Shown one piece after another: positions 1 to 64,000 of a stretch of DNA of 64,000 nucleotides. The notes below the pieces were generated by a model. That model made no database searches. It had not been told where the DNA came from and saw only the letters and a program-made list of their open reading frames with translations. Each line of letters starts with the position of its first letter. Position 1 is the first letter of the stretch. Position numbers and translations under genes: made by a program. This DNA comes from Octopus vulgaris (Eukaryota): NCBI GenBank assembly GCA_951406725.2, contig OX597832.1, positions 5,704,001-5,768,000 of the forward strand. Direction: 5' to 3'.

Positions 1-211
1 TGAAATTGCAACAATTTCAAAAAACAGCAAAGATAAATTATGGTACATGTCTATCTTAGCTTATTAAGTGGATTGAACAAGCCAGTTTTATCTAGACTGA
101 AAACTACATGCTCTTCATCAATACTTCTGATGTTTTACATGTGAGTAGACATGCTTTAGGAAGTATGAAGAACAGTGAAACATTAGGTTTCAATGATGCT
201 TTGGGAGTAAT

Positions 212-587
212 CGTGGCACTCCATATGACAACAAGGGTTCCAGTTGATCCAATCAATGGAACAGCATGCTCATGAAATTAATGTGCAAGTGGCTGAGCAC
301 TCCACAGACACGTGTACCCTTAACATAGTTCTCAGGGAGATTCAGCATGACATAGAGTGTGACAAGGCCAGCCTTTTGAAATAAAGGTACAACAGAAAAA
401 GAAAGAAAGAGTGTGAGAAAGTTGTGGTGAAAGAATACAGCAGGGTTCTCCACCACCCTCTACCAGAGCCTCATGGAGCTTTAGGTATTTTCACTTAGTA
501 AACACTCACAAAACCAGTCTGGGAATCAAAATCACAATTCTATGACCACGAGTCCACTGCCCTAACCACTGGGTCATTGCGTCTCCA
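212..587 (-). mobile_element. tRNA-derived SINE family D
   Basis: Minus-strand head ..AATGACCCAGTGGTTAGGGCAG..TTTGATTCCC. A homologue in + orientation lies at 38229-38517; related heads at 14280-14370 and 21590-21700. Confidence 0.7.
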
Positions 588-1729
588 TGGTGGGAGTAAT
601 ACTTCAAGCTCAAAAAGTGAGTAATGTTACATGAATGTGTAAGCCTTAAAAATCCAACAAAATTGTCAGATTTTAAATTTTGAAATGTAATATACAGCAC
701 ATTAAGAGGAAAATAAATGTACTTCCATCATCAATGATCTTATGGAGAACAGATCTTCAAAAACTGTAGAAAAACTTCTTTAAAATGTTTCACAAATTTG
801 TTGAACTTTTGGTGGTTTTCACAAAGTATTTTCGAATATTTTGGTTTCATACGATATAAAAAATTTATTTAAAAAAGTTTTCCTGCTACTAATTTGTAAA
901 TCTGTTTTGAGACATGTATTTTAATTAAATACTCTTCCACATACTACTTAGTTTATTGTGAGGAATGAATGTTAAATGAGGACATTGAATAGTCACACTA
1001 ACATATTTGAGGTTCACAACAATACCAGTTAAGAATCCTTGCAATTTTCTTTTCTCTTTGTACAAATTATTGACCAAGTAAAGAAATATACAATATAAGT
1101 CAAAAAGAAAAGAGAGAGAGAGAGAAAGAAAAAGGAAGAAAAATAAATTAAGTCATAACCAAAAGTAGAGAAAAAAAATTTAAATGCACTATTTGTAAAA
1201 GGTTCCATGAACAAACTGACCTCATTGGACAAATCACAAAACAACAGACTCTGAAACAACTGTGGTTTCATGTGAAGGCCAAAGATCAAGAACATAAACA
1301 ATATGGGGTGAAATATCAAGCATGAAGATAATACTGATTTCATTATTTTTCAACAAACAAAATAAAACAAAAGCCTTTACATAAATTAAAATAATAACTG
1401 ATTGGTAAAATGTAAGGTTATATATATATATATCAAAGTGTGTATGAGTGTGTGTATGCATATGGATATGTAAATTTTTTCCTTCTACCAATATCTGTTT
1501 TATATTTAAATATAGAAAAATAATTCAGTTAAAGAAAACAAAAAGCATATGGGCTATCTGTTTTAGGTTAGACTATGGAGAATAGCAGGTTTGCCTTATT
1601 AGTCAATTTTCAATTTTCAATCAACAGTATATATATTTTAGCTATTATTAAAAAACTATTGGTATTATTTAAGTGAAAAATATTCATGTGTTCCAGTCAA
1701 AGAAGAACTTCATTGACAAATGAAGAAAA

Positions 1730-1751
1730 TCACAAATGGATACAGAATGAT
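1730..1751 (-). CDS. CIB: CIB exon 7, terminal (SFCIHL*)
   Basis: Polypyrimidine TTTTCCAG acceptor, phase 2, TGA at 1732-1730. Gives SPDFASSFCIHL versus human CIB1 SPDFASSFKIVL. Confidence 0.85.
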
Positions 1752-4700
1752 CTGGAAAATAAAAAGTAAGAAAAAATGAATTAATTTTCAATCATAAAAA
1801 CAAAAATCATACATAAAAGATAGCTAAATTGAAAAATAGAGAAAATTTTCTTTCTTCACATTGTATTTTTAGAAACAAAAGCATTATAGGATACAGGTTT
1901 CTTACAGGACAATCAGTGGTTGATTATATTTATAATAGCAAGAATGATAATTTCAACAGATTTTCATTTCAAACACCTGGTTTATCATATTCCTTGCTAT
2001 GTTCTTTCACAGAAATACACTCATAACAGATATACACATATAAGTTTTATTAAAACTTTGAGTCTAGTTAAATACATTTTGTTTCATTTGGAGAACGTGT
2101 CAGTTATTTGCAGAGCAAATATATAATGTGTCTACATACATACATACATATATTTGCACACATACTGACATAGAGCAGAAGGCATTCTGTCTGACACTCT
2201 AACAACAGGCATGTGGTTTAGAAGTTTATGTACCGATGATGTGGTTTTAGGTTTGGTCCTACCATGCAGTTGCTTTGAGCAAATATTTTTCGTAGCTCTG
2301 GGCCAACCTAAGCCTTGTGATTGGATTTGGTAGAAGCAAACTGAATACACATCGTTGATTGGTTGAAATTACCCAAATACAACAACTTTAACACGAAATA
2401 ACTTCTAAAATAGGAAATTTTGTCGAAAACGTTCAGAGTAAACCGTGTTCTATATGAGAAATTCTACCAGCATTTGAAGTTTCAAACTGTTTAGTTAAGA
2501 AAAATTAATTAAAAAATCTGTGATTGAGATGGAATAGATCCAAGAAATCCACCATATGTATATATGTGTGTGAGTGTGTTTGTGTTTCCTTGTTTTGAGA
2601 TCATGTGCTAGTTGTAAATGAATGTCAGTATCAGGCAAACAGTGTGTTGTTCACTTGTAGTCTTCTGTAAAAATGAAATCATGTCTAGCATTGAGCTATT
2701 ATACTGCTTGTGTTTAAAGGACTAGGGGAAATATTACTTGACATGAAAATAGGTGAGGGTGATAACAGGAAGACCATCTAGTTCTAAAAATCTGCTTCAA
2801 TGATTTTATCTGATCCATGCAAGCATAGAATTGTGGATGTTTAAAGAATGATGGTGATTAAATATATATGAGGAAATGTGTGGTTCGCAATCACATGTGA
2901 GCATATACCATTGACAAGGCCCAACAGGGCTGAAATGCATCTGGTGTTCTCACTAGCTGCCTCTGAGACAATTTCCATCTCCTTCTGACATATATCGTTT
3001 TAAAACATAACACGTCCACATGAGATGTTATCTCTGGACAAATACCACAATAAATTGCCTTTCAGTGATGTATTTACATTAAGTATAACACATAGATGAC
3101 TATTATAATTTAATACTGGTTCTTTTGTATACAATGGATTTTTATTCAGCTGGGTCACTATTTGCAATAACACTGACTGTTTATTCACTATTTTCCTACA
3201 TATTCGAGGTGGCTTTGAGTATATATCATTAAGAAGGCTCAATGAGGCTGAACTGTATCTGGCCACTGCTGGAATAATTTCTGTCCCTTCAAAATATACT
3301 GTGATTTTAAGCAAAGCACAACTGTAAGACATGCTACCTCTGAAAGAATACTGCAGAAAATTGCCCTTCAACAATGCATTTATATTAAGTATGACACAAA
3401 GATGGTTTTCATTACCATCTTCATTTAACATTCCTTTTTCCATGCTGGCATGGGTTGGACAGTTTGGCAAGAACAGATGAGGCAGAGGGCTCTACCAAGT
3501 TCTACGTCTGCTTTGGCATAATTTCTACAGCTGGATGTACACACACATTATGATAATTTTACTTGCATGCCTGCCTACAATATCATCGTCGTTTAATGTC
3601 CATTTTTCATGTTGGCATGGGTTGGATGGTTTGACAGAAACTGGCCGGCTATGGAACTGTCCAGACTTCAACTCAGAACCACGTGGACTTTTTGATCCAT
3701 CACAAATATTTTCCTTTTCTATTTCAACTATTTTTCTTTTGTCTGAAACTTCTTATTGGAACATGTATTTTAACAAGTTAAATGATCCTCAAGCCACTAC
3801 TTACTTCATTACAGGTAAATGAAGGTGCTTCTATGTGATTGCTCAACTTGCTAGAAATAAGAGGCAAAAGTTTTTTTTCAAACCATTCCACTGCATTAAA
3901 TATGGAAAAGATGCATTCATAAATATAGCCCCACATATTTTTAAAAGACAAGGCACGTAAAAAGCACCAACCGATCGTGGCCGTTGCTAGCCTCCCCTGG
4001 CACCTGTGCCGGTGGCACGTAAAAAGCACCTACTACACTCATAGAGTGATTGGCGTTAGGAAGGGCATCCAGCTGTAGAAACACAGCCAGATCAGACTGG
4101 AGCCTGGTGCAGCCTCCTGGCTTCCCAGACCCTGGTCGAACCGTCCAACCCATGCTAGCATACAAAACAGACGTTAAACGATAATGATGATGATGAAGAT
4201 GGTCATGTGTGGAATACACTTTCATCAATGATGGAAATGACAGGGTATGCATGAGTACAGTGTTGCTCTGCTTTTCAGCTAACAGAGAGGGGTGGGTTTT
4301 TAAGTGTCTAGCCCAACTTTCCCAACCTCAGCTTCTTGAACCTTAGGGTAGACCAAGTTCCTAATACCTGCTTCCATCACTGTTTTTAATCATAGGACTG
4401 TTTCAACAAAGTTGACCTGGGGTTAAACAGCAACTTTTTTATGAAGTGAGACAAGCTCTTGTTTTCACTTTTAGTTAGTGTGAAGTAGAGTTCATTCTTA
4501 AACATTTTGTAATCAGGAATGATTTTCAAAAACTAAATAGATTCTGTTTGTCTAAATACCCTGAGATCTACCAGACACAGGTATTATCAGGAATACTGCC
4601 TACAGAAAAAGCATTCATGACAATATACTTGAATATGGTGAATATGTGAGATTGGTTAGAATTCAAACATTGAATCCAAAAGAATAGATCATAAGGTATG

Positions 4701-4825
4701 GAAAATGCCAATGATCATGTTAAAAATATTCAAAACCATGGGGTGCAGTGTGTCTTCAATAAAATTTCACATGTAGTCTGTTTAAAATGGTAATCATAAA
4801 AAGAAAGATGTTAGTATAAACATAC

Positions 4826-4914
4826 GATGCAAAATCTGGTGATTTTGAGAGGACATGTTCAAATTCTTGGAAGGACAAACAGTCATCATTATCTAAGTCG
4901 GCTTCTTCCATAAT
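4826..4914 (-). CDS. CIB: CIB exon 6 ([30 protein letters not shown]), EF-hand 4
   Basis: Lies inside ORF 4756..4977. CAG acceptor, 89 nt, GTATG donor, EF-hand loop [12 protein letters not shown]. Confidence 0.93.
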
Positions 4915-7419
4915 CTGCAGAGAAAAATGAAATGGTATAGAGATGTTAAATTTGACAAACAAAAGATATAAATACAATTTATTTCAAAGAAATAATACTA
5001 TATATTCATTTTGCATTGCATCATTATATAATGGCTTCCAGTTTAGGCATAAAACCCGAAATCTTGAGAGGAGTGGACTAACTGGTATCATCAACCCCAG
5101 TGCTTGAATGACACTGTACTTTATCGACCCTGCAAGCATTAAAGACATATTGTTGACTTTGGTGGGATTTGAACTCAAAATGTAAAGAGCTGGAAGAAAT
5201 GTTGCTAAGTATTTTGTCTGATGCTCTAACGATTCTGCCAAGTAGCTACCTTTTGTATAATTATGTAATGAAAATACATTGAATTAAACTGATGGCATAT
5301 AAGAATTAACAGTACCTTGTGATTTGAAAGTATTCATTCTCAATATTACTAAAACTGAGCTAAGTCTTTATTAATTCATTGTTTTTTGTTTTTTTCACTT
5401 ATCTAATATTTTAATAATCACTGTTTCACAAAATTATTCAATTTGATCATCTTTCTAAGACAGCTTGGTTATATCATCTCTAACATTACTGATAATCTTA
5501 TTCGCATATATATATACATACATACATACATACATATATATATACATTACCAGCATTGCCTTACTGGCACTTGTGCTGGTGGCATGTGAAAAAACATTCA
5601 AGCGAGGTCGTTGCCAGTGCTTCTGGACTGGTTCCTGTGCAGGTGGCACATAAAAAGCACCATTTGAGCGTGGCCGTTGCCAGTACTTCCTGACTGGCCC
5701 TCGTGCCGGTGGCACGTAAAAGCACCCACTACACTCTCAGAGTGGTTAATGTTAGGAACTCTGCCAGATCAGATTGGAGTCTTGTGCAGCCATCTGGTTT
5801 GCCAGACCTCAGTCAAATCGTCCAATCCATGCTAGCATGGAAAGTGGACGTTAAACGATGATGATGATGATGATATATATATATATCATCAACATCATCA
5901 TCATCATTTTAATGTTCACTCTTCCATGCTTGCACGGGTTGGATGGAATTAGATTTTCTATAGCTAGAAGCTGTTCCTGTCACCAACTCTCATCTGTTTC
6001 TAAGCAAGGTAATATTTATCCATGGCCAGATATGTTCTTGCAGTATATTGGAAATGAATGATACTGCTGGTACGACAGTGACATGCATTTGCAACTCTCA
6101 TATAATATCAGAACAAACACACACACACACACACACATACGCATGTATATATATAATGATTCTCTTTCAGTTTCTGTCAACTAAATCCACACAAAAGACT
6201 TAGGTTGGCCCAGGGATAAAGAAGACATTTATCCAAGGTGCCACACAGTGCAACAGAATCCAGAATCACGTGGTTGGGAAGCAAACTTCTTACCACACAG
6301 CCAAGCCTTGCTAGTTTCATTCACTAGTTAATCCAAACATGAAGAAGCAAGAAAAAACAACAACGCGAGGACGTGGAATATGTACAGTGTTATTCGACGC
6401 TCAGGAAAGGAAAGAAAAGAAAGAGGATTTCATGTTTCGAGTGGAGCTCTTCGTTAGAAATATAGAAAAAGTCCAAAGAAGGGAAGACGGAGAAGGAGAA
6501 AATCGCCAACGATACACACGAGGTCAGATATATATATATATGTATGTATGTATGTATATATATATATATTTCTTTACTAACCACAAGGGGCTAAACACAG
6601 AGAGGACAAACAAGGACAGACAAGTGTGTAACTGGTACTTAATTAATCGATTCCGAAAGGATGAAAGGCAAAGTCGACCTCGGCGGAATTTGAACCCAGA
6701 ACGTAACTGCAGACGAAATATGGCTACGCATTTCGCCCGGCGTGCTAACGTTTCTGCCAGTTTGCCGCCTATATGTATATAAATAAATATATATATATAC
6801 ACACACACATGTACACACATATGTGAGAGCAAGTGACTTCATGTGTAGCTCCTTATACATATTAAGTTTCTTCCTTAAGTACAAAGTCAAACAATCACTA
6901 CTCTATGTATTTAAACTAACCCTCATTCATCAATACTATAACAGAGTGTATCATGATATAGCATGATATCAAGCAGAAACCTTCAGAATGAAAGAAAATA
7001 AAACAGCATGTAACTTTTCCCATATCCAGGTTTAACACTAGCTAGCTACAGTGACATGATAATAAATTAGAGTAGTTTCCCTTTGCCTGTCTAAGTAGCA
7101 TAAGTCTTAATATTTTTAAAGTAGGAAGATTTTGAAGTATAGTGTCTTCCTTATCAATGCTAATAATTCAGAAGTCTATGGAGAATTTCAAGCCAGTGTT
7201 GCACACTAACAAGACTCTCATTAATATTATCTTCCCAATGGTATCTAATTATAGCTGGGTAAATAAGCCAGCAAAAATTAAATATCTTTACCAAGGAGAG
7301 AGTGCAGAATGGATGACAGAGGATACAAAATATTACCTTTTATTTATAATCACTTTGATTAACAGAATATCAAAACAAGGGGTGGGGGTGGAGGAGAAAT
7401 AGGTAACACACAGCAACTA

Positions 7420-8407
7420 CAAGAGTGGGCTGAAAATTTCATAGGCTGACAATGAAGGAGTGGTACTAGAGCTGTGAAATCTTACATGTAATTTCAAATG
7501 TTCTTATAAGTTACTGTATTGTTTCTTTCAAGCTAAACTAATATCTGACTGTTCAGAGAAGACATCAAAAATAACTAGTAGTGACTTCTTCTTGAAATGG
7601 ACAAAATTTGATGTTGTGGCGTTATCAAGTACCTGCAGAAAAAGAGTTTAGCCTCCAAGGACTTTCATGCTAACATGGTTGCTACATTAGGGAATGACAC
7701 TCAAGCTTTATCGACAGTGCAAAAGTGGGCAGTTGAATTTAGAAGTGGAAGGGAGAGTCTTGAAGATGACCCAAAATCTGGACGTCCTGCAACTGCCACC
7801 ATTGAGGAAAACATTGACTGTGTTCACCACATAGTGAGGGATGACTGACGACTGACTATAAATCAAATAGTCCAATGTTATTAGCATATCTCATGACAGT
7901 TGAGAATATTCTGCACAATGAACTTGGCATGGAGCAGGTTTCTGCTTGGTGGGTGCCATGTCTTCTGATACCTGATCAAAAGAGTATCAGGCTGAACACA
8001 TCATGGAAAAATCAACCTTGTTTGTGGCATATCCAACTGGTTTCCTTGAATGTTTCCTAGCCTAAGATGAGTGTTGGCTTCATCACTTTGAGCCAGAAAA
8101 AAAAAAAGAAACAATCTATGCAGTGGAAACATCTCTCCTCACCTGCTCCACAAAGGCCAATGTCGTTTCATCTGCAGGGAAGGTGGTGGCCTCAGTTTTT
8201 AGGATGCAAAAGGTACTGTGGTTATTGACTAACTTCAAAAGGGTCATACCATCAATGGAAAGTACTAAGCCAACTTACTGAGACAGTTACAAAAACTTGG
8301 ATCCAAGCACTGCAACACTGATGGAAGAAGTGTGTGGACTGCAAGGGGGACTATGTTGAAAAATAAACCTCATTTGGTCAGCTGATGAACGTTTCAGTCG
8401 ACCTTCA
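7420..8407 (+). mobile_element. Decayed mariner (Tc1/mariner) transposon
   Basis: Imperfect TIRs (CTGAAAATTTCATAGGCTGAC / GTCAGCTGATGAACGTTTCAG) with TA upstream. Disrupted transposase: QKWAVEFRSGRESLEDDPKSGRP, VSAWWVP. Confidence 0.85.
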
Positions 8408-8649
8408 TTCATAGTGTAGAAACTGTACAGAATTATAAGAGTGTCAGACAAAACACCTTATAGTATTTAGCTATGGTTCATTATGTTTAAGTTCAAATCC
8501 AGTGGAAGTCAACTCTGACTTTGATTCATCCATGGTCAATGAAATAAAGTACTAATCAAGTAAAGGGGTGGGGGTGCAATTTGACTAACTCTCACCCACC
8601 AAATTTGTGGCCTATATTAGAAATAATTATTATCATCAGTAATAGTAAT

Positions 8650-9330
8650 GATTTCTTTTACTTGTCACAAGGGCGTCAGCTGAAGATAACATTATGAAGA
8701 CAGATTACAATGGATTTTCATGAAATCGGGAAAGGTGGAAAAAGAGAAAAAAAGAAATGCGCTGAAAGGTAGGTAGGTATGTATGCATGCATGCATGCAT
8801 ACATACATACATACATATACATACATACATATATATCAATGATACAGTTCACCTGATAGTAGAGAGTCCAAGGAACCCCACATGTCCAAGATCACTCAGA
8901 CCACCAAGGCCATGTGTCCTCCCTCAACTGCTGTTCTCTTATCTATAAGTGCATAATTAGGGTAGTTCTATACATTCAAACCATTTTTGTCACATTTGCC
9001 CACCTTTTGACACATTTGCTGGAGGAGAATACTTCTCTCTCTATTTACACTTTCCTTTCCAAGTGGAATTTGAAAAAAGGCAACAAGAACTTGATCAAAG
9101 TGGAAGGTGTTTCTCTTCAATGCTTTTAAACAATCTCTTTCACCGTAGACACAAGACAGAGGAAAACTATTTGCTTGGCTCTGTTAAAGAGAGTAGTGAG
9201 GCAGTCTTCACAATTGACTTGGTTGATAGCCAGATCCATCTTACATGCAACAACAGCTGTTTGACATAGCTCCACAATTCAGCAATGCTTTGGAACCACT
9301 GCACATGTATAGTTCAATTGCTATGCTCAT
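8650..9330 (-). mobile_element. Decayed L1/Tx1-like LINE 3' fragment
   Basis: Minus-strand remnants SIAELWSYVKQLL and FKFHLERKV*IEREV..KRW resemble Tx1-type ORF2 C-termini. Related tails occur near 49650-50150 and 59360-59600. Confidence 0.45.
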
Positions 9331-9591
9331 GTGGGTGGGCCAGAATTTGCTGAGGCAGGTTTTCTGTGGCTGGATCCGGTTCTGTCACTGACCATCAACT
9401 ATTTCCATGTAAGGAAATATTTCATCATGGCCAGATATATCTTGGAAGACTGGAAATAACAGCAAGCAGGCAGAAATGAAAAGACACCACTTGCATTAAA
9501 GTGACACTTGCTTACAACTATCAAGTGATGTCATGGCAAGGAGACAGTAACACACACACAATGGGTTTCTTTCAGTTTTCATCTACTAAAT

Positions 9592-12537
9592 AAGATAGAT
9601 ACCAGCTGGTCTGAGTGCTCTCTACCCACAATAACTAAAAAAACTACAGCAACTCAGGGAAACTAAGCCAGAACAACCTGCCATCCTCTACACACCATCA
9701 TAAACTGCGAGCAGGGTACAAATTGTTGTCCTTAAATGCTCGCAGTTTATGCAACAAAATACATTTGTTCAACGCCTACGTCAGAAGTGTTGACCCTGAC
9801 TTCATCACTGTCACGGAAACATGGGCGCATTCCTTACTCTGTGATGGGGTTTTCAACATTACGGGGTACAACCTCTTCCGTAAGGACCGCACTAACCGCC
9901 GTGGTGGTGGTGTGATGGTCTACGTTCGTTCAAATTTTTTGGTAATTCCTTGTGCCGATTTGAACGAATCACAAGAAGAAGTTTTTTTCTGTGACGTGCG
10001 TATGACCATGTCAACACTCCTGCTTGGCGTTGTTTATCGTCCCCCAAGTTACCATCGGGACACACAGCTTTGCAATGTCCTCCGAGCTGCTGCCAGGAAA
10101 ACAGCCACTTATGTGTTTATTGCAGGCGATTTCAATCATCCTGAGATCGATTGGGAGACCTTCCATTGGCCACAGAGTGCAAACGATTTTGTTGAGCTTG
10201 TGCTGGACTCAAACTGGTCACAAGTAGTCACCTCTCCAACAAGAGGCGACAACACCTTGGACCTGCTCTTCACCACAACTCCTGAAGCGGTTATCAATTG
10301 CACTACGGAGGAACCTCTAGGTGACTCTGATCATGCTATGATCATCGCCAATCTGGCTCTTGCGGGCAACAAAAACCTGAACCATCTCCAATCTGCTTCC
10401 TTCGATTGGAAGAGAGCAGATTGGAACCTGTACCACACTGAACTACAGCACCCAAACTGGCGTGAATTCTACAACTCTGGAGATGTGAATACTATACTCC
10501 AGAGTATCCTGGACTCAATATGGGCAGCATGTGCAGCATCAGTGCCACGTAAACAAAAAAAGAAGAACCGCCCCAAAAGGGCAATTTGGGAAACTTCAGC
10601 GGTCCGACTTGCCAGGAGGGAACGTCGGACTGCTGAACGGGAATACAGGTTGCATAAATCAGACACCAACAGGAAGAAGCGGAATAAATCCTCCAACCAT
10701 CTCAAGCAAGTGACAAAAAAAGCAGTGCTTGAATTTGAACAGTGCATAGCAGCCAATCCTGACAGCAAGGTTTTCTGGAAATATGTGCACTCAAAGCAGA
10801 GACCTCACTCTCCAGTGGGCCCTCTTCGCAACCCTCACACAAACCAGATCACTGACGACCCCAAGGAATGCGCAGAACTCATTGCCGAGTGCTATGCAAA
10901 CATATTCACTGTTGAAAGTCAAAATGTACCATCTTCACCATCACTAACAGCAAACTCCATAACAACTATGGAATTTACACCTGCAATGCTGCGACGTCAC
11001 CTTCAAAATAAGCGCAACTATGCCTCCCCTGGTCTCGATGGAGTTACATACCTGCTTCTCAAACGTGGCAGGCACTTCCTTTTACACCAGCTTTCTATTT
11101 TCTTCCAGTACTGTCTCAACAATGGTGCTACTCCGGAGCAGTGGAAAACTGCCAGTGTCATTCCTCTGTTCAAAAAGGGCGACCGCACATCACCTGTCAA
11201 CTATCGCCCAGTCAGTCTCACTAGCTGTATTGCAAAACTGATGGAATCGTGTGTCAGAGAAACACTCTGGAACTTCTGGAGCTCTCACAGTCTCATCCGA
11301 CCCTCACAATATGGATTTGTCCCTAACTCCAGCTGCAGTGACCAGCTTGTCGAGTTCCTTGAGGACATTACTCAGATTACTGACAGTGGCTCATGGGTGG
11401 ATGTTGTCTACCTTGACTTTGCTAAGGCTTTCAACTCTGTGCCACACAAAAGGCTTATGGTGAAACTCTCTGCAATGGGTGTGGGGGATGACCTTTTTAA
11501 CTGGTTGAAATCCTTCATCCTCAGCCGAAAGGAGGTAGTCACAGTTCTAGGACAGCACTCTACACCATATGAGATGTCATCGGGTGTACCACAGGGATCT
11601 GTCCTTGGCCCCCTCTTGTTTGTGGCATACATTAACGACATAGATGCCAATTTGGAGAATGCCACAGTATTGAAATATGCAGACGACATCAAGCTGTACC
11701 TTGAAATCAAGAGGACAGATCCTGATGTCTACAACTCTTTCCTGCAATCAGACCTAGACACAATGCAGCAATGGATCACAGACTGGCAACTGAAACTGGC
11801 TGTGGACAAGTGTACCACCATGCATTTTGGGAGAAAAAACCCTGCGTTCACATACTCCCTCCACAACACTGATATCAAGAAATCCTCTTGCGAGCGTGAC
11901 CTAGGCATCACTGTCAGCAGTGATTTGCGTTGGTCAAAGCATATCTCTAAGATTGTCAGGAAGGCCGAGGGTGTCTTGGCATCACTCAGCAGGTCTTTTG
12001 TTAGCCGCTCTCCAGCCATCTATTTAAAACTGTATACAGCTATGGTACGACCACACTTGGAATTCGCATCATCAGTTTGGAACCCCTATCTTGCACAGAA
12101 CATTGACCTCCTGGAATCTGTCCAGAGACGTGCAACCAAACGCATACCCTCCATCAGACACCTACCATATTCTGAGCGCCTTGTTTCCCTGGGCATGGAT
12201 TCACTGAAGCTCCGGCGTTTGGCGACGGACTTGGTAAACACCCACAAAGTTATCAACCACCTCACCAACAACAACACTGAACACCTTTTTGATCTCCATG
12301 TGTCTAACACACGTGGACATGCCTACAAAGTCAGAAAACAATGCAGCTCCCATGACTTTCGGAAACATTTTTTCACGCTCAGAGTTGCTGAAGCATGGAA
12401 TAAACTGCCTGCGTCAGTTGTTGACTGCCATGACACTGCATCTTTTAAGGCCCTCATGCTTTCCGAAATCCGCCGAAACTTCACCTGATTATATATACAC
12501 TTTAGATGAGTTGTAGTGCACCTGAGCACTGTACACA

Positions 12538-12570
<33 letters not shown>
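9592..12570 (+). mobile_element. 5'-truncated CR1-clade LINE, antisense in CIB intron 5
   Basis: Short ORF1 tail, full APE-RT ORF2, short 3'UTR with a stem-loop (GTGC-ACCTGA-GCAC) and an (ATT)n tail. It splits a SINE (..CTACTAAAT | AAAATTTACCCACAAG..). Confidence 0.9.
9723..12488 (+). CDS. LINE ORF2: AP endonuclease + reverse transcriptase (921 aa, uninterrupted)
   Basis: APE motifs LNARS, TETW, GDFNHP, SDH. RT motifs NYRPVSLTS, LDFAKAF, GVPQGSVLGP, YADD. CR1-type C-terminus (LESVQRRATK, TRGH, WNKLP). The track start is TTG; the frame is open from 9639. Confidence 0.95.
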   Translation: MLSLNARSLCNKIHLFNAYVRSVDPDFITVTETWAHSLLCDGVFNITGYNLFRKDRTNRRGGGVMVYVRSNFLVIPCADLNESQEEVFFCDVRMTMSTLLLGVVYRPPSYHRDTQLCNVLRAAARKTATYVFIAGDFNHPEIDWETFHWPQSANDFVELVLDSNWSQVVTSPTRGDNTLDLLFTTTPEAVINCTTEEPLGDSDHAMIIANLALAGNKNLNHLQSASFDWKRADWNLYHTELQHPNWREFYNSGDVNTILQSILDSIWAACAASVPRKQKKKNRPKRAIWETSAVRLARRERRTAEREYRLHKSDTNRKKRNKSSNHLKQVTKKAVLEFEQCIAANPDSKVFWKYVHSKQRPHSPVGPLRNPHTNQITDDPKECAELIAECYANIFTVESQNVPSSPSLTANSITTMEFTPAMLRRHLQNKRNYASPGLDGVTYLLLKRGRHFLLHQLSIFFQYCLNNGATPEQWKTASVIPLFKKGDRTSPVNYRPVSLTSCIAKLMESCVRETLWNFWSSHSLIRPSQYGFVPNSSCSDQLVEFLEDITQITDSGSWVDVVYLDFAKAFNSVPHKRLMVKLSAMGVGDDLFNWLKSFILSRKEVVTVLGQHSTPYEMSSGVPQGSVLGPLLFVAYINDIDANLENATVLKYADDIKLYLEIKRTDPDVYNSFLQSDLDTMQQWITDWQLKLAVDKCTTMHFGRKNPAFTYSLHNTDIKKSSCERDLGITVSSDLRWSKHISKIVRKAEGVLASLSRSFVSRSPAIYLKLYTAMVRPHLEFASSVWNPYLAQNIDLLESVQRRATKRIPSIRHLPYSERLVSLGMDSLKLRRLATDLVNTHKVINHLTNNNTEHLFDLHVSNTRGHAYKVRKQCSSHDFRKHFFTLRVAEAWNKLPASVVDCHDTASFKALMLSEIRRNFT

Positions 12571-12572
<2 letters not shown>

Positions 12573-13039
12573 AATTTACCCACAAGTCTTTGGTCGACCT
12601 GGAGCTATTAGGTGAAGATACTTGTTCAAAGTGCAATGCAATGGGACTGAACCTGAAACCATATGGTTGGGAAGCAAACTTCTTACCACACAGACCCATA
12701 TCAAAAAAATGAATCCCACAATTTAACATAATCACTTGGTTCATGGGTCAGGACTTCAGTCTGGGAATAATTTTCTCTGTTCTCACCAATTTCAGGGAAG
12801 GGGATAAGGTGATTACACTGATCCTAGTGCTCAAATGATATTTAATTTATTGCCCCCAAAAGGATGAAAGGCAAAGTTGATCCTTGCAGAATTTGAACCC
12901 AATGTAAGGATGGACAAAATGCTGCTAAGCATCCAGTCCAACGTACTAATGGTCCTGCTTGCTTGCTGTCTTAAGGTGATAGGTAATATTACACTAATTA
13001 AGCAATAATAGAGAAAAAAGGTTGTGTTTGTATATTTAC

Positions 13040-13161
13040 ATTATCTATAAGCAACTGTAAGTCCTCATCTTCTAGTTTATCACTTGATTCATCAGGCATT
13101 GTTATACGCTGAATAACTTCCTTTAAGTCTTGACTTGTTATCATGTTATTATTACTGAAAT
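13040..13161 (-). CDS. CIB: CIB exon 5 (DFSNNNMITSQDLKEVIQRITMPDESSDKLEDEDLQLLIDN), EF-hand 3
   Basis: CAG acceptor, 122 nt, GT donor. Restores the conserved IYDF and ends LIDN as in CIB1. Confidence 0.9.
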
Positions 13162-13357
13162 CTGCAAATATTTAAGCAAAATAAAATTAATTGAGATAAC
13201 AATTATCATATGGCAAATGCAGGGACTTAACTTGTACACAAAATTACAAATAGAAATTCCAATATGTCTGTATATGTACAGAAATTGCATATGCCAGCAT
13301 GAAAGGAAACATTAAATGATGATGACGATGTATGTGTGCATGTGTGCGTGTGTATGG

Positions 13358-13389
<32 letters not shown>

Positions 13390-14821
13390 TATGCATATAT
13401 ACATACATATATGTACGTACCTACCTCTATATGTATATATACATGCATATATGGGTATAGGACACCAAAAAAATCTCAAATTTTATTTAATTTGATTTCT
13501 GCGGGAAGGAAAATTTCACTGAAGTCATGTATCGCCTGACCTTCGAAACGTGGAGTAGATGAAATTAAGGCGACTGAAGAAGGGGAATTTTCCTTGTTTG
13601 TATGTCCTGTACTCTATTTTTTCGCTGTTTAAAAAAATGTCCATTTCCTTGGTTTTGTGTTTATGTTTTCGTTTCTCATTGTGTTCGACGTTTTTTTGGT
13701 GTCCTGTACCCATATAAGCATGTATATATACATGTAGAGGTAGGTACGTACATATATGTATGTATATATGCATATGTTTTATTTATTTATTTATATATGA
13801 CTGAGCGCACGCATCCATTTCTCTCTCTCTAGGAAGGGCATCCAGCTGTAGAAACACTGCCAGACCAGACTGGAGCCTGGGGCAGCCCCTGGCTCCCCAG
13901 ACCCCGGTCGAACCGTCCAACCCGTGCTAGCGCGGAAAACGGACGTTAAACGATGATGATGATGATGATGATATATTTGTGTGTGTGTGTGTGTGTGTAT
14001 GTGTGTGTGTGTGTGTATGTGTGCGTGTGTCTGTCTGTATATACACATGTATGTATGTCACAATATCACTGCATTCATGGTATTGAGACTATCAGATGTT
14101 GTTATAATTCATTGGTCACAATGTGCTTCCTCACTCTGCTGTAGCTTTTGAATGATGCCACTCCTTTGGCTGGGTAGGCAGGCAGGCAAGCAAACATTCC
14201 ATCTTGACAGAACTTTAGTCCACCACAGGTCTATACATTTACAGCTGAGTGGACTGGAGCAATGTGAAATAAAGTGCTTTATTCTAGAACACAATGCATC
14301 ACCAGTTTGGGAATTGAAGCTATGACCATGCAATTGTGAGTGCAACACCTTACCATAGGCCAAACACTTTCACATATGTACGTGTGCATGTATAAAATAA
14401 ATACATTACACACACATACACAAAAAGAAAAACTGGTTACAAATCTCAGCATTATATCTATGTATCTCTCTCTATATATATATGTATACACACACATACT
14501 CATATGTTTATTTTCCATCTGTTTTTCCATGCTAACATAGATTAGGTAAATACACATCATTACTGAGGCACTGCTATACAACCAAATGCTCTTCCTCTTG
14601 TCTTTACCAGTTTTTCAAGAAAGGAAGTTTTTATTCCACATGTATTTGAATGTGCAGAGCTAGAATGATTTACTGACAGGGAATTATCAATAAGCATCAA
14701 TAATTATCAATAAGCATCATCAATCTTTTTTTCACATGAAGTACAAAATGTTCACACAGACACAGCCATACACATACATGTACTCAAGTGCACAAAGACA
14801 CACATGCATACAAACACACAA

Positions 14822-14858
<37 letters not shown>

Positions 14859-15181
14859 ACAGGTTTTGTAGAGCTTCTATCAGCCAAATTCAATTTACAA
14901 GGTATTGCTTTTACTGGGGCTAGAGTAAAAGACACTTCACCAAGGTGTCATGCAGTGAGATTGAACCTGAAATCATGTGATTGCAATGGTGACCTCATAA
15001 CTACACAATCATGCATTTGCCTGAACATACATGTGTATGTGTGTGTATATTATGTATTCAAGGACATGAATACATATATTTATTCTCCTTGAATGCATTT
15101 TCACTATTTCAAATATTATTCATACAAAACATTAAAAAATGTAAAAAATGCAACTATTATTAATAATAAACCTTTACTTGC

Positions 15182-15329
15182 CATAAATTTTGAAAGCATA
15201 ATTAACTTTGACATTCTTTGGAGCATTGTCACTAAAGACTGACATCATATCTAAAAAGTCTTCAAATGTCATTGAGCCATCATCAGCAGAAGAGAAAACT
15301 TTACAAATTCTGTCTTTAAATGGATTCAC
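15182..15329 (-). CDS. CIB: CIB exon 4 (VNPFKDRICKVFSSADDGSMTFEDFLDMMSVFSDNAPKNVKVNYAFKIY)
   Basis: T-rich CAG acceptor, 148 nt. NPFKxRIC and FEDFLD motifs of CIB1-like proteins. Donor reads G|GCAAGT (GC). Confidence 0.92.
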
Positions 15330-16194
15330 CTGAAAAAAAATATATACATATATGCATATATATATTGCATTAAAAAATTATCCATGACATTCATTCTTCA
15401 CTAGTATAAGATAAGGTGACTGGAAGGTTAAACTTAACAAGTCTCAACTGGTATGATGTACTTCTGTACATTAACACTGGAATAATAAATGAGAATTTGT
15501 GTAACTTACACATACAGGAAAAATAAGAATCAGCCCCATTATTAGCATATTTTCTGGCATACAAATTAAAATTTTCAGATCAAAAAGGTGGTTCATCTTA
15601 TACATCAAGACAACTTTAGGGGACCAAAAATGCAGCATGATTTGGAAAGATAACAATGATGTTTGAATATTTACAGTATATACTATGTTAACTTGTATGC
15701 TGGAAAATACATTACACACTAAATCAACATATAATTTTTATTGCAGGGAGAGATTATCGTCAACTGAATTAACAAATACATACTCTATTGACCACAGAAT
15801 ACTGAAAGGCAAAGCTTAGAACCTAGAGTGACTTAAATGCTGCAAATCATTTAGTCCACCACTCTATTGTCTCAGTCATTTCGCCTGGTTATTGATATTC
15901 TACGAAGGCATGAAGTCTTAGATTTATACTGAAAGGAAAATAGTTTTCTTTTGTTCTCTCTCACTCTTTTTTTATTTCTTTTGAAACTACCCTGTAATGT
16001 AAATGAAATAAAATAGTTACAACTGGAATCGAGACCAAGTTGTGGATTCTGTTAACCAGGAACTTGACTTTAATTTGTGACAATGCTTTATCATCTCATC
16101 TGTGAGGCTGAACATTCATGACAATCACTTTTCATATTTTTTTCTTAACTTTCTTTTGTTAGAGCCCGGAGCACTTTTTTCATACAGTACATAC

Positions 16195-16291
16195 CTTTAA
16201 CTCTGGCAGCCGACATATTACTTCTTGATCAAGTCTGGTATTTCTGTCTACATCTCTACCTTCAGCAAGCATCTTATAACAGTCATACACA
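16195..16291 (-). CDS. CIB: CIB exon 3 (VYDCYKMLAEGRDVDRNTRLDQEVICRLPELK)
   Basis: CAG acceptor, 97 nt, GTATGT donor. Ends in conserved LPELK; phase is consistent with both neighbours. Confidence 0.9.
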
Positions 16292-18954
16292 CTGCAATGG
16301 AAAGCGTTATTCAATCGTAAACATCTTTAAAGCAAGGTTTTTCAAAATCTGGGATACGCTTGACAATAAGGGGTATGGAATTATTTGAGTGTATGGGGTA
16401 TTCATTGTTGAATAGAGGAAGAAAAGGTAGAGTAAAGTTGAAGTAGCTGAGTAAATAAATTAGTTTCAGTGGAAACAATAAGAAAAAAACAGAGGAAGTT
16501 CAATATAGCAAGTTTATATATTTGTCATTACGCACTTTATTTCCTGCTATGACCTCTATCAGAGGTTAAAGGATTGAAAATTGTTTTTACATCCAAAACA
16601 ATAGGGTACATGACAAGGTTTGAAATTGATTGATATGAACATGTGTTCTAACTCATATATGCCATAGTTTTAGAGTTTTTATGCTATCATTCATTGTTGG
16701 CATACATGCAGATTCCATATAACAGGAGAGAAGTAACTGCTTTTAGCTAAGTTGATTGACACTGAAATAATTTGATTAGTCGGTTCAAGAAAACAATGTC
16801 AATTTCATGACTGCCAGATGAGTAGTCCAGTGTCTTGAACCAAGTTCAACTCCACTGTGCAACACCTTATACAAATGTCTACTACATTGGGCTGACTAAT
16901 GCCTTATAAGTGAATTTGGTACATGGCAACTAGGTGGAGGCCTGTGTGTGTGTGTGTGTGTGTATAAATGCAGGTATGGCTGTGTGGTAAGAAGCTTGCT
17001 TCCAAACCACAAGTTTCTGGGTTTAGTTCCACTGCATGGCACCTTGAGCAAGCATCTTCTACTATAGCCAGGTCAAAACCTTGTGAGTGGATTTGGAAGG
17101 CAGAAACTGAAAGAACCCATTGTGTGTGTGTGTGTTTATGTGCGTGTGTGTGCATCATTGTGTCTGTGTTTGTCCCCATCACTTTTTGATAACTAACATT
17201 GGTTTGTTTATGTCCCTGTAACTTGGTGGTTTGGCAAAAAGAGACAGATAGAATAAGTACCAGTCTTAAAAAGACAAATAAGTACTGGGGTTGATTCATT
17301 TGACTAAAAGTTCTTCAAAGTGGTGCCCCAACATGGCCAGAGTCTAATGACTGAAACAGACAAAAAAAATATATGTCAGTGTATGTGTCTGTTTCCCCAC
17401 CACCACTTGACAAATGGGGTTGATTTATTTGACTAAAACCCTTCAAGGTAGTGTCCCAGCATGGCCACAGTCCAATGACTGACAATGACAAATAATGAGC
17501 TAAAGGAAATAACTGAAATCGGTTAACAACAAGAATTTGGATAATTAACTTCAAGGTGACAAACTGAAACCTGCATGTAAAAAATTCCTAATTAATTGAC
17601 ATATTCTTCTAGTTGGAGAAAGAAACAATCACCTAACAGCAATTAGAGTGGAGGAGATAATATCAAGAAATTAAATATTCAGCTCTCAAAGTTAATTTGC
17701 ATATTTAGGGGAAAGAATAAGAACATGTGGTCGTGTTTTTTCTCAAAGCATGTAAAGAGTGCTTCTGGTAAGGAAAAATAGGAAAGCATAAATACGGTTA
17801 ATACATGCAGTAAAAGTCAGCATATTTTTATACCAAGTGACCTCAGTAGAATATTAGATAATGGTGGTAGGCAAAATTATCATCTCAACCTGTCAAGAAT
17901 CTTAACAGAAGGCTTTAGAAGAGTTGCAGCTTGGTTCATTAGAACAAAGAAAATTAGAACAGAAGGCTTCAGAAGTGTTGTAGCTTAGTTCATCAAGACA
18001 GTCTGTATTTCTACATTAGGACAAAGAAAATTAGATCAAGGTTTCTTTGTTTTATTATTAGCTGATAATTAGATATCAAAGTTAATTGAAAATACCATGA
18101 AAAATATCTTAAAGGAAATACATCTGCAATGTACTTGGAGCTGCCTACTACATATAAAATATTAGGGAAATTTAGTACAGAACAATATATAGTTAATGTG
18201 ATTGAGCTAATATTTATTAGCATAGAACATATGCTGTTACAGCTTATGAATATTTACAACAAGGATTGAAAATAGAATTTTTACTAATTTTAGCACAAGG
18301 CCGCCAATTTGAGGGAGGGGAAGTCAATTACATTGACCTCAGTGCTCAGCTAGAACTTATTTTATCAACCCTGAATGGATGAAAGGCAAAGTTAACCTCT
18401 GTTGCATTTGAACTGAGAAAGTAAAGAGCCAGATAAAATGCAGATAAGCATTTCGTCCAGCGTGGTAACAATCCTATATGCTTGCTGCCACGAAAACTGA
18501 TTGTAATATAATAAACTAAGTTATCTTACTAACTAAAGTTGATAATTAAGATTAGTTTGCTGCAATCAATTAAGAGACAATGATGAATGAAGTCAACAAA
18601 TATAGTACCAACTAAAATAGGTTAAGAAATTGACAAACTGTTCTTATCTAAATTATGAGAAAATAGCAGTGAAGAAAATAACCAGAGAAAATAGCAGAAC
18701 AGGTATTCTCACTTTCTGTAAATATCCATACACACACATGCAGAAAGACAGAAAGACACACACACACATGCACACACAAAGGATGAAACACACAAGATTT
18801 TGAGATTCATGCTGAAGATACAGAAGGTTCCCAATATTGCAGTAGCTTTAATCACCAATAGAAGAGGTTGCAATTATCTTTAAGCAGCACCTTCAGTTTT
18901 TGCATGGGCCAAAGTATCATTGCATACACACACACACACACACTCCTTGCATGT

Positions 18955-19770
18955 ACACAGAAGCATCAAATTGCTGGACCAGGTCATGAATACTAAAGAG
19001 AGGATTATAGCTCAACTAATTAGGAAGAGAGTTAGCCTAGAAGAGATGCAGTTCATGTTTGTACCAAGAAGAAGCACTACTAAAGCTATCTTCATGGTAA
19101 GGTGACTGCAGAAGAAGCATTAAGCCAAGCTTCTGTACTTGGCTTTTGTAGACCTGGGGAAAACCTTTGACAGAGTCACCCATTTTCTCATCTGGTGGTC
19201 AATGTGGAAACTAGAGATAGATAAATGTTTGGTGAAAGCAGCACAAGCCATGCACAAGGATGCTTATCAGTAAGGTGAAGGTCAGCACTGAGTATAGCAA
19301 AGAATTCAGGGTACAAGTAGGAGTTCACCAAGGATTAATTTTCAGCCCCTTCTTGCTCATCATAGTCCTCCAGGCCATAACAGGGGAATTTAAGACTGGC
19401 TGCCCTTGGGATCTCCTCTACACTGTTGACCTTGTTCTTATAGCTGAATGAATACCTGAACTAGGGAGGAAATGTCAGGTGTGGAAGCAAGGTCTCGAAT
19501 TTAAGGGTTTTAGAGTTAATTTAGCAAAGACCAAAGTCCTAATAAACAGGAAAACAGACAAATCTCAAATTCCTTCAGGGAGATAGCTCTGTTTGATATG
19601 TAGGAATGAAAGGTGTTGCAGAAACTCCACTTGGTGTATCCCGTGCAAGCTGTGGACATATAAGAGGAAAGTTAACAGAGAAAGTAGTCTTTGTGTGTGG
19701 TAGATGTGCTGGTACAATAAACACTAAGAATGTACAGGGAATAAACTTCCTCAAATGCAAGTTTAAATGC
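18955..19770 (+). pseudogene. RTE-clade LINE reverse transcriptase fragment
   Basis: SIKLLDQVM, MQFMFVPRRSTTKAIF, AFVDLGKTFDRV, GVHQGLIFSP, LLYTVDLVLIAE, with stops and frameshifts. Confidence 0.85.
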
Positions 19771-20212
19771 TTAAAAGTTAAACTCAGTTCTGTGTTCTTA
19801 GGTAGAATCCTGCTTGTGGTCACTTAACTCTATAAAGGTTGTCTCAGTATCTAATTAAAAAAAAATTAATACTATTTAAATATATAATTTCAACTGTCAA
19901 GGTGCATGATATATAATTCGTTTTGGTTTCTTAAGTATTATTACACTGGAATCTGGTGCAGCTCTCTGGCTTGCAAGCTCTGATCAAACTGTCCAGCCCA
20001 TGCTAGCATGAAAAACAAACATTAAAGGATGATGATCATGATTCCAAAGAGTATTTGAAGTATATAGACCAACAAATATTTTAAATATAGTTCAACTAAT
20101 ATAATCTAAACTACTATAAATTATACAAACCTAATTAGTTATTTTGTTCTAAAACCAAAATGAAAAGTAATAATGCAATTTGATGCTTTTGAAACAAATA
20201 ATGGTTACTTAC

Positions 20213-20247
20213 TTTAAAATATCTTGTCGTGTGAAAAATGTCAGTTC
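20213..20247 (-). CDS. CIB: CIB exon 2 (ELTFFTRQDIL-N)
   Basis: TAG acceptor, 35 nt, GTAAG donor, phase 2. Matches the CIB motif xLTFxTxQxIL. Confidence 0.9.
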
Positions 20248-22619
20248 CTAGAAGATGAGGTAAACAAGCATTAATTCAACAATTCATATTAAACATTGTT
20301 TTTGAAAGCAAATTTATCAGTTACACATATGCGGAATTCAAAATTGAAGTCACTAGAATAATTACAATAAAAAGCATTTTCAAGAATTAATAAATATAAA
20401 TCTTTGTTTTAAGAATATAATTTTGTTTCTTTGTTGTTCTTTTTTGTTGTAATGAACACATTTTTCTTTTAATAGACACATGCACACACACATTAATGTT
20501 TATACTTTGTGTATAAATATACAGTAAAAAAGCAAAAAAAAAAAAAAAACCACTTGTGGTGCTTATTAACTTGAGGATAAATGGTGACAGTGACCTAATA
20601 GTTTTGCAGGTCATCAGCCTCTTTTCAGCAAAGGAAACATAATTCAATTTATCATGCTGTTGAAAAATGATGTCAAATGTTACTAAGATTTTCTTTACTT
20701 GGAGAATTTTGTAGAACTATTTGTTTTCCAGACATTAGTTGATACTCTCTTCATCATTTCAATAAAATAACTATGATGATAATTCTTTTATGGAATGGTG
20801 AAACTCAAAGCAGGTAAAGCTGCAAACAAAAGTGTGTAATTATTGAGTCAAAAAACCTTTTGGATAGTAAAAGTTGAAGGTGGCTTTGAGTTTCACTGTT
20901 CCATCATCATCATTATCATCATCGTTTAACGTCCGTTTTCCATGCTAGCATGGGTTGGACGGTTCAACTGGGGTCTGGGAAGCCAGAAGGTTGCACCAGG
21001 CCCAGTCTGATCTGGCAGTGTTTATACGGCTGGATGCCCTTCCTAATGCCAACCACTCCGTGAGTGTAGTGGGTGCTTTTTACGTGCTACCTGCACAGGT
21101 GCCAAACGAGGCTGGCAACGGCCACAATTGGATAGTGCATTTTACGTGCCACCGGCACGGAGGCCAGTCAGGGCGGCGCTGGCAACGGCTATGTTCGGAT
21201 GGTTCTCTTATGTGCCATTGGCACTGGTATTACAGCTACAATTTCCATTGATGTTGATCGATTTCGATTAGAATTATTTCATATTCTCGACATTTCTAAA
21301 TTTTTATGACATCAACTGTAAAGATATGTAGAATTGACTTAAAAGCGTAAATAACTAACAATTAGGTTACTCCGCTACATACATCCATCAAATTTATTAA
21401 GCGAGCAATAGAGTAAAGATCCCCTTTGGTCATGAATGAACATGGGATGCACCTAGAAAGTTCCCCTCTGAGACACAAGTCTGGGCAAGGTTGTTTATAC
21501 ATACCAAGGGAAAGGTGAAAGCTGATACAGCTTGGCACCAGTGATGTTGCAACTCATTTCTACAGCTGAGTGAACTGGAGCAAGATGAAATAAAGTGTCT
21601 TGCTGAAGAACACAACACACAGCCCAGTCTGGGAATCAAACTCACAATCTCATGATTGTGAGTAAGCCTGATGCTCTAAGCACTAAGCCATGCATCTTCA
21701 CAAGAGAGTATATATTTGGCATTTAATATCCTCTAGTATCTTCTCTAATGTTTGTGTCTAGATTATTTCAATATTCTGTCAACTACAATGCAAATGATGA
21801 CTTACAAATTTTACATATTTTGTAATGTTCCAGAGCTAATTCAACCCTGTCAAATTCTCAGCAATGAAAAATGTACTTCTCAATTCTAAAACATTGGAAT
21901 ATAATCAATTTCCATTAACAATTGTTTTGGAACAAGCCATATTGGATCATAAGCTTTAAACTAAAGATAAAACAAAAACAATTACAAAAATGGTAGACTG
22001 AAATTAAATGAGATTAATGAACATGCAAAGAAGTGCTTTATCATTCCTGCCTACTATAATCATTTTCCCTCATTTTGGCACTAGGTCAGTCATTTTGAAT
22101 GGAAAGGAAAAGTGGATTACATCTTCAGTGCTCAACTGGTACTTATTTTATTGCCTTCCAAAAGGATGAAAGGCAAAGTTGACCTCAGTGGAATTTTGAA
22201 CTCAGAACATCAAGAGCTGAAAGAAATATTGCAAAGAAATTTTCTAACACTCTAATGATTCTACCAGCTCAAACACCTAATGATATATTTCATTTCAAGT
22301 AATTCCTCAACAATTTTTGGGGATATTTCAAAAGACTGCCTTATTGGCATTGATGATTTTCTTCAATTCTAATCTGAAATGGACTAAATATCTTACGTAA
22401 TCTCACAAAGAGGAAATTACTGTAAATGCTGGATTAGTCATGGGTTTTTTCATGGTTTTCTTTGCAGAAGACATTTCTTCACTGTAACAATATCTCATCT
22501 TTGTTTAATTATATAATTCATTTTAATATTTTGCTTAGGCATTGCAAGACTGATAACCAGGTACAGAACTCAATATACTTATGCTTCAGAATGAAGAATT
22601 AGTCGAGTACAGAGTGATA

Positions 22620-22848
22620 AGAAAATGAGATGACAAAGGAATAAATGATTATCTTATGAGCTTCATTAACTTACAACTGTTTTGGAAACAAGATGCAATG
22701 GGCTCATAGTTGATTGCATGAGACACCGATGAAGCTATAAGGTATTACACAGGCACTAAGCTATGAGTGCACTGCATCTCATAGCAGAAACAGCTGTAAG
22801 CTAATGAAGTTCATAAGATAATCATTTATTCCTTTGTCATCTCATTTT
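22620..22848. repeat. Intronic inverted repeat (~60-bp outer arms plus an inner stem)
   Basis: AAAATGAGATGACAAAGGAATAAATGATTATCTTATGA versus TCATAAGATAATCATTTATTCCTTTGTCATCTCATTTT. Confidence 0.85.
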
Positions 22849-23599
22849 TTTTAGTAATATAATACTTTATTGAAAATATTTACTCACATAGTTTAGTAAA
22901 TGTTATTTGTCAGAAACACTAATAATATCTTTTTTTTTTGCTGTACCTATATCTTGTAAAAGTTATAATCAATGTTTCTACAGATTTCTGGGAATCTTAT
23001 TGGTGGTATTTCTGTGTGTGCAATATGCACAGTGAGAATTAAAGATAAATTTTCAGTTTTTCAAGATACTTAAGAAGCTTTTAGTAGTTTGTGTTACCAA
23101 AATCATAATCTGTCCATTTGTTTACAAAGGAAATACAGAGCAACTTCGTCAACACACAGTATTCTGAAATTACCTGAATACGTTTTTAATACGGTTAAAA
23201 CATGTTGCATCATGTAATCAGATAGGAAAAAAAAAAAGCATTGGGTGGTTATTGCTTTAAATGGATTTAATCATGTGTAAATAGATATATGCACCCATAT
23301 CTGCATGTATTGGTTTCACTATGATGTTAAGTCTGTGATAGTCTTTTGACAGCTTGGGAAGAGGATTGGCCAAAGTTCTGTAACAGTTGTCCTTCGAAGT
23401 TTCTTGTCTCATAAGGATATATTTTAATATTCCTGTGATTCATACAATGGAGACGTGTATTTTCTTTGAACATCAAAAAAGCCTTGAAGTAATTGTTTTT
23501 CTTTTTCTTTTTTTTAGATTGCATAAGTTTATTGTTCATGTAGTAAGCTATGAAATTCCTATATTCTCTTGATTTCCTGTAATTCAGCCTGATGAGTAG

Positions 23600-26250
23600 C
23601 AAAGCCTGGGTTAGTAGCTGAACACACCAAGTTGCTGCTGGAGAAGGTGTCACTGAATGTGGCATTCTAGATGAGGGACCAACTGTCACAAAATAGGAAA
23701 ATTCTCATACTGTCAGGCCATTTACCATCCCCTTGGTCTAGTCCTGCTGACTTGAGCTTGGCAGGGACACCTGTAGTATCTAGGTCATGCTTTATGATTT
23801 GTTAAGGATAGCATGGTGTGGAAGGTGGCATGACAATGGGTGAAGGCTGGAAGAATTCACAGTGGATCCACAGTGGCATCTGTGAGGCTCACAGATCTGG
23901 AGGTCAAGCACTAAGTCATACTTCACTGTGAGGCTTGGAGTCTGAGTGGAAACATGCCAGATGGTGTTGGTCAAGTCAGTGCTCTAACTTCTTGGAGGTC
24001 ATGCTACATTAGTTGATGTCCTATTTCTTTTGAGAGGACCGAACGTCCACAGAGGGGAAGGGGATATGGACGCCAGCAAGGCGCAGGCTGAACTGGCTCT
24101 ATGGTGCATAGGCCAGCTCCATGGTCAGAGTAGGTTCAGTTGTGTTGTGGAGAACCCTGTTGATAAGGATATGGCAAGAAGCCTCCAATGAGAGAAAGCC
24201 TGATAGAGCTAGTGAGACTAGAGATCGAAGGCTGAAGCCACTATATATAGTGGGTATGGTAGCCTGTTGCCATTCAGTGTTGTCATACTGAATGTTGCAT
24301 ATCTCTTCAGTGAACTGTTAGATACAGATGTTGAGATCTGAGAGGATATGTGGCTGTAGCAAGGGGCACTGTGGAAGGTTTACAATAACTCTGGCATGGC
24401 AAAGCAGTTCCTTAACATTCAGTCTGTTAATCAATCTTTCAAGCTGGTAAAGCTCGGAATTGCTGAACTGAGTATAAGGATGTTCTCTTTCAAGGTCACT
24501 TGTACCTGGTAAAGTAGTGAATATATATCTGAGACAGAGGCTGCAAAGCCCTCTACATCATAGTTGAAGTTCATGACCTCCAACTTGGAAGAGTTTATTT
24601 CAAGGCCAATCCTTGTTAGAGTGAGAACCACTGATACGAGATTGTGGCAGACACTTCTGTGCTGGCCCACCTATCATCACATCATCCAGGTATCAGATGT
24701 TGAAAGGAGCTGCGATGCTCCAAGCAGTGCTGTCCACCCTCAAAATTAAAGGAAGACCATGTTGAACACGATTCAAAGATGGTATGAATGTATTTGAGGT
24801 GAGGAGCATGCTCTGGGCCCTCTACGACAGGTAAGCTCATAGGTAGGCAGATGGAGCATGGCTGAGGCAGGCCTTAAACAAGTGGTCACGATGCAGACAG
24901 TTGAAAGCATTTTTCATGTCAAGCTTGACAATGAAGTGCTTGAAAGCTTTTGATGTTGGGTCAGGACAGTTATTGAAGTGGCATGAGTGACTCCCTCGTA
25001 CCTTCCCTCGTCCTCCTTCCTGAGAGCGATTAGGAGGGCTGAAAAGAAGAGGCATCAAGGATAAGAGTCACTATGAATGAATCTGTTAATTAGAGTTGTA
25101 ATTGTGCTCAGCAGGTGGTGCTTGGCTTTAGCAGTAAGTGGGGACAGCAAATCTTTGAGGTGGCTGGGTCAGAGACTGTCAAAACCTCTGCTGTTACTGG
25201 CAGGGAGAGACCTCAGAGTAGAGAGGATATCTTTCTTGGAGGTCACATAAGGTGCCTGAAAGTCAGGTGAGGGTATGGGTTTGAGGTCTGCAGGTGACTA
25301 GGACGTTTCAGTTGGAGGGTAGCCAGGACCTCTTCAGTAGGCTAGAGGATGGTGTCATCAGAGGTGACTACTCTGACAACAGCTGAGACATTACCCTCGA
25401 TAAGTTTGGAGTTTACACAATCGTGTAAACACTTTGAGCCAGTGTTGGGGGGTGGAGGCCTGCAGGTGCATGAATGAACAGAGTGCAGCATATGGGCACC
25501 CTCCAAAAGGACAAGATGTTGGCCCTGAATAAGGCCATTGTCGACAGGCTGCCTCAATTGGTGACAGTATTGGGGAGACCAAGAGCAAGCAGAGCAAAAT
25601 AAAACGGCCAATCCCAATCACTAGGTCAACCAGATTCTAGGGCTTTGTCAATTAAGGATGCAAGGGTATCAGCCAGTAGCATCTAGGCTGTTTTCAGGAC
25701 CTTAAGAGGGATCTAATGAAGCCTCCCAAGCCGGGTGATGTTGACCAGTGAGGGTTAGACATCAGGTGGGCATGCAGTCTGATCTGAGGATGTGGTGGAT
25801 AGTCGCTGCCGCATGGCTGAGGCAGCTGCTGCATCTCCACACTGAGTGCACATTTAAGGCCTGTCATGTCAGGCTGATACAAGAGAGATGATTTAAACAG
25901 CCATATCCTGAACAGTTCATGCCTCTCTTCCGCCTATTAGTGGTGGTGGCACATGTGCTGCAGGTAGCTTCCTGTATGAATGAAGTGTGGAAAGCACCGT
26001 TCGACCAGGAGGATGTCGGCGCCCCCTGGGGTGGGGGCGAAAAATTGATTGACATCTCGAAAATGGGTGGGGGTGGGGTTGCAATACTGATGAGGCGATG
26101 ACCACTGGATTGGGGGAAGCCGAGGACCCGAGCAGTGCAGAAATCTGAGCAAAGGGCGGGGTGGAATGGTAAAAAGAGGAAGATGTGCGAAAATAAACAA
26201 ACATGCGATCGTTCCAACTCGAAATCCTCCTCACCTTAACTCTTTCTTTC
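23600..26250 (-). mobile_element. Decayed CRE-like non-LTR retrotransposon (RT + restriction-like endonuclease) in CIB intron 1
   Basis: GC-richer block with KLIEGNVSAVVRVV, KLDMKNAFN, YLDD, GLEINSSK, CHCG..HPLSC..HH zinc knuckle and DGKWPD RLE motif in the expected order; many disruptions. Confidence 0.8.
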
Positions 26251-26612
26251 TACCTTAGTCAATCGCAGCATATACAAGTTTGAGTAGGTGTATCTGTATA
26301 TATGTATGCCCAGAAGATAAATATAAATATAAATGGCACTGTCATGCCTTTAGTTGTCAGAAGTGAAAGTAGTCAACTTCGTGTATTTACGTCAGGTTTA
26401 TACCTTCGTTAATTAACGCCGTTTATTTACCACGCTGTTAGGTTTATAAAACAATTGAAGTTCAGTTTAAAATTTATAAATAAATACATTTCATTCCATG
26501 TTCTGTTTAAACTTTATAAATAAATATATTCTTGCATTATTCATTATTGTTTTTAAAAAAGAAATCACACCAAATCTGCACAAATGACCACCACCACCAC
26601 CGCGATCACATA

Positions 26613-26732
26613 CACCAAATTGAGGGAAACGATTTCTTTTTTTATAAACATACGTATGGACGTGTATTTGTGAACATTCAAATACACGTCCATACGTATG
26701 TTTATAAAAAAAATCGTTCCGTCAATTTGGCG
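26613..26732. repeat. Intronic near-perfect hairpin
   Basis: TTTATAAACATACGTATGGACGTGTATTTG-TGAACATT-CAAATACACGTCCATACGTATGTTTATAAA, with imperfect outer extension. Confidence 0.9.
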
Positions 26733-27323
26733 TGAAGGTGGTGGTCCAAAAATATATACATAAACATTGAGACAACCATAGTGGTTCGGTCGACTACCTG
26801 CACGTTATGGGACTGCTCGATTAGAACTGACCAACAAACTCAAAAACAGAACAGAAAAATTACAATGATAATTGCTAAACAGAATATACGACAGCGACCT
26901 CAGTAAACAATAAAAATATTAGCAGGAAAGGTTAATAATAAATCAACAGTATTTCATACGCAATTAAAAGAAGAATCACTTCCGTACATGATTTATTTAT
27001 ATTTCTTAAGCTTAATATGACAAGCTGAAATTAATTTCCGGAATGTCTCATCGTCCTGACATTATTCATACCTTAATTTAGAGAAAATACTATCATGGGT
27101 AATATCATAAACATGAAAACAGTCGCTGAAGTGTAAACTATATATAATATAATATGAACTCATCGAAATTAATGTAAAAATATCTTGTTTGACACATGAA
27201 ATTGCGGCTTAAAACGACTTTAAGCAGAATCATTTCCGTAAATTATGTCACTGTGTTCGCAGCTGACGTATAATAAGGATTTCAGAATTAGTTGGATGTA
27301 TTTATATATATATAAATTTATAC

Positions 27324-27374
27324 CTGATAAGCTTCCAGATCATCATGATTCAGAGCGGTTTGTTTGTTACCCAT
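27324..27374 (-). CDS. CIB: CIB-family EF-hand protein, coding exon 1 (MGNKQTALNHDDLEAYQ)
   Basis: ATG at 27374, 51 nt, GT donor at 27323-27322. Myristoylation-type N-terminus MGNKQT as in vertebrate CIB2/CIB3. Seven exons join in frame to 564 nt / 187 aa. Confidence 0.9.
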
Positions 27375-27558
27375 ATTTGCTGTGATTTAAGAATTAGAAC
27401 GAGGACTGTTCAGAAAAGAAACAACAAAACTTGGATTATAAAGTTGCTGTCAATGGCAACATGTCCGTCAGACGAGAGAGAACGAGAATTAGTTCGTTAG
27501 CAGACGATTACTTGCCCCCTTACCTCTCTCTCTCTATATATATATTTTTCTCTCTCTG

Positions 27559-27609
<51 letters not shown>

Positions 27610-29387
27610 TCTCTTTGTTTTTTTTCTCCTCCCTTTTTCTAAATCTCTCTTTGTTTCTACCTTACTCCATTTATTTGGGGTGTGTATCTGATGTGTGTAT
27701 GCACGCACACACATATGTATGAACTTTCTTTAAGTTTTAATAAAGTTCTTAAAGAGAGTCCGTCCAAGCTAGTTGCTAAGTGGCAAGACCCGGTGTTTGT
27801 AAATATGTAGAGTTGGAGTGTGGGTTGAACTGTCGATGCATATACCCAAGTGTGTGCATCTATTCAACTTTATATCTAAATTTTTGGAAAGTCTTACAAG
27901 TCTTCACTGTGCCACTTATGAATTGAATCTGGAGAATCCACATCAGTTTCTTTCCGTCTTTTCTGTTATTTTTTTATTCTTTTACTTGTTTCAGTCATTT
28001 GACCATGGCCATGGTGGAGCACTGTCTTAACGGGGTTTAGTCAAAGAAATCAACCTCCGGACTTATTCTTTTGTAAGCCTAGTACTTATTCTATTGGTCT
28101 CTTTTGCCAAACCGTTAAGTTACAGTTACAGGGACATAAACATGTCAACATTGGTTGTCAAGCGATGGTGGGGGGACAGACACAGACACAAAGACACACA
28201 CACATATGTTTCCAACGAAGAGCTCCGCTCGAAACATTAAACCCTCCTTCTTTCCTTCTTTCCTGAGTGTCCAATAATACTATATTTGTCCACGTCCTCG
28301 TGTTGTTGTGTTTTTTTGTGCTTTCTTGTTTAGATTAACTTTATATATATATATATACATACAATGGGTTTCTTTCAGTTTCCACCTACCAAATCTACTT
28401 GTAAGGTTTTGATCAGCCCAAGGCTATAGTAGAAGACACTTGCCCAAGGTGCCATGCAGTGGGAATGAACCTGGAACCATGTGGTTGGGAAGTAAGCTTC
28501 TTACCACACAGCCACATGTATGTATATATGCATGCATCTGTGCTTGTATGTATGTAAGTATGTGTGTGTGTGTGCGTATACACATGTATATCAGTTGATG
28601 CAACAGTGCAAAATGCTGATGGATTACTTGCAATGTAACGGTTTCAAGCAGGTAGGGAGAAAATAATTGCAGCGTGGAAGGTGTTTGTAAGCCATTTAAG
28701 AAACACACAAAAGCCATTCGATTCACTTCAACATTTAAGTTTAATATGTCAAAATATTTTCGGATTTTTGGCAGTGAACAGGTCGCCGTCTTATAGCGAC
28801 GAAAATATTTTGACAAATTAAACTTAGATGTTCAAGGAAGAAAAAAAGAAATCAGAAATTAATCATTGTACCCCACTTACACATTTTGCCTCATCCCCTC
28901 TTAAATAAAGTAGAAGTATACAAAAAAATAAACATTATTTTCTCTCTTACTGTTAGTTTTGATTCATTTTGAAAACAAATATATATTTTATGGTTTATTA
29001 TTATTTATACTTTAAATTACATATACATGGGTGGGGGGCACCAAAATCATTTAAGTGCTTAGGGCTTCTATGGGTCTTAATCAAACCCTGATGTATATAT
29101 GTGTGTATATGCAGTGTTAGGTGTGATGTACAGAAATTGAATATTGAGAAAAAAGGTCGTCAGAATTTTGGAAAAAATCTTTTTATTTTTTCATTATCAT
29201 TAGCACTTTCATTCATTTCTCAAACTCGTCAAATAAAATTTTGTGAATGTACAAATAGCTAGTTCATTTATATAAAACAGATTTTTGGAAGGGGTTTTGT
29301 TTAGAAGAGAGCATTGTTTTTATTTTTTGGGTGAGGTTCCATGACAATGGAGAAGGATAGATAGAAATATAGGTAGGTAGATAGGCT

Positions 29388-29431
<44 letters not shown>

Positions 29432-29604
29432 CATACATACATACATACATACATACATACATACATACATACATACATACATACATACAAATTGGTGATC
29501 CTGTCTAAAAAGAACCCGCTGACCCAACAAAAAGGAATTACTGCCTTCTTTTTATTAAATATATGCACTTTCCAGAGTAAGAGGCTCCTGCATCCTCCTC
29601 TTCC

Positions 29605-30453
29605 ATGGACATAGCACTACCTCAGGCTGCAATTTCAATAAAGCTACCATCCTTCTGGTCTTTCGATCTGGCCCTCTGGTTCACCCATGTCGAGGCTCTG
29701 TTTGCTGTAAATAGAATAGCAAGTGATGCAGTAAAATCAATGCACTTGATCAGTGCCCTTTCACCTGAAATAATGATGGAGGTCAGGGACTTGATTATGG
29801 CCCCACCAGGTTCCGTGTCTTACGACACTTTTAAAACTGAACTCATAAAAAGGACCTCTGACTCGGAGCAACAGTGACTACACCAGCTTTTAATTTCCAA
29901 AGAGTTGGGTGACAAAACTCTGTCATAACTATTATGTCGGATGAAACAAGTGCTAGGAGATCACACCTTGCCAGACGGGATATTCAAACAAATATTCCTG
30001 AAACATCTGCCTGCCAACACACAAGTGATACTGGCATCTACTAAAGAATCGGATTCTGTCAACGAACTGGCTGAAATAGCATATCAAATTGCTGAGGCAG
30101 CTAACCCCTTCTCAACGACGGCTCTGATATCTTTCACCAATCCTTTTGCTACTTCTTTGGATTCCCCCGAACTGCTGGAGCTACACACACTCCTGACTCA
30201 ACAGGCCATGCAGATACAGACACTCTCAGCACAACTAGAAGGGCTGACATGTCACAGCCACTCACCACACATCTACAACCATCCCCGGCGCTTTAATAGA
30301 CAGTGTTCAAGGAGCCCTAGCATCACTTGGCAATTTCCTCGGTTTCGCTTTTTCCACAGGAAATACGGCAAACATGTGCATTCCTGCAAGCCATCCTGTT
30401 CATTCAACATTCATACCCCTGCTAACCTGGAAAACAACCAAGCCAGGTTTTAG
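29605..30453 (+). pseudogene. Ty3/gypsy gag relic
   Basis: IKLPSFW..LWFTHVEALF..YDTFKTELIKR..ELGDK..RMKQ, then an HRKYG..CKPSC knuckle; in-frame stops near 29875-29930. PBS-like TGGTGATCCTG at 29493. No pol follows. Confidence 0.85.
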
Positions 30454-31326
30454 GGGTGATGGGTGCTCCTGGTGCAGGTAAACAAAGCTTTGAGATCTCA
30501 TCCAAGGCAGAAAGACTTAGCCTAACATTTGCAATGAAAGAAATCAAAGTATTTGAGCATCATCGATGCCATCAACAATTGGCAAAACAATAACATTGGC
30601 ATGGATCCCAAAATCAAACAACACAACCAAGAGATTTTCCTTGCCCTACATGAAGCAGAATTTGTGGATTCAGAATTGGACTGAGCAGATATCTTTCAGC
30701 TCACCAAAGAAGACAATAGTGTCATCAAACTTGATAGGTACACACACACACACGTGTACACACACACACACACACACACACATACAATAGGCTACTTTCA
30801 CACCCCCTCTACAAAAACTACTCACAAGGTTTTTGGTTAACCTAGCACTGTAGAAGATAACTGCTTTAGGTATCACATGGTGGAACAGAATGAGAAATAT
30901 ATGTATACGTTTATACATGTGTGTGTGAATATATATATATAAATGTGCATTTTTTCAATGTTTACAAATAACATGGAAAAAATAAATAAATAGTTACCAG
31001 AGTAGCAACAATTCACACAAGTACCAAGGATGAAACAGCCTACTTATAAAGGTAGACATTCAGGTTTTGGTGAAATGTTTTCATATGATATAAATAAATA
31101 AATAAATGGAGTTAAACGCAGGTGTTAATAAAATCTTTTTACTTCCAACATATGTTTCAAAGAAAACGTTGGTATTATTCCAGAATGAATAAAATGATGC
31201 AATCTTCTCATGAGGAAAAGAAAGAAACCAAACATTTCAGTAAGACATTTTAGCAGAATGTGATGACTGCTTATATGTTGAAGGGAACGCTAGCAAGTTT
31301 AAAAAAAAAAAATATTAATAGATATA

Positions 31327-31727
31327 GGTGTAGGAGTGGCTGTGTGGTAAGTAGCTTGCTTATCAACCACATGGTTCTAGGTTCAGTCTCACTGCGTGTC
31401 ACCTTGGGCAAGTGTCTTCTATTATAACCTCGGGCTGACCAAAGCCTCGTAAGTTGATTTGGTAGATGGAAACTGAAAGAAGCCCAGCGTATATATATAT
31501 GTATGTATGTATGTGTGTGTGTATGTTTCTGTGTCTGTGCTTATTCCCCCAACATCGCTTGACAACTAATGCTAGTGTGTTTACGTCCCTGTAACTTAGC
31601 AGTTCGGCAAAAGAGACCAATAGAATAAGTACTAGGCTTACAAAGAATAAGTCCTGGGGTTGATTTGCTCGACTAAAGGCGGTGTTCTAGCATGGCCATG
31701 GTCAAATGACTGAAACAAGTAAAGAGA
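31327..31727 (+). mobile_element. tRNA-derived SINE family A, full-length copy
   Basis: Head GGAGTGGCTGTGTGGTAAG..GGTTCAGTC, internal microsatellite, tail ATGACTGAAACAAGTAAAGAG. More than 15 full or partial copies, e.g. 16968-17365, 27975-28520, 40221-40950, 42575-42968, 56673-57093, 60965-61130. Confidence 0.85.
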
Positions 31728-31939
31728 GATATAATGTCAGGCAGTTTATAGAAAGAGAAGGAGGAGAAAGAAAGAAATTAGTAGAAATTAGTAGAGAGAT
31801 ATAGAGCGATAGGTGAATAGGAATAAAGCTTAAAGGCTTGGAAGTAGATATATTTAGTGGAAGTGAAATATAAGAAGACAGTTAAAGGTTGAATTTTATA
31901 GAATGGTAGAAATCACTTATAGGAAATAAAGGTATGTTT

Positions 31940-32157
31940 TTGCCAATGTTTGCAATGACAAACGTGTTCTTTAAATGTGTTTACAAGAGGATTCTCTGAG
32001 AACGGTATGAAATACATTTCATCATTACAAAGCAGACAGAAAGATTTACCTTTATCATACGGAAATGATTTAGATAGAATATTCCATTCCAAATCAAATT
32101 ATTTATTATGATCCTTTAGATATCAAATTAATTTACTAAGCCCAGTATTGTTATGTT

Positions 32158-32158
<1 letters not shown>
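31940..32158 (-). pseudogene. Penelope-like element GIY-YIG C-terminal fragment (Naiad-like pattern)
   Basis: Minus strand reads TGLSKLI*YLKD..LEWNILSKSFPY..CLLCNDEMYFI..VN..CKH. A hammerhead relic lies downstream at 31142-31218. Confidence 0.65.
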
Positions 32159-32201
<43 letters not shown>

Positions 32202-32441
32202 AATTAAATACTCAACAAAAAGAACTACTAATAATTTCATGCTATTATGATATTTGAACAGGTATATCTAGAAAATATTCCATGAATCTATGCACACACA
32301 CATATACAAGGGTGAGTCAGAATGTAATACAAATAAAAACTGAATTACTTTCTGACTCGCTTTCTTATCTAATATTCAGGGGATTTAAACGCAAGTGCTT
32401 TTTAAATACAAAGAATACAAAGATGAACTATATATATATGA

Positions 32442-32480
<39 letters not shown>

Positions 32481-32513
32481 TAAGAAAGTTGGTTTGTGAA
32501 AGTACGTGGGTGA

Positions 32514-32795
32514 ATATATAGAAAAAAGTAAAGAGTGAAAAAACTGCAGAAGGCTTAAATGTTAAAAAATATATATATTTGCGTCAATATGTCTGAAGAA
32601 TATTAGAAAATTAAAAAAAAAATTTTTTTCTCTTATAATGACATAATTTAAAAGAAAGAAATTTCTTTTAAATTATGTCATTATAAGAGAAAAAAATTTT
32701 TTTTTTAATTTTCTAATATTCTTCAGACATATTGACGCAAATATATATATTTTTTAACATTTAAGCCTTCTGTAGTTTTTTCACTCTTTACTTTT

Positions 32796-32805
<10 letters not shown>
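32514..32805. repeat. Near-perfect palindrome (~140-bp arms)
   Basis: Arms are reverse complements with one visible mismatch; 4-nt loop GAAA at 32658-32661. Confidence 0.95.
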
Positions 32806-32847
<42 letters not shown>

Positions 32848-33042
32848 TTAGGAAGGGCATCCAACTGTAAAAGCCCTGCCAAAACAGACACAGAAGTCTG
32901 AAGCAGGCTCCTGCAAACCGTCCAGCCACGCCAGCACACAAGGTGAATGTTAAACAATGATGATCGTGATGATTATTGATGTATATATATAAATATATAT
33001 ATATGTATATGTATACATACACACACATATATATACATATAA

Positions 33043-33094
<52 letters not shown>

Positions 33095-34194
33095 TTATAT
33101 GTATCTCTCTACATGCCACCCTAAAAACATCGCCATTCCCGCCCGTTTCTCTAAAGTTCAACCTTCGCATATTCCCGGTGCACCCGCCCTTGCCCACCCC
33201 CACCACCAATACCGGATATCTCTATATTTTTTTCCATCTATACCGGATGTCGCTTCTCCCACCACCATTATAGGTGTCTACTCTTCGAACCCCCTCTTCA
33301 GCACGCTATTTCACCATGCATTACCCCTCTCTTGATATCCTACGTTCTACTTGCCTAGAACCTGTCATCATTTCTCTGAACCACCCCTCCCCACTGGTGC
33401 TCCCCTATATATTTCTATACCCCCCCCACATAAAAAGCACCATCTGAACGTGGCCGATGCCAGACCCCTCTGGCACCTGTGCAGGTGGCACGTAAAAAAC
33501 ACCCACTACACTCGCGGAGTGGTTGGCGTTAGGAAGGGCATCCAGCTGTAGAAACACTGCCAGACTAGACTGGAGCCTGGGGCAGTCCCGAGCTCCCCAG
33601 ACCCCGGTCGAAACCGTCCAACCCGTGCTAGCGCGGAAAACGGACGTTAAACGATGATGATGATGATGATGATGATATATGTGTGTGTATGTATACATAT
33701 ACATATATATATATTTATATATATACATCAATAATCATCACGATCATCATTGTTTAACATTCACCTTGTGTGCTGGCGTGGCTGGATGGTTTGCAGGAGC
33801 CTGCATCAGACTTCTGTGTCTGTTTTGGCAGGGCTTTTACAGTTGGATGCCCTTCCTAAAACTATCCATCCAGCAGAGTAGACTGACTGCTTTTTATGTG
33901 GCACAAAACACAAGCAAATTCAGTTTTGCATGGTTTTTACAGCTGTATGCCCTTCCGAATGCCAACCACTTTACAGTGTGGACTAGATGCTTTTTAAGTG
34001 GCACCAACACTGGCAGGATCATCAAGTAACTTACAAGACAAAGATCCTTTGAGAGGGGAGGGGGCATTGGAAATGGGGTTTTTGTGTGAACTGATGAAGG
34101 GTTATAGTGAGACAGAGAAATGGAAACAGATGTCTAGCTGTTGGAGAGGTACATGGTTACCCAGCCAGAGAGACACAGAAAGAAAGCAATAGAG

Positions 34195-34272
<78 letters not shown>

Positions 34273-34452
34273 GTGAGCAGAAACAGGTGTGCTGCTGTAA
34301 AGGAGATACATGGTTACCCAACCTGAGAGAAGAGCAGAAAAAGGGGAGAGAGAGTGGGAGACAGCAAGAGTGTAAGAGAGACCAAGAGAGAGATGGTGGC
34401 AAGTACTAGAGCATACCGTTGAGGTATGGATAACATACCCTTTAGCTATATA

Positions 34453-34971
34453 CAGGGTTATTCAAAATGAATGAACTGATTTCATTACAATATTTTCATA
34501 AGAAAAAGCAATAGAAAACTCCAGCTAAGTTAAAAGTATTTACTGACAATCAACTTTTATTTCCTGTCTTACAAGTGTCCAATGTGGCCACCACCTGCTG
34601 CACAGGCATCATCAATGTGATAAGAGAATTCCTCCCAGATGCCTATCAGCATATCATGATCCATTGAGTTGATCTCTGTTGCTATTCGATGTTTAAGGTT
34701 ATTAAAGTTAGTGGGAAGCAGTGGAACATAAAGATGATCTTTTACATATCTCCACAACAAAAAATCACATTCAGTGAAGTTTGGGGATCTCACAGGCCAA
34801 GTAGATATGCGCCTTGGAAGAATTCTCTCATTGCATTGATGGTGCCTGTGCTGAAGCTGGTGGCCTCATTGAACACTTGTAAGACAGGTTGACTTAGCTG
34901 GAGTTTTCTTTTGAATTTTCTTACTAAAATATTGCATAATGAAATCGCTTCATTCTTTTTGAATAACCCTG
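34453..34971 (-). mobile_element. Non-autonomous Tc1/mariner-superfamily element with long inverted ends
   Basis: TA|CAGGGTTATTCAAAA ... TTTTGAATAACCCTG|TA. Transposase C-terminus RSPNFTECDFLLWRYVKD..GGGHIGHL. Confidence 0.85.
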
Positions 34972-37324
34972 TATATTTATATACATATACACACATAAGT
35001 GTATGCATGTGTGTGTGTGTGTGGGCGCACATATTCTTTTGCTTTCCTTTTAACATTGGCACAAGGCAAAAAATTATTTAAGATCAAAATCTATCATCTA
35101 AGATAAGAAAGAAACACTCACACACATATTGTATATAACTAAAAAGAATTCAAATATCCCATGCTTTTAGTGTGTCAATCAGTTAGAATTAGCAGGATCG
35201 AGTGTTTGTGAATACAATTATTTTTCAAAATACACTACAAATGCATGCTGAAGGCAATAAACTAGCATAAGTGCTTGATACACAAGTTTTAGAGTGATAT
35301 AACTTAATATATGTATACTATCTGAAAAGAAAACATAATTCCCAGTATATACAGATTAGAATAAAATATATATCAAATACTGAGATACACAACATGCTTA
35401 TTGAAATAGCTTTATAGAAATTAAATAGGGTCATCTTTCACTCTGTGTAGGTGACAGAGGGATTAACATCATCCTTAGTGTAAAAGCATTCGTCTGAACA
35501 AAGACAAAAGTTTGTAATTAATTGAAATTAATTATAATTACATCTATAGCAATAAGCAATAATTAGCTTAATGAATTAAGGGACATAACTTCTAAATTCT
35601 TAAATCAAAAATTAAGGCTGGTTTTTTGGCAGTATAGAAATAAGTTCTGTCATGTTTGGGCCTTCTTAGATGATCTCTTACATATATTTCCTTAAAGGAA
35701 AGCATTACTTGTTGATACTACCCTAATTTCAAGCATGTAGACTTACAAAAAAATTGTGTATATTATTGCAAATACAGTTCTGATTTCAAGTTCTCATGCC
35801 ATTGTTTAGTCATTCCCTCAAAAATCTATAATCATCTTTCTCTGGTAGGACAAGTAAAAATATTAAAATAATATAAAGTATACTTTCCTGAGGAGGTCTA
35901 AAAAGACAGAAACATGTCTGAAGTTGTCACTCTTGTGTCAATGTCAAGCTCACTTCTCATTGGTTTGCCTACAATTAATTTGTTAATAAAATTTAATTAA
36001 AATTCAGTATTAACCAGAATCAATCATTAAGCTGACGATATTCTTTCCTCTCCATGGGTGTGATTTTAATTAATCAAAATTTCTTGATTCACTACTTTAA
36101 ATATGTTATCCAACATTACTGTTTGGTTTTTATGCAGAACATGCTCTTGGGAATTAGAACACTTTTGCATAATAGCAACAACAACAGCGATTCCAGCGCT
36201 GCCTTGACTGGCTTCTGTGCCAGTGGCACGTAAAAAGCAGCAATCTGATTGTGGCCGTTGCCAGCCTTGCCTGGCACCTGTGCTGGTGGCATGAAAAAAA
36301 GCACCCACTACACTCACAGAGTGGTTGGTGTTAGGAAGGGCATCCAGCTGTGGAAACACTGCCAGGTCAGAATGGAAGCTGATGCAGCCTCCTGGCTTCC
36401 CAGACCCCGGTGGAACCGTCCAACCCATACTTCAATTTAAATTAATTTAATTTAATTTAATTTTTTGCATCTATAAATTTTCTTCTACATTCTTAAAAGT
36501 GTATAGGAATAAAATAAGTTGTAGAAAATAAATAAGTTAGCTCTTACAGGATTTGAAACCATGGAGGTTCAATTTAAATTCATTTAATTTAATTTAATCT
36601 AATACACCCATTTTTAAAAAATTTTTTACTGCTTTATTTTTTTACTGCCTTATTTTTCTACTGCTTTATAAAATTTTTTTTTACTGCTTTAATTCTTTCT
36701 TTTGGGCTCGTCTGAGCATGACTTCTTCAATAAGAAAGCACACAATATTGTGTTAGCCTGGTACGCGATGATGTCTGTCTCTCTATTTTTTTCCCCTGAC
36801 AAAGGAGTTATTATTGTGATGCACCCTAGTGCTTTAAACACAATAATATACTCCTGAAATGGCCATAGGGAATGTAAATATGGTTTCCTCTTTTTTAACT
36901 ATAAGGCCTCTCTTACTTGAAAAGTAATTCTATAAGATTTTCTAAACAATGAATTTTTATTTTATTTTACATTATATATATTATATATTCTTTATATGCT
37001 TCCCATATATATATATATATTTATATATTTTTATATACCTATATATTTATATATTACTTTATACTATATTCTTACGTATTTACCTTCGAGGTGTTGCAAT
37101 GTTTTTTTAAAAAATATATTTTTCTTAATCGCTAAAGTATTAACTTTTAACCGTGATGAACTGTATTCACACATTTTTTCTCGCACTTTTTTATATGCTT
37201 GTACAGATGAGTTATGTTCCATCTTCCGTGATGTTTAAATGTATATTCTATGATTAAATGTTCAAGTTATGAAATGTTATGTGGATGACCTTGCATTTGT
37301 TTGTTCTATAACCTTAATTTGATA

Positions 37325-37367
<43 letters not shown>

Positions 37368-37376
37368 GTATATATA

Positions 37377-37457
<81 letters not shown>

Positions 37458-37469
37458 GTATGTATGTAT

Positions 37470-37695
37470 ATCAAAGAATATCTAAACATATGAGCCTCTT
37501 CCTTCAGAAAACATCTAGACAAATGCCAGAGCACCGAAAAAACATAACAGTCACAACTGAGGCCAATGAAAGAAATTTAGGAAATTTAAGAATTAAGGAG
37601 GCTATCCTTATAGACAGACTAGGGCTCCAAATTAACAACAGGTTGGAAATTAGCAATTACTATATTATTAAACTACATCAACACCTTGCCTGTCG

Positions 37696-37700
<5 letters not shown>
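37470..37700 (+). pseudogene. Penelope-like GIY-YIG C-terminal fragment
   Basis: [22 protein letters not shown] matches the KEAILI..IN motif of PLE endonucleases; flanked by (TA)n. Confidence 0.6.
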
Positions 37701-37773
<73 letters not shown>

Positions 37774-39454
37774 GATATATATATATTTGTGTGTCTGTGT
37801 TTGTCCCCCCGCCATCACTTGACAACTGATGTTGGTGTTTACGTCTCCGTAACTTAGCATTTCAGCAACAGAATAAGTACTAGGCTTACAAAGAATAAGT
37901 CCTGGGGATTGATTTGTTTGACTAATGGTGATGCTCCAGCATGGCCACAGTGAAATGACTGAAACAAGTAAAAGAATAAAAGAAAAAATATATAAAAACA
38001 CACACACACATATATATATACAAAATAGGTGAATAGTATTCTTAAGGCCAACATTTACTTTCATGAACACTTCTAATTCATTTCTTGACCAAATTAAAAG
38101 TGGTCAAGCTGACTGTGAATGACCAGTGCTTCACTGCAGTTTGAGTTATTATAGCAGAAATTTGGTTGTTATGATAAAATATGCGTATTCATAAATGGAA
38201 TAGTAAAGCAATATAGTTTCTTTATGTGAAAGCGCATGGCTCAGTGGTTAGTGTATTCAGCTCCAATCACAAGGTCGTGGGTTCACTTCTCAGCAATGCA
38301 TTGTACCCTTGAACAAGACACCTTATTTTACATTGCTCCAGTCTGCTAAGCCGGCAAAAATAAGTAGTATTCTGTATCATGCTGAATCTCCCTGAGAACT
38401 ACATTAAGGAAACACATATCTGTTGAGTCTCAGCCACTTTCACATTAATTTCACAAGCAGGCTGTTCTGTTCATTGAATCACCTGGAACCCTTGTTGTTG
38501 TAACTGATAAAGTGCCATAGTTTCTTTATATTTTTATTATTTTGGTTCAAATATACTTAATGGAAAGATAAGAGGAATATAAATAATCATATTAAAATCG
38601 GAAAAAAGATTTGTATTCATCATCATCGTTTAATATCCGCTTTTCATGCTACCATGGGTTGGACGATTTGACTGAGAACTGGTGAACCAGATGGCGGCAC
38701 TAAGCTCCAGTCTGATCTGGGAGAGTTTCTACAGTTGGATGCCCTTCTTAACGCCAACCACTCAGGCAGTACTGGCAATGGCCATGTTCAAATGGTGTTT
38801 TTTACGTGCCACCTGCACAGCAGACAGTCCAGTGGCAACGACCTCACTCGAATGTTTTTTCACGTGCCAGTAAGGCGTTGCTGGTAACGATCACGCTCGA
38901 ATGGTGCTTTTTACATGCCACCGGCATGGAAGCCAGTTAGCTGCTCTGGCAACGATCACGCTCAGATGGTGCTCTTAGTGCCCCACTAGCATGGATGCCA
39001 GTTGTATTATTGAGTTCAAATGAATGATTTCAATTAAAGAAATCTGTTTTTGTAAATCTTGTGGAAATTGGTGCAGCAGCAGCGAAAGCAAAAAGTAGTA
39101 AAATTTGGCAAAATGTAGTAAAATTTGAATGTAAGGCCTAGATTTGTCTTCAAGCCATTGTATCTGTTATTTTAGAAAATAAATTAGTATCTTTTATCTT
39201 TTGCCTTTTACTTGTTTTAGTCATTAGAGTGTGGCCATGCTGGGGCACCACCTTGAAGAATTTTAGTTGAATGAATCAACCCCAATACTTATTTTTTTCT
39301 TAACCTGGTGCTTATTCTATCAATCTCTTTGCTGAACTGTTAAGTTACATGGATGTAAACACACTAGTATCGGTTGTCAAGCATTGGTGTGGGACAAACA
39401 CAGACACAAAGACACTCACACACATGCAAGCATGCACGCATGCATGCAGGCACA

Positions 39455-39487
<33 letters not shown>

Positions 39488-39489
<2 letters not shown>

Positions 39490-39831
39490 TTTAAATGATT
39501 AATACAGAAGACAAAGAAGTATTTATTAGCACAACAATCATTTCAGCTTCATTCTGCACTGCTTTCTAGTGGGTGTGGGATGATGTAATGACACCAGATG
39601 CAACGCACAGTGCAAAAGAGCTTCATCAGGTGATGTAAGATACTTCAGAATTTAGAAGATTTACATTTCAATTTCATCATCTGATGAGGCTCTTTTGTGC
39701 CATGCATTGCATCTGGTGCCATTACATTGTCCCATGCCTACTAGAGAACAGTGCAGAATGAAGCCGAAATGATTGTTGTGCTTGTAAATACTTTTAGTTA
39801 CACTCGGTCTTCTGTATTAATCATTTAAAAT
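39488..39831. repeat. Imperfect fold-back element with a hammerhead-like core in each arm
   Basis: ~150-bp arms. CTGATGAGGC..GCCGAAA on + and CTGATGAAGC..GCTGAAA on -. Lies between (CA)n tracts. Confidence 0.85.
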
Positions 39832-40006
39832 ATACTCTATGTGCACCTTGGAATTCCTGATGTAGATCCAAGGATGAATGCACAGTATCACTGATAATAC
39901 CTGGTAGCCATAAGTGGTGAAGTGCTCTGAAACAAGGTTTGGATACTACATTTAATGCCTACTTTAATTCTTTAATTCTAAATTCAGCTCACTCTCTCAC
40001 ACACAC

Positions 40007-40114
<108 letters not shown>

Positions 40115-43100
40115 ATGAAGAAGTATTAAAGTGATTGACAATAACAACCAATACAAAACTGTGGCAGTACAAGTATCTGAAGTAATATAGTAGCAGAATG
40201 AATTACTTGTGAACTATACCAGGTGCAGGTGTGGCTGTGCAGTAAGAAGCTTGTTTCCCAACCACATGCTTCCTGGTTCAGTCCTACTGTGTGGCACCTT
40301 GCTTGAGTAAGTGTCTTTTATTATATAGCCTTAGGCTGACCAAATCCTTGTGAATAGATTTGGTAGACGGAAACTGAAAGAAGTCCATTGAATGTGTATG
40401 TGTATGTATATATGTATATATAAACATATATATAAATATGTATGTATGCATGAATGTATGTATGTATGTATGTATGTATGTATGTATGTATGTATGTATA
40501 TATGTAAAGGGAAAGTTTACGAAAATGAACAAAAGACAAGGCAGGTGGAGTACAAGCAAACAAATGTATTAGTATAGCGCTCAGGAATAGAAAAAGTATT
40601 TTACGTTTCGAGCCTACGCTCTTCGACAGAAAGGTACACAGAAAAAAATAAGGAGAGAAAAAATGCGTGTAGGTGCTAATGATTTATCATGGTGTCCTAT
40701 GTATGTATGGCATACATGTATGTATGTATGTATGTATGTATGTATGTATGTGTCTTTGCATCTATATCTGTACCCTCATCAGTGCTTGACAAACAGTGTT
40801 TGTGTGTCTACATCCCTGTAACTTAGCGGTTTGGCAAAACAGACCAATAAAATAAGTACCAGGCATTAAATAGAAAACAGTAAGTCCTGAGATCAATTTG
40901 TTTGACTAAAAACACTTCAAGAGAAGTCAGATGACTGAAAGAAGTAAAAGAGGAAAAGAAAGAAAAAAAAAGAAAATACCAGTTTCAAACAACAACACCA
41001 CAATACAACAAACTGCCTGTTGTTGTTATGGTTGTTGTTGTTGTTGTTGTTGCTGTAGGTGGTGGCAGCAATGGAAGTGGAGGGACTGTCACTCAACATT
41101 TTTCTTTACATTACCCCCCCCCCCCACTACCAAGTAGTTAAACATGTTATGATAAAGTCATTCTATTTTCAATCTCCATTAAAAAAAAACAACAACAACC
41201 CATTATGAATTAGGTGAGTAACACAGTATAGAGCTACCTGGGAGATTCACAAGATGGAAGGATGTTAACCAAGAAGGATACTGTCTTTATTTAGTGGTGG
41301 TGGGTCCACAAGTACTTTCTTAGACCTACAGGCACACTCCCTCTTTCGCTTTCTCCTATTTCTCAAATATCTGACCCTCTTCATATATAATATATTGAAT
41401 GTCTATCCCAGCCTTTCTCTCTCACCGTTTCATTTACTTTACTCTCTTTACTTTTCTCTCTCTGCTTCTACCTTCCTTTTTCTTTTTCTTTGTCATTTTG
41501 GTTCTCTCTTGTCCACTATTACTTCTCTCTTTGTCCCATTTCTGTTCTTTTTCCTCTTTTTGTCTTTTTCTTCCCTCATGCTCTTCCTTTCCTTCCTTTT
41601 GACTATCACTTATGTCACCCTCCTCTCTCTTCCTCACACACACTCATAAGCACATGCTCACATATACATATGTATACATATTCATATACTCACACAAAAT
41701 ATGACCTGCCAACCATATCACTGACAACCTTGGTTCAAACAGATCTCCCCTCCTCTTACGCTACTTTTTCTCTCACTATACAACTCTCTCACTATCTCAA
41801 GATCTTTAGCATTCTTATCTTCAGTTCTAGATGAGTAAATGTACAGCAGACTACAGGAGTAGACACAGTGCCAGTTAATGATGCTGCACATCATACACAC
41901 AAACATATAAGATTTAATCTCTTTACATGAAAAAAACAGGGAAGGAGAGAGAGAGAGAGAGAGAGAAAACATAAGATAAGACAGCTCAAAGCATTTCAGG
42001 GACAGTGGTTTCAAATGAACCTAAATGATATAATATTTGCACCAATATATTTAATGAAAGGTTCTGTTCAAAATCTTCCTACAAAATACCATTATAAGAC
42101 ATTTGCACCATTGAGCCATTTTACTAAAATTAATTTCCTGTCGAGGTAACAAACAAGTTACCTTTGTTAAAAAAACAAAAAAAATTGGATTGAATCAACC
42201 TCGGTGTAACATTGATACTTATTCCTCTGGATTATATTATTTTATCGGAGAAGTATGAAATATAAAAGACATAGAAGTTTCAAGGGAATTCAAACTTGGA
42301 AACAGTGAGAAATGAGATTAACACTGCAAAGGTTATAATTTAGTATTCTAATATTTCTGCTAACTCACCATGTTTTCTTTTATATTCACATGAATTGTAC
42401 AAAGAAATTAGTTTCAAGCATTATAAATCTATATAAATTTTCTACTGATCTATTACCACCTCAGTTTCATTAACTGTGAAATTATGTTACACTTACCGTG
42501 AAATTTATTGATGAAAGAAAACAACAACAAAGATAAAAGTAAGACTTTTTGCTTTATTTATTATTTTTTAAAAATCTTTTATCTGTTACTTGTTTCAGTC
42601 ATTAGACTGTGGCCATACTGGAGCATATTTTAGTCAAACGAATTGATTCCAGTACTTTTTTCCCCTTTTTCTCTAAGCCTGGTACTTATTCTATCAGTCT
42701 CTTTGCTGAACTGTCAAGTTATGGGGATGTAAACACATGAGCACCAGCTGGGAAGCAATGGTTGGGGACACACACTGATACAAAGACACACACACATACA
42801 CACACGTATATACATGATAGGATTCTTTCAGCTTCTGCCTACCAAATCCACTCACAAAGCTTTGATCCAGGGTTATAGTTGAGGACACTTGCTCAAGGTG
42901 CCACACAGTGGGACTGAACCCAGAACCATGTGGTTGGGAAATAAGTTTCTTATCACACAACCATGCCATTTATTTTTAATGTTAGTTAACCTACAATTAT
43001 TTTCCATACAGTTTTGTTATAAATTCTATTGCTAATAATTATGATCATAATGTTGTTACTCTTTGTAGTTTTTGTTGTCCAATAGCCAGCAGTGTTGCTA

Positions 43101-43726
43101 GAGTGGGTTACTAGGGGCAGCCCTTCAGTTTGCCATCCCCATCTGCTGGCAATACAACCTAAACAGGCTTATACAGCAAGGACCAAAAAGCGCCAACCTG
43201 ATAAAAGTGTTGCTGGGAGTGAACCACCTCTCTTGACAATTCCCTCCATTCCAAGCTTTGCTATTGCCAATAGCTTTATTAAGCTTTGCTTCTGTATGGA
43301 AATAATTGTAGGATAACTAACATTTTGTTACAATATTTCTGTTGAAATTCATTCTCTTTATTTTAATAAATTTTGAAAATAATAAAGAATTTACTTAAAC
43401 CTATGGCAATAAGAAAACTGATCAATTACTTTGGAACAACACAATGTATGCACTTCACTCTGGAGTACTCCAGCACAACACTACACACCTCTGTCATACA
43501 GTAAAGTTGTTGTATAGCATGAGTTGTTGTTAAACTCCAGTTAAATCCCAACTGAGCCAATCTATGACCAAAAGTATTCCAGTCATGACCATATTGACTT
43601 TTTTGTGGTGGTAGACATGCAGCATTGAGTTCTATGTAATTCACTGTATCTTACAAGATTTAAGTCAATCAGGTTATGATTTGAGGGAGATGTTATTGCT
43701 ATTTCTAGCAAATTGAGTTACTGTAT

Positions 43727-45126
43727 TGTTGTAACATAATTTGTTACATGCAATAAATAAGATAACCAGACAATAGTAACAAAAATTTAACAAACTAACA
43801 AATCTCGTTATGAACCAACAATCAATATTTCTTGCGAACAAACCAACTTCACTGCACATCATACACACAGACTAACACAAACTTCACTTGACTCTGAACT
43901 CTGAACCTCAAATTCACTCGGATTGTTATCATTTATATTTTACTTGGACCAGTCTATCTCTTGCAAGGGGGCATCGTAACCCTCATCCCAAGATCTCCTC
44001 TTTTGTGATGTTGACCACTGCAAGGAAGTGGAATTTCTTTTATTTTTATTTTCTTCTTTCCAGTACCTCTCCCACTATTTTTTTTTACCTGTTGTATCTT
44101 AATTGTATTGTTCGTTGCACACAGTCCTTTTTCTTTTCATTGTACTAAGCACTTCTGTTTTTGTTTCTTTGAAAATTTAGCACCTTCTTTGTTTAGGTAT
44201 TACATCCAGATATTCAGTCTGTTTTCATTTTCTGAAGCTAGTTTTCTGAAGTAAGTTCTTTGAGATTAAAACTTTCACATATCCTGTTGACTGTTCCTGT
44301 GTATGTGATAAAATCATCATTCTTTTTTTTCCTTATATTCAACATTCCATTCTAGTGTTAAATAGAAAAGTTTTATCATCGAATATGTTAGATAGTAAAT
44401 TTATTGATTCTTTAAAACAAATTTCATTGGATTTTGGGCAATATGAAATTACAGTAATGTTCTTGCTCTAACGGAGCTAATTTTCACAATAACAATCTCA
44501 CTTTTTGTTCATCTGACCATGATTTGCAATCTTGCTTAAAAATCTCCTCTTACCTTCAGTAGTACAATGTAAAAGTTATTGCCCCCCTCTGGGTTATAAC
44601 TGAAATCATTTACTGAGTTCGAAATGCCGTCTGGTGAAAATGAACTTACCCCATTTTTGAATTTCTTTGAATATAGCTCCAATAATTGTTGTTGTAGTTG
44701 TTGCTGTAATAGTTGCTTCTGCAACTCCTGTTGCTGCTCTTGTTGTTGCTTTTGCCACTGTACTATGGAAGCTAATAGGCCTTCCATTATTTAACAAGTT
44801 GTATCATGAACAAATTGTCAAATAACCTATGTGAGCTTCGAAACCCTTGTCCTCCAGATGTTGTGATGTGATTTGTTACGTACAATAAATAAGATAACTA
44901 GACAACAGTAAAAGCAATGTAATGAACTAACAAATCTCTTTACAGACCAACAATTAATATTCCTTGCAAACTAACCAACTGACACCTTCCGACTTCACTG
45001 CAAACTAACATGAGCTTCACTTGACTCCAAACTCTGAGCCTCAAACTCACTCAGATCGTTACTATTTATATTTTACTTGGACCAGTCTATCTCTCGCAAG
45101 GGGGCACTGTAACTCTCATCACAACA
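43727..45126 (-). mobile_element. Internally deleted gypsy LTR retrotransposon with both LTRs
   Basis: LTRs at 43727-43993 and 44859-45126 (TGTTGTGATG..CATCACAACA). 5-bp TSD TGTAT (43722-26, 45127-31). PPT AAAAGAGGAGA at 44004-43994. Gag start MEGLL..FSYNPEGG at 44787-44536. Confidence 0.9.
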
Positions 45127-46082
45127 TGTATTGAAGCCCTCTTGCTTATCATTTTACATGTGCTGCATAGCATCTTCTATAGCTTTGGACCAACCAAAGC
45201 CTTGTTAGTGGATTTCATAGATGGAAACTGAAAGAAACCCATTGTATATATATATATATATATATATACAATGGGTATATATATATATATATATGTGTGT
45301 GTTTGTGTCTGTATTTGTCCCCCATCACCTCTTGGTTTGTTTACATCCTAGTAACTTAGCAGTTCGACCTATAGAATAAGTACCAGGCTTACAAATAACT
45401 AAATAAATAAATAAAATAAACAAGTATTGGGTTTGCTTCATTTGACTAAAACGAAATTCTTCAAAGTCGTGTCACAACATGGCTGCAGTCAAATGACCGA
45501 AACAGATAAAAAACAGAAAATATAAGCTTTCCCAAAGTCCAATGTGTTTTACCTCCAAAATCCTGAAGATGTGTAAATTTAGTTGTTCTGTAGCTAAGAT
45601 GATGCCTATTGTATTTGCAGGGCTATTTTTCTAGCTTATTCATTATTTTTGCTGTATATGTAGACCAGGTTGATAATACTCGCAGATATATTTTTGTTGT
45701 CATAGTGACAAAGGATCTCCCAAAACAAGAATATGTTTGTATAGCATCAAATAAAACATTTACATTTGTTGTGGTTATTAAAGGAGAAAACATTTACATT
45801 TGTTGTGGTTATTAAAGGAGAAAACTTAAGTTTCTTATTTTAGTAACTAGCGTGCTTCTTCATAAAACTGATTTAAATTTTATTACGGCAACATTAGCCA
45901 CAATAATAATAGAATTTATAACCAAGGGTGTGGCTATGTGTTTAAGATGTTTGCTTCCTAATCATGTCATCTTGGGTTTAGTCTCACTGGGTGAAACCTT
46001 GGGCAAGTGTTTTCTACTATAGTCGTGACCTGACCAAAGCCTTGAGAGTGGATTTGGTTAGAAACTGAAAGAAGCCTATTGT

Positions 46083-46125
<43 letters not shown>

Positions 46126-46126
<1 letters not shown>

Positions 46127-46310
46127 TGTTGTGTCTGGGGAGAGTCATTCTCTTTTAGTACCTTATTATTTAACACCCTCACTGGTAAAATTTGAGTGTG
46201 TTTAATAATAAGGTACTAAAAGAGAATGACTCTCTCCAGACACAACAGAATATGCTTCAACACACGAACTCATATAAAGAATCTTGCAAACCAAATCCCA
46301 AAACGAAATA
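46126..46310. repeat. Hairpin-plus-tail repeat in (TA)n, copy 1
   Basis: CTGTTGTGTCTGGGGAGAGTCATT..AATGACTCTCTCCAGACACAACAG, followed by an unpaired tail. Confidence 0.85.
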
Positions 46311-47280
46311 TATATATATACATATATCCAGGTGGTGCTATTAAGTTAGACATGGCCTGGGTCAATGCTATTAGAAACTTATCTAAGTATGTGTATGTTT
46401 TTATGTGTGCATGTGTGTGTGTACTTTTGTCTTGACATCATGTGATGGTTGTAACTGAACATCCCTATCATACAAGCGATGATATTCATTTCCAGTCTTC
46501 CATGAAAAACATATTTGGCTCTGGGAAAATATTACTTTGCTTGGAAATAGGTGCTGGTTGGTGACAAGAAGAGCATCTGGCCATAGAAAAATCTGCCTTA
46601 ACAAATTCCATCTGACTTACGCAAGCATGGAAAAGTTGACATTAAAAATGATAATATTGTCTATCAGTGGGTGAATGGATCAGCTGTACATTTTTCCTTT
46701 CCCAAGATATCATCATCATCATCATCACTATGATGCAACAGCAGCATTGCATCATCAAAGCAGTTGAAAATGACATCAACATTTCATTACAATTTACTAT
46801 TTTTCTTCAGTAAATCAGATGACATGTAAAAGGAACCATTGTTATTGTTTGTCACCCTTAAGTCTATGAGTGAGTTGGTGTGTGTAGCAGGAGCATATGA
46901 CTAGATGCTTCATCATATCAAGTCCAGCCCATATTAACTTTGATTGTTATTATATTAAAATTAATAAAATGATTATTTAAAAATTTGATAAAGCATATAT
47001 AGGCCCAAACATAATACTGAACTCACTTGAAATGAATTTACATCAAATTTACATCACAGTCCTTCACCCCATCATCATCACCACCATCACTCCACCACCA
47101 CCACCACCATCACCACCATCACCACCATCACCACCATCACCACTGCCACCACCACTGCTGCCTTTCTACTATAGGCACAAGGCCTGAAATTTTTGGCTGA
47201 GGGAATTTGTTCTTTACATTGACCCCAGTACTTAGCCGATACTTATTTCATTGACACTGAAAGGATGAAAGGTAAAGTGC

Positions 47281-47778
47281 ATGAAAACCTGTGATAAAAC
47301 TGCTGCCTTGGATATTCTTACTGATAAATGGCAAGAAAAAATTTTCATTGACAAATACCCAAAGAGAGCTAATAGTGTTGATATTGACAAAGCCCTTACC
47401 CATCAATGGTTAGTGGCTTCTGGCTTAAAATCAGAAACAGAAGGGTTTATCATAGCAGCCCAAGATCAATGCCTATCTACAAGAAACTACCAGGCCAACA
47501 TTTTAAAGAACGGTAGCTGCCCAACATGTTATGTATGTCAACAACAAAATGAAACCATTGATCATGTTCAATACAGTTCCATATTTAAGAGATGAGGAAT
47601 TATGTATATCATTTACATTATTTACATTTAATGGATATTTGTCCTTATCTTGTTTGTTGTTAACACAACATTTCAGCTGATATACCCTCCAGCCTTCTTC
47701 AGGTATCTTGGGGGAAATTTTGAACAAGGGTTCTCATTCCTAAGGTATTTTTCAATGTCATTATTATTATTATTATTA

Positions 47779-47828
<50 letters not shown>

Positions 47829-48745
47829 GTTCAAGTCACTACTTGGAATCAAACTCAGAATCTTGGGGTTAGTAGCACGCACTCTTAACCACTATGCCAT
47901 ATGCCCACGGGCATATGGCATAGTGATTAAGAGCGCAGGCTACTAAGCCCATGATTCCGAATTCGATTCCAAGCAGTGACCTGAACAACAACAACAACAA
48001 CAACAATAATAAAAAATATCCGTCGAATGTAAATAATGTAAATGTTGTCTCCATGTGCAGTCTTCTTGTGCCTACAGATTATCTTAACAGGCATAATAGA
48101 GCAGCACAAAATATTCATTGGGTAATTTGCAAAATCCTGGACTTGCTTCATGATAAAAACTAGTGGGAACACAAACCACCTCCAGTGCTTGAAAATGATC
48201 GCATCTCACTCCTCTGGAACTTCACCATTCAAACTGACAGAAAGATAGATGTGAATAGGCCAGACATTATATTGAAAGACTTCAGACAAAAATCATGCCT
48301 CCTCATTGATATGCCTGTCCCAATCGATAAAAATGTATCTGTCAAGACCTACCAAAAACTGAGCAAATATAAAGATCTTGAAATAGAAATTGGCAAAATG
48401 TGGAACCTTAAGAAAGATGAAAACAATATCTGTTGTCATAGGTATCCTAGGAGTGATAGCAAAAGGGGATGATTGCTACCTAGCTCAGATACCAGGAAAC
48501 CCCAAAATGGTAGAAATTGAAAAGACTGTGCTCACAGTAACTGCCCATATCCTATGTAAAATACTGTCTATGTAATCTCAAATTTTAAATCAAACTCATG
48601 TTTTCTTAAACATTCTCTAGAACAATACTATATACAAAACCAAATATATGACACCCTAGGCATAACATCAACACAAACTTCTAACTTGTTGTCTCTTGAG
48701 GTCTCTGGGTGAGACTTGGAGGCAACTTGTGTAAATACAAAGCTA
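47281..48745 (+). mobile_element. R4/Dong-like (RLE) LINE 3' fragment, split by an insertion
   Basis: GLKSETEGFIIAAQDQ, CYVC..ETIDHV|VSMC..RHN, WNFTIQTD..NRPDII; ends next to (AAT)n. Confidence 0.85.
47569..48041. mobile_element. Palindromic element: head-to-head tRNA-like heads + (AAT/AAC)n + hammerhead-like body
   Basis: Inverted arms centred at 47907-47908. A/B-box-like TGGCATAGTGA and ATTCGATTCC. ATGTT is duplicated at 47564-68 and 48042-46, splitting the LINE codons DHV|VS. Confidence 0.8.
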
Positions 48746-48779
48746 AACATATAATAATAACAACAACAAAAATAATAAT

Positions 48780-49420
48780 TAAGAACCAATTACATCAAAA
48801 ACAGAATAGACAATACATCAGAAATTGATAAGTGTAGAATTTGTGGATAAAATGGTGAAACCGTATGGCATATTACTAGTCAATATATGCCACTAGCCCA
48901 GAAAGAATATAAGAGACATCATGACAATAGAGCAAATAAACAGTACGGACATAAATCCAAAGGCATCATCAAAGATGACAATGCCAAGATCCTATGGGAT
49001 TTTATGACATAGAGAATAGGAAACCAGACATAGTGTTAATTGAGAAAAAAAGCAAACGCTGCTGGATCATAGATATAGCATGCCCAGCTGACAAGGTATG
49101 CGATAAGGAAGAAAGAAAAGTCGATAGATATAAAAGGTTAGTTTGGGAGGTTAAGCAGTTGTGACCACTGAAAAAGGTGGCAGTAGAACCAATAATTGTC
49201 GGGCCCCTGGGAACAGTGAGTAAAAATCTTGAGAAGTACATGGAACAAATAGGGGCTATCATAAGGGTAGTGCACTTGCAGAAAACAGCACTGCTTGCTT
49301 GGAACTGCTTGAATACTCTGGATGGTGCTTGAAAAGTAAGGGGTGCTACCTTAGTTCACTGGTAGTGAATAGCTGACACCATAGTACATCTCCAGCATTA
49401 GAAGCTGTGCAAAGACAATA
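48780..49420 (+). mobile_element. Second R4/Dong-like LINE 3' fragment (a shorter homologue lies at 59625-59860)
   Basis: RTNYIKNRID..KCRICG..ETVWHI..YKRHHD, RKPDIV..IDIACP. Bounded by (AAT)n, the known Dong target type. Confidence 0.8.
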
Positions 49421-50863
49421 GAATAATAATGATAATGGTTTCAAATTTTTCCACAAGAGCAGCCATTTTGGGGGAAGGGGATGTGTCAATTACATCAACT
49501 TAATTTATTAACCCTGAAAGGATGAAAGGCAAAATCAACCTCAGCAGAATTTGAACTCAGAGTGTAGTGCTGAGCGAAATACCGCTAAGCATTTAGCCCA
49601 GCATGCTAATGAGTCTGCCAGCTCACCACCTTAGTAATAATAATAATGATGTTTTCTTTATTGGCTACAAGGGCTTAACACAAAACAAAAAAAGACAGTA
49701 TGACAAAAGGGACAAGTGAGGCTTAGCACAATATTCGTGTATAAAATAAAACAAGATAATAATGATTATTAACTAAAACTTAACAATAAAATTCCCCAAA
49801 AGTAGAGGAATCCTTCTAGGGCCGACCAAGGAACCTCACACATCCTGGCCACCCCTGAAGGAGCCCGACAGGTAGCTGACTCCTCAACCCCTCTGGCTTA
49901 CATGCATATATTCAGAGTAGGCCCATTCACATGGGCCATCTTCACCACATCCACCTGAAGCAACTGTAGTTTTTTGGATCTCCACAAGTAGCCCTAGGAT
50001 ATTCCCCATTTTTGGGGAATTTTTTATTGTTAAAATCTTATTTTGTTATCATTTTCACTGTTTACATGTTTCATTTTAAGTAACCCCACATTGTATTATT
50101 CTGTATGTTCTCAATTTTTTTTGTGAATCCTTCGTGGTGAATAAAGAAAACATTATATTAGTATTTGTTCTGTTGTGCATGGGGTGTGTAATGTAAGTTG
50201 TGTTATTTTATTGAGTACTAATCATGGAGAGTATAGGTAGTGTTGCTTATTTTATTTGGTGCTTATTGTATCAGGATTGTGGTGTGAAGACTGTTCTATT
50301 TGACCTGTTCTATTTGACTCAATAATCTCTTGTGTAGGTTGCGGGCTGTTCTGAGTAAAGCTATTTTTGGACATTGTATAGTTTTGTGAGTCCTGCTATA
50401 ACCTATATGATTTTGTTTATAATTTTTTTTTTCATCATACCTATATTTTGAATTATTGTTACTGTTATTATCATTATAAAGAAATCATTATTACTATCAT
50501 GCTTCTTTATGTTGCTACTGTGCCATCAGTTTCACTTCCATGTCCTTCACGTGTATTCAGATCATTTATATATTACTACTTATCTGAATTGCTTTTACAT
50601 ATTGTATAAAGAAGATAAGAATTTAGTGCTATGACATTGTATTGCATAATAATGAGTGCTCTACCACAAAATGCCATTTTCTTTATGTACCTTAGCTTGT
50701 GTAGTGTCATGACCATTTGTCTATTTCAATTATATATTTCATATTATTTTTTCCCATTTATTATTATTGAGGTTGTTTGAGATTTCAACCACCTTAGTAT
50801 ATTTACATATTTTTAAAGATTTTGTCCTTAGCTGTCATACCCATATCATTTTAAGTGAGAGAA

Positions 50864-50926
<63 letters not shown>

Positions 50927-51381
50927 ATCTTACTTCCAGTAGAGTGTTGCTTCAGAGGATAGGTCAACTATTGAGAATGACAAATGAAAGGAGGCTCTTT
51001 CCCTTGTGTTGAGGGCAAAATTATGATTGAGTGAGAAATGGATTTGTCCTTTGTAGTTAACTACTTCTTGGGATACTCTGTTACTCTTTCACTTGTTTAA
51101 GTTATTGGATCATGGCCATGCTGAGGCAAGAAAACAAGTCACAAATTCAACTTATATAGAAGTTACTCCTTGTTCTATGGACCTTACTATCAAAAGTAAA
51201 AGTATTGTTTAACATCCATTTTCCACGCTAGCACGGGTTGGACGGTTCGACCGGGGTCTGGGAAGCCAGGGGCTGCACCAGGCTCCAGTCTGATCTGGCA
51301 GTGTTTCTACAGCTGGATGCCCTTCCTAACGCCAACCACTCCGCATATATATATATATATATATACATGTGTGTATATATC

Positions 51382-51413
<32 letters not shown>

Positions 51414-51416
51414 ATG

Positions 51417-51451
<35 letters not shown>

Positions 51452-51454
51452 GTG

Positions 51455-51828
<374 letters not shown>

Positions 51829-52869
51829 TCATATATGTGAGTGTGTGTGTGTGTATGCGTGTGTACACGCACACCATAAAACTCCATGTATAATACCCAT
51901 ATTTTTTTTTTTACCAAACTCATGACTAGAATTTCTTTTCACCAAAATCAAGATTACAAGAGTATAATATGATATTAGATAACAAAGTTTTGCCTTGATC
52001 ACTTTTAAAGAAAACATGATAATGTAATAAAGCTTTATTATTGTATATAGAGTTAATTTATATAAAATGACATTAGAAACTAACATATTAGCTTATAGTA
52101 GACAAATGTCCCTTGTAACAGTTATTGCATTTGTATATGGTATTATAGGGGTATCTAAGACATTTTATATCCGAATATCAAGGTGTATATTATAATGGTA
52201 GTATGTTACACGTGAACTTTTACATTAATATATGATGACGTTAGATATATGTATAATATGTAACAAGCCCTTGTTTCTTCATTATAGTTCTCAATGTCAT
52301 AACAGAAAAATTAAAGACTGGCTATCCATGGGAAGATCAGTATGACAATAACCTAGTTCTCATAGCTGAATCTATAAAAAGATTTAGAATAAAAAATTCA
52401 TATGCAGAAGCAAAACCTTCAAAAGGCTTCAAAGTAATAGCAAAGACAAAAGAAGGAAAGAAGACAAGATAGACATTTCATGTGGTGTATTGAATATAAT
52501 CTGCAGGTACTGAAGAGGTTAAAATGAGATCACAGACAGGTTGAATGAGGAAATAGACAAAGGTACAAAAATAGCTGGTCGAAGAGTACCTGTGAAATAA
52601 CATCTTGTAAAATTTCAGAGGCTCTGCAGAGATTTCTAATGACTTTTCTTACCTAAATGATCTAATTAATAGTAGCAGTGAGTGCTTCAAAAGCATAGAA
52701 ATCAGGGTAGCAACATATCAAGTGTCAAAGGGATTATAGAGCAACATGAGATTAAGGGTTTTGTTCAAGAACACAATGCACCACCCAGTCCAGGAATTGA
52801 AACCATAATCTTGCAATCATGAGTGCAACACCCTAACCACAAGGCTATGCACCCTCACACATATATAAC

Positions 52870-52990
<121 letters not shown>

Positions 52991-53593
52991 AGATTTGTGT
53001 ATGTGTGTGCAAACCATTTGTATTGGGTGTCATAAAAAACACCATAGTAGGGAGTAATAATATTATATTTATATTTTGCTTGAATCAGACACTTGCTGCT
53101 CTGAAGTTTTGCCTTAGTATTCATAGGCTCATCAGGCAAATTATAAATTGCCTGATGATCTTATGGTATAATGAAGGTTGACGAAATTGGTTAATAAATG
53201 GAAAGAGAATTCAGCGTGAGATAAGATATGTCCATTTATTAGCAAAGCATACACAGTAATGACCACTTACTATTAGTGATCCAAATGTGTTCTTTTAAAC
53301 TAGAGTGTTCCTGTAATGGTAGGTGACTAATCTAGGGAGATAAAAACATAGATCTTATGACCCAGAAATTTCACCTCACTTTTCATTTAATGCTACCCTT
53401 GCTGCTTTCATTCTTTGTAGTACCTTTTGTACCCACTGGTCGTGCTCTTGTGTTTTTCCACTGACCAGGACATCATCTATGTCACAAATGAACCCTGGTG
53501 TTTCTGACACAATGTGTGACATTTCTCAGTGGAGAAATAGCAAGAATAGCAAGAAACTGATGCAACTGAATTAAGCATTATACATTCATACAC

Positions 53594-53649
<56 letters not shown>

Positions 53650-53650
53650 C

Positions 53651-55080
53651 GTGCTGTGGGCACATGACAAACACCATCCGATCGTGGCCGTTCGCCAGCC
53701 TCATCTAGCACCTGTGTCGGTGGCACATAAAAACACCATCCGAAGACCCGGCAAGACTAGTCAGGCCATAACCCATGGCCCCTACCTGGGACGTAGTCAG
53801 TCCACCTGTGCATACCTTCCTTCTTGTGACACTTGTGAAGACCTGTTGAGGCAAGTGAAAATCACAATCAAAATCAAAACAAATCAAAATAGATGAACAT
53901 CAATGGAATCTGTATCTTTGTGGTACCAGTGCCGGTGGCACACAAGAGAACCATCCGAACGTGGCCGTAGCCAGTTCCGCATCGACCGGCCTCCGTGCTG
54001 TGGGCACGTAACAAACACCATCCGATCATGGCCGTTCGCCAGCCTCATCTGGCACCTGTGTCGGTGGCACATAAAAACACCTTCCGAAGACCCGGCAAGA
54101 CTAGTCAGTCCACCTGTGCATACCTTCCTTCTTGTGACACTTGTGAGGCACATAAAAACACCTTCCGAAGACCCGGCAAGACTAGTCAGTCCACCTGTGC
54201 ATACCTTCCTTCTTGTGACACTTGTGAAGACCGGTTGAGGCAAGTGAAAATCAAATCAAATCAAATCAAAATAGACAAAATAGATGAACATCAATGGAAT
54301 TTGTATCTTGTGGTACCAGTGCCTGTGGCACACAAGAAATCCATCAGTGCTGTAGTCAGTGCGGTGGGCACATGACAAACACCATCCGATCGTGGCCATT
54401 CGCCAGCCTCATCTAGCACCTGTGTCGGTGGCACATAAAAACACCATCCGAAGACCCGGCAAGACTAGTCAGGCCATAACCCATGGCCCCTACCTGGGAC
54501 GTAGTCAGTCCACCTGTGCATACCTTCCTTCTTGTGACACTTGTGAAGACCTGTTGAGGCAAGTGAAAATCAAAACAAATCAAAATAGATGAACATCAAT
54601 GGAATTTGTATCCTTGTGGTACCAGTGCCGGTGGCACGTGGCACACAAGAAAACCATCCGAACGTGGCCGTAGCCAGTACCGCATCGACTGGCCTCCGTG
54701 CTGTGGGCACGTAACAAGCACCATCCGATCGTGGCCGTTTTGCCAGCCTCATCTGGCACCTGTGTCGGTGGCACATAAAAACACCATCCGAGCGTGGCCG
54801 TCTGCCAGCCTCGTCTGGCACCTGTGTCGGTGGCACATAAAAAACACCATCCGAGCGTGGCCGTTTGCCAGCCTCGTCTGGCACCTGTGTCGGTGGCACA
54901 TAAAATCACCCACTACACTCTCGGAGTGGTTGGCGTTAGGAAGGGCATCCAGCTGTAGAAACACTGCCAGATCTGACTGGACTGGTGCAGCTTTCGGGCT
55001 CCCCAGACCCCAGTTGAACCGTCCAACCCATGCTAGCATGGAAAGCGGACGTTAAATGATGATGATGATGATGATGATGA
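53651..55080 (+). repeat. Long (GAT)n-tailed retroposon 3' region (family C, probably an RTE-LINE 3'UTR) with internal tandem array
   Basis: Ends ..GGAAGGGCATCCAGCTGTAG..GGACGTTAAATGATGATGAT. Variably 5'-truncated copies at 3952-4196, 5546-5874, 13830-13971, 20903-21268, 33428-33675, 36190-36430, 38617-39000, 51207-51342, 58450-58737. Confidence 0.8.
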
Positions 55081-55155
55081 TATATATGTGTGTGTGTGTG
55101 TGTGTATGAATGTATAATGCTTAATTCAGTTGCATCAGTTTCTTGTTATTCTTGC

Positions 55156-55204
<49 letters not shown>

Positions 55205-55215
55205 TACACATATAT

Positions 55216-55255
<40 letters not shown>

Positions 55256-55257
<2 letters not shown>

Positions 55258-55487
55258 TTTTCTTTACTACCCACAAGGGGCTAAACACAGAGGGGACATA
55301 CAAGGACAGACAAAGGGATTAAGTCGATTATATCGACCCCAGTGCGTAACTGGTACTTAATTTATCGACCCCGAAAGGATGAAAGGCAAAGTCGACCTCG
55401 GCGGAATTTGAACTCGGAACGTAACGACAGACGAAATACGGCTACGCAGGTCGCCCGGCGTACAAACGTTTCTGCCAGCTCGCCGCC
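55256..55487 (-). mobile_element. tRNA-derived SINE family B
   Basis: GGCGGCGAGCTGGCAGAAAC..GAGTTCAAATTCC head and core GCCTTTCATCCTTTCGGGGTCGATAAATTAAGTACC. Other copies at 6567-6769, 5075-5250, 12800-12975, 18320-18490, 22100-22275, 49470-49630. Confidence 0.85.
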
Positions 55488-55540
55488 TTGTATATATATA
55501 TATATGATGGGAGATGATATAAGAGTATATATATATATAT

Positions 55541-55957
55541 ACTCTTTACTCTTACTCTTTACTCTTACTTGTTTCAGTCATTTGACTGCGGCCATGCTGG
55601 AGCACCGCTTTAATCGAGCAACTCGACCCCGGGACTTATTCTTTGTAAGCCCAGTACTTATTCTATCGATCTCTTTTGCCGAACCGCTAAGTGACAGGGA
55701 CATAAACACACCAGCATCGGTTGTCAAGCAATACTAGGGGGACAAACACAGACACACAAATACACACACACATACATATATATATACATATATACGACAG
55801 GCTTCTTTCAGTTTCCGTCTACCAAATCCACTCACAAGGCATTGGTCGGCCCGGGGCTATAGCAGAAGACACTTGCCCAAGATGCCACGCAGTGGGACTG
55901 AACCCGGGACCATGTGGTTTATTAGCAAGCTACTTACCACACAGCCACTCCTGCGCC
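55541..55957 (-). mobile_element. SINE family A, young CpG-rich copy
   Basis: Reverse complement of the 31327 element, with CpGs retained. Confidence 0.85.
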
Positions 55958-56194
55958 TATATATATATACAGTATTTTAAAATCTGAAAGAAGCAGGCTT
56001 TTGTTAGAGGACCACTAAACTCTAAGTTGCATGGAGCTGAATCAAACTGTTTTAAGAAATAAACTCCTACAAATGTGTTGAGTGCCCTTCCACTTTCCAT
56101 GCTGGCATGGGTTAGATAGTTTGACTGAGAACTGGCAAGCCAGGAGGCTTTGTAGTACCTTTTGTACCCACTGGTCATGCTCTTGTGTTTTTCC

Positions 56195-56228
<34 letters not shown>

Positions 56229-58870
56229 TTTTCATGTGAAATGACAACTTCATGAATAAAATGACAAAAGGACAGCAACACATGGCAAGACACTTTACAA
56301 TAGAAAATCTACTTAACTGAAGCAAACATGGAAAGCAAAACATACATAAAGGATGATGCTGCACCAACTGATGATGACGATGATGATGATGATGACAATG
56401 CTGATGATGACAATAATGATGATATAAAAATAAAAATAGAATTTCAAAAAATATACAGGTGTAAATTAATATTTCCATTTGTTGTATGGTAACAATTTAA
56501 TATTCATTTTGACTCATTAGATTATCCTCTTAATGAGTAGAGTCCATGAGCTCATTCTATTTTATTTATATCATTAATGCTCTATAAAAAGAGGCATGAA
56601 TGTTTTATCATAATGTACCTTTTAAAATAAATCTTGTGGCTACATAAAAATAAATGAATCAATATATCAACATAGGTGCAAGCATAGCAGTGTGGTAAGA
56701 AGCTTGCTTCCCAACCACATGGTTCTGAGTTCAGTTCCACTGCGTGGCCAATTGGGGCAAGTGTCTTGTACTATAGCTTCAGATTCACCAAAGCGTTGTG
56801 AGGGGATTTGGTAGACAGAAACTGAAAGAAGCCCATCATATATATATATACGAGTATATATACATATATATCTATGTCTGTGTGTCTTTGTGTCTGTGTT
56901 TGTCCCTCACCCCACCATCGGTTGACAACCAATGTTGGTGTGTTTTATTTCCCCATAACTCAACAGTTTGACAAAAGAGGCTGATAAAAGATGTACTAGG
57001 CTTACAAAGAATAAGTCCTGGGGTTGATTTCTTCAACCCTTTAAGGTGGTGCTCCAGCATGGCTGCAGTCAAATGACTGAAAGAAGTAAAAGAGTATCTG
57101 TTGACTGTTGTGGAGTTCTAGACTAAGAGAGCCTCAACCACCTAAATGAGGTCTTAGAAGTGCTGACCAATGACATAAAGCACTGACAGTGCCTATTCCT
57201 TAGAATCTTCTACTATAGCCTCAGGCCGACCAAAGACTTGTGAGTGGATTTAGTAGATGGAAACTGAAAGAAGCTCATTGTATATATGTATATACATATA
57301 TGTGTGTGTGTGTGTGCATTTTTCATGTGAAATGACAAATTCACGAATGAAATAACAAAGGACTGCAACACATGGCAAGACACTTTACAATAGAAAATTT
57401 GCTATTCATTTTGACTCATTAGATTCTTGTCTTAATGAGTAGAATCCATGAGCTCATTCTATTTTATTTATATCATTAATGCTCTATAAAAAGAGGCATG
57501 AATATTTTAACATAGAGAATGTGTGTGTGTATGTGTGTGTGTGTGTGTGTGTGTATGTTTGTCCCCCACCACTGTTTCACAACTGGTGTTGGTGCGTTTA
57601 CATCCCCGTAACTTAGTGGTTCGGCAAAAGAGACCAATAGAACATGTACCAGACTTAACAAAATTAAGTACTGGGATTGATTCATTTGAGTAAGAATTCT
57701 TCAAGGTGGTGCCCCAGCATGGCTGCAGCCTAATGACCGAAACAAGTAAAAGATAAAATATAAAGAGCATCATCATTTATATATTTGCTTATCCATGCTT
57801 GCATGGGTTAGACAGATTTCCTCTCGCAAAGTGTCTTGCCATATGTTGCAGTCCTTTGTTATCTCTTTCAGGAAGCTCAGCTTCTTGACAGCAGCATTAT
57901 TTATGCTGACATATAAATACACACACACACACACACACACAACGCCCCTCCCCTAAGCATATATAATATTTTACCCACAATTCCCATTAATGGACCCACA
58001 AATGAGCTTGTATATGGTTTCTCAACATGCTTGAAAGAAAAGCTAACTTCCCTGAAATCACACACAATATGCAATCTTTTGAAAAAGGATAATCTTGGAT
58101 TATCCTTTTTTGAAAAAGGATAATCCTAGATTATCTTTTCTTGAAGAAGGATAGTCATAGATAAACAAGAGCAAAAAAGCATAGTCACAGCTGGAATATC
58201 TTGAATCATAGGTCACTCAGTGATATAGAGCTAAACATTAACAATAACAAAATAATCTCATATTTGTGCCAACTCTTTACAGGGTGTGGCTGCATGGTAA
58301 GAAGCTTGCTTCCCAACCGCATGGTTCTGGGTTCAGTCCCACTGAGTTGTACTTTGGGCAAGTGTCTTCTACTATAGCCTCAGGCTGACCAAAGCCTTGT
58401 GAGTGGATTTGGTTGATGAAAACTGAAAGAAGTCCATTACATACATAGTGCCGCCTGGCTGGCTCCCGTGCTGGTGGCAAGTAAAAAGGACCATTCGAGC
58501 ATGGTCAATACCAGTGCTGCCTAACTGGCCCTCATGCTGCTGGCACATAAAAAAAAACACCCACTACACTCTCAGAGTGGTTGGCATTAGAAAGGACATC
58601 CAGCTGTAGAAACCTTACCACATCAGATTGGAGCCTGGTGCAGCCTCCTGGCTTGCCAGTCCTCAGTCAAACTGTCTAACCCATGCCAGCATGGAAAGTG
58701 GACATTAAACGATGATGATGAAGATGATGATGATGATAACGAGTGACCAAACAAAAGAGAAGGGCACTCAACACCTTTGTAGGAGTTAAATGTATTATTT
58801 AAAGCAGTTCGATTCAGCTCCATTTTAGTGGTCCTCTAACAAAAGCCTGCCTCTTTCAGGTTTTAAATTA

Positions 58871-58939
<69 letters not shown>

Positions 58940-59864
58940 AGTACGTATGTGTGTGTGTGTGTGTGTGTGTGTGTCTTTTGATGGTGTTCATTCCCACAGC
59001 CAGTGCTGGTGTGTTTACATCCCTGTAACTTGGAGTTTGGCAAAAGAGGCTGATAGAATGAGTACCAAGCTTTAAAAAATTCAGGTATTGTGGTTCATTC
59101 ATTCAACTAAAAATTCTTCAAAGGAGTGCCTCAGCATTGCCACAGTCTAATGACTGAAAGAAGTAAAAGATAAAATGAAAGATGATTACTGAGTAAGGCT
59201 ATTACACTGAGTGATCACTGCTGTTAACTATTATAAATGACAATTCAGTGTTACTGTATACATAGTTTCTTATCATAATGTTTAGTTACAGAGAAAGACT
59301 CAGCTGATGCATGTTAGAGCAATAAATTTCAAGCAATAAATTTCAATGATAATTATTATTTATTTGCCACCAGGGTGAAGGATGAGGGGGGACAATACAA
59401 AACAGACATAAGTGTGGGGGTTTATATATAATGAAATGATAAAATATATAAATGATAATAATAAAGGAGTAAGTATACATGGTATACAGTGAAAAAGAAG
59501 GGAAATATACATAGTTTACAAAGGTTAACAGAAACAAGTGTGCAGGGTTGATAGAGATGTCCTCCTGGTTCAGGATGACCTCTAGAGATAACTGAGGAAC
59601 CTTACTGTCCAAGATCTGAAAAGGTGGTAGTAGTACCAATAACTGTCATAACCCTGGGAACAGTGAGTAAAAATCTTGAGAAGTACATGGAACAAATAGG
59701 GGCTGCAATAAGGGTTGAGCGCTTGCAGAAAACAGCATTGCTTGGAACCACTTGAATACTCCGGATGGTGCTTGAAAAATAAGAGGTGTTACCTTAGTTC
59801 ACTGGTGGTGAACAGCTGGCACTATACTACATCTCCGGTGTTAGAAGCTGTGCAAAGACAATAA

Positions 59865-59901
<37 letters not shown>

Positions 59902-60913
59902 GTGAATGCCCTGAAGCAATACCAGGTACTTGCTCACATAGCTTCTGATTTTAACTGATTAGAAGTGTTATCATGTACATGTTTTGTCTTGGTGTAGAAG
60001 TTAGGCTACAGCAAATATTCTGCTCAATACTACGGTTTTGTTTGTCATTTGTTTGACCTTCACCAGTTGAGCATGTCCCTTAATGGCTGACAAAATGTGC
60101 ATCATGAGCAGAAGTAGTGGGGAAGCATCATAACCCTATGCTGAAAGGAATTCTTTGGGGTTTGAATAAAACACCTCTGGAAACAAGTGTTTCATTTAAA
60201 ATCCTTAAACAGCCCTTATTCAGAGACCTATTTGAGTGGGATGGGCTACTTGATCTGAAGAAAATTCTAACTTTGCCTCACCTGCAAGATCATGCACTGT
60301 TTATCTTGATATGAAATCACTCTGTCATGCAAATATGGTTGTGATGTATGCTCCTGGTGTACTCTTATCAGATGGGTAGTACTGATGGGTAAATTGGGGT
60401 TCGTATATTTGTACCTGCTCTCTCACTCAATAATAATCATAATAATAACAATGTTTGACAGTATAGCAACAACAAAAATGCTTCTATAAAAGAACTATGT
60501 GTCAACATATTTAATGCATGGAAGAAAAAGAAATCTAAAATAGGATACAAACAATATGTATGAGAGAAGGGAAGCTTACTTGTGACTAATATTTTCCCAT
60601 TATTTATCATGTACAAAAAACAAGCCAGACATGTTTCAACTTATTTGAGCATTTTCATAAGCTTGTACCTGCTATAACTTCTTTAAGTGGTAGCAAATGA
60701 ATCACTTTGTATATATGCCCAAAAATATATATTTTCTGGCTATTCTGAGATGTCATTTGCATGATAAACAATAGGTCAGTAGATTTCAGCATATTTAATG
60801 CATGGAACAATGAAGACCTAAAGTTGAATAAAATACGCAGTGATTAAATAATATTTTGCCAATTTTTCTTTCATCCCGTGCTAGCACGGAAAACGGACGT
60901 TAAACGATGATGA

Positions 60914-60966
<53 letters not shown>

Positions 60967-61155
60967 ACAGACTTCTTTCCATTTCAGTCAATCAAATCCA
61001 CTGACATGGCTTTGGTCTACCCAAGGTTATAGAAGTCACTTGCCCAAGGTGCCATGCAGTGGGACTGAACCTGGAAGCATGTGGTTAGGAAGCGAAGCAA
61101 GCTTCTTACCACACAGCCCTACCCATGCCTATATATATATATATATATATATACA

Positions 61156-63550
61156 CTAGCAGAAATTCCTGTCATTGACTGGGTTCAGAAAGACCCTTCA
61201 AAAATTATACCCTGATTTATGAAAGTTACTGCTTCAATATTATTGAAAGTTGAATGTTTTGTAGTGGAATATCTGCAAGCTCTTATTACCAGGCTTCTAC
61301 CCCAAAAGTTATAATATAGTCTAATATACTATTGAACTCAATACTCATTTATCCTAATAAAAATATTGTTCCCAATCATTCAGATGATAAATCTCTATGC
61401 TTTCTTATAACTCAAAAGAAAGGAATGCCAGCTTTTGTGTAAAAGAGGTTCTTCCATTAACCAGATATAATCATGGTTGCATACAAACTCCTTATTCTTT
61501 ATCTCAATATTCTGATTTATAAATTGAAGCAACCATCACATAGACTGCAGCTTCGGCATATAGAATGCAGGTAAATAAAAGCTTGAGGAAAATTATAAAG
61601 ATATACACATTGCAATGTTTATTCAAGAATCACAACAACAAACACAAACAATTAAATATATATTATCATAGTAATGTAACATCTTCATTATAACTATTTA
61701 TGATGCTTAACAAATCAAGTATGATGCTGGAAAACTTTATACCAAGGACATTGGCTGCATAAAGATATAAATAGGTTTTTAAAAATAAAGAAAGTAAAGC
61801 AATTAGAATTGAAAGATGAGAAATAATTAAAACTCTGAAACATGATGATATATGAAGAATTTCAAGAAAAAATAATTATATAGGTAATAATAGATCTCCA
61901 AAATGATGATGGAATGATTTTACTAATGGGTTACTCATAACCTTAAAGATTATACAAAACAATTCTATTACAGGTAAAAAAAAAAAAAACCACATAGAAG
62001 CAGCTTTTCATATTATCAGGGTTTGATGTTGAGAGTCTCATTATAAATATATTGAACAATGTATTGGGTTGTCCAGAAAGTTCATGCCGATTTTTAAAGG
62101 AAAGAAAAAGGTCAATAAATACCTGCCATTACATTTTTAATCAACTAAATATGAATCATTTTGTTGCACAATGCGTCTCCATATTTCCTTTAACTTGAAA
62201 ATACCTTCTTCCCAGAATTGAGGTGGTTTCATGGCAAAGAATTCATCAAGGTAACTTTTTACGTCATCCAAGGAATTGAAATTTTTACCATTAAGACTAT
62301 TCTGCAGAGACCTGAATAAGTGGAAATCCGAAGGAGCAATATCTGGTGAATATGGAGGGTGGGGTAACACATCCCAGCTGAGCTCCAGCAATTTTTTCTG
62401 GTTCCCAAAGCATCAAGTGCTGAAAATGAACTTTCGTATCTTCCATTTTAAAGGGTTACAGAATTAACACAGGTTATAGGAACATAAACCCTCTTCCACG
62501 AAAAGATAGCTTAAACTCTGCTTTAAATGGAGGTGTAGTAAAATCTTATTTTATGGACTCAACCATGTTCTAAAATAAGTCGAAAGGTAAGCTACTATAA
62601 ATCGGCATGAACTTTCCAGACAACCCAATACAATTATTAGTTTGTTAATCACTCAGAACAAACTTCCTTATAGACAATATCTTGAGTTTTACCATTAGGG
62701 GCAAATGCGAAAAGGTTTTTCTTACTCCCTACTCTAGAAGCACCGACATATAGCTGTCCATGTGAAAAACAATCCTCTTCTAAAGGCAAACCACCAACTT
62801 GTAGTGTCTGACCTTGTGACTTATTGATAGACATTACAAAAGACAAACTTATGGGAAACTGAAGTTGTTTGAACTCAAAGGGCATGTTGGGAGGTATTAA
62901 AGGAATATCTTTTGTGCTAGCATGTAGGTGAAATATGTAAGTCAAACATGGATAAAAAACAGCTTTTTTATAAAATTATATATTATTTTGACACAGAACT
63001 ACTCGCTGTCGATTGTTATATTGGTATACACTCAGCTGATAAGACAGGTGTTCAGACTGATGGTGATATGGTAAACTAAGTATGTTTTGCTTATTAAAAT
63101 ATTCCTTTTCTAATGCGAAGTCTATAATGAGATATGCATCGTTGAAGTTTTGTAGTGCACTTATTCCAAGAATACATACTTAAATTTTATGTATCTTTAA
63201 TGGAAAGGGGATGTATTTGCGCTTTCAAAGGGGCTCTGTCCTGTGTTATAAACCACATTAGGGGGGTTAAATAATATTATGAGATGGAGAAATTTTGGAA
63301 ATCGTCTTTATCTAGTACCTAGTAGTTATGTTATTTTCATTAAAATTGGTGGTATTTGAAATTTCACAGGGGCTGTTTTCCCCCCTTTAAGCTCCCTAAT
63401 CACAATGGAAAGTAAGTTTTATGTAGCTTATTATCTTTCTTGTAAAATTGTACATGAGAACACATACTTTGTTTTTATGTGTCTTCTATTCCTTTTCGTC
63501 CTATAGATGTACAGACACACAGGCACACAAACGTTGAGCTTTATTGTAGA
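61156..63550 (-). mobile_element. Non-autonomous Helitron with a Pif1 helicase remnant
   Basis: 5' TCTACAATAAAG at 63550; 3' subterminal hairpin then CTAG|T at 61159-61155. Peptide QFPISLSFVMSINKSQGQTL..FSHGQLYVGASRV (62649-62945). Sits in (TA)n. Confidence 0.85.
62064..62628 (-). mobile_element. Mariner deletion derivative nested in the Helitron
   Basis: TA-flanked TIRs TTGGGTTGTCCAGAAAGTTCATGCCGATTT / AAATCGGCATGAACTTTCCAGACAACCCAA. Peptide PHPPYSPDIAPSDFHLFRSLQN; the transposase N-terminus is fused directly to this C-terminal part. Confidence 0.92.
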
Positions 63551-63747
63551 AATATATATACATATATATATGTATACATATATATATATATATGCATATA
63601 TATATATATACATGTATATATATATATATACATATAAATATATATATATATATGCATATATACATATGTATATATATACATACATAAATATATATACATA
63701 TATGCATATATACATATGTATATATATACATACATAAATATATATGC

Positions 63748-63778
<31 letters not shown>

Positions 63779-63817
63779 TATATACATATATATACTTATA
63801 TGTATGCACACACACAA

Positions 63818-63852
<35 letters not shown>

Positions 63853-63950
63853 CACACATATATATATCTATATATACACATATACATATATACATATATG
63901 TACATACACACACACACTTATATATAAATACATACATACATACATATACA
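63551..63950. repeat. Compound (TA)n/(CA)n/(TACA)n microsatellite
   Basis: Seen directly. Similar tracts at 29370-29490, 37320-37470, 39997-40112, 51345-51570, 52870-52990, (CT)n 27560-27606 and (GA)n 34190-34268. Confidence 0.95.
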
Positions 63951-64000
63951 TCTATATTTGTGTTTCATGCTGTTCATTTTAAGACCTACTGCTAATCTCT

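Follow-up and report, generated by a model that had tools for sequence, protein, structure and literature searches.

The window, which is the whole 64,000-nt stretch of Octopus vulgaris DNA analysed here, carries a palindromic unit at 47569-48041 within a LINE. The left piece of this host LINE (47242..47568, (+)) holds a broken ORF reading ...TIDHV and gave a weak zf-RVT match below the cut-off (E 0.0016), the R4/Dong-like label having been assigned by reading; the frame resumes with VSMCS... in the right piece (48047..48448, (+)). Alignment with the empty site places the two copies of a target duplication, ATGTT, at 47564..47568 and 48042..48046, both on the (+) strand. When 47569-48046 was taken out, the LINE aligned over 320 nt, with no gap, to two copies that carry no insertion (L077, 91%; L205, 87%). 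Since a clean empty site and a gapless LINE are restored, the window palindrome is one insertion into an R4-like LINE, as the initial annotation had claimed. Of the ATGTT duplication it described, GTT is certain and AT is common to the element end, so that the duplication measures 3-5 nt.

Two tRNA-derived heads lie at the centre of the unit, one in the long arm on the (-) strand (47906-47830) and one in the short arm on the (+) strand (47909-47985), with 85.7% mutual identity and a 2-nt AC spacer between them. The arms of the palindrome are 83% complementary across 107 nt, and the shared end of the unit forms a second inverted pair (81% over 52 nt), beyond which the left arm extends by 41 nt of family sequence. 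In the long arm, read on the (-) strand, the head with its A box (47899-47888) and B box (47856-47845, one CpG change) is followed by an (AAT)n tract (47761..47829), which lies inside the pseudo-LTR (pLTR) of a Penelope-like element (PLE) and is found at the same place in ORF-attached copies. The body comes next (47569..47760), with the final 5' UTR bases and about the first 55 codons of the PLE ORF, whose ATG is at 47737-47735. A putative minimal type-I hammerhead motif, CpG-decayed and recognised by features given in the available text of PMC4209133, overlaps the ORF at 47662..47707, and the last ~41 nt (47569..47609) make up a PLE tail present in the long arm only. The short-arm head ((+) strand) bears an A box (47916-47927) and a B box (47959-47970) with one change each; an (AAC/AAT)n tract follows (47986..48013), and then an internal deletion that took out the ATG and the hammerhead, resembling deletions in L034, L039 and L029. 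The arm ends at the upstream priming site, near body position 147 (48014..48041). The two heads, the 2-nt spacer, the (AAT/AAC)n tracts and the shared end were all found where they had been described, and so were the hammerhead words, kept on the left arm at 47707-47662 (-) and absent from the right arm. The copy is decayed and probably inert: changes are seen in the B box of the left arm, in the A and B boxes of the right arm and in two pairs of the hammerhead. ARAGORN at default settings reported no tRNA anywhere in the window, and Rfam reported neither tRNA nor hammerhead in the window or in one better-kept copy.

The source of the unit was found by scanning the genome, 2.8 Gb in 227 contigs. 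Among 30 close body copies, two (L022 and L016) showed directly upstream of the head a broken frame resembling a PLE endonuclease end. This stretch as query gave 30 loci with the head directly after it in 27/30, an exact ORF-end pattern had the head behind the ORF end in 30/30 loci, and contigs under four other organism labels also bridge ORF end and head. The PLE, about 2.7 kb long, is ordered as ORF stop, 29 nt, head, (AAT)n and the ORF start with the hammerhead. A near-full-length copy, L061, was found with an inverted 5' arm, an RT (Pfam RVT_1) and a terminal head plus body, and a 569-aa stop-free frame in L258 has an RVT_1 match and 2914 homologs, a few of them listed with PF01541, which we take to be GIY-YIG. 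The parent element has one ORF with RT and, at the C terminus, an endonuclease of the GIY-YIG type, as well as a pLTR containing the ORF start; local Pfam left the endonuclease piece of the ORF uncalled, and the GIY-YIG motif was read by eye. Inspection by eye of the one locus L258 found no extra Zn-finger linker between RT and endonuclease.

Homology of the body to autonomous PLEs, as the initial annotation had anticipated, was found: tblastn aligned the body to residues 19-62 of P0003, an 847-aa full-length homolog, and in L223 the body frame continues into the ORF with 41% identity over 177 aa. Judged from these alignments, the body codes for the first ~55 codons of the PLE protein, and because it is coding, the non-coding part of the element comprises 29 nt, the head, (AAT)n and ~21 nt. 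The idea that the body contains a 47-nt intron was given up, as the unspliced frame matches P0003. Family copies of the hammerhead have the core words, an extra base after position 9, a G-C closing pair and palindromic 15.2-16.2, features that match the minimal hammerhead as described in the available part of PMC4209133; MFE folding did not return the hammerhead. The unit would accordingly be described as carrying a putative minimal hammerhead of the PLE type, which agrees with the type named earlier. Head, (AAT)n and hammerhead body together are the pLTR of an autonomous PLE in the same genome, and the element behaves like a PLE of the Penelope/Poseidon type. When another PLE family was sought in the genome as a control, the same family came up again, judged by overlap with earlier places.

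Insertion architecture was surveyed in 90 head loci, fetched from the first 100 listed places among 2505 head-pattern matches and all on one contig. An inverted arm was present in 55/90. Body ends cluster at 139-153 and 181-187, that is, at two fixed 3' ends ~40 nt apart, and a long arm is paired with a short arm in 38/50 loci with both ends measured, so that the family combines an inverted 5' arm with a tail of 30-40 nt at one end only. Flanking duplications of at least 8 nt were found in 51/88 long-plus-short units (four loci giving two rows each) against ~0.9 expected. The short 5-nt type represented by ATGTT stands at chance level family-wide (15 vs 19.9 expected in two-armed units), and the longer duplications are the usual form. 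L087 and L088 seem to be a single insertion that was duplicated. PLEs are known, from the accessible text of PMC11167929, PMC8557442 and PMC3846280, for a signature in which two internal priming sites enclose a tail; since the long and short arms and the duplications reproduce this signature, the palindrome in itself is ordinary for PLEs. Both mobilisation by the PLE machinery and a single inverted insertion as the copy form, as proposed for the window unit, are supported.

The 14% difference between the window heads and the duplication of just 3-5 nt could also be read as two independent insertions that lie head to head by chance. Each head, however, differs from the family majority by 9-10% (7 and 8 of 77 sites), which accounts for the 14%; there is one clean empty site, the inverted arm recurs in more than half of the surveyed heads (55/90), and the same junction recurs in 14 loci. 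Independent insertion of the arms, which the initial annotation had named as the outcome to look for against its own reading, is thus largely refuted and has a minimal probability.

The heads are joined by a self-complementary 12-nt junction at 47902..47913 (5 + AC + 5; TGCCC-AC-GGGCA), which is native PLE sequence at -7 to +5, as in ORF-attached copies. Relative to the long arm, the spacer reads GT in 7 loci (window included), AC in 5 and is ambiguous in 2, the spurious pattern rows L084 and L161 being left out of the count. Had the long arm folded back, AC would remain on that arm every time, so GT-oriented spacers cannot have this origin, and simple long-arm fold-back seems unlikely for the window copy because the native spacer sits on its short arm. 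Furthermore, in 17 of 38 long-plus-short loci it is the short arm that carries the anchored head, and several loci, e.g. L068, L076 and L085, have a short arm that extends beyond the long one in the 5' direction. From these observations we infer that priming takes place twice and that the two cDNAs anneal by their ends. At subfamily sites, both arms match in 18/18 and 35/37 units and therefore derive from one RNA or one active source; the concordance fits one source, and equally fold-back or gene conversion. Similar junction palindromes are read as self-priming in the available portion of PMC3846280. The mixed spacer orientation found here favours the joining of two separately primed cDNAs over self-priming, and thousands of natural insertion products bear on how PLEs make inverted structures.

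The family-majority head is colinear, with hardly any gaps, with a genomic tRNA-Arg(TCG), which scored highest among 25 distinct genomic tRNA sequences (z 9.2); the A and B boxes are at tRNA positions, and its derivation from a tRNA is supported by this colinearity. Other LINE/SINE 3' ends in (AAT)n were seen fused upstream of head-less bodies in L013, L024, L010 and L205, and head and (AAT)n may themselves go back to a tRNA copy that a LINE once retroposed and the PLE took up. The tRNA finder ARAGORN called 0/90 heads at default and 16/90 when relaxed, and the relaxed calls carry little weight because 28 scattered matches were obtained in 79 unrelated loci. The head has no cloverleaf fold, and MFE folding was without signal (z -0.72 to 0.01). 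A corrected scan for A and B boxes found pairs in 9/21 family loci vs 2/38 other PLE loci; the two non-family pairs, in a short satellite (L360) and a SINE-like sequence (L382), are neither of them directly behind a stop codon. The stretch in L382 (~4520-4570) is tRNA-like; it is separated by ~390 nt from the ORF of a different PLE, with T runs in between, and is probably an unrelated SINE.

Copy ends pile up at the start of the head. Native upstream sequence (-45 to -9) is present in 22/90 heads and absent in 68/90, and nearly all of the 68 end between -8 and +8 of tRNA +1. Copies that pass the head start run on for a median of ~390 nt (n=30), from which it is estimated that random truncation would put only a few percent of ends at -8 to +8. 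Direct template jumps land at -7 to -4 without inversion (L226, L243, L246), and the head start is the beginning of the forward arm in 3/4 ORF-start loci that reach the head (L230, L233, L246). Many copy ends keep 3-7 nt upstream of +1, and exact RNase P-type cleavage is disfavoured for this reason. The pile-up points to an RNA 5' end near -6, at a purine after a pyrimidine, a start that fits Pol III initiation. Some RNA starts elsewhere, since in 22/90 heads the copy continues into the head from an ORF upstream. Counting exact matches to patterns that each had 28 fixed positions gave 4939 for the body, 2505 for the head, 166 for the ORF end and 54 for the ORF start, which extrapolate roughly to tens of thousands of arms; the ORF end was reached by 0/30 body-anchored matches.

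Based on these findings, the unit is best read as a back-to-back pair of PLE pLTRs in one LINE insertion, with the tRNA-derived head as the likely own Pol III promoter of the element, a reading held with reasonable though not high confidence. Pol III transcription of the element, as predicted from the head and the 5' ends, is plausible. RNA would start ~6 nt before tRNA +1 in a pLTR and continue into the ORF, and the PLE protein would nick both target strands and prime within the RNA at two sites. Priming in the first pLTR would give short SINE-looking cDNAs and priming in the downstream pLTR would give ORF-bearing copies; two cDNAs reaching the RNA 5' end would anneal by the self-complementary -7 to +5 and so produce a palindrome of the window type. 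Internal two-site priming was demonstrated in vitro for Poseidon_Ac, according to the accessible text of PMC11167929. Three unstranded RNA-seq runs under a related organism label are silent on the polymerase, because depth is equal on both strands and no start site appears at the head.

A Pol III transcript through the ORF bears on terminators, and T4 runs were counted there. The ORF contains 22 T4 runs in 45.6 kb (30 copies) against 104 expected by base shuffling, and no T4 run is common to more than 2 of the 30 copies. With a synonymous-codon shuffle, 22 were found vs 62 expected in the family and 504 vs 448 in 79 other PLE loci; the host LINE pieces, a small control, had 7 vs 7.9. Because the copies cannot be treated as independent, the ancestral state makes the fair test: the majority sequence has 0 T4 in 2238 columns (P 0.033 by codon shuffle, 0.008 by base shuffle), a result resting on one ancestral sequence, and the 1.7-kb core alone gave P 0.095 (codon shuffle), 0.044 and 0.20 (dinucleotide shuffle). 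T4 is likewise absent in 3/53 other PLEs. A PLE ORF with no inherited T4 run is suggestive as a sign of Pol III terminator loss. The fullest form of the proposal, a ~2.7-kb PLE that has exchanged its promoter for a captured tRNA-Arg head, is copied end to end from Pol III transcripts, has purged its terminators and has left tens of thousands of solo copies, is tentative and rather less probable than the promoter reading; the processivity of Pol III is argued in the available part of PMC10886601 to be too weak for autonomous elements. As a side observation, a metagenome PLE (L380, 2501-4153) has 0 T4 in 1.65 kb vs 4.5 expected, with T runs in the UTR and no A/B box pair.

The head could instead be a captured relic with no Pol III role, the pile-up being a Pol II start, RNA processing, or an RT stop and fold-back at the -7 to +5 hairpin. 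This hairpin belongs to the native sequence and lies just where the 5'-most ends fall, the T4 result is of modest strength, and the accessible portion of PMC3846280 reports TATA/Inr-like motifs as well as palindromes at junctions for PLE pLTRs. Such an account is, however, improbable: non-inverted copies and direct jumps stop at the same place, the GT-oriented spacers are incompatible with long-arm fold-back, the ends with 3-7 nt upstream of +1 are unlike those of exact RNase P-type cleavage, and the A and B boxes are kept although the head has no cloverleaf fold. Were Pol III uninvolved, the window unit would be a short PLE insertion of the ordinary sort that carries a relic of a tRNA.

The initial annotation had taken the unit for an independent SINE, a passenger of the PLE machinery. 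This is not supported, because the unit is the PLE's own pLTR (the 27/30 and 30/30 loci above), its body is coding, and solo copies have no non-CpG diagnostic base of their own at more than 12% frequency. A tRNA-SINE is a non-coding unit distinct from its partner except for the 3' tail, whereas here the whole unit is the pLTR of the partner. Two linked haplotypes occur in 22/68 ORF-attached vs 46/126 solo arms (p 0.64) and in 7/38 vs 25/96 (p 0.5), and divergence is alike in both kinds of arm. In 129 solo vs 73 ORF-attached arms, no solo-specific non-CpG diagnostic base exceeded 12% frequency; four sites differ at p<0.01, all of them CpG or gap positions, and many solo arms had been picked by a pattern covering CpG sites. 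A self-propagating SINE, in which solo pLTRs transcribed by Pol III are the chief source copies and the PLE protein mobilises them in trans, would suit the ~15 to 1 ratio of heads to ORF ends, the single-arm copies with clean duplications (L091, L101, L114) and the A and B boxes inside every solo head. Against these stand, besides the lack of a solo-specific base above that frequency, the templates that were jumped to, in which the ORF breaks off 66-79 nt past the tail in 9/30 ORF-start loci (L226, L227, L230, L232, L235, L237, L241, L243, L246), whereas solo copies have no ORF sequence past the tail; the break-off is possibly the RNA 3' end or a third priming site. Poseidon_Ac, in addition, requires RNA downstream of its priming sites, as stated in the available text of PMC11167929. 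Self-propagation is unlikely on this balance, and from their sequence the solo copies are probably for the most part by-products of ORF-linked sources and not a self-propagating lineage; they may also remobilise.

The closest known systems, in the accessible parts of PMC11167929 and PMC3846280, are Poseidon_Ac of the green anole and Adineta Pen2a, respectively, with which the octopus PLE shares a single ORF with RT and C-terminal endonuclease, a pLTR that includes the ORF start with a hammerhead overlapping it, and a 30-40 nt tail, an inverted 5' arm and duplications of ~8-14 nt. Unlike these two, the octopus PLE has a UTR made up essentially of the tRNA-derived head, with its A and B boxes, and (AAT)n; its 5' ends are fixed at the head, and solos are far more numerous than ORF copies. 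For Pen2a, TATA/Inr-like motifs are described (PMC3846280). The TRIMp3 elements (Cassandra, Helenus, Ajax) likewise have a small-RNA-derived Pol III promoter in a terminal repeat, possibly through SINE insertion. They are non-autonomous LTR elements of 311-1263 bp, whereas the octopus repeat belongs to a ~2.7-kb protein-coding PLE, and assignment of the unit to TRIMp3 was rejected since the repeat goes with a PLE ORF; a Pol III promoter in a protein-coding element is deemed unlikely for LTR elements in the same source (PMC10886601, as far as its text was available). Schistosome Sm-alpha and Sj-alpha likewise have a Pol III-type promoter followed by a hammerhead (PMC6765202), and animal non-LTR retrozymes are related to PLE pLTRs (bioRxiv 10.64898/2026.07.22.740005). 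Both are non-coding and often tandem in the accessible text of these two sources, whereas in the octopus unit the hammerhead lies in sequence that codes for the PLE protein, and the common form has either one arm or two inverted arms; the unit was therefore not placed with non-LTR retrozymes or Sm-alpha, its body being coding and direct tandems a minority. The nearest promoter precedents, TRIMp3 and the schistosome hammerhead SINEs, are all non-autonomous. The octopus SINEs OR1 and OR2, probably from the same host group, likewise have a tRNA-derived head and are cited (from Ohshima and Okada 1994) as CORE-SINEs in the available portions of PMC4824008 and PMC4758252; the palindrome body is fully explained by PLE 5' UTR and ORF, and the unit was set apart from OR1/OR2 by their description and not by CORE sequence.

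Pol III is not known to drive any but short non-autonomous elements. If the promoter reading is true, a PLE that is autonomous, relies on a Pol III promoter and keeps its ORF clear of terminators would break this rule; in the fullest form of the proposal, such a PLE would also give rise directly to a SINE-like family. Sequences annotated as SINEs in such genomes may partly be PLE pLTRs. No PLE with a tRNA-derived promoter was found in the literature searched, which lay outside Repbase, Dfam, SINEBase and subscription journals; the repeat library of PMC13282606 may hold the family.

Several further features were observed. In L017 (1689-1851) the same LINE family as the host is joined to a PLE pLTR, via an (AAC)n tract, at the very nucleotide used in the window, which could be either chance microhomology or a preferred site. 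Elsewhere in the window, an uninterrupted 949-aa frame at 9639-12488 (+) resembles an endonuclease-RT LINE ORF2 (labelled by eye) and is probably from a young copy. A near-perfect hairpin at 26637-26714 gave several sub-threshold matches to miRNA models in Rfam, and at 46121-46253 there is a MITE-like inverted repeat with 61-nt arms, 93% complementary, around an 11-nt spacer.
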